From the NCBI GenBank assembly GCA_977017575.1, contig CDRNVI010000187.1:1-64000 (forward strand): a stretch of 64,000 bases of DNA. The letters run 5' to 3'. A program made the position numbers and the translations under genes. A model generated the notes under the pieces. That model saw only the letters and a list, made by a program, of their open reading frames with translations, was not told the origin of the DNA and did not search any database. Below are positions 1 to 64,000 of this stretch, in pieces (the first letter of the stretch is position 1; every line of letters starts with the position of its first letter). This DNA is from Paramoeba atlantica. Lineage: Eukaryota > Protista > Discosea.

Positions 1-1040
1 ATATCACAAGAATGAGGTTTTGAGGATCCTTCAGGTGGTTCACCTGAGCACATATAAAGAAGCATATGATGAACATATTCGCTCGATTCAACAATTGCAT
101 CAATCTCGATGATATGGCGCTTTGATTTCACTTTTGGTAATCGATGGGCAAGACACAGATAAGTGTCTGTCCCATTAACATAATTTTCTAACTCAAGTGG
201 ATCTCCGTTTCCATCATTCATCAAGACCTTTTTGTCCCCCTCAACTTCACTAGAGGGGACCTTTTCTCCATGGATCTGATGACCTGGAGTTTTGTCTTTC
301 GAAAAGAGGTCCAATTGCATCGACCCTCTCATCATACCGTGGTATCCGAGATCGTTGTCGTTCACCTTTCCAATGGCCCAAATTACATTGGTGAGTTGTC
401 CATCATCTAGGATATCCAAATCAGATCCTCGACCAGTTACCGGATCTGCTTTTTCTTCTTCACAAGCCAGTAAATTTCGTTTAAAAACAAAGGATAACAC
501 CCCATTTTGGAAAAGGTTCTTCTCCATCTCAACATTTTGAATGTCATCAACCAGAGGGACACTAAAAGAAGAAGAAAATCTGTCTTGAATCCCCAATTTT
601 TTAGAAAAACTGACAATATCAGCGCCATACATTCCCCCATTTGCTGAGATTCCAATTGCTAAAAAATCTGGATCCTGATCATCGTCATCGTTCTCATCAT
701 CATTCTCATCAGCGCTGGTGCTTTGATGGCTGCATTTTCCCCCAACACCAAATCGAATCTCCTCGCCTTCCACAGACCAACAAACAACAACATGGGACAC
801 ATCAGAGATATCATCAACAAAGCAGTGTTCAAATTCATTTCTTTTGAAACTCAGATCGCCTCTCCATTTGAGCGAATCCCAAGGATCTGTTGAAGGAGGA
901 TCCGAATTCACAACAAGTAACACGGTCCCCACATTCAGAACAAGAAAGGCCAAAGCAAATAGACCAATTTTTGGTTCGATTGGGTACTTGGATCCTTCTT
1001 CTTCTTGATCTTCGTCTGGTGGTGGTGGTGGTTCTCTCAT
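1..1040 (-). CDS. DOMON + copper type II ascorbate-dependent monooxygenase (DBH/MOXD1-like), paralog A; runs off the left edge
   Basis: The reverse strand is open from ATG 1040 to base 1: MREPPPPPDEDQEEEGSKYPIEPKIGLFALAFLVLNVGTVLLVV (signal anchor)...FLAIGISANGGMYGADIV...IQDRFSSSF...VIWAIG...YHG (DOMON)...TYLC...HIIEIDAIVESSEYVHHMLLYMC. It is collinear with the + strand paralog. It is absent from the ORF track because there is no stop in the window. Confidence 0.92.
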   Translation of the reverse strand, partial: MREPPPPPDEDQEEEGSKYPIEPKIGLFALAFLVLNVGTVLLVVNSDPPSTDPWDSLKWRGDLSFKRNEFEHCFVDDISDVSHVVVCWSVEGEEIRFGVGGKCSHQSTSADENDDENDDDDQDPDFLAIGISANGGMYGADIVSFSKKLGIQDRFSSSFSVPLVDDIQNVEMEKNLFQNGVLSFVFKRNLLACEEEKADPVTGRGSDLDILDDGQLTNVIWAIGKVNDNDLGYHGMMRGSMQLDLFSKDKTPGHQIHGEKVPSSEVEGDKKVLMNDGNGDPLELENYVNGTDTYLCLAHRLPKVKSKRHIIEIDAIVESSEYVHHMLLYMCSGEPPEGSSKPHSCD

Positions 1041-1279
1041 TTGGAAGAAAAAAAAAAGAAGAAAAAAGAAGAGAAAAAGAAGAAAAAAGAAGAAAATTTT
1101 AAAGAGGAAAAAAGAAGAGAAGAATCGTTTTGTTTTCAATATCCCGACCTTCTGTACAGAATTGTGTGGTAAAATTCCGACCTCAAGAATTGGGAAAGAC
1201 CTTTCTTTCTCTTTCGTTTGCGGTTTGGTGGAAAAAAGAAGATTTTTATTTTCTCTCTTTCAAACAACCGTTTTTTGAG

Positions 1280-3398
1280 ATGGACGGTGTTGATAGGGAG
1301 AGAGTCCGTGTGGACGAAGAAGCAAGTGGTTCAGAAAGAAAAGCTTCAAACACCTTCAAACTTTTGCTGGTTTGTGGGCTTGTTGTTGTTGCCTTGATTT
1401 TAACTGGGGTTGTGTACAGTGTAATGCCATCAGAAGAAGGGGCATGGGAAGGAGCGCCTCGTTGGACTCACCAGCTAGCTTTTCGTCGAGAAGAATTTGA
1501 GCACTGTGCCATTGATGATATTTCTGATCAGCCTTATGTTGTTGTTTGTTGGTCGGTGGAAGGTGGGGATGAGATCCGATTTGGAATTGGCGGATTGATG
1601 TCTGACCTCTCTTCTGGCGACAATCCTGACGAAAGATTCTTGGGATTGGGAATTTCAGCCAATGGCGGAATGTATGGCGCCGATATTGTGACTTATTCCA
1701 GAAAACTGGGCCTTCAAGACCGCTTTAGTTCTTCCTTCAGTCGCCCGACAGTTGATCCAATTCAAAATGTCGAATTGGAGAAGAGTAATATTGATGGCAA
1801 CGTTTTGTCTTTTGTTTTTAAACGAAAATTGCTCGTTTGTGAAGAGGCAATCGCGGATTCAGTCACTCAGACAGGCTTTGATTTGGATATTTTAGATAAT
1901 GGGCAATTGACGAATGTGATTTGGGCGATGGGGCAAGTGAGCGGGGAAGATATTACTTTTCACGGACATAAAATGAGGGGTTCGTTGCAATTGGACCTGT
2001 TTTCTGGTGATGAAACACCGGGCCATGATATTCATACTGCTCCTTTTAAGGGTGGAAAGGAATTTGATGTCTTCATGCACGATGGGAATGGAGGTGCACT
2101 CGATTTAGAAAGTGCTGTCAGTGGAACAGATACGTACATGTGCATCTCTGGAAAATTACCACAAGTTGATTCAAAGAAACATATTATTGAAATCGATAGT
2201 GTTGTTGGGAGTACCTCTTTTGTACATCACATGGTTTTAATGCACTGCCCAAACGAACCATCTCCGGAATCTTTCCGTCCAGGTCCTTGTGATATGGGAT
2301 CTTGTGAAGCGATGATGACTGTTTGGGCAGTTGGGGGGTATTCTCGGTATAGGTATCCAGATGATGTTGGATTTCCGTTTGGAGGTAAGAGAGAGAGACT
2401 TCTTTTTTCTAAATATTTACATGGTGATTGATTGAAGTGATGAGTGATTTTGTCGAATAATTTTTTTTTTTTTTTCATTATAGAGAGTGGAAACCGAGAA
2501 TATTGGAAACTCCAAATTCACTATAACACTCCTGTCTCCCCAAAAGGATATTATGATGCGTCAGGATTTCGAATTCGATATTCTGATCCTCGGCCGATTG
2601 ATGCTGGATTACATTTCTTTGGCTGGTTTCCATCAGCGTACCACGTCATTCCTGGAGGTTCCTTTTTCGTTCTCTCGAAAAAATCAAAAGAAGAGAGAAT
2701 AATTCTTACCCCTTAAGGAACGAGATTTATTGATTTGATTTTTTTTTTTTTTTCAGGAAAGGCTCTTGGATCTGATGAAACAACATTTGAAGCTTACCTT
2801 CCAGCACGATGTTTAAGTTCATTGAGTAAGACAGAAGGGAAAAATATCACCCTTTTTCACAGTTTTCTTCATACACACAAATATGGGAGAAAGGCCTACG
2901 TCCAGCACTTCAGAGACGATAAAGAACTTCCAATTGTTGCGTCTCAAGATTTTTATGATTTTAACTATCAGGTTCAAAATTTCCTTCTCCCCCCTTCCCC
3001 CTTCTTTTCCCTTTCTTTGCTCTTCTTCACTTGAATATCTCGCTCACCTTCTTTCTTCACTTGAATATCTCACTCACCTTCTTCTTCAATAGCGATTTGA
3101 AAACCCCAACAGAGTGCTGCTTCCTGACGATACTCTCAAATTGACCTGCATGTACGACACAACCAGCTCAGCTTTTGATATTTTTGGTGGAGAAGGGACA
3201 GAGAATGAGATGTGCTTATATTTCTTTTCCTACTATCCTCGCGTCCCTGAACTTGATGATGCTGTCTTTACGTATCTCAAAAATGAGACTGGGTTGCTGA
3301 TGGACTGCCAAAGGGAAAAGTTTGTCGTCAACAATAGTGCTTATGAAAATATCGTTCCACTTCAACCTCTGAAGCGTGAACCATGTGAAAGAAGTTAA
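1280..3398 (+). CDS. DOMON + copper type II monooxygenase (DBH/MOXD1-like), paralog B; 4 exons
   Basis: Exons 1280-2384, 2484-2657, 2757-2971 and 3093-3398 are joined by GT-AG introns in matching phase. Features: N-terminal signal anchor, DOMON (GISANGGMYGADIV), CuH ligands VHHM and LQIHYN, CuM ligands HSFLHTH and ENEMC. Confidence 0.93.
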
Positions 3399-3790
3399 AT
3401 TAAAAGAAATGAAACAAAAATTGAATGTCGTTTGAATTTGTGTGAGCTTCTGTGTGGTAACGGCCTGAAAAGAATTTTTGATGAACATCCAAACAATCTC
3501 TCTCTATCAAACAGAGCAGAACCGACCTCAACTCAACCACACGTTTTTTTGGTTCCAAAAACTTTTCCAACAACATTCCGCGAAACTCGCTCCTTTTCCG
3601 TTCTTCGTCTCTCTGAGAATAAGTCAAATCGAAGAAGGACCGATTCCTCGTCCTTTAATTGTTCGCGGGAGACGAAGAACGGCGAGTTTCCGGGAATTGT
3701 CAAATCAAAGATTAATGAATCTACTAAGAATCGTACAATTTTTAATGAATGGATTCTTTTTGGATTACTAAATGAAGTAATTCGACTCGA

Positions 3791-3813
3791 TGACGTCATG
3801 ATGGCTGACGTCA
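3791..3813. promoter_or_regulatory. Two tandem TGACGTCA (CRE/bZIP-type) palindromes upstream of the multicopper oxidase
   Basis: Perfect TGACGTCA at 3791-3798 and 3806-3813, about 100 bp before ATG 3907. The function is inferred only from identity to the CRE consensus. Confidence 0.5.
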
Positions 3814-3906
3814 TTTCCTGGGCGCTGTGACATCCCTTGTTTGTTTTTTTTGTGGTTTTGTTTTGTTTTGTTTTTTGTCTTTCTCTCAAAATCGAAAAAG
3901 AAAAAG

Positions 3907-5415
3907 ATGAAGTTTTCCCCAATGTTTTTGGTTATCTTTGGTGTTTTGGCTGTGGTTGCTCAGAACAACCCTACGATTTATCCTCCTGACTTGCGATGGA
4001 CTTCGACTGGTCGTTCTACTCCTCCTGGTCGCGGAGCAGGTGATTTCCCAAAGAACGTTACAGAGTATTATGACTTTGTTGGTACTTTGGAATTTTGTAA
4101 ACCTGACAACGCCGAGTTTGGGTATCGTGATGCCAATTCTCGCGCTCCTTGCTCCTCCCCTGGTCCTACTCTTCGAATGATCACTGGCTACAACTATCTC
4201 ATGTATTTCAGGATCGGAGATGCTGACATGTCTTCCTTAAACCCTGCTGTCACAAACATTCACACCCATGGTTTGATGGTTTCTGGTTCTGAAAATGCTG
4301 ATGATATTTCTCGTACCATTGGTCCTGATGATGATTGCTTGGCTTATAATTATACTGTTTTGCACGATCACGCCGGTGGATTGTGTTGGTATCACTCTCA
4401 CCCCCACGGATCTACCAATCCTCAAGTCTCTCAAGGTGCTTATGGTGCTCTCATTATTGGTGATCAAGATGCTGATGGAAATTGGCCTCAATTCCCTGCG
4501 GATAATGCTTTCGGTCTCCAAGCCTTGTGCGATCACAAACATGAACGTATTCTTTTTATGGGATCTGTCGGTTCTGACTGGCACATGAATGGCCAAGAAG
4601 GAGGAACTATCCTCCAACCCATTTTGGAGTCAACCTGGTATCGTCTTCGACTTCTTGTCTCTCAACCTGCTGGTACTCGTGCTGATCCTTTCTATGACAC
4701 CAATGCTGATGATGATTCCAAATGTGAGTTCCGTAACATGGCTTATGATGGACATTGGAGATCTTCTGTCCCCAGTGACCCTGTTTCAGATTGGAATATT
4801 TCTGCCGCTGGTCGTATGGATGTTGCTTTTCGATGTCCCAAGAGTCCTTCCGGTGTTTATCACCATATTGTTTTGGGGGATGTTGAAGCCGAGATCATTG
4901 TGGAAACTGCCACTGGGCGACAAGATATTTCCTCCCCTTACTACAACAACTCAGTTTGGAACCCTAACACTCCTCCCTGGCAACAAAATATGACTGATAT
5001 CGAAGTCAATGCCACCAACCAACACAGTGTCGCTCTCAGCCCTACTGCTGTGACCTATGATGATAAACAATACTCCTATGACGCTTCAAAATCTACAGAT
5101 ACCTGGGAATATGGTTCTGTCCTTCAATTCACCGTTTCTCGTTCGAATGTTCATCCTTTCCACCTTCACGCGTTCCCCATGCAAATTATTGAAGGGTGTT
5201 CTCCTCACGAGCAAGGAGAGTTTTATGATACCATCTCTTCTTTGGAAACCAATTGTGTTGTGAAATTCCGTGCTCTCGGTGAACCTGGTAAAGTCCCAAT
5301 GCACTGCCATTTACTTGCACATGAAGACAATGGTGCGATGACTTGGGTTTGGGTGGAAGGTGGTCCCGATCTTGCTGCTAATCCTTATCCTCCTGTTGAT
5401 TCTTGTGATCTCTAA
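3907..5415 (+). CDS. Secreted multicopper oxidase (laccase/CueO/bilirubin-oxidase-like), 502 aa, intronless
   Basis: Signal peptide MKFSPMFLVIFGVLAVVA. All four MCO copper motifs are present: IHTHG, WYHSH, HPFHLH and HCHLLAHEDNGAM (axial Met). Confidence 0.95.
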   Translation: MKFSPMFLVIFGVLAVVAQNNPTIYPPDLRWTSTGRSTPPGRGAGDFPKNVTEYYDFVGTLEFCKPDNAEFGYRDANSRAPCSSPGPTLRMITGYNYLMYFRIGDADMSSLNPAVTNIHTHGLMVSGSENADDISRTIGPDDDCLAYNYTVLHDHAGGLCWYHSHPHGSTNPQVSQGAYGALIIGDQDADGNWPQFPADNAFGLQALCDHKHERILFMGSVGSDWHMNGQEGGTILQPILESTWYRLRLLVSQPAGTRADPFYDTNADDDSKCEFRNMAYDGHWRSSVPSDPVSDWNISAAGRMDVAFRCPKSPSGVYHHIVLGDVEAEIIVETATGRQDISSPYYNNSVWNPNTPPWQQNMTDIEVNATNQHSVALSPTAVTYDDKQYSYDASKSTDTWEYGSVLQFTVSRSNVHPFHLHAFPMQIIEGCSPHEQGEFYDTISSLETNCVVKFRALGEPGKVPMHCHLLAHEDNGAMTWVWVEGGPDLAANPYPPVDSCDL

Positions 5416-5934
5416 AAAAAAAAGAAAGAGCGAATATTCTCGATTCTTCCTTCTTATCTAATAGAATATCTTTACCCTCTTCCTTTGGAATCGATTAATT
5501 TAATTCTTACTCTGTTCCCTGAAACTGATACAAAAAAAACACAATAAATGTAATATTTTTGATTATATAAAATTTCTTTTGTTGCTTTTTGGTGCCTTTT
5601 GTTTTTTGTTTAGGATTTCACAATCAAAAAAAAAGGATGACTTTCTTTCCTTTTCTTTTTTTGAAGTCTTGTTCATATTTTCTCTCATCCACAATTATAT
5701 TGTGTTGTGGTGAGGAGTTAGTTGTGGTGTTCTCCTCTTCATTAAGAGACTGCTTGGCGAATTTGGACAATCACAAGTTCTTCCGAATCATCATCATCCT
5801 CGCAATTCGATTCTCTTTTCCTTGGGGAATTTTTCTTTCTCTCTTCTTCCTCCTCCTTTTCTTTCCTCTTCTTTTCTTGTTTTTCTTTCTTTTTTTCCTC
5901 CTTTTCTTTTTTTCTCTTCTCTTCCTCCCTTTCA

Positions 5935-8900
5935 TCAGAAATTCTCTTCTCCTCTCTCCTCCTCTCGAAAAGTAAAACATTCCATCGATAAAGTCTCAGC
6001 AGTACTCATCCCACCTTCCCCCAGAGGAGAAACTCCTCTCTCTCCTTCAATACTCTCTCCACTCTCTCCACTCTCTCCACTCTCTTCTTCTTTTCTCTTA
6101 TCAGATAATGTTAAATTGGGGTTGAGAAATTCTAAGAGAGAGCTTTTTGTTCGAGCGCTTGTTTTGGAATTTGGGGGGGGTAATTGTGATCTTTCTTCTT
6201 CTTTTTCTGGTTGTTGTTGTTGTTGTTGTTGTTGTTCGAGAATAGGAGACATGACACTTTGGGCAACAGGAGAAGAACGATTCACAGAGATAACCAAAAC
6301 GGTTGGGTCTGTTTCCTCAAAAAACTCCTGATTTGATAGAAAGAATTTTGATGATAGTCGTTTGGTTTTTAAATGGCGGTCCAACACAGGAGGGATTATT
6401 GGAGAAGAGCAAGAAAGAGGAGGTGTTGGAAGAAAAGAAGGTAAAGGAGAAGAATGAGAAGAGCTCGAAGAGAGATTTTCAGAAGGAGGGGGATTGTTCC
6501 ATAATTCAATTGCTGTGTTACATTCACATTCATAAATATGAAAACGAGCCATTACCAAACCCGCCACAGGAACAACTTCACTCATCGTAAACTTTGTTGG
6601 AATTTGTTCTCCCTTTTCTTTTCTTCTTTTTTGAATGTCTTCGTCCATTTGTTTAACTTTCAATAGATATTGGAAATCAGAATCCAGATTCTGGAGATCA
6701 GAATCTGAATAATTTAAATCCAATTCCAACTTTGTCCACTCGCCACCCAAAACATACTCCATCTCCGAAATCAAAACATCCAACATCTCATAAACTTCTT
6801 TAGTTGTCTGTTGTACAAACTCATCCAAATTCCCTTCTCTCTTTATCACTCTCTCTAACAATTTCTGGTTCTCTTTTACCAAATCTAAATTCTCTGGAGG
6901 TTGGTCAATGTAATTTTCAGGCAATATTCGATGTTTATACCCTTGCCTCTCAAGAAAGAGATCTGCTTTCTTTTCGATATGTGACAACCACCACTCGCAT
7001 GCCTCATTTTTCCTCTCTCCATCTTTGAAAGAAAAGAGAGAAAAGAGAGAAAAGAGAGAAAAGAGAGAGAAAAGAGAGAAAAGAGAGAGAAAAGAAAGAA
7101 AAAATTAGAGATAAGAAAGAGAACAACAAATAAAAAAAAAAGAAAAGAAGAGAGAAAAATATAAAAAGAGAGAAAAACTCAAAATCTTTTGAATGAGTTG
7201 GGTATGTCTTTCAACCATTACTGTTGCGTTGCGAGAAAATTTGGAAATTGTTTCTTTGACATTTCGAGGAACATTTTTGAAGAAAGCTGCCATCTTTTTC
7301 AAGGAGAAAAAAAGAAAGAATTAAATTTGATTTTTGATTCTTTTTTCAAGACAAATAAAATCAATATAAAAATAAATAAAATTGAATAAAACTCTAGCAA
7401 AATAAATAAAAAAAAATAAAAGAAAAAAGAAAAGAAAAACAAAAAAAACCTCTTCCAACGTGGAATCATAAGAAGAAGGAGCAAACAAAGCAGGAGGAAC
7501 ATAAAAGAAAGAAAAACAAAAAAAAAATAGCAAAATAAAGAAAAATAAAATAAAAAAATAAAGTAAAATAAAATAAAATAAAATAAAAAAATAAAATAAA
7601 ATAAAATAAAAAATAAAGTAAGAAAAAGGACCTCTTCCAACGCAAAATCATAAGAAGAAGGAGCAAACAAAGCAGGAGGAACATAAAAGAAAGAAAAACA
7701 AACAAAAAATAGCAAAATAAAATAAAATAAAATAACAAAAAAAATAAAATAAAAAATAAAGTAAGAAAAAAAACCTCTTCCAACGCAAAATCACAAGAAG
7801 GAGCAAACAAAGCAAGAGGAACACAAAAGAAAGAAAAACAAACAAAAAATAGCAAAATAAAGAAAAATAAAATAAAAAAATAAAATAAAATAAAATAAAA
7901 TAAAATAAAAAATAAAGTAAGAAAAAAAACCTCTTAAACAAAGCAGGAGGAACACAAAAGAAAGAAAAACAAACAAAAAATAGCAAAATAAAATCAAATA
8001 AAAAAATAAAGTAAAAAAAATATAGTTAAAAAAAAACCTCTTCCAACGCAAAATCATAAGAAGGAGGAGCAAACAAAGCAGAAAGAAAAACAAAAAAACT
8101 AAAACAAAAAAAATATAATAAAAAAATAGTAAAAAAAGGACCTCTTCCAACGTGGAATCATAAGAAGGAGGAGCAAACAAAGCAGGAGGAACACAAAAGA
8201 AAGAAAAACAAACAAAAAATAGCAAAATAAAGAAAAATAAAATAAAATAAAATAAAATAAAATAAAAAATAAAATAAAAAATAAAATAAAAAATAAAATA
8301 AAATAAAAAATAAAGTAAGAAAAAAAACCTCTTCCAACGCGAAATCATAAGAAGGAGCAAACAAAGCAAGAGGAACACAAAAGAAAGAAAAACAAACAAA
8401 AAATAGCAAAATAAAATAAAATAAAAAAATAAAGTAAAAAAAAATATAGTTAAAAAAAAACCTCTTCCAACGCGAAATCATAAGAAGGAGGAGCAAACAA
8501 AGCAGGAGGAACATAAGGCACCCACTCTTTCGCCACATCAATAATTAAATCAAAGACCCTTTTTTTATATTTTTTGTTTTATTATTTTATTATTAAGAAG
8601 GGAAGCGAGAGAGAGGGGGAGAAGAGAAGAGAGAAAGAGAAGAGAGGAGAGAAGAGAGAGGAGAGAAAAAAGAGAAAGAAAAAGAGAAGAGAGAAGAGAG
8701 AGAGAAAAAAGAGAGAGAAAAAATAAAGAAGAAAAAGAAAAAAAAAACCTCTCAATAAAGAAATTCAATGTCTCATTATCGTCACTCAATAAATCTTCAA
8801 ATTTTAACATATTTGAATATTCTTTTTCGATATTTGATAATTGTTCTCGGGGTGATGTGTCTATTTCAAGAGAGAGAAGAGAAGAGAAGAGAAGAGAAGA

Positions 8901-10625
8901 GAAGAGAAAAGAAGAAGAGAGAGAAAGAGAGAAGAGAAAGAGTGAATCTTCTCGTGAAACAAGAAATAAAAACCCAAAAAAGAAAAAAAAAGAAAAAAAA
9001 AAGAAAAAAAAAAGAAAAAAAAAAAGAAAAAAAAAAAGAAAAAAAAGAAAAAAAAATTACTTTGATAAAAGTCAGGAGATTGAACAAACTTGGAAACCTC
9101 AATCCCAATACAATGAATAAATGGTCTCAAAAATATTAAAAGTGGATTTGCAAAACAAATCCCATTTTGTGTCGAAGTTTCATTAATTAAAGGTAAATCT
9201 TCTTCACTGTTTTATTTAATTAGTAATTAATATTAATTAATAATTACTTTTTCTTTCAAATATTAATTATTTGAAGAAAATATTAAAAGTGGTGGATTTG
9301 CAAAACAAATCCCATTTTATGTTGATGTTTCATTAATGAAAGGTAAATCTTCTTCACTGTTTTTATCAAGTATTATATTAAATTAAAATAACAATTAAAT
9401 ACTTATTTCATGGAGAAAAAAAAGAGAAGTAAAACTTCAACACAAAATGAAAGAAAGGTCTGAAAAAATACAATAAAAATAAAAATAAAAAACCTTTTAA
9501 AAGTATAAACAGCAGAAGCAGGCACTTTTGTCATCATTCTTTCCCATGGATCCAAATAAATCTAGATTTAAAAGAAAAATAAAATGCAAATAAAATATTA
9601 GAAAAGAAAAAAGAAAAAAAAATACAAGAGAGAGAGAGAGAGAAAGAGAAAGAGAAAAAACTTGAATATTTGGTTGAGAAGGAGAAACAATCGGAGTTGC
9701 CAATCGACAAAATATGAATTGTCTTCCCTCCCACACATTATTTTCAAACATCATTCTATTTTATTAAATATTTAATTTATTCTTCATTATTTATTATTTA
9801 ATATTAATTATTATCTATTTATTAATTAATTATTCTCTCTACAAAATTAGTTATTTCTTCTTTCTTTTCTTGATTTCTTGATTTCCTTATTTCTTTCAAT
9901 TATTTTCAACAATACAATCAACTCACAAACCGATGAGCTTGAGGAATCTCAGAAACAAGAACAGCAACAATTCCAAAATGAGACATTCTCTGAAATTTAA
10001 CCAATTCATCAAAAGTATTTGATATTTCTTCTTCTAATAATTCTGGATAATTTTTGAGTGCGTTCCAACGAGCGATTTTTTTGTAGAGTTGTGTTGTTTC
10101 TTCTTCTTCTTCTGTTTTTTGGGGGTGGGAGAGATGAGAGAGGAAGAGGAGAGAGAGGAGAAAGGAGAGGGATCGCAGAGAGAGAAAAGAGAGTGAGAAA
10201 GAAAGGAGAGGAGAAGAGAGAGATATTGTTCCGGAAGAGGAGAATATTATCTTTAAAATAGAAATAAAATAAATAAAATAAATAAAATAGAAGTAAAATA
10301 AATAAAATAAATAAAATAAATAAAACAAATAAAACAAATAAAACAAATAAAACAAATAAAACAAATAAAATAAATAAAACAAATAAAATAAATAAAATAA
10401 AATGGAAAACCATCAGGCTGAATTCCATTCTCAGAAGGAAACATAGAAAGAGAAGAACGAGGAGTGAAAGAAGAATTACAACGAGGTCCCAAAGAAATAG
10501 AAGAAGAAGGAAGAGAAGAGACAGGGAGGGAGGGGATAGAAGGGAAAGAAGAAGAAGTAAGATAGGGACGAGGGCGAATGGAAGAGGAAGAGGAAGAAGA
10601 GGAAGAAAGGGAAGAAGAAGAAGAA

Positions 10626-10658
<33 letters not shown>

Positions 10659-13623
10659 AAAGAAGAACAAGGATTCGGAGCAGGTTGGCAACAAGATTGA
10701 CACTTACATTGACATGTGCAAGTACAAGAAGAAGAAAAGAAAGAAGAAGAAGAAGAAGAAGGAGGAGAAGAAGGAGAAGAACCAAAAGAATCTGAAAAAG
10801 AATTTTTCTCATCCCCCAAAATAGGGACCAAAAATTTGGTCAAAAAATCAGAGGGATAAAGACTGATAAATAAATTACAGGGGTCCATTGGGTGTGACGC
10901 CAAATAATCTATAATATCAAAAGATATTTTTTCTAATGTTTCTACTCCTTTGAACCATTTCATGCTTCTTAGAACTCCCAAGTATTGTTTAAAAATTTTC
11001 TGGAAAAGGGAAAATCAATAACAACTTTAAATGTAACTTACAAAAAAAGCATAAAACAAAAAAATAGTTTTCAAAAATCTCAAAACAAACAAACAAAACC
11101 AACAACAAAACACAAAACCAACAAAACAAAACCAATAAAAAACAAAACCAACAACAAAAAACAAAACCAACAAAACAAAAACAAAAACAAAACCAAAATC
11201 TGGGCCGTTTCAACCCCCGAAAAAGTAACCCCCCTGGTAACCCCAACCATATGAAAAACAGCCGGACATCTTTTGACGTCCCATCTCTCCTTCTCTCCTT
11301 CTTCTCTGATTAACAATTCTGATAATTCGTTTGGAAAATTTGTTTCATTTTCTAATTCTGAGCGAGAGATTTCGGTTGGTTTGGGGGAGTTGGAGAGGGA
11401 GGAGAGGATGTCGAGGAGGAAGAGAGTGATGGAGGAGAAGATTTTTCGTTTCTGGAATGGGGGGTTGAGAGAGAGGAGGAGAAGAGAGAGAGAGAAAAGA
11501 AAGAAAGAAAGAGGAGAGAAGGAGATGGGAGTGGAGAGAGAGGTATACCTTTGGGTTTTCAGAAGATAGATGAGGGAGGACGTTTGAACAAAAGGAATCC
11601 CCAAGAACCTTAAAAAAACAAAAAGAATAATCAGTAAATAAAGAAAAAAAAATAAACAAAAAAATGTGAAAGAAGAAAAAATGGAAAGTCAAATCAATTC
11701 AAAGAAAATAAAAATTAAAATTAACAAAAAAAATTTACCTGAGGATTACAAAAAGAAAAATCTCCCAAACTCAAATGAAACATCATATTTTTTTGAAATG
11801 GTTTTAAAATCATTTTTACTACTCTTTCGATCACATCCTCTCTCCTTTTTCTCTCTTCTCCTCTCTCTTCTCCTCTCTCTTCTTCTTTCTCTTCTCCTTT
11901 CTCTTCTCCTTTCTCTCCTTTTCCTTCTCGTTTTATTTTTTTTCTCAAAAAAGATTTTTTCTTTTCTCCTTCTGCAGAAAAAAGTTAAGAAGACAGAAGA
12001 GAAAAGAGAAAAGAGAAAAGAGAAAAGAGAAAAAGAGAGAAACCTTTTGAGCTGAATTTTAAACCCTCCTATTTTTTAAAAATAATTTAAAATAACATTT
12101 AAACCAAAAAAAAAAGAAAAAAAAAACTGTTGATAAATGAAGAGTCGAAGGACGAGAAGTAGAAGGAAGATTTGAAACAAAAGAGAAAAATCCTTTTGGT
12201 CCAGCTCCTTCTTCTACTTTACTCTTTTCCAATCCATCTATGGAAGAAATAAATAAGAAGACTAATAAATAAAATGAACAATAAATAATTTATAAATAGT
12301 TAATAAATAGTAATAAATAGTAATAAATAAAGAATAAGAAATAATAAGAATAATAAAAAACTGGTCATTGGCAATAAAATCATGAGCAACATAATCCAAA
12401 AAACCCCTTCACATTACATAACACTTCAACAAACAATAATAAAAGCATAATATTAATATAATGTATAATACTAAATAATAATTTTTAAAATAATAAAGAA
12501 TAATAAAATACTTAATAAATAATAAATAAATAAATAAATAAAGAAGAAAAAAAATAAAAAACCCAAAGAATTGCCATTGGCAATAAAATCATCAGCAACA
12601 TAATCCAAAAAGCCCTTCACATTACTACTCAACCCCAAACTCTCTTGAATATCCAAAATCTTGCCCCTCTCTCTCTCCCCTCTCTCTCTCTCTCCTCTTC
12701 TTATTCTCCTCTCTGAAAGTCTCCCCTTTTCCTTTGCTTTCATCCTCTCTCTCTCAGCAGAAGACTTCCTCGCAGCAATAATATCACTCCCCTTCTTCTT
12801 CCTCTCTTTCCACTTCTCCTCTTCTTTCTCTTTCCTCTTCTCCTCTTCTTTCTCTTCCCCCTTCCTCCCCTTCCTCTCTCTCTCTCCCTTCTCTCTCTCC
12901 CCCTTCTCTCTCTCTCCCCTCTCTCTCTCCCCTCTCTCTCTCTCCTCTCCTCTCGGAGAAATTCTTCTCTCTCTCTCTCCAAGAATTGGAGATTTTTCTC
13001 TTTGTTTTCTGAGTTCTTGTGATTTTGTTGAATGGTAAAATCTTTTTGTTGTTCTTCTCTTTCCTGCTGATCCTGCCCTGTTTATTTTGTTTATTTATTT
13101 ATTTTATTTTATTTTATTTTATTTTATTTTATTTTATTTTATTTTATTTTATTTTATTTTTTCTTCTGTGTTTCTGAATTTTGTCCCCTTTTTTTATTCT
13201 TTTATTTCAAAAAGCAGCACAACAAGAAAAAAGAAAAAAAACCTTTCTTTTTGAGTTCCATCCTCTTCGATCACCCTCTCTTGAGGTCTGTTTTATTAAA
13301 TAAGAATTACAAATTATTGGAAAAGATGTTTTTTGTTTTTTGTTTTTTCATTAAATTGAAAATTTTTCTTTTTTCTTTTTCTCTCTTTGATTTGACAGAA
13401 TTCATTTTTTTTTGTAAATAACCTTGGAGAAGGAGGATGCTCCATTTTTGCGATATAATTCAAGAACCCTTTCGCATTCGCATCCAACCCCATTTTTCTA
13501 TTTCACAAACTTCAGAAAACCCCAAAAAAGAAAAAAAATATAAGAGAGAGAAGGGAGGGGAGAGAGAAAAAGCTGAGGGAGAGAGGACTGTGGGGTGGGG
13601 GACAAGACAAACCGCTCGGACAT
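5935..13623 (-). CDS. Large multi-exon hypothetical protein (roughly 15 exons)
   Basis: Phase-compatible GT-AG exon chain: MSER|KMGLDANAKGFLNYIAK...|...LGLSSNVKGFLDYVADD...|...AHR|MMFENNVWEGRQ...NIQ|IYLDPWERMM...KS|EEDLPLINE...|TSPREQ...FIER|VFDLIIDVAKEWVPYVPPALFAPPSYDFALEE|MAAFFKNVPR...|NGERKNEACEWWLSHIEKK (joins ORF 5935-6987). No known domain recognised; some junctions are uncertain. Confidence 0.65.
7440..8520 (-). repeat. Imperfect tandem array of the 3' end of an exon plus its GT donor and intron start (7 extra copies + original)
   Basis: The unit core cctcttccaacg..aatcataagaag(a/g)aggagcaaacaaagcaggaggaac recurs at about 7449, 7631, 7774, 7930 (internally deleted), 8037, 8141, 8328 and 8461 (true exon). 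Copies are separated by variable A-rich spacers. Confidence 0.9.
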
Positions 13624-14040
13624 TTTTTGATCTCTCTTTTCTCTCTATTCTCTATTCTCTATTCTCTTTTCTCTTTCTCGTTTTTTCCTTTCTGAGAACG
13701 ACCAAAAACGCTGGGACCCAAAAAAAGGGAACAAACCGGAAAAATAACTTTATTTGGTATTTACTTATTTGGTATTTTTATTTATTTGGATATTTTATTG
13801 TCGGGTTTTTTGCAGAGCTAAAGTGAATAAATTCGAATTTTATTCAATTCAAAAAGGGTCTTTTTTATTCCAATTGTCTTTTTGAGGCAAAATCAAATTC
13901 AATTCACTTATTCGAATTGCATTTTTCAAAAAGACCTTTCCTCATGCATTTTTATTATGTCAAAGAACTTTTTTATTCGTAGTGTTTATTCACTTCTGGT
14001 TTTTGATGGTTTTTTTTTTTTTGTTTTCTTTTTTTGTTTG

Positions 14041-15735
14041 ATGGCTGATTCTCCAGGTTTTCTTTTATTCTTTTTCTTTTTCTTTTGCTTTCTCTTACCT
14101 ACGAAAAATAGGTTCTGAAGAAAAGTCAATTGACACAAGGCAGAGTGATGAGAGCGATCAATCGGCTGGTTCAAGCGATGAAGGAAAGGAAGAAGTAAAG
14201 GAAGAAGACGGAGATTCTGAAGATGATGATTCAGAAGAAGAAGAAGAAGAAGATTCAAAGGAAGAGAGTGATTCAGATGATGATTCAGATGAAGAGAGTG
14301 ATTCAGATGAGGAGAGTGATTCAGACGAAGATGATTCAGATGAAGAGAGTGATTCAGATGAAGACTCTTCAGGAGATGAAGATTCAGAAGAAGAAGAAGA
14401 AGAAGAAGAGAAGACAAAAGAGAAAAAGAAAGGGCCTCAGCTTCCACCAATGAAAGCTCCTTCTCGTTTTCCTGGTTTCAAACTTGATACTTTGCCTCCT
14501 CATTCTGGGGCACGGACCAGAATGAAAGAAGAAGAGGAAGTTGAAGAGGAAGAGAGTGAAGAGGAAGAAACTGAAGAAGAAGAAAGTGAAGAAGAAAGTG
14601 AAGAAGAAAGTGAAAAAGAAAGTGAAGAAGAGAGCGAAGAAGAAAGTGAAGAAGAAAGTGAGGAAGAAGAAGATAGTGAGGAAGAAGAAGATAGTGAGGA
14701 GGAGAAAGAAGAAGAGAAAGAGGCGGGAGGTAGGATACAGAAAGATTTTGAACGATTGGTAGACTATTCAAAATCACTTGGTTGACTCTTTTTCTTCTTT
14801 TCTTTTCCTTGAGAAAGAAATTCTCATTTCCTTTTCTTTTCTCTTCTTTCTCTCTTCTCCAGAATGTCAATTAGAAAGGGCGAAGGAAGCTCTCATCAGT
14901 TTTGTGGGACAAAAAGAAGAAGACCAACGCAAAATCTCTCTCTTACAATCTAAAATGAAAGATTACCAACTTCAAATTTGCTCTTTGGAAAATGATCTTC
15001 GAGATTTGAAAAAGGGAGAGAGAAATGTGAAAGAAGAAAGAGTTTTGAGAAAGGAACTTGTTCCTCTTTCTCCTCTCTCTTCTTCTTCTCCCAGGTTTGT
15101 TTCTTTTTTCTTTCTTTCTCTTTGATTTTTTTTTTTGATTTCTTTTCTCTCTTTCTCTCTCTCTCTCTCTCAAATTAGATCTTTTGGAATTTGGTTTTGG
15201 ATTTCGATGTTCTTTGGAATTGTAATAATTCTTCTCTCTTTTGTTTTGGGACTCGGAATTTTGGATGAGAATTGTAAACCCCCAAATATCTTCAATTAGT
15301 TCAAATCCTTTCTCTCTCTTCTCTCTCTCCTCTCCTCTCTCTCCTCTCCTCTCTCTCCTCTCTCTCCTCCTCTCTCTTTCTTTCTCTCCTCCTCTCTTCT
15401 CTCATGCTCTTTCCATTCAATCCTCTTTTCTTTTCTTTTTGTTGTATAGAAAACAATTGTTAATTTATGATAAGGGTTGTGTTTCATTAAATATTCTTTT
15501 TTAATTCAAAATATTTTTCTGATTTTTTTTTTTTAATTAATCTTGTTTTCTTAATTTTTTTTTCATCTTTTTTTCTTTTTCTTTTTTGTCCTTCTCATCT
15601 CAAAACCCCTTTTAATATTCAGTTGTCTCTTTTCTTCTTGTATCGCAACAACAACTTCCTGATCTCCTTTTGTACGGAGAACAACCACAAAACATTCAAG
15701 TCCCATTTTTCCAAAGAGTCAGAAATAACATCTGA
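14041..15735 (+). CDS. Highly acidic (D/E/S-rich) coiled-coil protein with a C-proximal transmembrane segment
   Basis: MADSP|GSEEKSIDTRQSDES...(SDEES)n...MKAPSRFPG...EEESEEE...|ECQLERAKEAL...LENDLRDLKK...|SFGIWFWISMFFGIVIILLSLFW. The 3' exon structure and stop position are uncertain. Confidence 0.6.
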
Positions 15736-15836
15736 ATTCTCAAAAAGATCACCATGAAAAATAAGACCCTTCTCTCACGTTTCCTGAATCATAAACAAAG
15801 AGAGGAATCCTTCTTCTTCTGATAGAACCTCACTCT

Positions 15837-18800
15837 TTATCTATCAACAAGATGAAGTCCTTGAGTTTCTGGGAGAAGAAAACACAAAAGACCTGCTCCT
15901 GTTGAGACAACTCCAAAAATCATAAAGAGAATCTAAAAAAAAGAAAGAAAAATTTCATTTGAGAAAAAAAATTAATCAGAATCAAAAAATATAATAAGAA
16001 TTCATCTTAAACAAGAAAATGAGAATTACAAATCGTCAAAGGAGGGATCAATCCATTCAAGGAGAGCCAATAAAGAACCAATTCAGAGAAATAATTTACC
16101 CCAAATTAATCATAAATAAAGAAACAAACAAACAAACAAATAAATAAACAAATCAATAAATCAATAAATAAACAAACAAATAAATAAACAAACAAAATAA
16201 AATAAAACAAACAAACAAAATCAAACCTCCTCACCAGCCACACCATGAATAAAAATAGCCAAAAAGGGAGCCAACAAAGCACCAATTCTGCCTGCACTAT
16301 TTGATGACCCACAACATACTGCTCGGAGTGATGTTGGGAATAATTCTGCTGCATAGAGAAAGATCTGTTTTTTTTTTGGGGGGGGGGAGAGAGAGAGGAG
16401 AGAGAGGAGAGGAGGAGAGAGAGAGGAGGAGAGAGGAGAGAGGAGGGGAGAGAGGAGAGGAGAGAGGAGAGGAGAGAGGAAAGAGAGAGGAGAGGAGAGA
16501 GGAGGAGAATCAGTTTTGTTTCTTTTGTGTTTATTTTGGAGTTTAGAAAAAAAAAAAAGGAAAAAGATTTTGAAAGAAAGAAAAAGAAAAGAAAAACTGT
16601 ATCAAAAGTCATTGTAATAAAGAATTTTGCCAAGTTGGACATGATTGTGATCCACACTCCATCAAACCATGGGATCAATAAGACTAATAAACCTTATTTT
16701 TAGGAGAAATAATTTAATTATTATGACTTTAAGAAAGGGAAAAAAAAAAGAAAAAGAAAGAAAGAAAAAGAAAGAAATAAGATACAAATGCCGCAACTAA
16801 TTAAAGTCGAAGCAGTCGCAAACCGCCTCCCAAAACGAAGATTCAAAGGAATTACTACAAAAAAAGAAATTAGAATCGAAAATAATTTTATTGAAAAAAA
16901 AAACTTTGAACAGAAAAGAAAAATAAACCGATAATTGCAGCAGGGATTTCAACAACGGATGATATGAGAAGAGCAAGACTAATATTATCTTCATTTGTTG
17001 AACTATTAAACAAAACTCAAAAAGGAAGCAGAATAGAATAAAAATAAGAATATTGATAAAAATAAATAAATTTCCAATCTTAACATTATTAAATCTCCTT
17101 CGAACCTGGAGACACTCCCCTAAAATCTTCAAAGATTCTTGCTTGTTATTTTAACGTTAGAGATTTATTTTAAACATCAAGCTAAAAGCTGTGGCCAAAT
17201 ATTTTGGTGCAAAACAAAGGAAGGTGTCACAGGATTGGTTTTTTGTTGTTTTTGGTGTGTTTTTTGATGTTTGGATGGTGTGACACCTTCCTTTGTTTTC
17301 TGTTTGGCCAACAGCATTTAGCTTGGCTTAAAATAAATCTCTAATGTTAAAATAACGAGCAAGAATCTTTGAAGATTTTAGGGGAGTGTCTCCAGGTATT
17401 TTGGAGAAATAAATAAATAAAATAAATAAAATAAATAAAATAAATAAAATAAATAAAATAAAATAAAATAAAATAAAATAAAATAAAATAAAATAAAACA
17501 AATAAAACAAATAAAACAAATCAAACAAATCAAACAAAACAAAACAAAACAAAAACCTAAGCGTAGTACCATAATAAACCATAGCAGTAGCAAACCAAGC
17601 AACCCACTGAATCAACAAACACTTCCGAATTTGAACCATTGTTTTCCCAACCACAAGTTCTACTTCCTTTATTTCTTCCTCTTTTTCTGTTGAGGGAGAG
17701 AGAGAGAGAGAGGAAGAGGGATAGGAAGAAAGAGGAGAGGATTCGGTAGATTCACCAATCTCACTAATTTTGTCATTTGTGAAAAAAACTTGGTACAATG
17801 ATCCTTTTTTAAAAAATGGAAAAGGAATCAGAAAAAAAAAATCATTCAAATGCTTTATTTTTCAAAAAAGAAACGAAAAAAATGAAATTTTAATTAAAAA
17901 TAAGTTTGAAAAAATATCAAAAAAAAAATCCAAAAAGACCTTTTTGTTTTGTACTTTTAACAGAAGGAAGAGCAATTTTTTTTGGCAATTCAAGACCAGT
18001 ATTACAGCGAACAATATCTTGCATGGATGAGAGTGCTTTATCTTCATCTCCATTTACTATTGTTTGAATTAAAATTAATTTTTTTAGTAATTGGTTGGAA
18101 AATACTTTTTCTCAAAATGAAAAGAAAGAGCAATTGAGAAGAAAGAATATCAAAAAAGAGTTCATTTAAAGAGAGGGATTTATCAAAGAAATATCAATAA
18201 TAAAAAATAAAAAACCTAAAAGATAACGAGGAGATTCAGGAACAAAAAAAAGAACCAAAAAGAAAACTATTATCCCAAAAAAGGGAAAAGGAGCAAGAAC
18301 AATTTTATACGCAACTAAAAAAAATGAAAAAAATAGTTTAGAAAACCAAAAAAAAGATATTTTTTGAAACTTGAAATCACAATTATTTTTATGTTCTTCA
18401 TCAAAAAAAAGAGAGAAAAGAAGAAAAGAAACCAGAGCTCTCTTGATCATAATCAAGAACAGAATAGACCAATAAACCCATCAAAGATAGAAATATCTAC
18501 TCAAAAAGAAATAAAAAAGAATGCCTTTTTCAATGAAAAGAAGATAAAAAGAAAAGAAAAAGAAAAAGAGAAAAAAAATAAATAAATAACCTCTCCAATT
18601 GCAAACCAAATATGCCAAAAAGTCAAAGATGCGTCTCTATTTTTGATATCTACAACTTCTGAGACAACATTAAATGCAACTGTGTTTAAGAAAATAAGAT
18701 AAAAGAATTATTAAAACAGCAAAAACATACAAACAAAATAAATAAAATAAAATAAAATAAATAAAATAAATAAAATAAATAAAATAAATAAAATAAAATA

Positions 18801-19755
18801 AAACAAATAAAATAAATCAACAAAAACAAAAACAAAAAAACAAAAACAAAACAAAACTTGCATTCAAAGAACCAGTAGCACAACCAATCCAAAAACGATA
18901 CAACAAAACATACCAATAAAAAGGAGAAATAAGTCCACAATATGCAAAGAAAACTGCAAATCCACAAGAACCCAAAAAAACTGGTTTTCTTTTTTTTTTT
19001 TTTTTGATCAGAAAAAGAAGATGATTATTATTAGGATGGTTATTTGGGTGATTGTTTTATTTTATCATAGTTTTTTTATTCATTTAATTAAAAATGAAAA
19101 ATGAGTAAGTGAATAAATATTTTTTTATTCAAAGTTAAATCTTAAAAAAAAAATTCATTCTCAAAAACTAATTTCCATTCTTAATTTTTTCGTTGCAACA
19201 AAAAAAGTTGTTGTCAAATAAATCCAAAAAAAAACCTGCCATATTTATCTGCTGCAGCTCCACAAAAATAAGCACCAAAAGCCCATCCAAAAAATGTTGC
19301 AGACCCAAGAAAACTGAAAAAAGAAACAATTTTAATAAATTATTATTTTAGTGATTAAAAAAAGAGAGTCAAGAGAGAAATTAGAAAAAAAGAAAAAATC
19401 TCATAAAAAAAAACAAAAAAAAAAAGAAAAAAAAGAAAAGACCTCAATTCAAATTCACCAACATTTGACCACTCATTTGTCAAACCAGCAATGACATAGA
19501 CTTGAGAAAGAACATCAGTTGCATGAAATACCCACCCCAATCCTATTTATTATTTATTATTTACTATTTATTATTGGTTTATTTATTTTAAAAATGGTAT
19601 TTATGATTCTTGGTTTTACCCTGGCAAAATCCTATTTATTATTATTGGTTTGTTTTGCTATGGTATTTATTATGATATCAGTTTTTCTTTCAAATCCTAT
19701 TGGTTTTCCTCTTTAAAGGCGACTATTGGCGAGTAAAAGAGAAAAAGAAAGAAAA

Positions 19756-19794
<39 letters not shown>

Positions 19795-19970
19795 ACACCT
19801 GTAATGACCCAAATTCGCCACTGAAAAGAACGAAAACCATCCGCTTCACCAATCAAAATCTCATCAATCGATTTTTTAACAATCAAATTCCCATCATCAT
19901 TCTCAAGGCGACCATTTCTCTTGACGATTCCCTCATTTCCTTCATCAACAACACCTTCCATTTTCCACAT
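15837..19970 (-). CDS. MFS transporter, SLC22/SV2/sugar-porter-like; about 12 exons
   Basis: Spliced motifs: FRSFQWRIWVITG, GAAADKYGRK (motif A), YRFWIG, VPESPRYL, WFATAMVYYG, YAAELFPTSLRA...GRIGALLAP, LLPETQG. Confidence 0.88.
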
Positions 19971-20317
19971 GAAATAAAAGTCCTCTTCTCGTTTCTCCTT
20001 CTCTCTCTTTTTTCTTTTTCTCTTTCTTTCCTTCTCTTTCTCTCAACGAAAATTGTTATCCTTCTCCCACCCACCTTCCTCTCACAATCGTGAAACACAA
20101 TCGGCCAGACAAAAATGAGCAATTTTAGCTCTTGCTGACAAAAAGGGCACTAAAATTTTTGGTTTCAGCTCTTCTTTCTTCTTGATGCTCTTTCGTTGTT
20201 TTCATTTTTCTTCCATTGCAACTGGACCTCTTTCTCTCCAATCTTTCATTACTTCTTCTTCTTCTACTTTCTTTTCTTTTTTTCAAAAAAAGAAAAGTTG
20301 CACAAACGCTATCAAAA

Positions 20318-21450
20318 ATGGATCAATTGGATGAATTGAATGATTTCAAAAAAGAAAATGGGGAAGCGATTTGGACTTATGCACAAACAGGAGATGTTGA
20401 AATAATGAAAGCTTTTTTGGAGAAGTATCCTCATATTCTTCATCTTCGAAATCAGGGCGCTTCTGTTTGTTTTTTCTTTTTTTCTGAGATTGACCAGACC
20501 AAAACTAACTTTTTTCTTTACCACTTAGGGTTATGTTCTCTTTTTTGCTTCTTTTTATTTGATGATTTGTCTCAATTTCTTCGACTTCTCCTTTTCTTTT
20601 CACTAGACCGTCTTGCATTTTGCAGCAGTAAAAGGAAGAACGGAGATGGCTGAACTCTTTCTTTCTTTAGGAGCAGAAGTTGATCGTGATGATGTTCTCT
20701 TCTTTTTTTATTTCACCAATAATTTCTAATTGTTCTAATTTTCATTTAGAATCTTTGATTTTTATTTGTTACTCTCTTTTTTAACTCTTTTCTCTCTGGC
20801 AGAGGGTTTGTTTGATTCCCATTCTCACAAAAATTGGAAGTTAAATATTCCCTTTTTAACTTCTTCCCACTTTCTCTCTTTTTTTCCCTCCTGTCGACTA
20901 GGATGGAGACACACCGCTCCATCGAGCGTCAAGATGGAACCATCCAAAGACTTGTTCTCTTTTACTCAGTGCTGGTGCTAATCCTCATCATAAAAACAAC
21001 AGTGGAATGGTTTCTTTTTTTTTGTTTATTTCTTTTTTATCTTTCAAAATTGAGAATAATAATAATATTTTCCTTGAAATAGTCACCAATCGATGTTGCT
21101 CGAAGATTTTCAGGAAACCCTGAATTTATTCATCTCTTAGAGGTTCCTTTTTTTTTAATTGAACCCAAGATTCAGATCAAACATTGAACCCTGAGTTCAA
21201 AACAATTTTCTTTTTGAGTGAACAAACCACATATTATTCTGATTATCCATTTGTTTTTATTTAGAATTCAAATGTTTCTACGATCAAACCAGCAAAAAGA
21301 TGAGTGATGATCTAAAATTATTGAAGGCTCAAAACGAAAATGTGAAGGATGAAAATATATGGTCAATAGAACAAAATAATATTAAAATAATAATCAAATA
21401 TTATTTTATTTATTTCAGTTTAGAAGAACATTCTCTTTTCAAAAAGATTT
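20318..21450 (+). CDS. Short ankyrin-repeat protein
   Basis: MDQLDELNDFKKENGEAIWTYAQTGDVEIMKAFLEKYP...|TVLHFAAVKGRTEMAELFLSLGAEVD|DGDTPLHRASRWNHPKTCSLLLSAGANP. The C-terminal end is approximate. Confidence 0.75.
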
Positions 21451-21591
21451 AAAAAAATTTATTTAAATAACAACCCACCAAAATCGGAAACTAAAAAATC
21501 CAAAACTCCGATAACACCCCCCCCCTTTTCTCTCCCAACCACTTTTTTATACACTTCTCCCAAACAAAAAAAAAACTTCTTTCACCACAAA

Positions 21592-22650
21592 CTAGAAGAG
21601 AGTATGAACTTTACGAGTCGCAGTAGAAGATAAAGTTTGGGCTGCAAGTTCTTCCGAACTTTCATTTCTTTGCTCATTTCTTCGTTCCTTTTTATCAACT
21701 TTATAACCAGGCAAAAAGAACAATCCTTCATTTTCCTTTTCTCCAGGAGAATCTTCTGATTGAATTGGGGGCTCATATTCATCATCCAAACGAATCCCAT
21801 CATCATCATCTTCTTCTTCTTCCTCTTTTCCATCGAGCACAACAGTTTCAAAATTAATATTGGAATAGCCAGGCATTCCACGATCTTCTTTTTCTGTGAT
21901 CGCAAGAGGTTTCGCTTCTCGTCCACCTCCAAAAATACCTTCATGTAGTTGGTTCCCTTCTTGTACAACTCGGATAATCATAGTTTCCATCTCTTTCGAT
22001 TTAATAAAATGAATTGGTGAAAATCCAAGTTCTTCCTAAAAAGAATTAAAGGTAAAAAAATTATTAAAAAAAATCAATTCGAAAAAAAAGAAACAAGAAA
22101 TTCTCTCTAGAGAACCTTCGCTTGATGATCTGCTCCCGCTTCCAACAGAATACTTGCAAATTTGACGTTATTTTCTCGAATTGCAATATGTAATGGTCGA
22201 TCTCCTTGTTCCTTTTTTAATTCTTAAGATTTCAAGTAACAACTTGTTTCAAAAAGAAGGAGAGAGGAAAGAAAGAGAGAAAGAAAGAGAAAGAAAGAGA
22301 AAGAAAGAGAAAGAAAAAAAGAAAAAACAAACATCGCCAACGTTCACATAAGCGTGCTCATCAATCAACAAAGCCCCAACCTCAACCGAATTCCAAAGAG
22401 CAGCCAAATGAAGAGGAGTATAACCATAATCATTTTGAGCATTAACATCAGAGCCATACTGAAACAACATCTTTGCAATCTCAGGATAATTTCCCTTTGC
22501 AGCAAAATGAAGAGCTGTGTATCCAAAATCTGGGTGTCTTTTATCGATGTCTAACGTCCCATCTGCGGCTTGTGAAGTCAACAGACTTTGGACAGCCTCT
22601 TTGTCTCCACTTTCAACAAGATCGAAGAGTGTGCTTGGCCCTCCTCCCAT
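21592..22650 (-). CDS. Ankyrin-repeat protein with possible N-myristoylation site and acidic tail
   Basis: MGGGPSTLF...GYTALHFAAKGNYPEIAKMLFQYGSDVNAQNDYGYTPLHLAALWN...|GDRPLHIAIRENNVKFASILLEAGAD|...acidic C-terminal exon (ORF 21592-21990). Confidence 0.85.
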
Positions 22651-23033
22651 CCTTAAGAAAAGACAATTTTGATCCTTAAGAAAAGTATTTTCAAATTGTT
22701 TTTCAAAAACTCCAACGCAAAAACACAAAAACCAAAAAAAAAAAACAAAAACAAAAAACATACAGAAAAATCATTTTCCTCCTTTTTCGGGGTTGTTTTG
22801 CACTCATCGCCTCAAAAATGAATTCCATGAATTTTCAGTGCTCCCCGCAGGTTGTGGGTTCAAGCCCCTTCGAAATCATTTTTTCTCTTTTTTTTCTTTT
22901 TGTTTTTTGAAACGTGGCGATTGGAGGAGGCTTTTCTCTTCTCTTTCTCCGTCTCTTTTTCTTTTGAAACTCGTTTTGTTTGTGAAAAGTTGGTTTTTGA
23001 ATTTGATTCTTGACTTTGTGAGTTTTTTTTTCC

Positions 23034-26000
23034 ATGGGAAAGGTTGATGGTGGAAATTTTGGGAAGAAGAAAGATCGAATCAAAAGAAGACGGAGGGAGA
23101 GTTGCAGTCATGAGAGTGGGAATGGACCAAGCGCCGGTGGAACAGAGAGTGGAAGTGGAAGTTCTTCTTTTGAAAGAAGAACAAGAAACATTCGTCGAGC
23201 ATCAATTCAAACTTTACCTCTCAAAGAAGGAGGAAATTCTTCTCCTTCTTCTCCAAGACGATCGACTGAGGAGAATAAATTTCGAAGGATAATCAGTACC
23301 CCTCCTCCAGGATCTTCTTCCTTTTGTTCTGAAGAGGGATTAAGTTCTTCTTCTTCTTCTTCTTCTTCTTCTTCTTTCTCTTCCTCTTCTTCCAAGATGA
23401 GACTCGGTCGTGCTTCTTCTCCAGATCCCATGAGACAATCTCTTTCGAGTAAAAAAGAAAAGGCTCCTCTTGCCTGGCATACTTCTCCTGAATTGAAAAG
23501 AAAGGTTTGGGGTGCTTCTCCCGAACTTGGTCTCTTTAAAGAAGAGAAAGAAGAAAAGAAGAAGGGGTTATTTTCGTCAATAGATTTCCCTCTTCTCCAA
23601 AACTCAGACTCTCAAAAAACTCTCTCTCGTTCTGGAAGTACGTCCTCAATCCCAACTTTAGAAATTGAAAGGTCTTCTCTTGAAAAAAAGGAGGGCCAAA
23701 AAAAAGATGAAGAAGATCATTTGGCGTCGATTTGGATTGTCTCCCCAAAGTTGGGGATGAAAAAGGAGAATCGATCTCAAAACAAAACACCCCCAACCAA
23801 AGAAGGAGGAAATTTCGAATTTCGTGGAACAACTTCTTTTGATTCATCCCTTATTGATCATCACAAAAAAGAAGGAGGAACTTCGGATCAGCCATCAGGG
23901 ACGAGAAAGCAGAGAAAATGGAATTCTTCTCCAGATAGTTCCCTTTTTCAACGAGAAAACTCTTCCAAACAATCTCTGATTCAGAAACAGAAACAGATTT
24001 CTTCTCTTTCGGATATTGATCCACAGAAAACAATTATTTCGAATGGTCACTCCAAGCAGAAATGGACTTTTGATTCTTCATCTCCTGATGAACTTCGCCG
24101 ATCTTCGAAACAAGTAAAGTCTCAAGAGAAGAGAAGTAAATCTCCTGAAACAAAGAAGACATCAACACAGAAAAAAGATCTTTCGCACGTTTCACCTCGG
24201 TTTTGCAATTCAATCTCGCCACAAGTAGCTGTTTTGCCACAGAAAGATTCAGTTTCCCAACAACAACATCATCACCAACATCATCATCAACAACAAAAAC
24301 AAAAATCACCTCCTTCCAAAGAACCCTCTCCACCACAACCTATTAAATCTCAATTAAAATCACAATTACAATCAAAACTCCAATCACAATTCCAATCGAA
24401 AATACAATCACAATCTCGACAACAACAACAACAACAACAACAGTTATCTCGACAACAACAACAAATCCAATCTCGTCAATCTCAAGTTAGGGACTCTACA
24501 CAAAGTTTGGCAACACAAACCCAAAGTACCCAATCACAATCTTCTTCTTCTTCTTCTTCTTGTTTTCCCAATGTTCAAATATTTCGAGGACCATCTCAAA
24601 AAGGGGCTTCTTTCTCTTCTTCTGTTTCAGTGAGAGGGGAAGAGAGCGAAATGAAAGGAAAAGGGAGAAAATTGACAATGAACAAAGGTTTTTCTTTCAT
24701 TTTTCTTTTTGATTTCATATTTGTTTTTTTTTTCTGTTGTTCAATTTTTAGATGTGACAAAAGATTTTTTTTATTTTTCTGTAAAAGGTTGTTTTACATT
24801 TTTTATTGTTTTATTTTATTTATTTATTTTAAAATTGGATTAAATTTCTTTTTATTAAATTTTTTATTCTCTTAAAAGGAACTCGAAGAGAAATGGGTGT
24901 TCGAAAACGAGATCATTCTCAACAAACTCGACCTTGTGGAGAGAGAGGAGAAAGACCACAATTGAATGAAGAAGAAGAAAAGAAATCAAGAAAGAGAGAG
25001 AAAGGAATAGAGGAAAGAGAGGAAAGAGAAGAGAGTGAGGGAAAGAGAGAGGAAGAAGAGCTCGTTTTCGAAAAGGGACAAGAATTTGATTTGGAGAAGA
25101 AGAAGAAATGTCCTCATTTTGTTTCGTTAGGTCATTTTATTTCTGAGGAACTTTCTGAAGAGGTTGTTTTTATTTTTTGGAGAATTTCTTATTATTTTGT
25201 TTTATTTTTTGATTTTTTTTTAAAATGTTCTCATAATCATTTATCATCGATTAATAAATACCACACTCAATTCATTTTTCTTTAAATTAAAAAATAAACT
25301 CATTTAAAAATTAACAAAAAAAAATTCACAGATAACAAACTCTGAACCAAATATCCCACAACAAATGGAAGTTCGAAATTTCTTATCCATTCCGTACAAA
25401 CTCGAAAAATTTATGATGTATGGAGTAATGATTTGTACTGAATCTTTTCTTTCTGTTTTTTCTTTTCTTCCTTTGCGGTTTGTTGTTTCGATCTTTTTAC
25501 TTTTGAAGAGTCTTTTGTTTCGAAGGTTTTTTATTTATTTATTTATTTATTTATTTATTCATTTATTCATTATTTGGGAGGGATCTTTTCTTTTTTTAAT
25601 CTCTTAATGTTCCTTTCTCTCTCCTTATTTTTTTTCTTATTTTTTTAACAACAGCGAAATGAGGGGAGTTGATATCTATAATTTATTGTGCGGAATTATC
25701 TTCATCATCAGTACATTTGCACTCTTGATGTCGATTGATGCTTCAATTGTTTATCATTTGATTCGTGGTCAAGCTATGTTAAAACTTTATGTGATATTTA
25801 ATACACTTGATGTAATTTTTTTTGATTCCTCTTTTTCTTTTTCTTTTTCCCTTCTCTTTTCATCCTTTGTTTTCTTTTTTTTATCTCTTTTAGTTTAACT
25901 CTCTTTTTCTTTTAAAAGGTGTTTGATAAATTGTGTTGTGCATTTGGGGTGGATATTTTCGATAATTTGTATTGGAGTGTAACCTCAACACCGATGAGAG

Positions 26001-27668
26001 AAGATTCTTCTTCTTCTTCCAATTCCACACGTTCTTCTTCCCCATCTCCTTCTCCATCATCCCTCTCTCTTCCTTTAACCCCACGCCCAAAATCTGGCAA
26101 CCCCAAAACAGATCAATCAAAGTCTTTACAAAAACAAGAACTCTTTCCTCAGGAAAAGAACTCAGAATCAACACAAACAAAAAGTTCCAAATTAAAGAGT
26201 TCTTTTGTCTTTTCTGAACCACCACCACCTCCACCGCCACCTCCACCTCCTCCCCCTCCACCATCTCCAAAAAAGAAGAAAAAACGAGCTTCAAAACAAT
26301 CGAAATCTCCCAAAAGTTCTTTTTCTTTCCCGATATCCTTTCCATCTCCACCTTCTTTCTCTTCTCTCCTAACCTCTCCAACTCCGACTACTTTTTCTCC
26401 TCCACTCCCGATTTCTGGTTATGACTATTTACCTTCTTCTTCCTTTTCCTCCACCGAGATTTCTTCTTTCCCTCCTTCTTCTCATCACCCGTCATCTCCC
26501 AGCCCGCCACGTTCTCCTCACAAGATAAAGAATGACAAAAAAGAAACAAAAACAACACCAACAAAAACAAAAACAACAACAACAACACACCAAAGCCCAC
26601 CCTCAAAATCCAAACCACAACAACAACAACAAGAAAAAGAGAGAGAAAAAGAAAAACAAAAACAAAAAAAGAACAAAGCACCTCCAAAATTAATAGTGAC
26701 ATCAACAGACTCCAGAAATTTCCCCCCGCCACCTCCCCTCCCTCCAACAAAAACTCTTTCTTTCTCTCTCTCTCCTTCTCGCCCCCCTCCCCCCCCTCTC
26801 CCACCCACCCACGCCCCTCCTCCCTCTCTTCTCATCAAAGCATACAAACTCCAGCCATTTCTCGTCTTCCTTCTCGCTCTCTTTTATCTTTATATTCATT
26901 CTCTTGTATTATTTACATCGGTTATTACATTGAATGTGGCGGTGAATTCGTACAATAATGCCTTGATTCCTTTGTTGATTTCGAATCAGTTTATTGAGTT
27001 GAAGGGGATGGTTTTTAAGAGGTGTGAAAAGAATATTTTGTTTCAGATTTCTTGTAGTGGTTTGAAACAATTTTTTTTTTCTTTTTTTTTTATTATTATT
27101 TATTTCAATTTATCATTATTTTTTAATGTTTTTTACTCATTATTATTAAATCTTTTCTAAAAAAATAGATATTGTTGAAAGACTTCGTGTCTCCATCTTC
27201 ATTCTGGTCATTGCACTTCAAAATTTTTCCGATATGGATTGGGATATTTGGGTTGGTGGTACAATCGAAGATACTTTCCAAATGGGTTGTGTCATCTTTG
27301 CTTCAGAGGTTTTTTTTTTTTTCATTTTGTTGTTCAAAAGTGAGTCTTTTCTTTTCCTTTTATTTTCTTTTGTTTCGAATTAGAAAAGGTTCAAAAGAAT
27401 TTTGAAAAGCTCTTTTTACTAATTTTTTTTCTTTTCTTGTTCAAAACCATCTTTTTAGTTAATTGTTGATTGGATTAAACATGCGTTTGTCACAAAATTC
27501 AATCGGATTCCAGCAGTTTCATACAAACAATTTTCTTTTCGTCTTCTTGCTGATGTTCAAGCGAGAGCTTTGCACCAAACAGAAATGAGAAATACTATTT
27601 CCCATCGGATTGGATTTTTACCTTTTCCTTTGGCTTGTGTGGTTTGTTGTTTTTTTTGTTTTGATTTA

Positions 27669-27700
<32 letters not shown>

Positions 27701-28100
27701 ATTTATTATTTATTATTTTCTTTTTCTTTTTCTTTTTCCAAAATTTCTTGTCACTAATCTTTTATTTGAATCAAGTTGATTCGCTTTTTAGTTCAAACAG
27801 TTTCTCTTGATACAAAATCTCTTTGTATGATTATCCCAGGAACGATGGTAATCGCAATCTTTATTCAATGGGCAATTCGTCTGATTCTTCTTCGTTCATG
27901 TTGTCGCCATTCTCAAAATATTTCGGTTTGAATTTTTCAAAATTTCACAAAAAAACGAAAACAAAAGAAAAAGAAAAAGACAGAAGAAAAAAAGACAAAG
28001 AAGAGAGACTGATGAGGTTTTTTTCATTATTTTCTAGGAACTTGTTGATCCAGGACTTGAAAAGATTGAACGATTTACAATGCTCAAGGCAATTGTTTGA
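23034..28100 (+). CDS. TAPT1: TAPT1/Emp65 (DUF747) membrane protein with a long low-complexity N-terminus
   Basis: FLSIPYKLEKFMMYG...ESFLSVFSFLPLR; YHLIRGQAMLKLYVIFNTLD|VFDKLCCAFG; HSLVLF...TLNVAVNSYNNALIPLLISNQFIELKGMVFK; DIVER; LIVDWIKHAFVTKFN; terminal LEKIERFTM. The start may instead be a short exon at ATG 22818. Confidence 0.88.
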
Positions 28101-28523
28101 ACCATTTTTGAGAGTACAGAAACAGAAACAGAATTGTTGTTGTTTGTTATTTATTGTTTGTTGTGGAGAGAGAGGGAGAAGCCCAGACCAAAACATAGGA
28201 CACAACACGAAAAGAACTATTTAATTAGAAAAAAAAACTCAGAAATTGTCTTCTTTCTCATCATTGTTTCTTTTTCCTCTCAGCTTTTTCTCCAGCCAAT
28301 CAAAAATTGGTGTATTTTGGGACACCATTAATTTTCATACCCTTCACTCAAAATAAAGAGAAAAAGTCCCGACTCAATCTTTTTGCGAATTCTCTCTCTC
28401 TTATTTTTTCCGCTTTCTCCTCCTTTTTTTTCTCCCTCTCTTCTCTTCTTTCACAACTTTTTTCGAACCCCCAGAAAACATCTCTTCTCTTCTCTTCTCT
28501 CTCCAACCACACAAAAAAGAAAG

Positions 28524-30745
28524 ATGGATGATGAAGAAAAATATCCAAACAAAGAAACAAAGGAACTTTTTGAAGGTGTTGAGAAAGGGGATGAAGAAGT
28601 TGTGAAAGTTCTTCTTCTTGGAAACAAAAACAAACAATTCGAACTTGATATCAACTTCCAATTCAAAGAAAGGGTTTTTTTCTTTTCAAATTCAATTTAT
28701 TTCTTTCTCTCTCTCTCTTTCTCTCTTGTTGTTTCTGATGTGATGGAGTATGAGTGGTTGTGTGATTGTGTTGTTGTTTTTTAACAACTTCTTTGTTGTT
28801 AAAGATTGGAAAGACCGCTCTTCACTTTGCTGCTTCGAATGGTTCTGAACAAATTGTGAAAATTCTTGTTGAACATGGATCCAATGTTGATCTTCAAGAT
28901 ACAGTTTTGATTTTTTTTTTTTTTATTATTTCTTTGTTTTATCTCATTTTTTATTTATTTTGTTATTCTAGTTCATTATTGGTTGTTTCATGTTGTTGTT
29001 GTGAATGGTTGTATGATATTTATTTTGTTTTGTTGTTTTTTTAACAACTTTCTTTTTGTTAAAGGATGGATATACCGCTCTTCACATCGCTGCTGATAAA
29101 GGTTTTGAACAAATTGTGAAGATTCTGATTGGACATGGATCCAATGTTAATCTTCAAGAAGCCTCAGTTTTCATTTTCTTTTTCTTTTTCTTTTCATTAT
29201 TCTTCGATTTTCTGATATTTTTGATTTGTTGTTCTGGTTCATTGTTGGTTGTTTGATGTTGATTGTTGTTTCGCGGTTGTGTTGTGTGATATTTATTTTG
29301 TTTGTTGTTTTTTAACAACTTCTTTTTGTTAAAGATTGGATGGACCGCTCTTCACTTAGCTGCCGATAAAGGTTTTGAACAAATTGTGAAAATTCTTGTT
29401 GAACATGGATCCGATGTTCATCTTCAAACCTCAGTTTTCATTTTCTTTTTCTTTTTATTTTCATTATTCTTTGATTTTTCTTATATTTTTGATTTGTTAT
29501 TCTGGTTCATTGTTGGTTGTTTGATGTTGATTGTTGTTTCGCGGTTGTGTTGTGTGATATTTATTTTGTTTGTTGTTTTTTAACAACTTCTTTTTGTTAA
29601 AGATTGGATGGACCGCTCTTCACTTAGCTGCCGATAAAGGTTTTGAACAAATTGTGAAGATTCTTATTGAACATGAATCCAATGTTAATCTTCAAACCAA
29701 AGTTTTCATTTTCTTTTTTTTTCCTTTTTCTTTTTATTTCTTTGTTTTATCTCATTTTTTATTTATTTTGTTATTCTGATTCATCATTGGTTGTTTCATG
29801 TTGTTGTTGTTGTGAATGGTTGTGATATTTATTTTGTTTTGTTGTTTTTTTAACAACTTCTTTTTGTTAAAGGATGGATGGACCGCTCTTCACATTGCTG
29901 CTGGGAATGGTTTTGAACAAATTGTGAAGATTCTTATTGAACATGGATCCAATGTTAATCTTCAAACCAAAGTTTTCATTTTCCTTTTTTTTTCCTTTTT
30001 CTTTTTCTTTTGTTGTTATGATTCATTATTGGTTGTTTCTTGTTGTTGTGAATGGTTGGGTTGTGTGATATTTGATTTATTTTATTTATTTTTTAACAAC
30101 TTCTTTTTGTTAAAGTATGGATGGACTGCTCTTCACTCTGCTGCTGAGAAAGGTTTTGAACAAATTGTGAAGATTCTTATTGAACATGGATCCAATGTTA
30201 ATCTTCAAGAAGCCTCAGTTTTCTTTTTCTTTTTTTTTTGATTTTGATTTTTATTTCTTTGTTTTGTTCTTTTTTTAATCACTTCTTTTTGTTAAGAATG
30301 GAAGGACCGCTCTTCACAATGCTGCTTTCGAAGGTTTTGAACAAATTGTGAAGATTCTTGTTGAACATGGATCCAATATTCATCTTCAAACCAAAGTTTT
30401 CATTTTCATTTTGATTTTCATTTTTGGCACTTTTTACTTGTTGATTTGTGATGGATTGTGGTGAGAATGGGGGGATGGGGGAGGATGGAGGGAGAGAGGG
30501 GTTTGAAGTGGTTCTTTTTTTAAACTTTTTTTTAAAACTTTCTTTTTTCTTTTGTGTGTTAGGATGGTAAAACAGTGTTTGATATTGCAAAAGATCAGAA
30601 CATTGTTGAATTAATCATCCAATTGAAGGTTTTCTTTTTTTTCTTTTTTGACATTTTCCTCTTTTTTTTAAAATTTTTTTTGATTTTTTTTTGGTTGTAG
30701 GGACGAACGATCAAACCAGCTCAACAAACAAAAAAAGAAAATTAA
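28524..30745 (+). CDS. Ankyrin-repeat protein with one repeat per exon (N-cap exon, 7 repeat exons, C-cap exon, terminal exon)
   Basis: Exons 28524-28673, 28805-28903, 29065-29166, 29335-29433, 29603-29701, 29873-29971, 30116-30217, 30297-30395, 30563-30628 and 30701-30745. All introns are GT-AG, phase 0. Repeat consensus xGxTALHxAAxxGFEQIVKILIEHGSNVNLQxx. Confidence 0.93.
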
Positions 30746-30989
30746 AGTTTTGGCAATAATTTGAGGAAACAGAAACAGAATTGTTGTTGTTTGTTGTGGA
30801 AACGGCCGATCCAGTTCCCAAACATCAATTCTTCCTTTTGGCGAATGAAATAATGAGAGCACTTGGTACTTGGCGAGAGAGTCCCCTGTATCACTAACTC
30901 TAAAACTATTACCCAATAAAAGACCCTTTTTTTCAATTTTTTTTTGATTATTCTTTTGATTCTTTTTTCTTTCTTTGTGAAAGAACAAA

Positions 30990-31392
30990 ATTCAGACCCT
31001 TCACTTAAAATAAATAGAAAAAGTCCCGACACATTCTTTTCGGGGATTTTCTCTTTCTCATCTCTTTTTCCGGTTTTCTCCTCCTTTTTTTCTCTCTTCT
31101 CTTTCTCACCTTTTTTCCTCTTCTCTTCTCTTCTCTCTCTCTCTGTGTCACACAAAAAAGAAGATGGATGAAGAAGAAGAAGAAAAAGCAAACAAAGAAA
31201 CAAAGGAACTTTTTGAGGTGTTGAGAAAGGGGATGAAGAAGTTGTGAAAGTTCTTCTTCTTGGAAACAAAAACAAACAATTCGAACTTGATATCAACTTC
31301 CAATTCAAAGAAAGGGTTTTTTTCTTTTCAAATTCAATTTATTTCTTTCTCTCTCTCTTTCTCTCTCTTGTTGTTTCTGATGTGATGGAGTA
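30990..31392 (+). pseudogene. Truncated, frameshifted duplicate of the 5' flank, first exon and intron start of the ankyrin-array gene
   Basis: Close copy of about 28340-28750. The ATG at 31164 reads MDEEEEEKANKETKELF; then gaaggtgtt has become gaggtgtt (-1 nt), giving an early TGA. No repeat exons follow. Confidence 0.8.
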
Positions 31393-31485
31393 AAAACAAA
31401 ATTTGTTTTCATTTTCTTTTCTGATTTTCATTTCTTCAATATTTTATTCCAAAAAAAAAAATTATTTAATCTTCTTTTTCTCTTT

Positions 31486-34400
31486 TCAACTCAAATCTGT
31501 ATTCATTGAAGACCCATAAAAATTACCATGAAAACCAAAAGAAATATGATCAAAACAAGAAGCTCGTCCAATTTCTGTCAAATCAACAGCATTGAGACAA
31601 AGCAAGAATGAATTTTTATGGACTGTATCCAATACAATTGTTAACACCACTCCCTACCAAAAAATGGGGTGAGAAACCATTCAAAAAGAAAAAACTTTTT
31701 TAAACAAATAATTTTGGATTCTGGCCAAAGAGAGAGAAACAGAAAGACGAAAGGGAAACAAAAGTTCTGAACCAAACCGAACGACCAACAGCCACAATAC
31801 AAAAAAGAAAAGAAAATGAAAAGGGGAAATGAAAAAGGAAAAGAAATAACAAAAAGATAATCTTACCTCATCTTCTTCAGTCGAAGATGGAGAAGGAAGA
31901 AAGATTGGCTCTCCTGGAAAATAAACATCTTGGCCACTCCATCGAACCACTTCTCCAGTTTTGACATTCAACTATTTCTCATTCAAAAAAGGGGGACAAA
32001 AAGCAAAAGAATGAGAGAAAGGAAAACCTTTACAATTGAATCAAAACCATGATTTTCACAACTAACCCCATAGACAAAATTGAAGTTTTTTGTGGACAAT
32101 CGCGGGTCAATTCTTGGCAACTCAATTCCAACACTGTTTGAGATATTAAAAATGGTGGACCCCAAAATAAAAGAGAAGATGAAGGAATCAAACGAACTCT
32201 GAAATAGTCTCAAATGGCACACTCATTTTGGGAGATAAATCAGATCGAGTTGGACAAGGTAAGACAATCCTCGAGACATGACCTAACGGAGGGTTCTTCC
32301 CTTCTCTCAGGTTATCAAGACGTAACCCATCAATGACCTTTGTTTCAAAAAGTCATTCATTCAATTCGATATTCATTAACAAAAAATGGAAAAAAAAAAA
32401 TCAAACATCTCCATCAGGATAAGAAATAAGATGAATTGAAATCTCTTTGGTCATTGGCATTTCATAAGCATTGATAGTATGAAAACAAAAGAAAGGCTCA
32501 GTTGTAAAGGTGGCCTGGACATTTCCAGTCTCGCGACTAATCACATAAATCTGTGGGAAACAAAAAATCGAAGTAAGAATTGAGAGAAGAAAAAGAGAAA
32601 GAAAAAAGAAAAGAAATGAGAGAAGAAGAAAGGGGAGAGGAAAACCTCGGTTTGACGCGAAGGGCTCCATGTCATCGAACCCACAACAGATTGTGACCAC
32701 AACAACTAACAAAAAAGTCTGAGAAGAGAAACAAAGAAAAGAGAAAGGGAGAAAAAGATGAACTTTAAGGGGGTTGATCGCCATTGGCCATAAAACCAAA
32801 ATGAAGAAATTCTCTGTTTAAAAATTAAATTAATTAAACGAAAAAAGCAAGAATATTTTCCTGAAACAGAAAGAAAATTAAAATTAAAACCAGTCAGACA
32901 AGTAGAATGAAGATAAGAAGGCTTCGCTCGAACACTCCCAATAATAATTGGTTCTCCTGAAGCTCCTTTTTCCTCTTCCTCTTCTCCCTTTCCTTGATTT
33001 TCCACATCCTTAATTTTAAATATTGTATAGAGCCCACCTTTTTGAGAAACAAAAATTAGATAACAGAAAAGAGAAGAGAAAAAGTAAATAAATTGGTCAA
33101 GGAAAATGAAAAATAAAAAAGGTACTTTTGAAATCATAAATAAAATTGATATATTCTTTGGTATGAGGATCATGGTGTCCATGCGAAGCTGACAAACTCC
33201 TTTTTTTTCATTATAAAGAAGTGATAATTGAACAAACCAACAACAAAAAAAAAGGAAAAAAAAAAACAACCACCTCCTCGACACAACACACACACACACA
33301 AACAAAAAAAAATAATAAAATAATAAAAAAACCCTTTCAATTTTGGATTATCAAAAGCAACATCCATAGTCTCAACAGGAAACCTTTCCAAACTCTCAGA
33401 ATCAAAAACATAAGCATTTGGAGAATCAGTCATACTGTACAACTTCCCACCAATTTTTTTAATTGTCACATTCACATTTCGAAGCATTTCATTTGTATCA
33501 GGATCTCGATAGTCGATTGGGGAGAGGGAGAAAACTGATTGAATTGATCGAAAAGTGGACTTGATTCTCAAAAGTTAGATTTTTTCAAATGGAGACAGAG
33601 TTAAAGAGCAAAAAGAGATAATATTATATTGAAAATGAAACAAACAACAGAGGAAAAGAAAAAGAAAAGCAAACAAAACAGGGATCTTCTCCAAACTGTA
33701 TCAAACTGGTTCCATGAGCGGCAATATACTTACGAACCTTTTAAAAGGGAGGGGAAATGAGAAAATAGAAAATAAGAGCAAATCATGAACCAAAATGGTA
33801 ATATCGATCTTGAAAGAAAATAACTCAAAGAAAAAAAAGAGAAATATATCTTTTTTTGTTTTTAATTAAAAAAAAGAAGAGAAAAATACTTTTTGGGCAT
33901 GATCAGTACGGCGATAAGTAACTTTTCCCTCATGAATCTTAAAACTGTTCATCACAGACAACCCATCAAACCTAGTTGAATCAAAAACAAAAAATGAAAA
34001 AAGGAAAAGAAAAAAAAGAAAACAAGAGGAAAAGGAGAAAGAGAAACCAATGAGAATAATATTTTGTTCCACCATTCTCTCTTTCAACTGAGAAAGAGCC
34101 TGGTCCCCCTCGATAAAGTGTCCCTTCAATCCATCTAAATAGTTGAGAAAAAAAAGAGAAAAAAAAGAGAAAAAAAATGATATTCAAGAAAAATATTCAG
34201 AAAATTAAATTTTTGAAATGAAAGAAAGAAAAAGAAATTAAAATGGTAATCAGGACATTGAACAAAACAAAATTATTACTCAGGAAAAGTGCCATCAACA
34301 GGGAGTGGTTGTTCTCCACATTCAAATTTTGACATATTGGTAAACCCCAAAGCCATTGGTGTCTTGTTTATGAAAAAATAAATTCCACAAAAAAATAAAT

Positions 34401-34901
34401 AAAATTACACAACAAAAAGAGAAAAAAAACAAATAAAAAATCACACAACAAAAAGAGAGAAAAAAAAAAAACAAATCAACCTGAGGGTTGGTGGTTAATT
34501 CTCTCATGCGTTTGTTCCATCTCCAACTCTCATAATATCTCTTCAAACCGTACAAAGCGGCACCTGTTTGATGTGTTGGTTGTGTTGGTTGTGTTGGTTG
34601 TGTTGGTTGTGTTGGTTGTGTTGGTTGTGTTGGTTGTGTTGATTGTGTTGATTGTGTTGGTGGTTGTGTTGATTGTGTTGGTGGTTGTGTTGATTGTGTT
34701 GGTTGTTGTGGTGGTTGTGTTGATGGTTGTGTTGATTGTGTTTGATTGTGTTGGTTGTGTTGATGGTTGTGTTGATTGGTTGGGTTGGTTGGTTGTACAT
34801 TAAAATAAAGAAAAAAATTGACCTGTCAGAATAACAAAAGCAAAAGTTTTCCGATCTCTTTGTAATTTGAACCCCAAGATTTTTTCCAAGTAAGCAAGCA
34901 T
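31486..34901 (-). CDS. Carotenoid oxygenase family protein (RPE65/BCO/CCD-like), multi-exon
   Basis: WIEGTLYRGGPG, HWF|DG, NVNVTI..GGKLYSMTD. Four Fe-His motifs: SASHGHHDP, SYLHS, FHTINAYE, FGFHG. Also ELPRIDPR and PGEPIFLP. Start MLAYLEKILGF at 34901. Confidence 0.9.
34570..34800. repeat. Degenerate 9-bp minisatellite (gttggttgt)n in intron 1 of the carotenoid oxygenase
   Basis: Direct tandem repeats are visible and lie between the GT donor near 34822 and the CAG acceptor near 34565 on the minus strand. Confidence 0.85.
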
Positions 34902-35409
34902 CTTCGCAAAAGACACTTTTAAAAAAATGTGAAAAGTTTGAATTCCAATGACGTAAAACTATTGCGCCAAAGAAGCCAAAAAGAACACAAATCTGCAATA
35001 AAACTGCGTCATCAAAATTTGAATGACGCAAAACTTAAGGTTCCCCAATCAAAAAACTTGGAGAGAAAAGAAAAAAAATCTTTAACCTTTTTTTGACCCT
35101 CTCACTTCAAAATGAAAAACTTTTCCCTTCCAAAGACAGAACCAAAAAAAACTTCCTTTTTCTTTTTTTCTTCGAAAAAAAAATCAAAACAACAAGCAAA
35201 AAAAAAAATAGAAAATCGAATTTGGTGATGTTACACGTCATCATTTTCAATGAGGCCCATTTTTTGATTGTTTTTTTTTTGGTTCATTTTTGTTTTTGGT
35301 GCGTGAGTTTTGTTTTGGTAATTCACTCTCTTTTCATCTCGATTTCACACTCTCTTCTTTTATTTCTTTTTCTTTGTTTTTTTTGACGTTTTAACTTTCA
35401 AAGGAAATC
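34902..35409. promoter_or_regulatory. Bidirectional promoter region (carotenoid oxygenase / myosin) with five TGACG half-sites
   Basis: Divergent ATGs at 34901 and 35410. TGACG or CGTCA occurs at about 34949, 35007, 35024, 35236 and 35384. Confidence 0.45.
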
Positions 35410-38400
35410 ATGTCGCGACCTCCACTTCCGACTCGCTCTGGGAGAGGAGAAAAGCCAACCCCACCAAGCAAACCAGGAGGCGGCGCGAAACCACCACCAC
35501 CAGCTCGCCCACAACGTCCAAGAGCAGCAACAAAAGAAGAAATCAAACGAACCATCCAACCAACCGCAGAAGATATTCCTGATGCCCCTCCTCCCCATGT
35601 CCCAAAAGAACCAGAAAACAAAACCCCTTCTTATGGTCAACCATTTGTCCCTCCAACTGTGTTGCGAGTCGCAGATGATGGATGGAGCGAGAGATACACA
35701 ATGGACGGAGCCCCTTATTATTTTAATGTCAAAACAGAGGCTGTCTCTTGGAATTGTCCAGAAAGTTTAAAAGATTCTGAAGAATTGATTCATGAGGGAG
35801 GGAATTGGCGATGGGTTCCTGATCCAGAAGACGCTTGGATCCCCGCTCGAGAAATAGAGTCTGGTGTTTTTCTTACTGAAGATGGCCAACGAGTTGAACC
35901 AACCGCAAAAGATCCTGTTTGGCCAATTATGATGTCGAGTTTGAGACATGTTGAGCAAGATTTGGTCATGATTGATGATATGAATGAGGGTCTTATTATT
36001 CATAATATTCGCGAGAGGTTTAAGCGAGATGAGATTTATACTTCTGTTGGCACAATTTTGGTTTCTGTGAATCCTTTTAAGCGACTTCCTTTGTATATGC
36101 CGACGATTATGGAGATGTATTATAAATCTGGTGGGAATAAGAAACTTCCCCCCCATACTTTTGGTTTTTTCTTTTTTTTTTTTTCTCTCTGTTTTTTTTT
36201 TTCTTTTCTTTTCTTTCTTTTCTCTCTTTTGACAAAAGCTTTTGTCTCAATCCTCCCAAAAAACAAAACAGGAATCGCAGATCATGCATACAAAGACATG
36301 AGAGAATTTCGCAAAAACATGTCAATTTTAATTTCTGGAGAATCAGGAGCTGGTAAAACAGAGGCGACAAAGCAATGTTTGGCTTTTCTTGCTGAGGTGG
36401 CAGGGTCCAGTGGAGGTGTGGAAGAAAAGATTATTGAGGCCAATCCGATTCTTGAAGCGCTTGGGAATGCCAAGACTGGGCGCAATAATAATTCTTCTCG
36501 TTTTGGGAAGTTTTTGGAAATTCATTTTGATAAACTGGTTTCCTCTCTTTTTTCTTTTCTTTTTTTTTTTCCCCTTGTTTGTTTTTTTGGTGTTTGGAAG
36601 GTCTTTTAAGATGATCAAAGGAAAGAAGAAGAAAAGATTTTTTTTTTTTCATGATGAATTAATTATTTTGTTTCTCTCTTGTCTTTTTGTGTTTTTGTTT
36701 TTAGGGTCACATTGTGGGAGCAAGGACAGAAAATTATCTTTTAGAAAAATCGCGTGTCGTTTTCCAAACTTCTGGAGAGAGAAATTATCATATTTTCTAC
36801 ATGCTTTGTGTTGGTTCTCTTCAATCGTCCCTCAATATTGATGCTGATATGGAAAAACATAGGTGTTTAATTCATTTTTGAAATGTTCTCTGTTAAGATT
36901 AAATATCTTGTTTTTGTGTTTCTAATCCCCTCCCCTCCCCTCTCTTCTCAAAAAATGAAATATTTAGATATTTGAATCAAAGTGGTTGTCTTCAAGTTGA
37001 CGGAGTGGACGATCGACAAGAATTTCAAGAAGTTCTTGATGCGATGGATTGTTTAGGCTTTTCACCAGAGGAGAAAAAATGGATTTTTGAAACCATTGCT
37101 GCTGTACTTTTGCTTGGTGATCTTGAGTTTAAAGGACAAGATGCGGCGATCGTTGCCAACCCACCAATTATGGACCAGATTGTGAAATTTTTAGGAGCTG
37201 ATCCAAAAGAATTTCATGAGTCGATTGTGAGTCGATGGTTTGTGATTCGAGGACAAGAACCGACAAAAATCCCCTTTAAACCTGTTGAGGCAACCGCTGC
37301 TGCTGATGCTTGTGCGAAAGCTATCTATGGCAACTTGTTTGATTGGATTGTTCAAAGGGTTAATCGTTCGATGGAGATTCCTCAGGGTACTGAAACCTTT
37401 ATTGGTGTTCTTGATATCTTTGGATTTGAAATTTTTGAAGTGAATTCTTTCGAGCAACTTTGTATCAACTTTGCAAACGAGAAGCTTCAACAACACTTTA
37501 ATGAGTACACTTTTAAATTGGAGGAAACTGTGTACCAAAGCGAACAAATCAAGTTTTTCCATATTGAATTCATCGACAATCAGCCAATCCTCGATATGAT
37601 CGAAAAGAAACCCAAGGGATTGTTGGTTCAGTTGGATGAGGAAATTCGAATGCCAAAGGGGACTGATGAAACCTGGTTTAACAAAATTTCTCGCGATTTT
37701 GAAAAAACACAGTATTTTGTCAAGATTGTGAAGAAGAAGGGACACTTTACTGTTAAACACTATGCTGGGAATGTTCCTTACGACTCTGATGGTTTTCTGG
37801 AGAAAAATCGTGATTCGTTGTGGCCTGATATTGCCAAGGCTCTTCGTGAGAGTTCCAACAAAAACACTAGCTCTCTCTTTCCCGAAGATCCTGGTGCTTC
37901 GAAGGGGCGTGCTGCGACTCTTGGGGGTCAATTCCGAGGTCAATTAACAAATTTGATGGAGAAACTTCGTTCAACAGACCCCTCTTATATCCGCTGTGTG
38001 AAACCTAATTCACTCAAAAAGCCTGATGTGTTCGATAGCGTGATGTCCCTTCAACAGCTTCGTTATGCTGGTGTGTTTGAAGCCATTAAAATCCGCCAGC
38101 AAGGCTTTCCATTCCGATACACGTTTATTGAATTTATGAGAAGGTATAAGTGTTTAGCCATGAAAGATGGTGGTTGGATTTCTCTGAAGGGAAAGAATGA
38201 CAAAGATCGGATTAAGGAGATTTTGGATTTAACCAAGCAAAATTTTTCTGATGTTCAAATCGGGCGAACAATGGTCCTCTATCGAGCTCCTCAACAGCGT
38301 GTCTTAGAGCTTCTGCGAAATTTGGCTTTAGAGCGAATTTGTCTTGTGATCCAAAAGTGGCTCAGGGGATGCTTTGCTCGTCGATTTAGATGGAAATTAA

Positions 38401-41400
38401 CAAAGTCTCGCCCTCATCTCTTGGGAGCTATTAAGACCAGAATCAGTCTCGGCGAAGCTACTGCTGCCATCGAGTTTGTGGAAGGTGCTGTCGGAACGTA
38501 CAGTCGAATTTTCCCATTCAAGTCAAAGGAATGGATTGAATGTCAAGAATTGAAGAGACAATTAGTTGAACGAAAGAGAGCCACAGATCTCTGCTCTGAA
38601 GTGTTGCCAAAAGACCCTGAATCTAACTTTTCAGAGTTGGAAGGGGCTGTCCAAGCTGGGTTGGCCATTGAGGAGTATCCAGGAACGCCAGAACAATTCA
38701 AAATCTTCCAAGACACAAAGGCTCTCTATGATCTCACTGTGAACCGTAGAAATTGCCGAGCTGAGTTAATCCGTGCAACAGCTACAGCGGAACGAGTTGT
38801 GTTAGAAGCGACAATCAAGCTTGCTGCTGAACTGGGCATCCCAGATACCCTTGAGATTGGTCCTGCAAAGGCGATGGTTGAACGGTGTAAGGCAGAGGAA
38901 GCTCTTTGTGCTGAACTTGAAGCTGCACAAGCAAAAGGTGGGATGTTGAACTGGGCAGATGGACCTGGTGTGATTGATACACAAACACTCCAAGGTCTCT
39001 ATCAGAAAGCTGTAAATTTTGAGATGAAGACCGCTCCTGGGAAGAGGTTGCAGAATTTGGTGGAGTACTTGCAGAAATTACGAACAGCTCTCAAATCCTC
39101 TCCTTTTGAAGGATTTTCGGAGTGGGTTGATGTGAGATCTCTTTTGGACTCTCAGCCAATGTGTCCTGTGGAGGGTCTCTCTGAAGTGGCCGATCATCCG
39201 GAAGTAATGTGGGCTTACGATGAGACAATCTTCCGTGAACGCCAAAGAGATATACATGAACCTTTAAGACAAGGTATTTCTGAGCTCAACGAGGATACTT
39301 TGAGGAACTTTTTACAATTTATCGAAGAAAACCCAGCAGAGATTAGTGGACAAGATCAAATTTCCCGTCTCAAAAAAATTGAAGATGAGTTAGTACAATC
39401 TGGAAAGGGCCATTTTGAACGGGTGGAAATGTCAAGAACAAAGCTCCAAGGAGCTGTGAGCTCAGAGGATGAGGTGGAATTGAAGTCCGCAATCGAAAAT
39501 GCTCTCTCCCTTCCTGTTGATTCTTCTCACGCTCTCGCGCAACTTGAACTCTTGGTCCAAGCCGAAATTTTACTTGCCATGAAGTTCCATATCGACTTTG
39601 GTCAACGATCAGAGGTGGGATTAATCTTGGATGAATATTTGTCTAAAAGCAGTGAAGCAAAAGTCGCGTCCTTTATGACTGGGGTTGAATTTGTTGTATT
39701 GAAATCTGATTTAGATCAAGAACTGACCACTCAAGCCAATGAATTGGAAGCTGCACTTAAACACGCTTCAGAAGTTGAGGTGCTTTCTGACTCAGCGCAA
39801 GAACATGTCGCGATTGGGAAAGTTCTTTTAGATTTGAGAAGATGTTTATCTTCTCGTGACTGGGACTCATTAGATGAAAAGCTTGCTGCTGTTCAAAGTG
39901 TCCGTCCTGATGGACCAGAGTCAAATCTCGCTCGGGATGAGATTGCTGGTCGATTGGCAGCTCATGAATGTATTGAGGCTCTGAAGATCGCTGTATCTGA
40001 AGTTGTTAATCACACAGACGATAATCGCCATCCATCTGAAGCTGCTTTAGACCTTCGGCTTGCTGAAAGTGGACGACTGGAACTCCAGGATCTTCCTGAT
40101 GTTGTTGCTGCTCAAGAAATGCTGGCACACCTTCGGAAAACAAACGATGCTTTGGCGAGTGCCATGATATTCCATATCGATTATGGGCGTCGGGTTGAGA
40201 TTGGATTGATTTTGGATGATGAATTGGCTGACTCAGAAGCTGCCCAAGTTTTGAGTTTGTCAAGTGGAGCGGAAATTTCTGTCACGAAAGCTGCGATCAT
40301 CCAAGAGCTAGCCACACAATCGACTGCTCTTGATGGTGCCCTTGTTCTGGCTGATCAAATTTCTCTTGTTACAAGAGTAGTTCTTCAAGGAAGAGTGTTA
40401 ATTGACTTGAGAAGGTGCTTGTTGAATCATGATTGGGCGAGTCTGGATCCCAAATTGAGTGCTGCATTGAGCCTCAAAGTGGATGGACCAGAAACAAACC
40501 TTGCAAAAGATGAGATGGCTGGTCGTTCAACTGCTGCAGACTGTCTTGAAGCTTTGAAAGCTGCAGTTGACGATGTTAAAAATTCCAGTGATGACTTTGG
40601 TCATCCCTCAGAAGGAATCTTGGATTCGCGATTGGCACAGGCTGAGCGATTGGAAATGAAAGATCTTCCTGAGGTGGTTGCTGGTCGTGAAATGTTGGAT
40701 CATATCCGAAATTGTCAAAAAGAAATCGAAAATGGTATGACCTTCCCCGTTGAGTATGGAAAGCGTGTTGCTGTCGGGCTTATCATTGATGATCATTTGT
40801 GCAAGTCAACTGCAGTGAATTTGATGACAATATCTGGTGGTGAAGTAGCTGTTCAAAAATCTGATTTATTAAAATATTTAACCGACCAATCCGATGCTTT
40901 AGAGGCGGGGTTGAAACATGCGGACGAAATCCAGCTTGTGACACGATTGATTTTACAGGGAAGGAGCCTCCTTGCTCTTCGAAGATGTTTGTTGGCACAA
41001 GATTGGGATTCATTAGATGAGAAGTTGAGTGCAGCACAGAATCTTCAGATTGATGGACCAGAGACAAATCTCACAAAGGACGAGATTCACGGTCGTACTA
41101 CAGCTCACGCTTGTCTCCAGGCTCTGAATCAAGCTGTTGCAGATGTTGTCCAACCTTCTGACGTGAATGCCCATCCTTCTGAGGCAGCTCTAGAAAATCG
41201 GTTGGCAGAAGCAGAGAGGCTGGAACTTAATGAACTCCCAGATGTGGTTTCTGGTCGAGAAATGTTGGAGAGGATTAGAAATACTCGAAGGGAATTGCAA
41301 ATTGGACTAACTGTCTCCCAGTACGATGACGCAATTAATCTAGCGGAAGAATATGAAAAACTTTACTTATTGTTTGAAGCGAGTACAAAACAACTTAATA

Positions 41401-43092
41401 TCGCCTTAGATATGGCAAAGGAGTTTTCCTATGCGACCAAGGAAACGATTGACGCAGCTGCTTTGCAACAAGAAGTCACAATTTTGTGGTACTTGCAGGA
41501 AGACTTACAGCTGGGGGGCTATTATGAAGGAGCAAATCCTACTAAAGCGCCACAAGAAACTGTAGTATTGGAACCAATCACTTCCCATTACACTGATTAT
41601 AATGGGTTTAATTTTGTGACGGAGATTGGAAAATATGTCTTGCGGAAATGTTACTTTATTTTGACCATTCGAGGTGCCATCCATGATATTTGCAATAATC
41701 CTGATCAAATTAACGCTGTGATTCCTGCAGCAGAGGAAATTGGCTGTCCAACAACACCTGAATTGGTCTCTGGTCGGGAGTTTATGGATCAGTTGAATGT
41801 TGCTCGAGCTGCTTGTCCTGAAGCTGAGAGAATTGTTCGAGAAGACCTCTTGATTAATGCAATTAAATTGTGTGATGCTCTCTTTTACAATAATGACGAT
41901 GTAGAGAGAGTCCGTGCGTTGAAACTCCTTGTGATTGAGTTGAATGAAGAATCGCGAAAAGCTATGTGGGTTTTAGATAAAGAAAGAATGAAAAATGTGT
42001 TACAGAGAGCGAAAGATATTCGATTGACAACAGTTCATTTCGAGTACATCCAGTATTTGGTTGACTTGGGTCCAATGGATTGGTTGAAATTTGAGATTAA
42101 AAAGGCAGCAGAACTCGAGGAGCTGAACAGAAAGATCCGTCTGTCCATCGAGATGAAGGATCTGACCTTGACTCAATTTGGGAGTTTGTTTGGTTTGAAC
42201 TCGTTAAAGAATATGCGATCACCCGAGAATTATGCCAGCCAGAAGCTCTTGACCTTGGATCGAAAGAAGTTGGCTCTGGGGATGTTGCAGTTCTCGAAGG
42301 TTCCTGCACATACATCTTTAATTGATTTTGCCCAGTTGATTCCTGATACAGACCCGCAAGCTCATAAGACAGTACAACATTTGATTAAAGATTCCACGAG
42401 AACATTTAAAAATATCATGGGGTATATGGGTGACAAAAAGTATCCTTATCCAACGACTTTAGTGACCGAGACCATTCAAATGTGTTTGGACAATCCAATG
42501 CTTCGAAGCGAAGTTTATTTGCAGACCATCAAACAAATTAGTAATCACCCAGTTCCAGCGAATAAGAGGAAAGGATATGAATTGTTAGCTGTTTGGTGTT
42601 GGCAGTTTCCTTCCCAAGATGATCTTGATAATATTTTGGAAACTTATTTGAGGGGTGTGCCTGAAAAGTCTATTTCGTATTTAGGGAGACTGAGGGATGT
42701 TATTTATCAGGTGAGGAGTGTTTTTTTTGTTATTTAAAATATTTCAGTTTTTTTTTTTGATTGAGTGATTGGTTTTTTTTTTTAAAAAAATCTAATAAAT
42801 GGAAAAAAAGGGACCCAGCAGGACAGCACCAAGTGAAGCACAAATTGAGGCGTTCATTAAAGAATTTTTCACAAGTGTCCCAAAGCGGTCTCGATATGAA
42901 GAAAATGTGGAGCCAATTCAAGATTCCCCTTACACTGATGAGTTCTTCCGTTTTGAAAATCAAAAGGTTATCCTTTTTTGTTTCTTGTTTTATTTGAAAA
43001 AAAATATGAAATCATCTTTCTAAACAATCATCTTCAAAAAACAGTCATTGTTTCGTTTGGATGAAGAAGATGCTCGACTCAAAGTAACATGA
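35410..43092 (+). CDS. Unconventional myosin (class IV-like): Pro-rich, WW, motor, 1 IQ, helical repeat tail, MyTH4
   Basis: WW: [27 protein letters not shown]. Motor: [47 protein letters not shown]: [12 protein letters not shown]. MyTH4: [10 protein letters not shown]...[12 protein letters not shown]. Exons about 35410-36163, 36272-36537, 36705-36862, 36969-42711, plus two short 3' exons. Confidence 0.95.
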
Positions 43093-43295
43093 AAACTGTT
43101 CAAAAAAAAATAAAACCGTTGAAAAAAAAATAGAACACTTTTTTTAGCACCAAAACGCGTTTTTGTTGTTTTTAGAAGTTTGTTTTCAGTTTTGTTGTCT
43201 TTTCACCTGAAAGAGAAACAGATTTCCAAACCTGGTGTTTTTTGCTTTGTCTTTGCGAAAAGAAAACCCTGTTCTGGAAAAATAGGGGTGAAAAT

Positions 43296-44363
43296 ATGAC
43301 TGATGAGATTGTTGTTGAAGATGCTCGGAGTAATCCCCTTTTGCCAGATGCTGATCTCCCAGATGACCCCTCTCCTGTTACATTTCCATTCCAGTCACCC
43401 CCTTTCGGATTTTCTCGGAAACGCACTTCCTCTCAAATCTCTGAAAACAGACGATCTTCCGCTGAAGTTTTGTACCTTTCTCATCCAGTGTCTCCAGAAA
43501 ACAACCCATTCCCACAGAAAAAAAGCAGATCGGTTTCTTTGATTAAAATGAAAGGTTCCTCGGATATTGAGTACGAGTTTTCTGAAACGTTTCGAAAAAG
43601 GGAAAGAACACCAACACCAAGATCGAAAAAGAAGAAACATGGTCCAACAAGATACTCTCCAAGAGAAGGAGAAGGTTCTCTTTCGGAAAAGGACCCTTTG
43701 GTTGCGAGAGCTCGTCAGAAAATTTTGAGTGATTCAGAGGAAATTATCTCTGTTTGTTTTGTGAAAGAATTGTTTGTTGTCTTTGCACTTTTGAGTTTTG
43801 GGTTTTTTGTTGCGAGTATATTTTTCGTTGAGCCAGATTCAGCAGAAGATTCTTTGGAACAAACGTGTCTTGATCCTTCTTTTTCTTCTGGGATGGGAGT
43901 TCGGGAGGAGAGAGTTGGAATCTCTCACGAAACAAATCGTTTTTTTGCTCATCCTCAGGAGGGTTCTAAAAGATCCACCCAGGGTGATAATGAGATTGGT
44001 GATAATGAAGGTTGGGGAAACAGTGATGTTTTGAATGCGGATGAATCAAGGTCGAATTTTAATGAGAAAGGTGGAGGGAGTGGGAGATGGGAGTGGGAAG
44101 GAGATCTGGAAGGGGATCTAGAAGGAGATCTGGAGAGAGATTGGGAGAGAGATTTGGAGAGAGATCGGGAGAGAGATTTCGAGAGAGATTTCGAGAGAGA
44201 TTTGGAAAGAGAGAGTTCGATGGGGTGGGATCATGAGCTGGACACCTTTCATCAAAAAGAGAATGAGGAACAAGGCTTCGGACCATCTTCTCTCTTTTCG
44301 ATCCGACCTTTCACGAAGGAGACAATGAAACGTTTTCTGGCTGATGATGACGATGATGACTAA
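43296..44363 (+). CDS. Intronless hypothetical protein with a single predicted transmembrane helix
   Basis: A 355-aa ORF from the first ATG, with the hydrophobic run ELFVVFALLSFGFFVASIFFV and (G/R)DLE / RDFE tetrapeptide repeats. No domain recognised. Confidence 0.6.
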   Translation: MTDEIVVEDARSNPLLPDADLPDDPSPVTFPFQSPPFGFSRKRTSSQISENRRSSAEVLYLSHPVSPENNPFPQKKSRSVSLIKMKGSSDIEYEFSETFRKRERTPTPRSKKKKHGPTRYSPREGEGSLSEKDPLVARARQKILSDSEEIISVCFVKELFVVFALLSFGFFVASIFFVEPDSAEDSLEQTCLDPSFSSGMGVREERVGISHETNRFFAHPQEGSKRSTQGDNEIGDNEGWGNSDVLNADESRSNFNEKGGGSGRWEWEGDLEGDLEGDLERDWERDLERDRERDFERDFERDLERESSMGWDHELDTFHQKENEEQGFGPSSLFSIRPFTKETMKRFLADDDDDD

Positions 44364-44732
44364 ACAATGGGCAACATCAAAAGAAACACCTCTTATTTAA
44401 TTATACAAGAAAGACTATTTATGATTTTATGAAATTGATTTATTTATGACAAAAAAAAATTTCTTTTTTTTTAATGAAGAGAATATCCAAAAATGAATGA
44501 CCTTCCTTTTCTCTTTCAACAAACACAAAATGACTTTCGCTGATTGGTTTTTTGGGGAAAACTTTGGCACGTGGAGAAAAACCAAAAATAACTAAATATG
44601 GATAAAATATGTTGATGACATCATCATAAAGAGCGTTTTTGCCCATTGAACCTCTCTGCTTCTGAGAAAATTTTTTTCTGAAAAGTTTTGTTTTGTTTTT
44701 GTATTTTTTTTTTTTGTTTTGTGTTTTCGAAA

Positions 44733-45493
44733 ATGTCAGGAAAAGGTCAAATTAAACTTCAGAGTGGAGGGGAGTCTGGGGATTCACAGACTTTTACGAT
44801 TGAGCGGGAGATTGCTGAGATGTCTGGGACGATCAAAAATATTTTGGAAGGTTTTTTCTTCTTTTTTTGTTTGTTGAGTTTCGAAAAGTCTGATTGTTCA
44901 GTTTGGTGGTGGGAGAGAGTTGGATGGGTTTGGGATTTGTCTGTCTCTCCCTCTGAAAAAAACAAACAATATTTGTAATCTGTGGTTGGTTGAATTTGAA
45001 AAGTTTTTCGAACCTCTCTCAAAAGAAGGAACGAGGAGGATTCGATGAGTTACCTTCTCTTGTTTTGTTTTTGGGTCAATTTCTCAACTTTTTTTTTATT
45101 ATTTTAGATTGTCCCATTTTGGATGCTCCCATCCCACTCCCAACTTCCGCCAAAATTTTGGAAAAGGTTCTTGAGTACTGCAAGTACCATCACGCGAACC
45201 CTGATGCTTCTGTCGTCGAAGAGAAACCAGAAGACCAATACCGAACAGACAATATCTCTGATTGGGATAAGAAGTTTTGTGAAGTTCCCCATGCCACTTT
45301 GTTTGAGTTGATTATCGCTGCCAACTTTCTTGACATCAAACCTCTTTTGGATGTGACTTGTAAGACCGTTGCGAATATGATTAAGGGAAAATCGCCACAG
45401 GATATTCGTGATACTTTTGGTATTAAGAATGATTTTACTCCTGAGGAAGAAGAGCAAGTTCGAAAAGAGAATCTTTGGTGTGAGGAACATTAA
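44733..45493 (+). CDS. SKP1: Skp1, SCF ubiquitin ligase adaptor; 2 exons
   Basis: Exons 44733-44850 and 45108-45493: [13 protein letters not shown]|D...[12 protein letters not shown]...[58 protein letters not shown]. Confidence 0.97.
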
Positions 45494-45794
45494 AAAAAGC
45501 CATAACATTTTTATTCAAAAAAACATTGTCTCAGAATTTCTTTCTTTTTTTTTTTAGTGAATGAGATGAAATTGTCTCACTGCGAATTTGTTTGGCGAAT
45601 TTTCGAATCTCTCCTTCTCTTCCTTTCTTTCTCCTTTTGCCAAATCCTCCTTCACCATTAAAAAATAGTGGGTATGGACTTTCCAATTGATTTTTTGGTG
45701 AGGGTATGGAGTAGACAGTTACCAACTTTTCTTTTGCGTTCCGTTTTCTTCGTCTTTTCGTTTTTTTCCTCTCTTTTTTTTGTTTTGAGGCAAA

Positions 45795-47416
45795 ATGGCG
45801 GAGAGGCTTGCCAATATCTTTGGGACTGAAAAAGACAAGTTTGTTGTTGTTTTATATTTTGTTCATTTTATTTTTTTTGTTCTCTTTTTGAAATGAGAAA
45901 TCTAATTTTCTTTTTTCTTTTTTCAAGGGTAAATTGCCCATTCTATTTTAAAATTGGAGCATGTCGGCATGGTGATCGTTGTTCTCGATTGCACAATCGC
46001 CCTGTCATTTCAGAGACTATTCTTTTTAAGAATATGTACATCAATCCTGGGATTATGCGTAAGTGATTTCTTTTCTTCTTGATTTTAGAAAGAGAAAGAG
46101 AGGGAGAAGGAGAGAGAGGAAAGAGAAAGGAGAAAGAGAAAGGAGAAAGAGAGAGAAAATCATCAGAGACTCTCAGAAAATCTAATTCTTTTTCTTTTCA
46201 GCAACTGGTCCAGATGGAAAACCAGTGGCCTGCCCATTTACAGAAGAACAATTACAAGAACATTTTGAAGACTTTTATGAAGATATTTTCACAGAACTTG
46301 CCAAGTACGGAGAAGTTGCTGAACTGAATTGTTGTGATAATTTGGGTGAGCATCTTGTTGGAAATGTTTATGTTAGGTTGGTTTTTTTTTTTTAGTTTTT
46401 ATTTTTTTGATGGATTTTTTTGATCAACTCTGTAGATCTAGATGCAGTTTTTCCAATTCCTCCTACACCCCCCACTCCCCACTCTCTCTCTCTCTATTTT
46501 ACACATATTTAGGATTTTATGACAATGATCTTGCTTTTTAATCTCTTGTTTCTATTTCGACTAAAAAAAATTCTGCAGGTTTTATGATGAAGAGTCAGCT
46601 GAAAAAGCAGCTCAAGCTCTTCAAGGAAGGTTCTATGGTGGTCGACCTCTGATGGTGGAATATTCTCCTGTGACAGATTTTCGAGAAGCTCGTTGTCGTC
46701 AATTTGACATGGGTGAGTGCAATCGTGGTGGCTTCTGTAACTTTATGCATCTCAAGAAAATCTCTAAAGAACTTGCTCGTGAGTTATACCCACGTTCTGA
46801 GCGTAGAGATCGTGATCGGGATAGAGGAGACAGAGGAGATAGCAGAGGAGATAGCAGAGGAGATAGCAGAGGAGATAGCAGAGGAGATAGCAGAGGAGAC
46901 AGAGGAGACAGAGGAGACAGAGACAGGGATCGGGATCGAGATCGTGACAGGGACAGATACAGGGACAGGGACAGGGACAGGGACAGATACCGCGATAGGG
47001 ACAGGGATAGAGATCGTGATCGGGACAGAGACAGGGATAGGTACCGTGATAGGGACAGAGACAGAGACAGGGACAGAGACAGGTACCGTGACAGAGACAG
47101 AGACCGAGACAGAGACAGGGATAGAGACCGAGACCGAGACAGAGACAGAGACAGAGATCGGGACAGAGACAGGGAACCAGACAGGGAACGAGATCGAGAA
47201 TCTCAAGAGCGATCTCAAGAGCGATCTCAAGAGCGATCTCAAGAACGATCTCAAGAGCGATCTCGAGAGCGATCTCGAGAGCCAGCTCGCGACGAGGACA
47301 AATCCAACGACCAAGGAGCTGGCGATTCATTTGAAGAGGAACAACCCCACAGAAAACGAGAACGATCTGTCTCTCCAGAGGAAGATGAACCCAACAAGAG
47401 AAGCAGATTGGAATAA
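45795..47416 (+). CDS. U2AF1: U2AF small subunit (U2AF35): CCCH, UHM, CCCH, then an RD-repeat tail; 4 exons
   Basis: [15 protein letters not shown]|[23 protein letters not shown]...[14 protein letters not shown]...[14 protein letters not shown]|F...GRFYGGRP...[29 protein letters not shown]. Confidence 0.97.
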
Positions 47417-47535
47417 GTTTTTGTTGATTTTTTTTTTACTCCTATTTTTTTAACTTTTTTTTGAGAATAAAACTTTTTTTTTGAAAAAGAGAAAGAAAAA
47501 TGTTGTAAAAAAAAATAATTTATTTTCAGGCTGTC

Positions 47536-50500
47536 CTACCGATCCCATCTTGCCATCAATTGAGAGACAGCAGGGTGAGAGGGATCATCTTGCCAAAGAG
47601 GGAAAGAGTTACAATGCCCATGACGATTTGGAATATCGGAAGGACGATAGCGATGTTGCAAAGCCATTCTGATGAAAGAAAAACTTAGTAAAAAAATTCA
47701 AGAAAAAGAGAAAAAAGAAAGAATAAAAGAAAAATAAAAATTCAAAATGAAAAGAAAAACCCATCCAACTCATCAAGCAAATCTTCATACTCAGTCTCCT
47801 TCAACCGCTCCCGAATCACCGGTCCATGTTGTGGTCCAGCAAGCCAAGGACCACCATAAACAACTTCTTCTCCACTTTCAAGATCCTTTCCACCTAACAT
47901 GACAGCCAATTTTCCCAAACGTTGAGGAATGAGTTCAAAAGTCTCAGATGGCATAATTTGAGAAACCAGTTCAGACCACAAACTCATCCCACGACTGAAA
48001 TTAGGAAACGATTTCACTCCCATCACAAATTGGTCCACTGACTCTAAGTTGTGCAACAGGAAAGTCGCGTGCTCTTCGCTTTGTTGTGCTGCCAATTGAT
48101 TGTTCCATTTTTCTTTTCGTTTTCCATTCAACAATCCATGGATGTGTTGGTAGAGCCGTTCACCTTCCTCAGGATTATCTGGGCGTAAGATCGCTACTTT
48201 TTTATCAATCAAGTCTCGGAAACGATCATTTGTTGGCGCGAATGCAGCTTGCAAGATTGCAAAATACAGACAATCTTCGTATTCTTTCTGAGTCATGTTC
48301 TCCAATCCAACAGCTCTTGTTTGAGTGATAAAATATTCCACTGTTTTATAGACTTTGACTTCCTTCTTCATCTCTTTTGTCAGCTCTTTCATTTTGGGAA
48401 AGGGCTCAAAGTCAGAAAACTTGACAGGAACAAAGTCACCATTTTCTTTCAACTCTGGGGGAGAATCAACGGTGAGAGGGGCAGATTGAGGGTGATCTCC
48501 AGCCACCATACGACGAACCAAGGAAGCGTAGGCATCAGGACCGGCATGTTGAATGGAAGCCTCTCTTGCGAGCTGTCTTCGATAAATCTCAGCAATCAAA
48601 ATGGGTCCAAAGCCTTCTCCAAGAGTCTCGATTGGTTTTTGAGCAGCAAGAATGGCTCCATACAAAATATCAAGGGTTGGGAGTTCAGATTTTTTGTGAG
48701 AGGAAACATCAACACAAAACTTCTCCAAAAATGTCATTGGACGGAGTTCCTCTGGGACTCTGAGGGTCTCCAAAAGTTCGGTATCAAACATAATTTCAGT
48801 ACAAACTTTCCGAAACTCTTCCACAATCATTCGAGAACGATCACTTTTAGCTTGTCTATGCAGACGAGCCAACACAGCAAAGAGAGCAGGGATTTGTGGT
48901 GGAGCATAAGCAGTTGGAGAAAGAGCAAAAAAGTGACCACAGAGAACAGGAAGCAAGAGACGAATACGAGCATAGTGGAACGGAGTACAATACAAAGGAA
49001 GTCCAGCATTAATAACTTCTGCGTTAATTCCTGTCAAAAGTTTCGAGACTGTTGAGAAATCGAATGTTCCGGTGGCTTCCTTGTTTCCTCTTCCAATCTG
49101 AAACTGGGCAGCTTGCTCCAAGGTAGTCCAAGATACCATTGTATTTCCAAGGGTCACTCGCAGCGCGGTAGGTTGGTCAACTGTAATTTCGTCACGTTCA
49201 ACCATTAACCCAAGCATCAAAATGTTTGTCTTGGAACCAGTTAAGATTTCAGGGAGAGTATCTTCATAAATATCATCTCTCAAGTCACTCATCTTAATCA
49301 ATTCCTCTCTACCAGCAGGGGCAGCGCCATCTTGAGCTTCTTCTTCTCCTCCACTTTTACTTGGTGTAACAGGAGGCACAGACATAAATTGATGCTCAAG
49401 ATTGCTTAACTCTTTTTCAGTAAGGTCAGGAAGAGCTCCCAATTTCTTCTCAATACTTCCCATTAATCCGCGATTGGCAAGTGTTCTCTTATCCAGGTTC
49501 TTTTCTCTCCGAGACTTTTTCATCCTCCCCTTAAAGGCCATCGCTTTGAAACGAGCAACTAACTCAGACTGATTACAAAGTTTCTTATCAACCTTCATGG
49601 CCACCAAATGCCTCATCTCGTCGATCTCTCTTTGAATTTCCAACAATTGATGTCCGACTTCCTTTCTCCTATCTTTTGGCGCACGCTTTCTAATTAGCTC
49701 GAGTCGTTCCTCCAACTCGATAAGTCTCTCTGACCCATTCGGAGAATACAAATCTCTCTGCAAAAGAGCGAGATGATAATCAGTCCCAACCACACCCTTC
49801 AAAATATTCGGAATTTCTTTCATTTCAGTCAAAGAAGAATTCAATTGGAGAGAAATTTTCGTTGGAGCTTGAGAAACCCACATCTCACCAGACATGGTAA
49901 CTTCATCACTACCACCGCTCTCGTCATCAAGATAAAAGGTCACAAAACGTTCCGGACTATCATCGACAAGAACAGGGAGCTCCACAGCCTTCCCAGCAAA
50001 GGTTAAAAGTTGTTTTGCTTCAGTGATAATTTGATCATCATCTTGCTTTCCAGGACGAGAAGAAGCGAAAACATAGACTCCTTCACCTGTTCCGGAAGTC
50101 CGAATCTCTTCAAGAAGATCGACTCGAGATTGTCCGCCAAGCCCAAAACTGTGGATGAAAACGTTTCTTCCTGTGGCTCTGTGGGGAGAGAGAGAGAGAT
50201 TAGAATTTAGGAGGAGGGAAAAAAGGAACCAAAAAAAAATGGTAATAAAAATAAAAAAAGAAAATAAAAAAATAAATAAATAAATAAATAAAAATGAATA
50301 CTTTTTAAATTGGAGAATAGTGGCTCTCAAATCATGAAGAGAAACACCATGTCCTCTCGGAGCCAAAGGAGCATCAGAAGGAGCTCCATCAGTCATGAAA
50401 ACAAAATCAATCGAATCTCCCCCTCTCCTCTCAGTTCCTTCTCTCTCTCCTCCTCCTTCTCTCTTTCCTTTTAATTGGGAAGAAGAAGAAAGAGATTTGA

Positions 50501-52999
50501 GGTATGAGTTCATGCAGTGGAAAGCGAGACGGAAGTTTGTGATTCCGCTTTGCCATTTTGAGGTGAGTTCTTTGCCTTGAAAAAACAAATGAAATTAGAA
50601 AATAAGAAGGAGAAGAAAAGAAGAGAGAAAAGATAAAGAAAAAGAAAAGAAAGAAGAAAGAAGAAAGAGAGAAGAAAAAGAAAAGAAAAAGAAAAGATAC
50701 TGAGTTGAGGGTTTGTTCCTGTCAAGAACTGAGCGGAAGTCGAATAATTAATAATTTTAAATTCCAATCCCTTTGAAAAAAGAAAATGAGTAAAATAAGA
50801 AATGAAAATGAGAAATAAATAATAATGGAAAAAAAAGAAGAAAAGAAAACCTCTTCTTCCAAACTTGAAACAGCTTTCAAGATTTGGTTTTTTGGAGTTC
50901 CAGACATTGATCCAGATGTATCACATACAAAAATCACTTCCTTTCTGAGAAGAGAAAGAGAGAGAAAGAAAGAATGAGAAAGAAAATAAGAAAAGGGAGG
51001 GAGAAAAAAAAGAAAACGAATTCCTTCAAACAAATAAAACAAAAAAAAAAATAGAAAAATTAAAAAATAAATAAAAAGAAAAGAAAATAAAAAAAAACCT
51101 CTCTTTTGTTTTCTCAACAGGAGCAACAATCTTCACCCAAACATCCTCCCCTCTCTCCTCCCCTCTCTCTCTCCCTCTCTCTCTCTCTTCCTCTCCTCTC
51201 TCGCTCTCTCTCTCTTCTTTCTTTCTCTTAGGAGTATAAACAGTGGCAGAAAGAGAGGGAAGAAGAGGAGAAGAATCGATATTTTGTTCCAATAAATCGA
51301 GAGTTTCTACTATGTAACCAGAGGGTTCTGCTAACTTAATTTCGAATCTATTTTTTTTTTTTTTAATATTTCATTTTATTTTATTATTTTTCTTTTTCTT
51401 TTTTTTCTTTTTCTTTTTTCTTCTTTTTTTATCTCTTATCTTTTTATCTTTTTTTTTTAAAACTTTTTTAAATACCTTGTTTGGAAAGGGACATCACCAT
51501 TCCGAGAGATGACAACGAGCCGATCGACCAGAATGGTTGCGGAAAAGCAACGAGAAAGATTGAGTCTCTTTTCCAACTCTGAGAGAGATACCGTGTGTGA
51601 GAAGAGAAAAAAAAGCTAAAAAAAAAAACTAACAAACAAAAAACAAATAAATAAAAATAACAAACCAAAAATAAAAATAAAAAAAAATAACAAACCAAAA
51701 ATAAAAACAAAAATAAAAATAAAAAAAATAAAAATAAAAATAAAAATAAAAATAAAAACCATTGATAGAAATTTTAGAAGACCATTGTCCAATGGTCAAA
51801 TGAGGGAGCAATTTTTGTCTCGCTTTTGCATCTTTCAAATAATTTGGAAAGATTTTTAACAATCCTTTTTTTTTATTTTTTATTTTTGTTAATTTTTTTT
51901 GGAGGAATGTTTTTTTTTTCTTTTTTCTTTTTTCTTTTTTCTTTTTCTTCTTTCTTTCTTTTTCTTTTTTCTTTCTTTCTCTTCTCTTTTTTCAAAAGAA
52001 ACAAACAAACAAACTTTCATACAAATCATCAAAAGCTGTTTCCGGTTCAGTTCTCGGTGCCAAATGCACTGTTTGGCTCTTTCCCTAAAAAAAGAGTAAA
52101 TTAAAGAGAAAAAAAGATCAAAAATACAATGAAAAATACAGAGAAAAAATCCAAAAAAAATCCAAAAAAAACAAATAAAAATCCAAATAAAAATACAAGT
52201 AAAAATACAAATAAAAATACAAAAAAAAATACAAATACAAATAAAAATAAAAATACAAATAAATAAATAAATAAATTACTTGTGGGAAAGATTGCAAATC
52301 CTCAAATTCCAACAAAAAAGAAGGAAAATCTCTCAATCCTTCTCTCAATTTTTCCACCGCTTGATTAATTTGTTTTCCTGAAAAAGAAATTATTTTAGAA
52401 AAGAAGAAAGGAGAAGAGAGAAGGAGAGAAGAGAAAAGAGAAAAGAGAAAAGAGAAGATAAATAAAGAGGAGAGAGATAAAATCAAAGCAAGAAGATTTT
52501 GGGTGGCCATTTTGAATGGTTTCCTTTGGATTTGAAATCATTTCAAAATTAAATCAACAGAAAGAAACAAAAAAGAAAAAAAACAAAACCAAAAAAACAA
52601 AACAAAAAAAAAACAAAAAAAAAAAACAAAAAACAAAACAAATAAAATAAAAATAAAAAACCATCAGAATCAGGAAGATAAAGATCATCAAGAACAAAAG
52701 GAAACATGATGTTCAAATGTGGCATCCATCTTTGGAAGGCCTTGTCGTGGAACTTTCGAATTGTGTTTATTTCCTGGACAAAAGAAAATTGAGAAGAGAA
52801 AGAAAATTGAGAAGAATAAAAAAAAGAAAGAGAAAAGAAAGTTCAAAAAAGAAAAAGAAAAAAATCAAAAAAGAAAAAAAAGAAAAAAAAAAACCTTATG
52901 CAAATTCTCAGGAACACCAACCATCAAAGCACTCGAATAAGACCACTCAAACTTCCCCTCTCTCTTATCCCCTCTCTTTCCCTCCTTCTCTTTCTCCAT
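47536..52999 (-). CDS. Fusion of a 2H phosphoesterase (2'-5' RNA ligase-like) domain, a VWA domain and a large uncharacterised helical region
   Basis: Phase-compatible exons: MEKEKEG...SSALMVGVP...|EINTIRKFHDKAFQRWMPHLNIMFPF...|...LLPHLTIGQW|...VDRLVVISRNGDVPF|...VIFVCDTSGSMSG (MIDAS)...FVFMTDG...IHSFGLG...; last exon YRPSDIPNRHGHCNSFP...WDR stop. Confidence 0.82.
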
Positions 53000-53349
53000 T
53001 TTTCTTCAAAAAAATTCTTTTCAAAAAGAATAAACTTTTGGAAAAGAAAGAAAGAAAAGAGAGACATCTTTTTTTGAGAGAAGAAAAAGGAAAATCGGAA
53101 GAATTTCACTTTTTCACAGAAAACAAACAACAAAGAGAAAATGACGAAAATTGCGTGAATTTATTTTTAGTATTGAAAAATGGTTTGAAGGATTATCACA
53201 TGTAAAAATTAATTTGTGTCTTTTTTGTTTCATTTTTGTTTTTTCGACGGTTGGATTTAATTTTGTGATATTTGTTGAAATGAAAACAAATTGGAGACAT
53301 TGAACAAGAACATTGTACAAGAACAAAAAAAAAACAGAAAAAATTGTCT

Positions 53350-56300
53350 TTATTTCTCAACAACAAAAAAATGAGAAGCTTTGTTTTTGAATTCAGCCAA
53401 GTTCGGTTCCATTGGCAAATAATTGCGATAAAATCCGAGATGACAACCGGAATGGAGACACGATTCAAATGAATAAACAGGTAAAAATTCTCCTGTGTTG
53501 TGTTTTTGTGCTTTTTCTCTTTTGTTTTTTTGAGAGGGGGGAAAGAGGAGAAAAGAGAAAAGAAGAAAAAAGTTAGAAAAAGAAAAAGAAGAAAAGAAAA
53601 AAAGAAAAGAAAGAATTACTTGTGAAGATAGACATAAAATTCAGACTGTTTTGGAAGAGCAGTTCTTGTTAAAGAATCAGGAGAAGGAATACTTAAATAG
53701 TATGAGTTGTGTCCAGCATTTCGAAGTCGAACTCTGGTCTCATCCTATTTTTTTTTTTTTGGTGATTCATTGAAAAAAGAAAAAACCAAAAGAAGAGAAA
53801 AAAGAAAAGAAAGAAAAAGAAAAGAAAAAAAAGAAAAGAAAAAAAAAAAGAAAAAAAGAAAAGAAAAAAAAATGAAAAAAAGAAAAACAAGAAATTACCT
53901 CCAAACTTCTTTCAATCATAAAATGTCCATAAGATCCAGTGTGGCCTGCTGCCTCAACTCTTTTTTGAAATTGAGAGACGAAAATGTTTTTTCCTTTTTG
54001 TTGAATCAATTTAGAACCACAAAAAATAAATCAAACCGAAAATGATATTAAATAATTGAATCAAAAATCCAGTTTTAAAGAAAAAAAAAAGAAAAGAATT
54101 CAGAAGAATTTAAGTAACAGAAAGAATGAAATGGTTTTAAACAAAAAAACAAAATAGAAGAAAGCAATTTTATGAATTTTAAAAAAAATAAAAATTAAAA
54201 TTAAAACCTGTATTTACAGAAACAAGTTTAACAATTGTCCCATGTTCAAATGGAGGTTCCAAATGCATAATTTTCTCCGCTTCAACTTCTTCTATTTTAA
54301 ATTGAAATAAAAAGGGTGAGAGATAAAAAGAAAAAAGAAAAAAGAAAGAGAGGAAAGAGAGGAAAGAGAGGAAAGAATAAAAAAAAATGAGACCTGAATA
54401 TGAATCAATTTGCATAGATTCCCCCATCTCCCTTTCTTCTTCTTTTCCTTTCTCTTGTTCTATTTCTTGAAGTTGATGAGCAATCATTGAATCTCTTTTC
54501 TCTCTTTCTCTCTCTTCTTCTAGACTCTTTCTGAAAGCAAGTGGTGGGGTCATCTCATCTCCTACATTTTTCTTTCTCTCTCTTTTCTCTTTCTCTCCTT
54601 TCTTTTGGGCTTTGAGGACACGAAGAGAGAGCGCTCGTGTAAAAAATTGATCTCGTGAAAGCTTTCGAAGGACACGAAGATATTCTTTTATATCAAACGA
54701 AGAAGGAGTAAAAGAAGAAGAAGAGAGAGAAGAAATATGAGAAGATAAGATATAAAACGTATCTTCAAAAGCGCGGACTCTTGCTGTTAAACAGAGTTGT
54801 TGTGTATCAAGTTCAGTTTGACAAGAATAACTCTCTTCCCAACTTCTCTTTCTCTTTCTTTTTCCTTTCCCTTCTTCTCCTTCTACTTCAGTCATTTCTT
54901 CATTTTCTTCTTTCGCAGAAGAAAGGAGATTTGAGAGAGTTTGAGTTCGAGAATGGAGAGTGTTGAGTTCACCGTCTTGTTTTTGTGAAAGTTGATCCAG
55001 TTGCTTTGCAACCTGTTTTGTATTTTGGAGAATGAAGGAGATTTAAGTCTAAAAAGGAAGAATTTTTTCGAGGAAAAAAAGAGAGAAAAAAAATTAAGAA
55101 AGTAAAACATTATTTAAATAAGTATGGCGGCTTTCGAGGGCATTTTTTGTGGTTGTTAATTCCCCAACCTCTCTAAAAAACAAAAAGAGTCAACCAAAAA
55201 CAAAAGAGAGGAGAAAATGAGAGAAAAAAAAAGGAAAAAAGGAAAACCTCAGGACGTAAATACTTAATTCATCATATCTTTTTGATAATTTTCCTAAAAG
55301 AATTTCCATTTTCTTCTCTTTTGGAGTTGGAACTGGCCTGTGTCCTGATTGAGGTGTCATACTCATCATGGTCCCTGGATTTGTAGTGACATTCATTGTG
55401 ACACCTGGATTGGATGGTGCGTTACTTCCATTGGAAGTTGGTTGAGCTGAGATTGAGGAAGAGAAAGAAGAAGAAGAGTAAGAAAATTGGCGATGGTCCG
55501 TTGTTGTTGAAGAATATTGTGGAGATTGGGAGGTTGGGATTGTTGTTGTTGGGGTTGTCAAGAGTTTTGGAGTTGTTGTTGCTATTATTGGTTGAGTTGG
55601 TTGAGTCGGTTGGGAAGGAGGTGTTACAGTTGTAGTTGGAGGTGTTGGCGATTTTGGTGGTGGGCTTGCCTGCCCTCCATAAGAAGGAAAAGTTGTTGAT
55701 TGATGATAAGATGGAGGTGGGGCTCCTGTTACAGTTGGAGCTGTATTTGAAGGAGGTGGACTTTTGTAATTTGGAGGTAAAGGGTATCCTGTTCCTGGAG
55801 TTGTATAACTAGGAGAAGGGACATTGGCTCTTGGAGGAGGAAAAGGATTGGGAGGAGGTTGGGAAGGTTGTATTTTGGGCTGAGGTTGTTGGGGAGGTCT
55901 GGTTTGAGGTTGAGAAGGTTGAGGAGGTTGAGAAGGTTGAGGAGGTTGAGAAGGTTGAAAAGATTGAGAAGGTTGTTGGGAAGGTTGAGAAGGAGGTTGA
56001 GAGGGAGAGACGGAGTAAACTGGGGGGTTGACAGCAAAGACGCGGACCATATCGTGAATGATGTGGGCGGCTGTGGATGATCTTGGGTTCCACTGGTTGA
56101 GGGAAGGGAGAAAACATTGGCCCTGTTTGGTTAAAGTTGAGAAGAGAGAGCGATGAAGAAAAGGAGAGAGGAAAAGAAGAAGGAAGAGGAAAAGGAAAAA
56201 AAGAAGAAAAAGGCGAAAAAAAAAGAGATGGGAAAAAAAGAACCTGACGATTGACATGAGGATGATTTTCTTGAATTTTAATCCCACTCGTTGCTTCAAC

Positions 56301-56690
56301 ATATGCCAAGGGAGGAGAGTTTGGATAGGTTTTTCCAAGAGAAATTCTGATGGGAATATTGTAGATTCTTCCCTATTCTTCAACGATTAGAAAGAGATCA
56401 TTGGGAGAAAATTTCTTGGGTGGAAGAGATCTTAAAACCTTAAAAGAGACAGGTATAGTCCCAACAAGACATAGGAGAGGGGGGTTCAATAATTGTGAGA
56501 GATACAATCCTGTTTCATTTTTGTGTGTCAGATTTCAAAAAGGGATGAATAATAAAAGGCAAGAAAGAAGAAGACCAGCAAAAAGCGAAAGGCACTCTCT
56601 TGTATCAGCAATAACCTTGTTTCGATTCACATAACCCGCAACAAACGAAGTCACTCTCCGATCGTTCGGATCTCTTGTTCTGAAAGCCAT
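53350..56690 (-). CDS. VPS23: Vps23/TSG101 (ESCRT-I): UEV, Pro-rich region, coiled coil, steadiness box, plus a C-terminal extension
   Basis: UEV: LCLVGTIPVSFK...IYNIPIRISLGKTYPNSPP...HPHVNRQ|GQCFLPSLNQW...FAVNPPVY. SB: AFEDTFYIL...YLRVLRKLSRDQFFTRAL. Four further in-phase exons run to TAA 53350. Confidence 0.88.
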
Positions 56691-56983
56691 CTCGATTCCC
56701 CCCCTCGATTCCTTTTCTCTCTTCCCCTTTTTTCTTTCTTCTCCTTTTTTCTCCTTTCTTTTTCAAATCCTTTTCTGCCAATTTCTGATTTTCAATCAGA
56801 AATTTTTTTTCGGTTTTTCACACGGTGAGATAAAATAAGGGTGTCCCAAAATATAGGGACACCATTCTTTTTTCGGGTTTTTGTTTTTGTTGTTTTTTCT
56901 CTGTTTGCGTGATTGAAAAAAGAAGTTTTTGTTGGTTTTTTTTTTTGTTTTGTTATTTTGATCTTTGACTTTTTGGGGAAAGA

Positions 56984-59045
56984 ATGGAAGATCGAGAAGA
57001 TGATGAAGAGGAATTTGAACAAGTTTATGAACTTCAAAGTTGGATTGGCGAGTTTGTTTTTATTTTCTTTTTTAGTTCAAGTTTGAGTAGACTCAAAAAA
57101 CAAAAAGAGAATTCAATCAAGACATTGAACTAAAAAAAAGAAAGCAAGAAACAAAAGAGAAGTTATTCTTTACTATCAAAAAAAAGAGACAACACAAAGA
57201 AAAAAAAACAAAAAAATATATTTTCACAAAAAATATGATCAGAGAGCAGATATTCAAAGAAAAATTAAAAGAAAACAAAGAGAGAGAGAAAGAAAAAAAA
57301 ACAAAAGAAGAAGAGGCTATCTTTCAAAGGAAAAGAAAGAATCATAAAGAATCAATAACAAAAAAAATCCAACAATCACTGATAAATTCAATAAAATAAT
57401 TAATAAAAGAAAGAAAAGAAAACAAAGAAAGAAAAAAATTGAATAAAAATAAATAAAAATCACCTTAAAGTCTAAATCAAAAATCAAAAAAGAAAAAAAT
57501 CAAAAATAAATAAAAAAATAAAAAAAAATAAAAAAAAATAAAAAAAGTAAACTAATAAAAAAATAAATAAAAAAACAGAGGAGCGAGTTGTGCAGTACAC
57601 ATTGGAATAAACCGAAACACAAACGAAGAAGTGGCAGTGAAAGTTATTTCCAAGAAAATTATTGAATCCAATCCGTTTTTTTTTTCTTTTTTTTTCTTTC
57701 TTTTTCTTTTTTTTCTTTTTTTTGTTTTTTTTGTTTTTTGTTTTTTGTTTTTTGTTTTTTCTTTTTGAGTTTTTTTTCTTTTTTTTTTTTTCCTCTTTTC
57801 TTTTTTGTTTTTTGTTTTTCTCTTTTCTCTTTCTTGTTTTCTGCTTGATTGTTTATTTCTCATTTTCTCTTTTCTCAGGGGATTGACGAAAGAAATTAAT
57901 ATTTTGAAAGAATTGGATCATCCAAATATCGTGCATTTAATTGATGCTCACACAACAAAGAAAAATCTTTACATTGTGATGGAATTGTTTGTTTTTCTTT
58001 TTTTTTTTGAAAAAGAAAGGAGAGGAAAGAAGTGAAGAGAGAAGAGACAAGACCTCGAAAAGAAGTGCAAAACAAAAAAAAAGAGCAAAAAATAAAAAAA
58101 TAAAACAAAAAATAAAAAAAAATAAAAAAATAAAACAAAATAAAAAAACAAAATAAAAAAACAAAAAATTAAAAAATAAACTAAAAATAAAAAAAAAAAG
58201 GATCTGCGGAATGCCACTCTTCGACACAATATTAGAAGAAAAAAACTTCAACGAAAGAAAAGCACAACAAATTTTAGAGAAATTATTTTCTGTTCTTTCA
58301 TATCTCCACAAAAAGAGAATTGCACATCGAGATTTGAAGCCTGAAAATGTTATTTTTTCTTCTATGGAAGAGGATGCTGAACCGAAAGTTCTTGATTTTG
58401 GTGTTTCTAGATGTTTTTGTGATGGTTTGTTTTTTTTGTTTTTGTTTTTTTTTTTTATTTTTTATTTTTTATTTTTATTTTTTTTTGGAGAGATTTTTTA
58501 TTTTCTTTTTAGAAAAATACTTTTATTTTGATCGAAAATTATAAAAAACAAAAACAATATTATTTTTCCTTCAAATAAAAAGATATGTCATTCATTCTTG
58601 TATTTAATTTATTAATAATTTCATCTCATTACCATATAATCTGATGCCAAATTCTTCCTTAGAAGAAGATATTGTAGAAGAGGATTATGATGGAATTGGA
58701 ACTTTGGGATATAAAGCCCCTGAAATGGTCCTCAATCAACCTAGTAAATTACAGGTTTTCATTTTTTTTTTTTTTTAATTAAACTTTTTTTTCTTTCTTC
58801 TTCTTTCTTTTCTTTTTTCTTTTCTCTCAAAAACCTTTCTTTCTTCAATTTTGACATCTCTCATGTCTATTTTTTTTAGGTTGATTGTTGGTCAATGGGA
58901 GTGATCGCATACATTATGTTATGCGGATTTCCTCCCTTTTTTAGTGATCCAAGAGATCGAGACGATCAAGATCAACTTATGAATGCCCCTTTTTGGTTTT
59001 TTTGTAACTCACCAACTGATGAACTCATATCTCAGGTTATTATCC

Positions 59046-59076
<31 letters not shown>

Positions 59077-60564
59077 TCTCTCTTCTCTCTTCTCTCTTCT
59101 TTTTAGAGGTAACCATTTTATTAAAAAACTCTTCCTCTCTTTCCCCTTTCCTTTCCCGTTTTAAAATAGATCACAACGGCGGATTTTTCATTTCCAGAGG
59201 CGTTTTGGAAAGATATTTCTCCTTCTGCAAAAGATTTTGTTTCGAAATTGTTAGTTGTTGATCCAAATGTCAGAATGTCAGCTGATCAGGTAAAATATAT
59301 GTTTTTTTTTTTGTCCTTATTCTTTTTTCATCTCTTCTAAAAGAAAGCTAACCTTCAACCTTTGTGATTCACAAAACTATTTTCTTTTGAATTGAATCAT
59401 TTTTTCTCTATTCCTTTCTTTCCTCAAGGCACTCGCACATCCTTGGATGAAAGGAGAAAAAGAAGTAAAAGAAGAAATTCCGCTTGCCCCTCTTCCTTCT
59501 CAGAGAGTGTTACGTAGACAAGAGACAGTTTGTCAAAGTATGCAAGTTTTACCAATTTCTCCAAGTTCGTAATTTGCTTTCTTTCTTCACCATTCATTTT
59601 TTTTTATTATTTTGAAATCAAAATTTTCTTTTCTTTTTCAAATTTTGAAATTTTAGAGCCGAATTATCAAGATTTTTTGAAAAAAACTGAGTCCACTCTT
59701 CTGCTTGGTGATGGTCGTTCCACTTTAAGGTTTTTTCCTTCTCTTTTTTTTTTTAATTTTTTTTTTCTTTTTATTGAATTGAATTGTTTTTTTTTTGTTT
59801 TTTTAAATTTGATCATTTCTCACTCCCATTTCTTTTTTTTCTCCTTTCTCAAAAATAGAATGGCACAAAAGAAATGGACAGACTCAGCAACGACAACAAT
59901 CTCGTTTGCTCTTCCTGGTGGTTTGGAAGACTTTGCAAAAGCCTCTCAAGCACTTGCTGCAGCTGAGTCAGCAAAAAAGGAAGACAAAGAGCAAGAAGGG
60001 AAAAAAGAAGAAGAGAGTGGAAAGGAGAGTGGAGAGAGTGTACCAACAACTTCTCGAATGGTTTTCAAGAGAGCTGATGCGCATCCTGATTTGTTGAAAT
60101 CGAGAAAATCTTTTGAGTTAAATTTACCTTTTGTGCAAGAAAAAACTATCGAAGATGGGGATGATGGGAGGCTTAATTCAGGGGATCGGTTGAAACGAGA
60201 TCGAAAAAGAGAGAAAGAAAAGAAAAAGAAAAGAAGATCATCAAGAAAGAAAAATTCCGATCAGTATGCGGTTTCAGAGCCAATTTGGAGTTCAGGCTCA
60301 AAAGTAGGAGAAGAGAAAGGAAAGATGGGTTGGACAATGGATTCCTTGCAGGGCGAAGATCTTGCCATCCGTCCAAGATCAAAGAAAAAGAAAGGGAGAA
60401 AAATGGATGTAGATAAGAAAAAGAAAGAAGAGAAAGAGAAGTCAAAGGAAGTTCTTGAGTCTCATTTGGCTTCGAAAATTGAAGGAGGGAAAAAGAAAAG
60501 GAAAGATTCAAAAGTTCTCGGGTCCCATTCATCTGCAACAATTGAAGAAAAAAAAAAGAAGTGA
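56984..60564 (+). CDS. CAMK-group (CaMK1-like) Ser/Thr kinase with a charged low-complexity C-terminal tail
   Basis: IG|EGASCAV, VAVKVI, EINILKELDHPNIVHL, HRDLKPEN, DFG, GTLGYKAPE, DCWSMGVIAYIMLCGFPPF, ISPSAKDFVSKLLVVDPNVR. Confidence 0.92.
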
Positions 60565-60755
60565 AATAAAAGGGAAAGAAAAAAAAAAAGAGTGAGAGAG
60601 AGAGAGAGTGGGTGAGGGTGATGGAAAGAAAAGAATTTTTTCTGAAATAAAGGTTTTAATTTGCAAGTCAAGTTTTTAAGTTCTCATTTTTTTTTTGAAT
60701 TTTTCTCTGTCTCTTTTTCTCTTTCTCTGTGTTTCACACACTTTTGGAAGACTAA

Positions 60756-62384
60756 TTACTTTGCTGCCCATCTCTTTTCAATCCCATCCATGTGAGCTAA
60801 AAATCATCTTTGATTAGTCTTTTATCTTAACCAAAAAGAAAAAAACAAAAAAAACAAAAAAAACAACAAAAAAAAAACAAAAAAACAAAAAAACAAACAA
60901 AAAAAACAAACAAAAAAAACAAACAAAAAAAAACAAACAAAAAAACAAACCAAGACCAACAACAGCAACAACCCTCTTCCCCTCCAACTCCCAAAGCTGA
61001 TCCACCATATACTGATCACGATCATGCAACATCACCTCTCCCGCTCTAGGCAACAAACGATCAACAATTGAAATATATTTTCGAACTGTTGGTCTATCTT
61101 TCATTCCTTCAACTCCTTCTTCTATTTGTTGTTTGATATTTTTGTTTGGGTCGAATTGCATGTTTTGTCCAAATTCGTGTTGGAGATCGGTTGGTGGGTT
61201 CATCATTAATTTCATGATATCGAAAGTTGAAACTATTTGAACCGAAACTTTAAACAAAGAAAGAAAAGAGAAAGAAAAGAAAAGAGAGATCAAGTTAAAA
61301 GAGAGAAAAACCTGAATTTTTGAGTTTTGTTAGTGTTTGTTGGATTGGCTTATCACCATTAACAATTGAAGGTCCTTTTCCTGACTTTCTAGAGAAAAAA
61401 GAATAATGGAGAAAGAAGAAGAGATAATCAGAAAAGAGAATTGGAGAGAGAAAAAGAAGGAAGTAAAAGAAAAAAAAATACTTTTTCATTTCATTGACTG
61501 TTTGCATTGCAGTTTGAAATTCAATTCCAGGAACAAAACCAATACTTTTTAAAAAAAAATATAATTCCTGTTATTTTTGAAATGAATATTTCAATCATTT
61601 TTTTAATTTAGAAAAAAAGAGATAAACAGAATTGGGAATTCCCATGAACCTTGATCATAGTTCCAAAAGTTCCGCCTTGAAATCCTTGAAACATTGTCAC
61701 TACAAAATTAATAAAGTGAGAGAAGAGAGAGAGGAAACAAACGAAAAAGAAAAAACAATTCAAAAAAAAAGATAAAAGAAAGAATACAATTTGAATTTCG
61801 AAAAAACTCTTGAACTGCTGTTGTTTCATCCTCATTTATAAACGATTCTCTTCTCATTTTTGCCGCTCTTTCTTCACAAAGTTCTAAAAACACAACATCT
61901 AACGATGAAATAAAAGGACCATTCAATGAAGGAAAAAGAGAGAAAAGGAAAGAAAGAGAAAGAAAGAGAGAGAGAGAGAGAGAGGAGAGAGATTCTAAAG
62001 ACCTGGTTCGACATTCTGGATAATATCTCTCACTTGAATGGCACTCTTTTCTGATATATGAGCAGTTCCTAGGAACCAAAAAATAAGAAAGAAAAGAGAA
62101 AGAAAAGAAAAGAGAGAGAAAAAGAGAAAAGAGAGAAACAAGAGAAAGAAAAGAAAAGAACCAACTAAATAAACTTCTTGTCCTTTTCTTCCCTGGAGAA
62201 AAGAAACAGTTTGTTGATCTTTCCCAGCAAGATTTCTCTCTTCTTCTCTCTTCTCTTCTTTCTCTTCCCCCTCTTCTTGATTCGATTTGATTCGGATTGT
62301 CCGAAAGAGAAGAGAATGAGAAGAGAGATAAGGAGAGAAAGAAAGAAATTGGTGCTGCTGTCTCCGCACAAGATTACAAAACAT
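60756..62384 (-). CDS. TRABD: TraB-domain protein (TRABD-like), multi-exon
   Basis: EVYLVG|TAHISEKS...VEP|DVVFLELCEER...G(I)EFQTA...IVNGDKPIQQTL...VMLHDRDQYMV...RVVAVVGLG|HMDGIEKRW. The N-terminus resembles a mitochondrial presequence. Confidence 0.88.
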
Positions 62385-62749
62385 CTTTTCTCTCTCTCAA
62401 AATCGCGTGTCAAAATAACGGAACAAAAAAGAGTTTTTTGTTGATTCTTTCGAAAAGGAGTTGTGTTTTTTTGACTTAGAGGAGTCCCTCTGGTGTCTAC
62501 ACCTTGCCCTTTCTTTTTCCAAACTTCTCTGAAAGAAAAAATTCTTTGCCTTCTCCTCCTTTCTTTTTCAAAGAACCAAGAAATTTCACTGGAAAAAGGG
62601 TCGGAATAAACTCCTGACCCTCTCAACATTTTTGGGCTATTTAGTCCATACTCTCGCCAATGCAAACCCCTCTTCCGCTCTTGGAAAAATTTTGATTTGT
62701 CTTTGTCAGTTACTTCCAATTTTCCAATTTTACGAAATCGAAAAAAATA

Positions 62750-62956
62750 ATGGCTTGTCCTGGATGCGGTTCTCCTAATTACTCGAAAGGTCTTTTTCCC
62801 TTTTTCTTCTCTTTCCAACTTCCTTATTGAGTTAACACGCTTTGTGTTCCAGGTGGTGGTTCCCCAAAATGTGGTGGCTGCGGCGCCCAACAACCAAGCA
62901 ATGTCTGCTCGAAGTGCAAGACCAACTACTGCTCGAAGTGTGGGAGTCGAAAGTGA
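62750..62956 (+). CDS. 47-aa microprotein with four CxxC motifs (double zinc-ribbon-like); 2 exons
   Basis: Exon 62750-62789, a 63-nt GT-AG intron with a branch-like gttaac, then exon 62853-62956: MACPGCGSPNYSKGGGSPKCGGCGAQQPSNVCSKCKTNYCSKCGSRK stop. Confidence 0.8.
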
Positions 62957-63154
62957 TTGAGAAATTTACTTCTCCTTCCTGGCCCAATAAATATTGAATA
63001 TTTGAAATGATTGTGAAGAATTCGGTTTCTGTCGCTTCCGTGAATTTATTTCATTGGAGAAAATGGCTCAGTACAAGTACAGTCTTTTGATTTTTTCACT
63101 TTCTCAAAAAACCAACTCTTTTTCTGCTTCAAAGCAAGCATCATCGTCAAGACG

Positions 63155-64000
63155 TCACGCCAAGGTGAAAGGCACAAAGACAGATGCTGATTTTACAAAT
63201 TCGGTGCAAATTCGGTGAACGTCCCGGCGTTTTTTTTTTGCTCCTTTTTTATTGAACTCGTTTTTGTTTCTCTTTTTGTCTCTCTTTTTGTTTCTCTGTC
63301 GGATCCCCAAATGGCATCGTTGTGGATGGGAGGCTTTTGATTGAGAGATTTCATTGAATTGGACCGACCAATTTCCCTTCCTCTCTTTCCTTCCGCTCTT
63401 TGAGATTTGAAGAGCTTGATTGACGGAGAGAAGAAGAAGATGGAGGAACATCATGTGGTTCGCCTTCTCTTTCTTCCATCTTGTTGCTCCTTGGAGAAAG
63501 GAAAACAATCAAAAAAAAAGTTTGGGAGGAGAGGAATTCGGTGGTCAGAGTGGCTGAAGTCCTTCGACCGTTTCTTTCTTTTTCCTCGATGGTTTTTTTT
63601 TTCTTTTCCATCCTTTTCTTTTTTGAATTTTTTTTGTTAGGATGGTGAAACGGCTTTCAGATCAGACAGAAGCAAGTCATTTTGAGCGCATCTTCAGCTT
63701 TAAAAAAAACCTTGAGCATCAGTATCTTTGGAGAAGAATGATGTTGGGATAATTTTGAGGTATGACATGGTCTTCCATTTGGGTAATTGTTGAGAGGTAA
63801 GGAATTATGGGGGTGTTCTGCCTCTTTTTTTACTGACCAACAGAGAAAAAAAATTAAAATCAAAAATAAAATATTTCTGGCTTGAAAAGCGGCTCTAAGA
63901 TGAAAATATTTTTTGAGCTCTGAGAGTTCATCTCCAATAATCAAGAACAAAAACATTGAAAGAAATGAGAACACATTTAAACAATGAAAAAATATGGATC
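63155..64000. other. Unresolved coding-like sequence at the right edge
   Basis: Composition is exon-like and several short ORFs occur on both strands, but I could not build a consistent spliced frame or recognise a domain. Confidence 0.25.

What the first reader, a model, noticed from the sequence alone, without database searches (positions are those of the whole stretch)
28524..30745. Natural DARPin-like cassette gene: one ankyrin repeat per symmetric phase-0 exon, with variation confined to binding-surface positions
Seen: seven 99/102-nt exons each encode exactly one 33-34-aa repeat and are flanked by near-identical introns (acceptor ttaacaacttctttttgttaa(a)g, donor gtttt). The framework TALH.AA..GFEQIVKIL.EHGSNV.LQ is almost invariant even at the DNA level. 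Position 1 (I/D/I/I/D/Y/N), position 3 (K/Y/W/W/W/W/R), position 8 (F/I/L/L/I/S/N), positions 11-12 (SN/DK/DK/DK/GN/EK/FE) and the last residues (DT/EAS/TS/TK) vary radically. Distinct N-cap and C-cap exons bracket the array. Known: these hairpin and helix-1 positions largely coincide with those randomised in designed ankyrin repeat proteins to create new specificities. Inference: a diversifying recognition system in which any exon can be skipped, duplicated or swapped in frame (up to 2^7 skip combinations), possibly an immune-like or prey/symbiont receptor family. This is my best candidate for an undescribed system here.
Basis: partly seen in the sequence, partly recalled or inferred. Interest (0 to 1): 0.82.

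Follow-up and report, generated by a model that had tools for sequence, protein, structure and literature searches.

The report
Hypervariable one-exon-per-repeat ankyrin binder gene
This is an intact gene from a family of about 50 small ankyrin-repeat proteins in a protist, each repeat sitting in its own copy-and-paste exon; the scaffold stays constant while the target-contacting residues change about 2.6 times faster than neutral DNA, which points to an inherited set of binding proteins whose targets are unknown.

Summary
Window 28524-30745 (+) holds a 10-exon, 319-codon gene: an N-cap exon, seven ankyrin exons (five of 99 nt, two of 102 nt), a C-cap exon and a short tail exon. All exons are phase 0 with AG/GT borders. 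The repeat exons and their introns form a tandem cassette array (period 268 nt).

The locus is not unique. The 45.7-Mb assembly holds about 53 arrays of this kind, with 1 to 18 or more repeats. I recovered 284 one-repeat exons.

Variation concentrates at exon positions 1, 3, 8, 11, 12 and 33. Five of these six match positions randomised in DARPins. Nonsynonymous change there is 2.6 times the framework synonymous rate (95% CI 2.1-3.3) and 2.7 times the intron rate.

The protein has no signal peptide, membrane segment or NACHT partner. It does have a tail conserved across the family (ending KKEN).

A truncated, frameshifted second copy lies at 30991-31392.

The best reading is a germline repertoire of intracellular binders that diversifies by cassette turnover and selection. 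The closest known analogue is the highly conserved ANK repeats of fungal NLRs. Exon skipping or swapping at the RNA level is untested.

This scan has already found the same family five times on other contigs of this genome.

The parts
28341..28373 (+). Conserved upstream box, about 150-180 nt before the ATG
   Evidence: The 33-nt box occurs only 5 times in the 45.7-Mb genome, each time upstream of an N-cap exon of the closest family members (C187 twice, C163, C138, C200), with 0 control hits.
28524..28673 (+). Exon 1: start codon and N-cap (50 codons), a degenerate capping ankyrin repeat
   Evidence: Open from the ATG to a gtttt donor in phase 0. It has 39 matches in its own genome. It has no Pfam hit, but weak phmmer matches align residues 13-45 to the helices of generic ANK repeats.
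28805..28903 (+). Ankyrin repeat exon R1 (99 nt)
   Evidence: AG|99 nt|GT, phase 0; Pfam Ank E 5e-10.
29065..29166 (+). Ankyrin repeat exon R2 (102 nt)
   Evidence: Ank E 2e-9.
29335..29433 (+). Ankyrin repeat exon R3 (99 nt)
   Evidence: Together with R4 it forms the youngest duplicate pair: introns differ by 5.8% and the hypervariable residues are identical.
29603..29701 (+). Ankyrin repeat exon R4 (99 nt)
29873..29971 (+). Ankyrin repeat exon R5 (99 nt)
   Evidence: Ank E 4e-11.
30116..30217 (+). Ankyrin repeat exon R6 (102 nt)
30297..30395 (+). Ankyrin repeat exon R7 (99 nt), the positionally conserved last repeat
   Evidence: The last repeat of the paralogues shares the SNI(N/H)(I/L)Q signature.
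30563..30628 (+). C-cap exon (22 codons)
   Evidence: There are 58 C-cap matches in the fetched family loci and 63 DNA matches for the 3' part of the gene.
30701..30745 (+). Tail exon (14 codons plus stop) encoding the family-wide conserved C-terminal peptide G-R/Q/K-T-I-K-P-A-x-x-K-K-E-N
   Evidence: Tails were recovered after 42 of the 58 C-cap exons; most keep T-I-K-P-A and 24 end in KKEN.
28766..30239 (+). Tandem array of exon+intron cassettes (period about 268 nt)
   Evidence: TRF: 5.6 copies, 83% matches, score 1686. Repeat families D1 and D2. Six of the seven cassettes have their best match inside this gene, at 83-90% identity including introns; R6's top match is a chromosome-163 unit.
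30991..31392 (+). Truncated second gene copy: upstream box, exon 1 with a 1-nt deletion (frameshift) and 77 nt of intron 1, then a break
   Evidence: D5 98%, D7, D8; match with a stop inside; alignment A1.
30770..30789 (+). 20-nt marker of the local duplication boundary; the other copy is at 28123-28142
   Evidence: These are the only two occurrences in the window and in the whole genome. Spacing is 2647 nt.

Best explanation
This is an intact member of a lineage-restricted, fast-evolving family of stand-alone capped ankyrin-repeat proteins. The family has about 50 genes in this 45.7-Mb protist assembly.

Shown: each internal repeat is one phase-0 exon of 99 or 102 nt with its own intron. The arrays grow and shrink by duplication and loss of whole exon+intron cassettes. 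In this gene the array expanded or was homogenised in place.

Shown: the N-cap, the last repeat, the C-cap and a 13-14-residue C-terminal tail are constant across the family. Five or six residues per repeat, at the beta-turn and in helix 1 on the concave binding face, change faster than neutral sites.

Inferred: the family is a germline-encoded repertoire of soluble intracellular binding or adaptor proteins. Their variable faces track changing ligands, such as proteins of parasites, symbionts, viruses or selfish elements. The constant tail could couple them to a common partner. Diversity comes from many genes, cassette turnover and selection on point or micro-conversion changes. No dedicated splicing or somatic mechanism is indicated.
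For: Gene model with open exons and canonical splice sites. Pfam Ank on every repeat exon. Cassette array.

Family size and architecture N-A(n)-C with n from 1 to 18.

Entropy exceeds 2.8 bits at positions 1, 3, 8, 11, 12 and 33, against less than 1 bit at the core framework positions.

For 41 exon pairs chosen on the upstream intron only: hypervariable pN 0.352, framework pS 0.136, downstream intron 0.130, framework pN 0.086. The ratios are 2.59 (CI 2.08-3.34) and 2.71 (CI 2.21-3.36). Framework pS over intron is 1.05, so the two neutral yardsticks agree. An independent pairing scheme gives 3.8-5.0 against synonymous sites and 2.2 against introns.

Of differing hypervariable codons, 61% differ at 2-3 bases, against 15% of framework codons. 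Their transition/transversion ratio is 0.45, so there is no C-to-T bias.

Six of this gene's seven cassettes are each other's best matches. Its closest paralogues by N-cap have only 2-6 repeats. The tail is conserved. There is no hydrophobic run longer than 6 residues.
Against: No RNA or protein evidence for this gene or for any family member was obtainable. No ligand, localisation or phenotype is known.

The excess at hypervariable codons could partly reflect short conversion tracts that import existing variants from other repeats rather than new mutations. Because the framework is identical, such tracts would be invisible elsewhere.

My exon finder required 9 of 13 framework residues. This inflates the apparent framework conservation, although it does not affect the comparison of hypervariable sites with neutral sites.

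Exon pairs are short (33 codons) and belong to one family tree. No strain or species comparison was possible.
Confidence: 0.7

Rival explanations
1. It is a combinatorial splicing machine. Because every repeat exon is symmetric and phase 0, the cell would skip, repeat or trans-splice exons to produce many isoforms from each locus. On this view RNA processing, not gene number, is the main source of diversity.
For: All seven repeat exons are phase 0, are multiples of 3 in length, and have almost identical acceptor and donor sequences. Any subset would therefore stay in frame and still fold as a shorter ANK stack.
Against: There is no transcript evidence either way. Two searches with the N-cap returned only read-through ORF calls on genomic contigs. 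The germline already holds about 53 arrays of different lengths, which explains the diversity without special splicing. The positionally conserved last repeat and caps suggest a fixed order.
Confidence: 0.1
2. It is an ordinary young tandem duplication with relaxed surface positions. The repeats look uniform only because they duplicated recently, and the variable positions are simply unconstrained surface residues drifting neutrally. On this view there is no recognition repertoire.
For: The cassettes are young (introns 6-17% diverged). The variable positions are the ones that vary in all ankyrin repeats. Framework dN/dS is a moderate 0.63.
Against: Neutral drift predicts dN/dS of about 1 at those codons. 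The observed values are 2.6-2.7 with confidence intervals excluding 1, against two independent neutral yardsticks. Even exon pairs with no framework synonymous difference have hypervariable pN of 0.47. About 53 capped arrays and 284 repeat exons with open frames and splice sites argue for retention by selection.
Confidence: 0.12
3. It is a concerted-evolution artefact. Frequent short gene conversion among repeats homogenises the framework and shuffles a fixed pool of hypervariable codons. The apparent rate excess would then come from templated swapping without positive selection.
For: Most differing hypervariable codons differ at 2-3 bases. Hypervariable divergence is nearly independent of framework divergence. 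Within this gene, framework synonymous divergence (8.4%) is half the intron divergence.
Against: Family-wide, framework synonymous divergence equals intron divergence for pairs chosen on the upstream intron (ratio 1.05). Exon-limited homogenisation is therefore not general. Maintaining a large pool of alternative codons at exactly the binding-face positions would itself need diversity-favouring selection.
Confidence: 0.08

Closest known systems
Highly internally conserved ANK/TPR/WD repeat domains of fungal NOD-like receptors (Podospora HNWD/NLR genes; Dyrka et al. 2014, PMC4986451; PMC12222747)
   Same: Both have near-identical tandem repeats, variable repeat number, and a handful of positively selected positions per repeat that map to the concave binding face of the ANK stack. 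In both, recombination between repeats is thought to drive diversification. Both are intracellular.
   Different: Here there is no NOD (NACHT or NB-ARC) or effector domain. The protein is only caps, repeats and a short tail, and no NACHT hit lies near any family locus. Each repeat is a separate exon with its own intron, whereas I know of no such layout reported for the fungal arrays. Internal identity is 79% (90% outside the five variable sites), below the 85% criterion used for the fungal repeats. Repeat-number variation is shown between paralogues, not between strains.
Designed ankyrin repeat proteins (DARPins: N-cap, consensus internal repeats with randomised positions 2, 3, 5, 13, 14 and 33, C-cap)
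   Same: Both have the architecture N-cap, n near-consensus repeats, C-cap. Natural hypervariable exon positions 1, 3, 11, 12 and 33 correspond to DARPin positions 3, 5, 13, 14 and 2, and semi-variable H/K/Y at exon position 24 corresponds to DARPin position 26 (the mapping is from my own knowledge of the DARPin consensus). Single repeats match DARPin and consensus-ANK structures in the PDB.
   Different: This is a natural, genome-encoded family. It has an extra variable site at exon position 8 (DARPin position 10, fixed Leu). DARPin position 33 is not variable here. It carries an added conserved C-terminal tail. The resemblance is partly built in, because the DARPin positions were derived from natural ANK variability.
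Repeat proteins whose units coincide with exons (for example the 99-bp repeat exons of vertebrate ankyrin genes; general survey in PMC3995336)
   Same: One repeat per symmetric exon, with growth by exon duplication.
   Different: In those genes the repeats are old and diverged, and the repeat number is fixed. Here the exon+intron cassettes are young (83-90% identical including introns) and their number varies from 1 to 18 or more among paralogues. The statement about vertebrate ankyrin genes is from memory and was not checked here.
Expanded, fast-evolving ANK protein families of intracellular symbionts and giant viruses (for example Wolbachia ANK genes; cited within PMC4986451)
   Same: Large families of ANK-only proteins linked to interactions between organisms, with variable repeat number.
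   Different: This family has spliceosomal introns and lies among ordinary host genes, so it is host-encoded. A family signature search found nothing in viral contigs.

Membership tests
Pfam Ank (PF00023) ankyrin repeat | Each unit scores above the curated gathering threshold (21.1 bits) | tested here: met
   All seven repeat exons score 35-43 bits, E 1e-8 to 4e-11. The N-cap and C-cap exons give no hit.
DARPin-like capped ANK architecture | Dedicated N- and C-terminal capping units flank near-consensus internal repeats | tested here: met
   The N-cap and C-cap exons are conserved across the family and distinct from the internal repeats. N-cap residues 13-45 align weakly to ANK helices.
DARPin-like capped ANK architecture | Variability confined to library positions 2, 3, 5, 13, 14 and 33 | tested here: inconclusive
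   Five of the six natural hypervariable positions map to library positions. Exon position 8 is an extra variable site, and library position 33 (exon position 31, Gln) is conserved.
Fungal-type NLR with highly conserved repeats | A NOD domain (NACHT or NB-ARC) N-terminal to the repeats | tested here: not met
   The gene model has only caps and repeats. The three NACHT hits in the genome lie on contigs without family loci. NB-ARC was not searched.
Fungal-type NLR with highly conserved repeats | Internal repeat identity above 85% over at least 100 residues | tested here: not met
   Mean pairwise identity is 79% (range 71-87%), or 90% outside the five hypervariable sites.
Fungal-type NLR with highly conserved repeats | Positive selection at binding-face positions | tested here: met
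   Hypervariable dN over framework dS is 2.59 (CI 2.08-3.34), and over intron divergence 2.71.
Fungal-type NLR with highly conserved repeats | Repeat-number polymorphism between isolates | not testable with these tools
   Only one assembly of this genome is available. Contigs of ENA assembly ERZ24900291 are at most 89% identical to this locus and are not syntenic. Variation between paralogues is 1 to 18 or more repeats.
Combinatorial or somatic diversification systems (Dscam-type alternative exons, VLR-type cassette assembly) | Alternative or somatic use of cassette exons, demonstrated in RNA or DNA | not testable with these tools
   No transcript-derived sequences were found.

The most novel reading that the evidence does not exclude
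The family is a protist innate-recognition or adaptor repertoire built like a natural DARPin library. About 50 germline genes would present hypervariable concave faces to fast-evolving foreign or selfish proteins. The invariant C-terminal tail (ending KKEN, which resembles a dilysine KKxx-COOH signal) would dock every member onto one common cellular machine, for example for trafficking or disposal. Cassette exons might add further isoform diversity.
Probability: 0.2. Interest if true: 0.8.

Novelty: new variant of a known kind. Interest (0 to 1): 0.5.

Why it matters
If the inference holds, a free-living or parasitic protist keeps an inherited library of small soluble binding proteins. Its logic (constant scaffold and caps, variable paratope, variable repeat number) matches what protein engineers designed as DARPins and what fungi use in NLR sensors. 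Here, however, the proteins stand alone and each repeat is an exon cassette.

That would extend repeat-based diversification of recognition proteins to another eukaryotic lineage. It would also offer a natural set of more than 280 scaffold-compatible repeat variants. The conserved tail gives a concrete handle for finding the pathway these proteins feed into.

For genome annotation, the family is invisible to prokaryote-style gene callers. Every database relative I inspected is a read-through ORF fragment.

Tried and rejected
(1) Transcript or annotated-protein evidence. A word search with the N-cap, using the natural open frame 28332-28781 with region 65-114, and a full phmmer search of 1.84 billion representatives gave only read-through ORF calls. 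All six I traced come from ENA assembly ERZ24900291. Neither search yielded a spliced product, so splicing order and isoforms remain untested.

(2) Strain comparison. The flank of L060 is absent from this genome. L061's best match to this locus is 83-89% identical. Neither is allelic, so no array polymorphism test was possible.

(3) Relatives elsewhere. A back-translated GFEQIVKIL pattern gave 10 JGI metagenome hits, all chance matches outside ANK genes, and no viral contig hits.

(4) NLR link. NACHT hits are not near family loci.

(5) The 20-nt motif after the stop codon is not a general terminator signal. It occurs only twice in the genome and marks a local duplication.

(6) A RIP-like or C-to-T mutational origin of the hypervariability is rejected. 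The transition/transversion ratio at hypervariable codons is 0.45, the same as in introns.

(7) Subtelomeric location. Of 25 close N-cap hits, 11 lie within 20 kb of a contig end. But contig C207 starts inside an ANK array and no telomere repeats were seen, so this may reflect assembly breaks in repeats.

(8) Structure prediction and whole-protein searches of the spliced product were left out, because the exons may not be joined here. All protein work was done exon by exon, by reference.

Full report
**Observation.** I read window 28000-31300 and translated it in three frames. This gives a clean 10-exon model on the + strand:
- exon 1, 28524-28673: start codon and a 50-residue N-cap;
- seven repeat exons: 28805-28903, 29065-29166, 29335-29433, 29603-29701, 29873-29971, 30116-30217 and 30297-30395;
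- a 22-codon C-cap exon, 30563-30628;
- a 14-codon tail exon, 30701-30745, ending in TAA.

Five repeat exons are 99 nt and two are 102 nt. All exons are phase 0, with AG acceptors and GTTT donors. The coding sum is 957 nt, or 319 codons. Each repeat exon alone exceeds the Pfam Ank gathering score; the caps do not.

Tandem Repeats Finder reports an exon+intron unit of 268 nt, 5.6 copies, 83% matches. The repeat finder shows the same cassettes.

All protein searches were therefore done exon by exon, by reference. Whole-protein searches and structure prediction of the spliced product were left out.

**The local context.** Directly downstream, 30991-31392 repeats the gene's upstream box, exon 1 and the first 77 nt of intron 1. 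The 3' part of this copy is 98% identical to the original. It carries a one-base deletion that shifts the frame, and the similarity then stops. A 20-nt marker just after the stop codon (30770) recurs at 28123, and nowhere else in the 45.7-Mb genome. The locus is therefore the remnant of a tandem duplication with a unit of about 2.65 kb, whose second copy was truncated. In a contig of ENA assembly ERZ24900291 (L061), the same spacer from C-cap to next N-cap links complete genes in a tandem array, at 89% identity.

**A large family.** The cassette array has 108 DNA matches in its own genome. The N-cap has 39 and the 3' end 63. I fetched 39 stretches. A simple finder (AG, then 96-105 open nucleotides, then GT, with 9 of 13 framework residues) recovered 284 one-repeat exons: 210 of 99 nt and 73 of 102 nt. 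With the caps mapped, the loci read N-A(n)-C. There are about 53 arrays ending in a C-cap, not counting a C207/C178 duplicate, and n runs from 1 to 18.

The closest paralogues by N-cap (85-88% identical) have only 2-6 repeats. Six of the seven cassettes of this gene have their best match inside the gene, at 83-90% identity including introns; R6's top match is a chromosome-163 unit. The seven-repeat array therefore expanded or was homogenised in place. R3 and R4 are the youngest pair. The last repeat, the C-cap and the tail are positionally conserved across genes.

**Where variation sits and how fast it accrues.** Across 279 exons, entropy is 2.9-3.6 bits at exon positions 1, 3, 8, 11, 12 and 33. 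It is below 1 bit at the core framework positions. On the DARPin consensus numbering, which I take from my own knowledge, exon position p equals DARPin position p+2. Five of the six hot positions are then library positions (3, 5, 13, 14, 2), and exon position 24 (H/K/Y) is DARPin position 26.

To avoid ascertainment bias, I chose 41 mutual-nearest exon pairs using only the 130 nt of upstream intron. I then measured the exon and the downstream intron:

| Site class | Proportion differing |
|---|---|
| Hypervariable nonsynonymous | 0.352 |
| Framework nonsynonymous | 0.086 |
| Framework synonymous | 0.136 |
| Downstream intron | 0.130 |

- The two neutral yardsticks agree (ratio 1.05).
- The hypervariable rate is 2.59 times synonymous (bootstrap 95% CI 2.08-3.34) and 2.71 times intronic (CI 2.21-3.36).
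- Framework dN/dS is 0.63.

A second scheme, pairing on the exon itself, gives 3.8-5.0 against synonymous sites and 2.2 against introns. Within this gene alone the values are 0.48 (hypervariable), 0.042 and 0.084 (framework nonsynonymous and synonymous) and 0.166 (intron).

Differing hypervariable codons usually differ at 2-3 bases: 61%, against 15% of framework codons. Their changes show no transition bias (ts/tv 0.45, as in introns). This excludes a RIP-like C-to-T process. Hypervariable divergence is near saturation even between exons with identical framework synonymous sites. This fits strong diversifying selection, templated swapping of codons between repeats, or both.

**What the protein is likely to do.** No exon has an uncharged or hydrophobic run longer than 6 residues. 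The N-terminus is acidic, so the protein should be soluble and intracellular. No NACHT domain lies near any family locus.

The tail exon is conserved through the whole family, including a divergent 102-nt subfamily. Its pattern is G-R/Q/K-T-I-K-P-A-x-x-K-K-E-N. I read this as a constant handle on a variable binder. The final KKEN resembles a dilysine KKxx-COOH signal, but that is only a resemblance.

My best explanation is a germline repertoire of small intracellular ankyrin binders or adaptors. They diversify by cassette duplication and loss and by selection on the concave face. The architecture, the family and the rate excess are shown. The binding role and any conflict-driven selection are inferred.

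[quoted passage not shown] Those show repeat-number polymorphism and positive selection at five ANK positions on the concave face (PMC4986451; also PMC12222747). This family differs in three ways. It lacks any NOD or effector domain. It places each repeat in its own exon. Its internal identity is 79%, or 90% outside the variable sites.

Correspondence between exons and repeats is itself common (PMC3995336). Single repeats match ankyrin-1/2, consensus ANK designs and DARPins in the PDB.

The N-cap has no relatives among 1.84 billion representative proteins beyond read-through ORF fragments. All those I traced come from one ENA assembly, ERZ24900291. A family signature found nothing real in JGI metagenome contigs or viral contigs. 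I found no paper describing this family.

**Earlier notes of this scan.** The same family was reported five times on other contigs of this genome (s1-369837, s1-369893, s1-369817, s1-386236, s1-403597). Those reports gave rate excesses of four- to five-fold. My independent estimate is lower with the unbiased pairing (about 2.6) and similar with exon-based pairing. One note says RNA shows in-order splicing; I could not verify that. Another (s1-389408) suggests the organism is the amoeba Paramoeba; I did not test this.

**Verdict.**
A diversifying multigene family is supported. Combinatorial splicing is untested. A surface receptor is unlikely.
- It is a new variant of a known kind.
- New points for this locus are the in-place array expansion, the truncated frameshifted neighbour, the family-specific upstream box and the conserved C-terminal tail.

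Noticed in passing
window 22249-22761 (-) and 20216-20653 (+): There are two other ankyrin-type genes upstream. The minus-strand ORF starts MGGG (a possible myristoylation site) and encodes several ANK repeats inside one exon. This organism's ordinary ANK genes therefore do not follow the one-repeat-per-exon rule.
   Followed up: no
window 28341-28373 and 30998-31030: A 33-nt upstream box ending in AAAAAGTCCCGAC occurs only five times in the genome. Each copy lies about 150-250 nt upstream of an N-cap exon of the closest family members. It is a candidate subfamily promoter element.
   Followed up: partly
window 34572-34796: A long imperfect TGTGTTGGT microsatellite (24 copies). On the minus strand it reads as an HNQ-rich run inside an ORF.
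   Followed up: no
L046 (G000:C191:10000-19500), L032 (C201), L045 (C189): A divergent subfamily with mostly 102-nt repeat exons, short introns of about 75-80 nt and up to 18 repeats. It has the same C-cap and tail but no detectable N-cap of this gene's type, so its 5' exons are unidentified.
   Followed up: partly
L074/L075 (ena:ERZ24900291:ctg3805c): A 31.6-kb contig labelled circular carries the same family gene twice, about 13 kb apart. This could be an assembly artefact of a tandem repeat or an extrachromosomal element.
   Followed up: no
G000:C207:1-6500 versus G000:C178:93000-98500: Two contigs carry identical family arrays, with the same scores throughout. C207 begins inside an ANK array, so it is either a haplotig or a recent segmental duplication, and an assembly break within the family.
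   Followed up: no
G000:C112:1813-2364: The only strong NACHT match in the genome lies in a 987-residue open frame without stops near a contig start. It is either an intronless gene or a contaminant.
   Followed up: no
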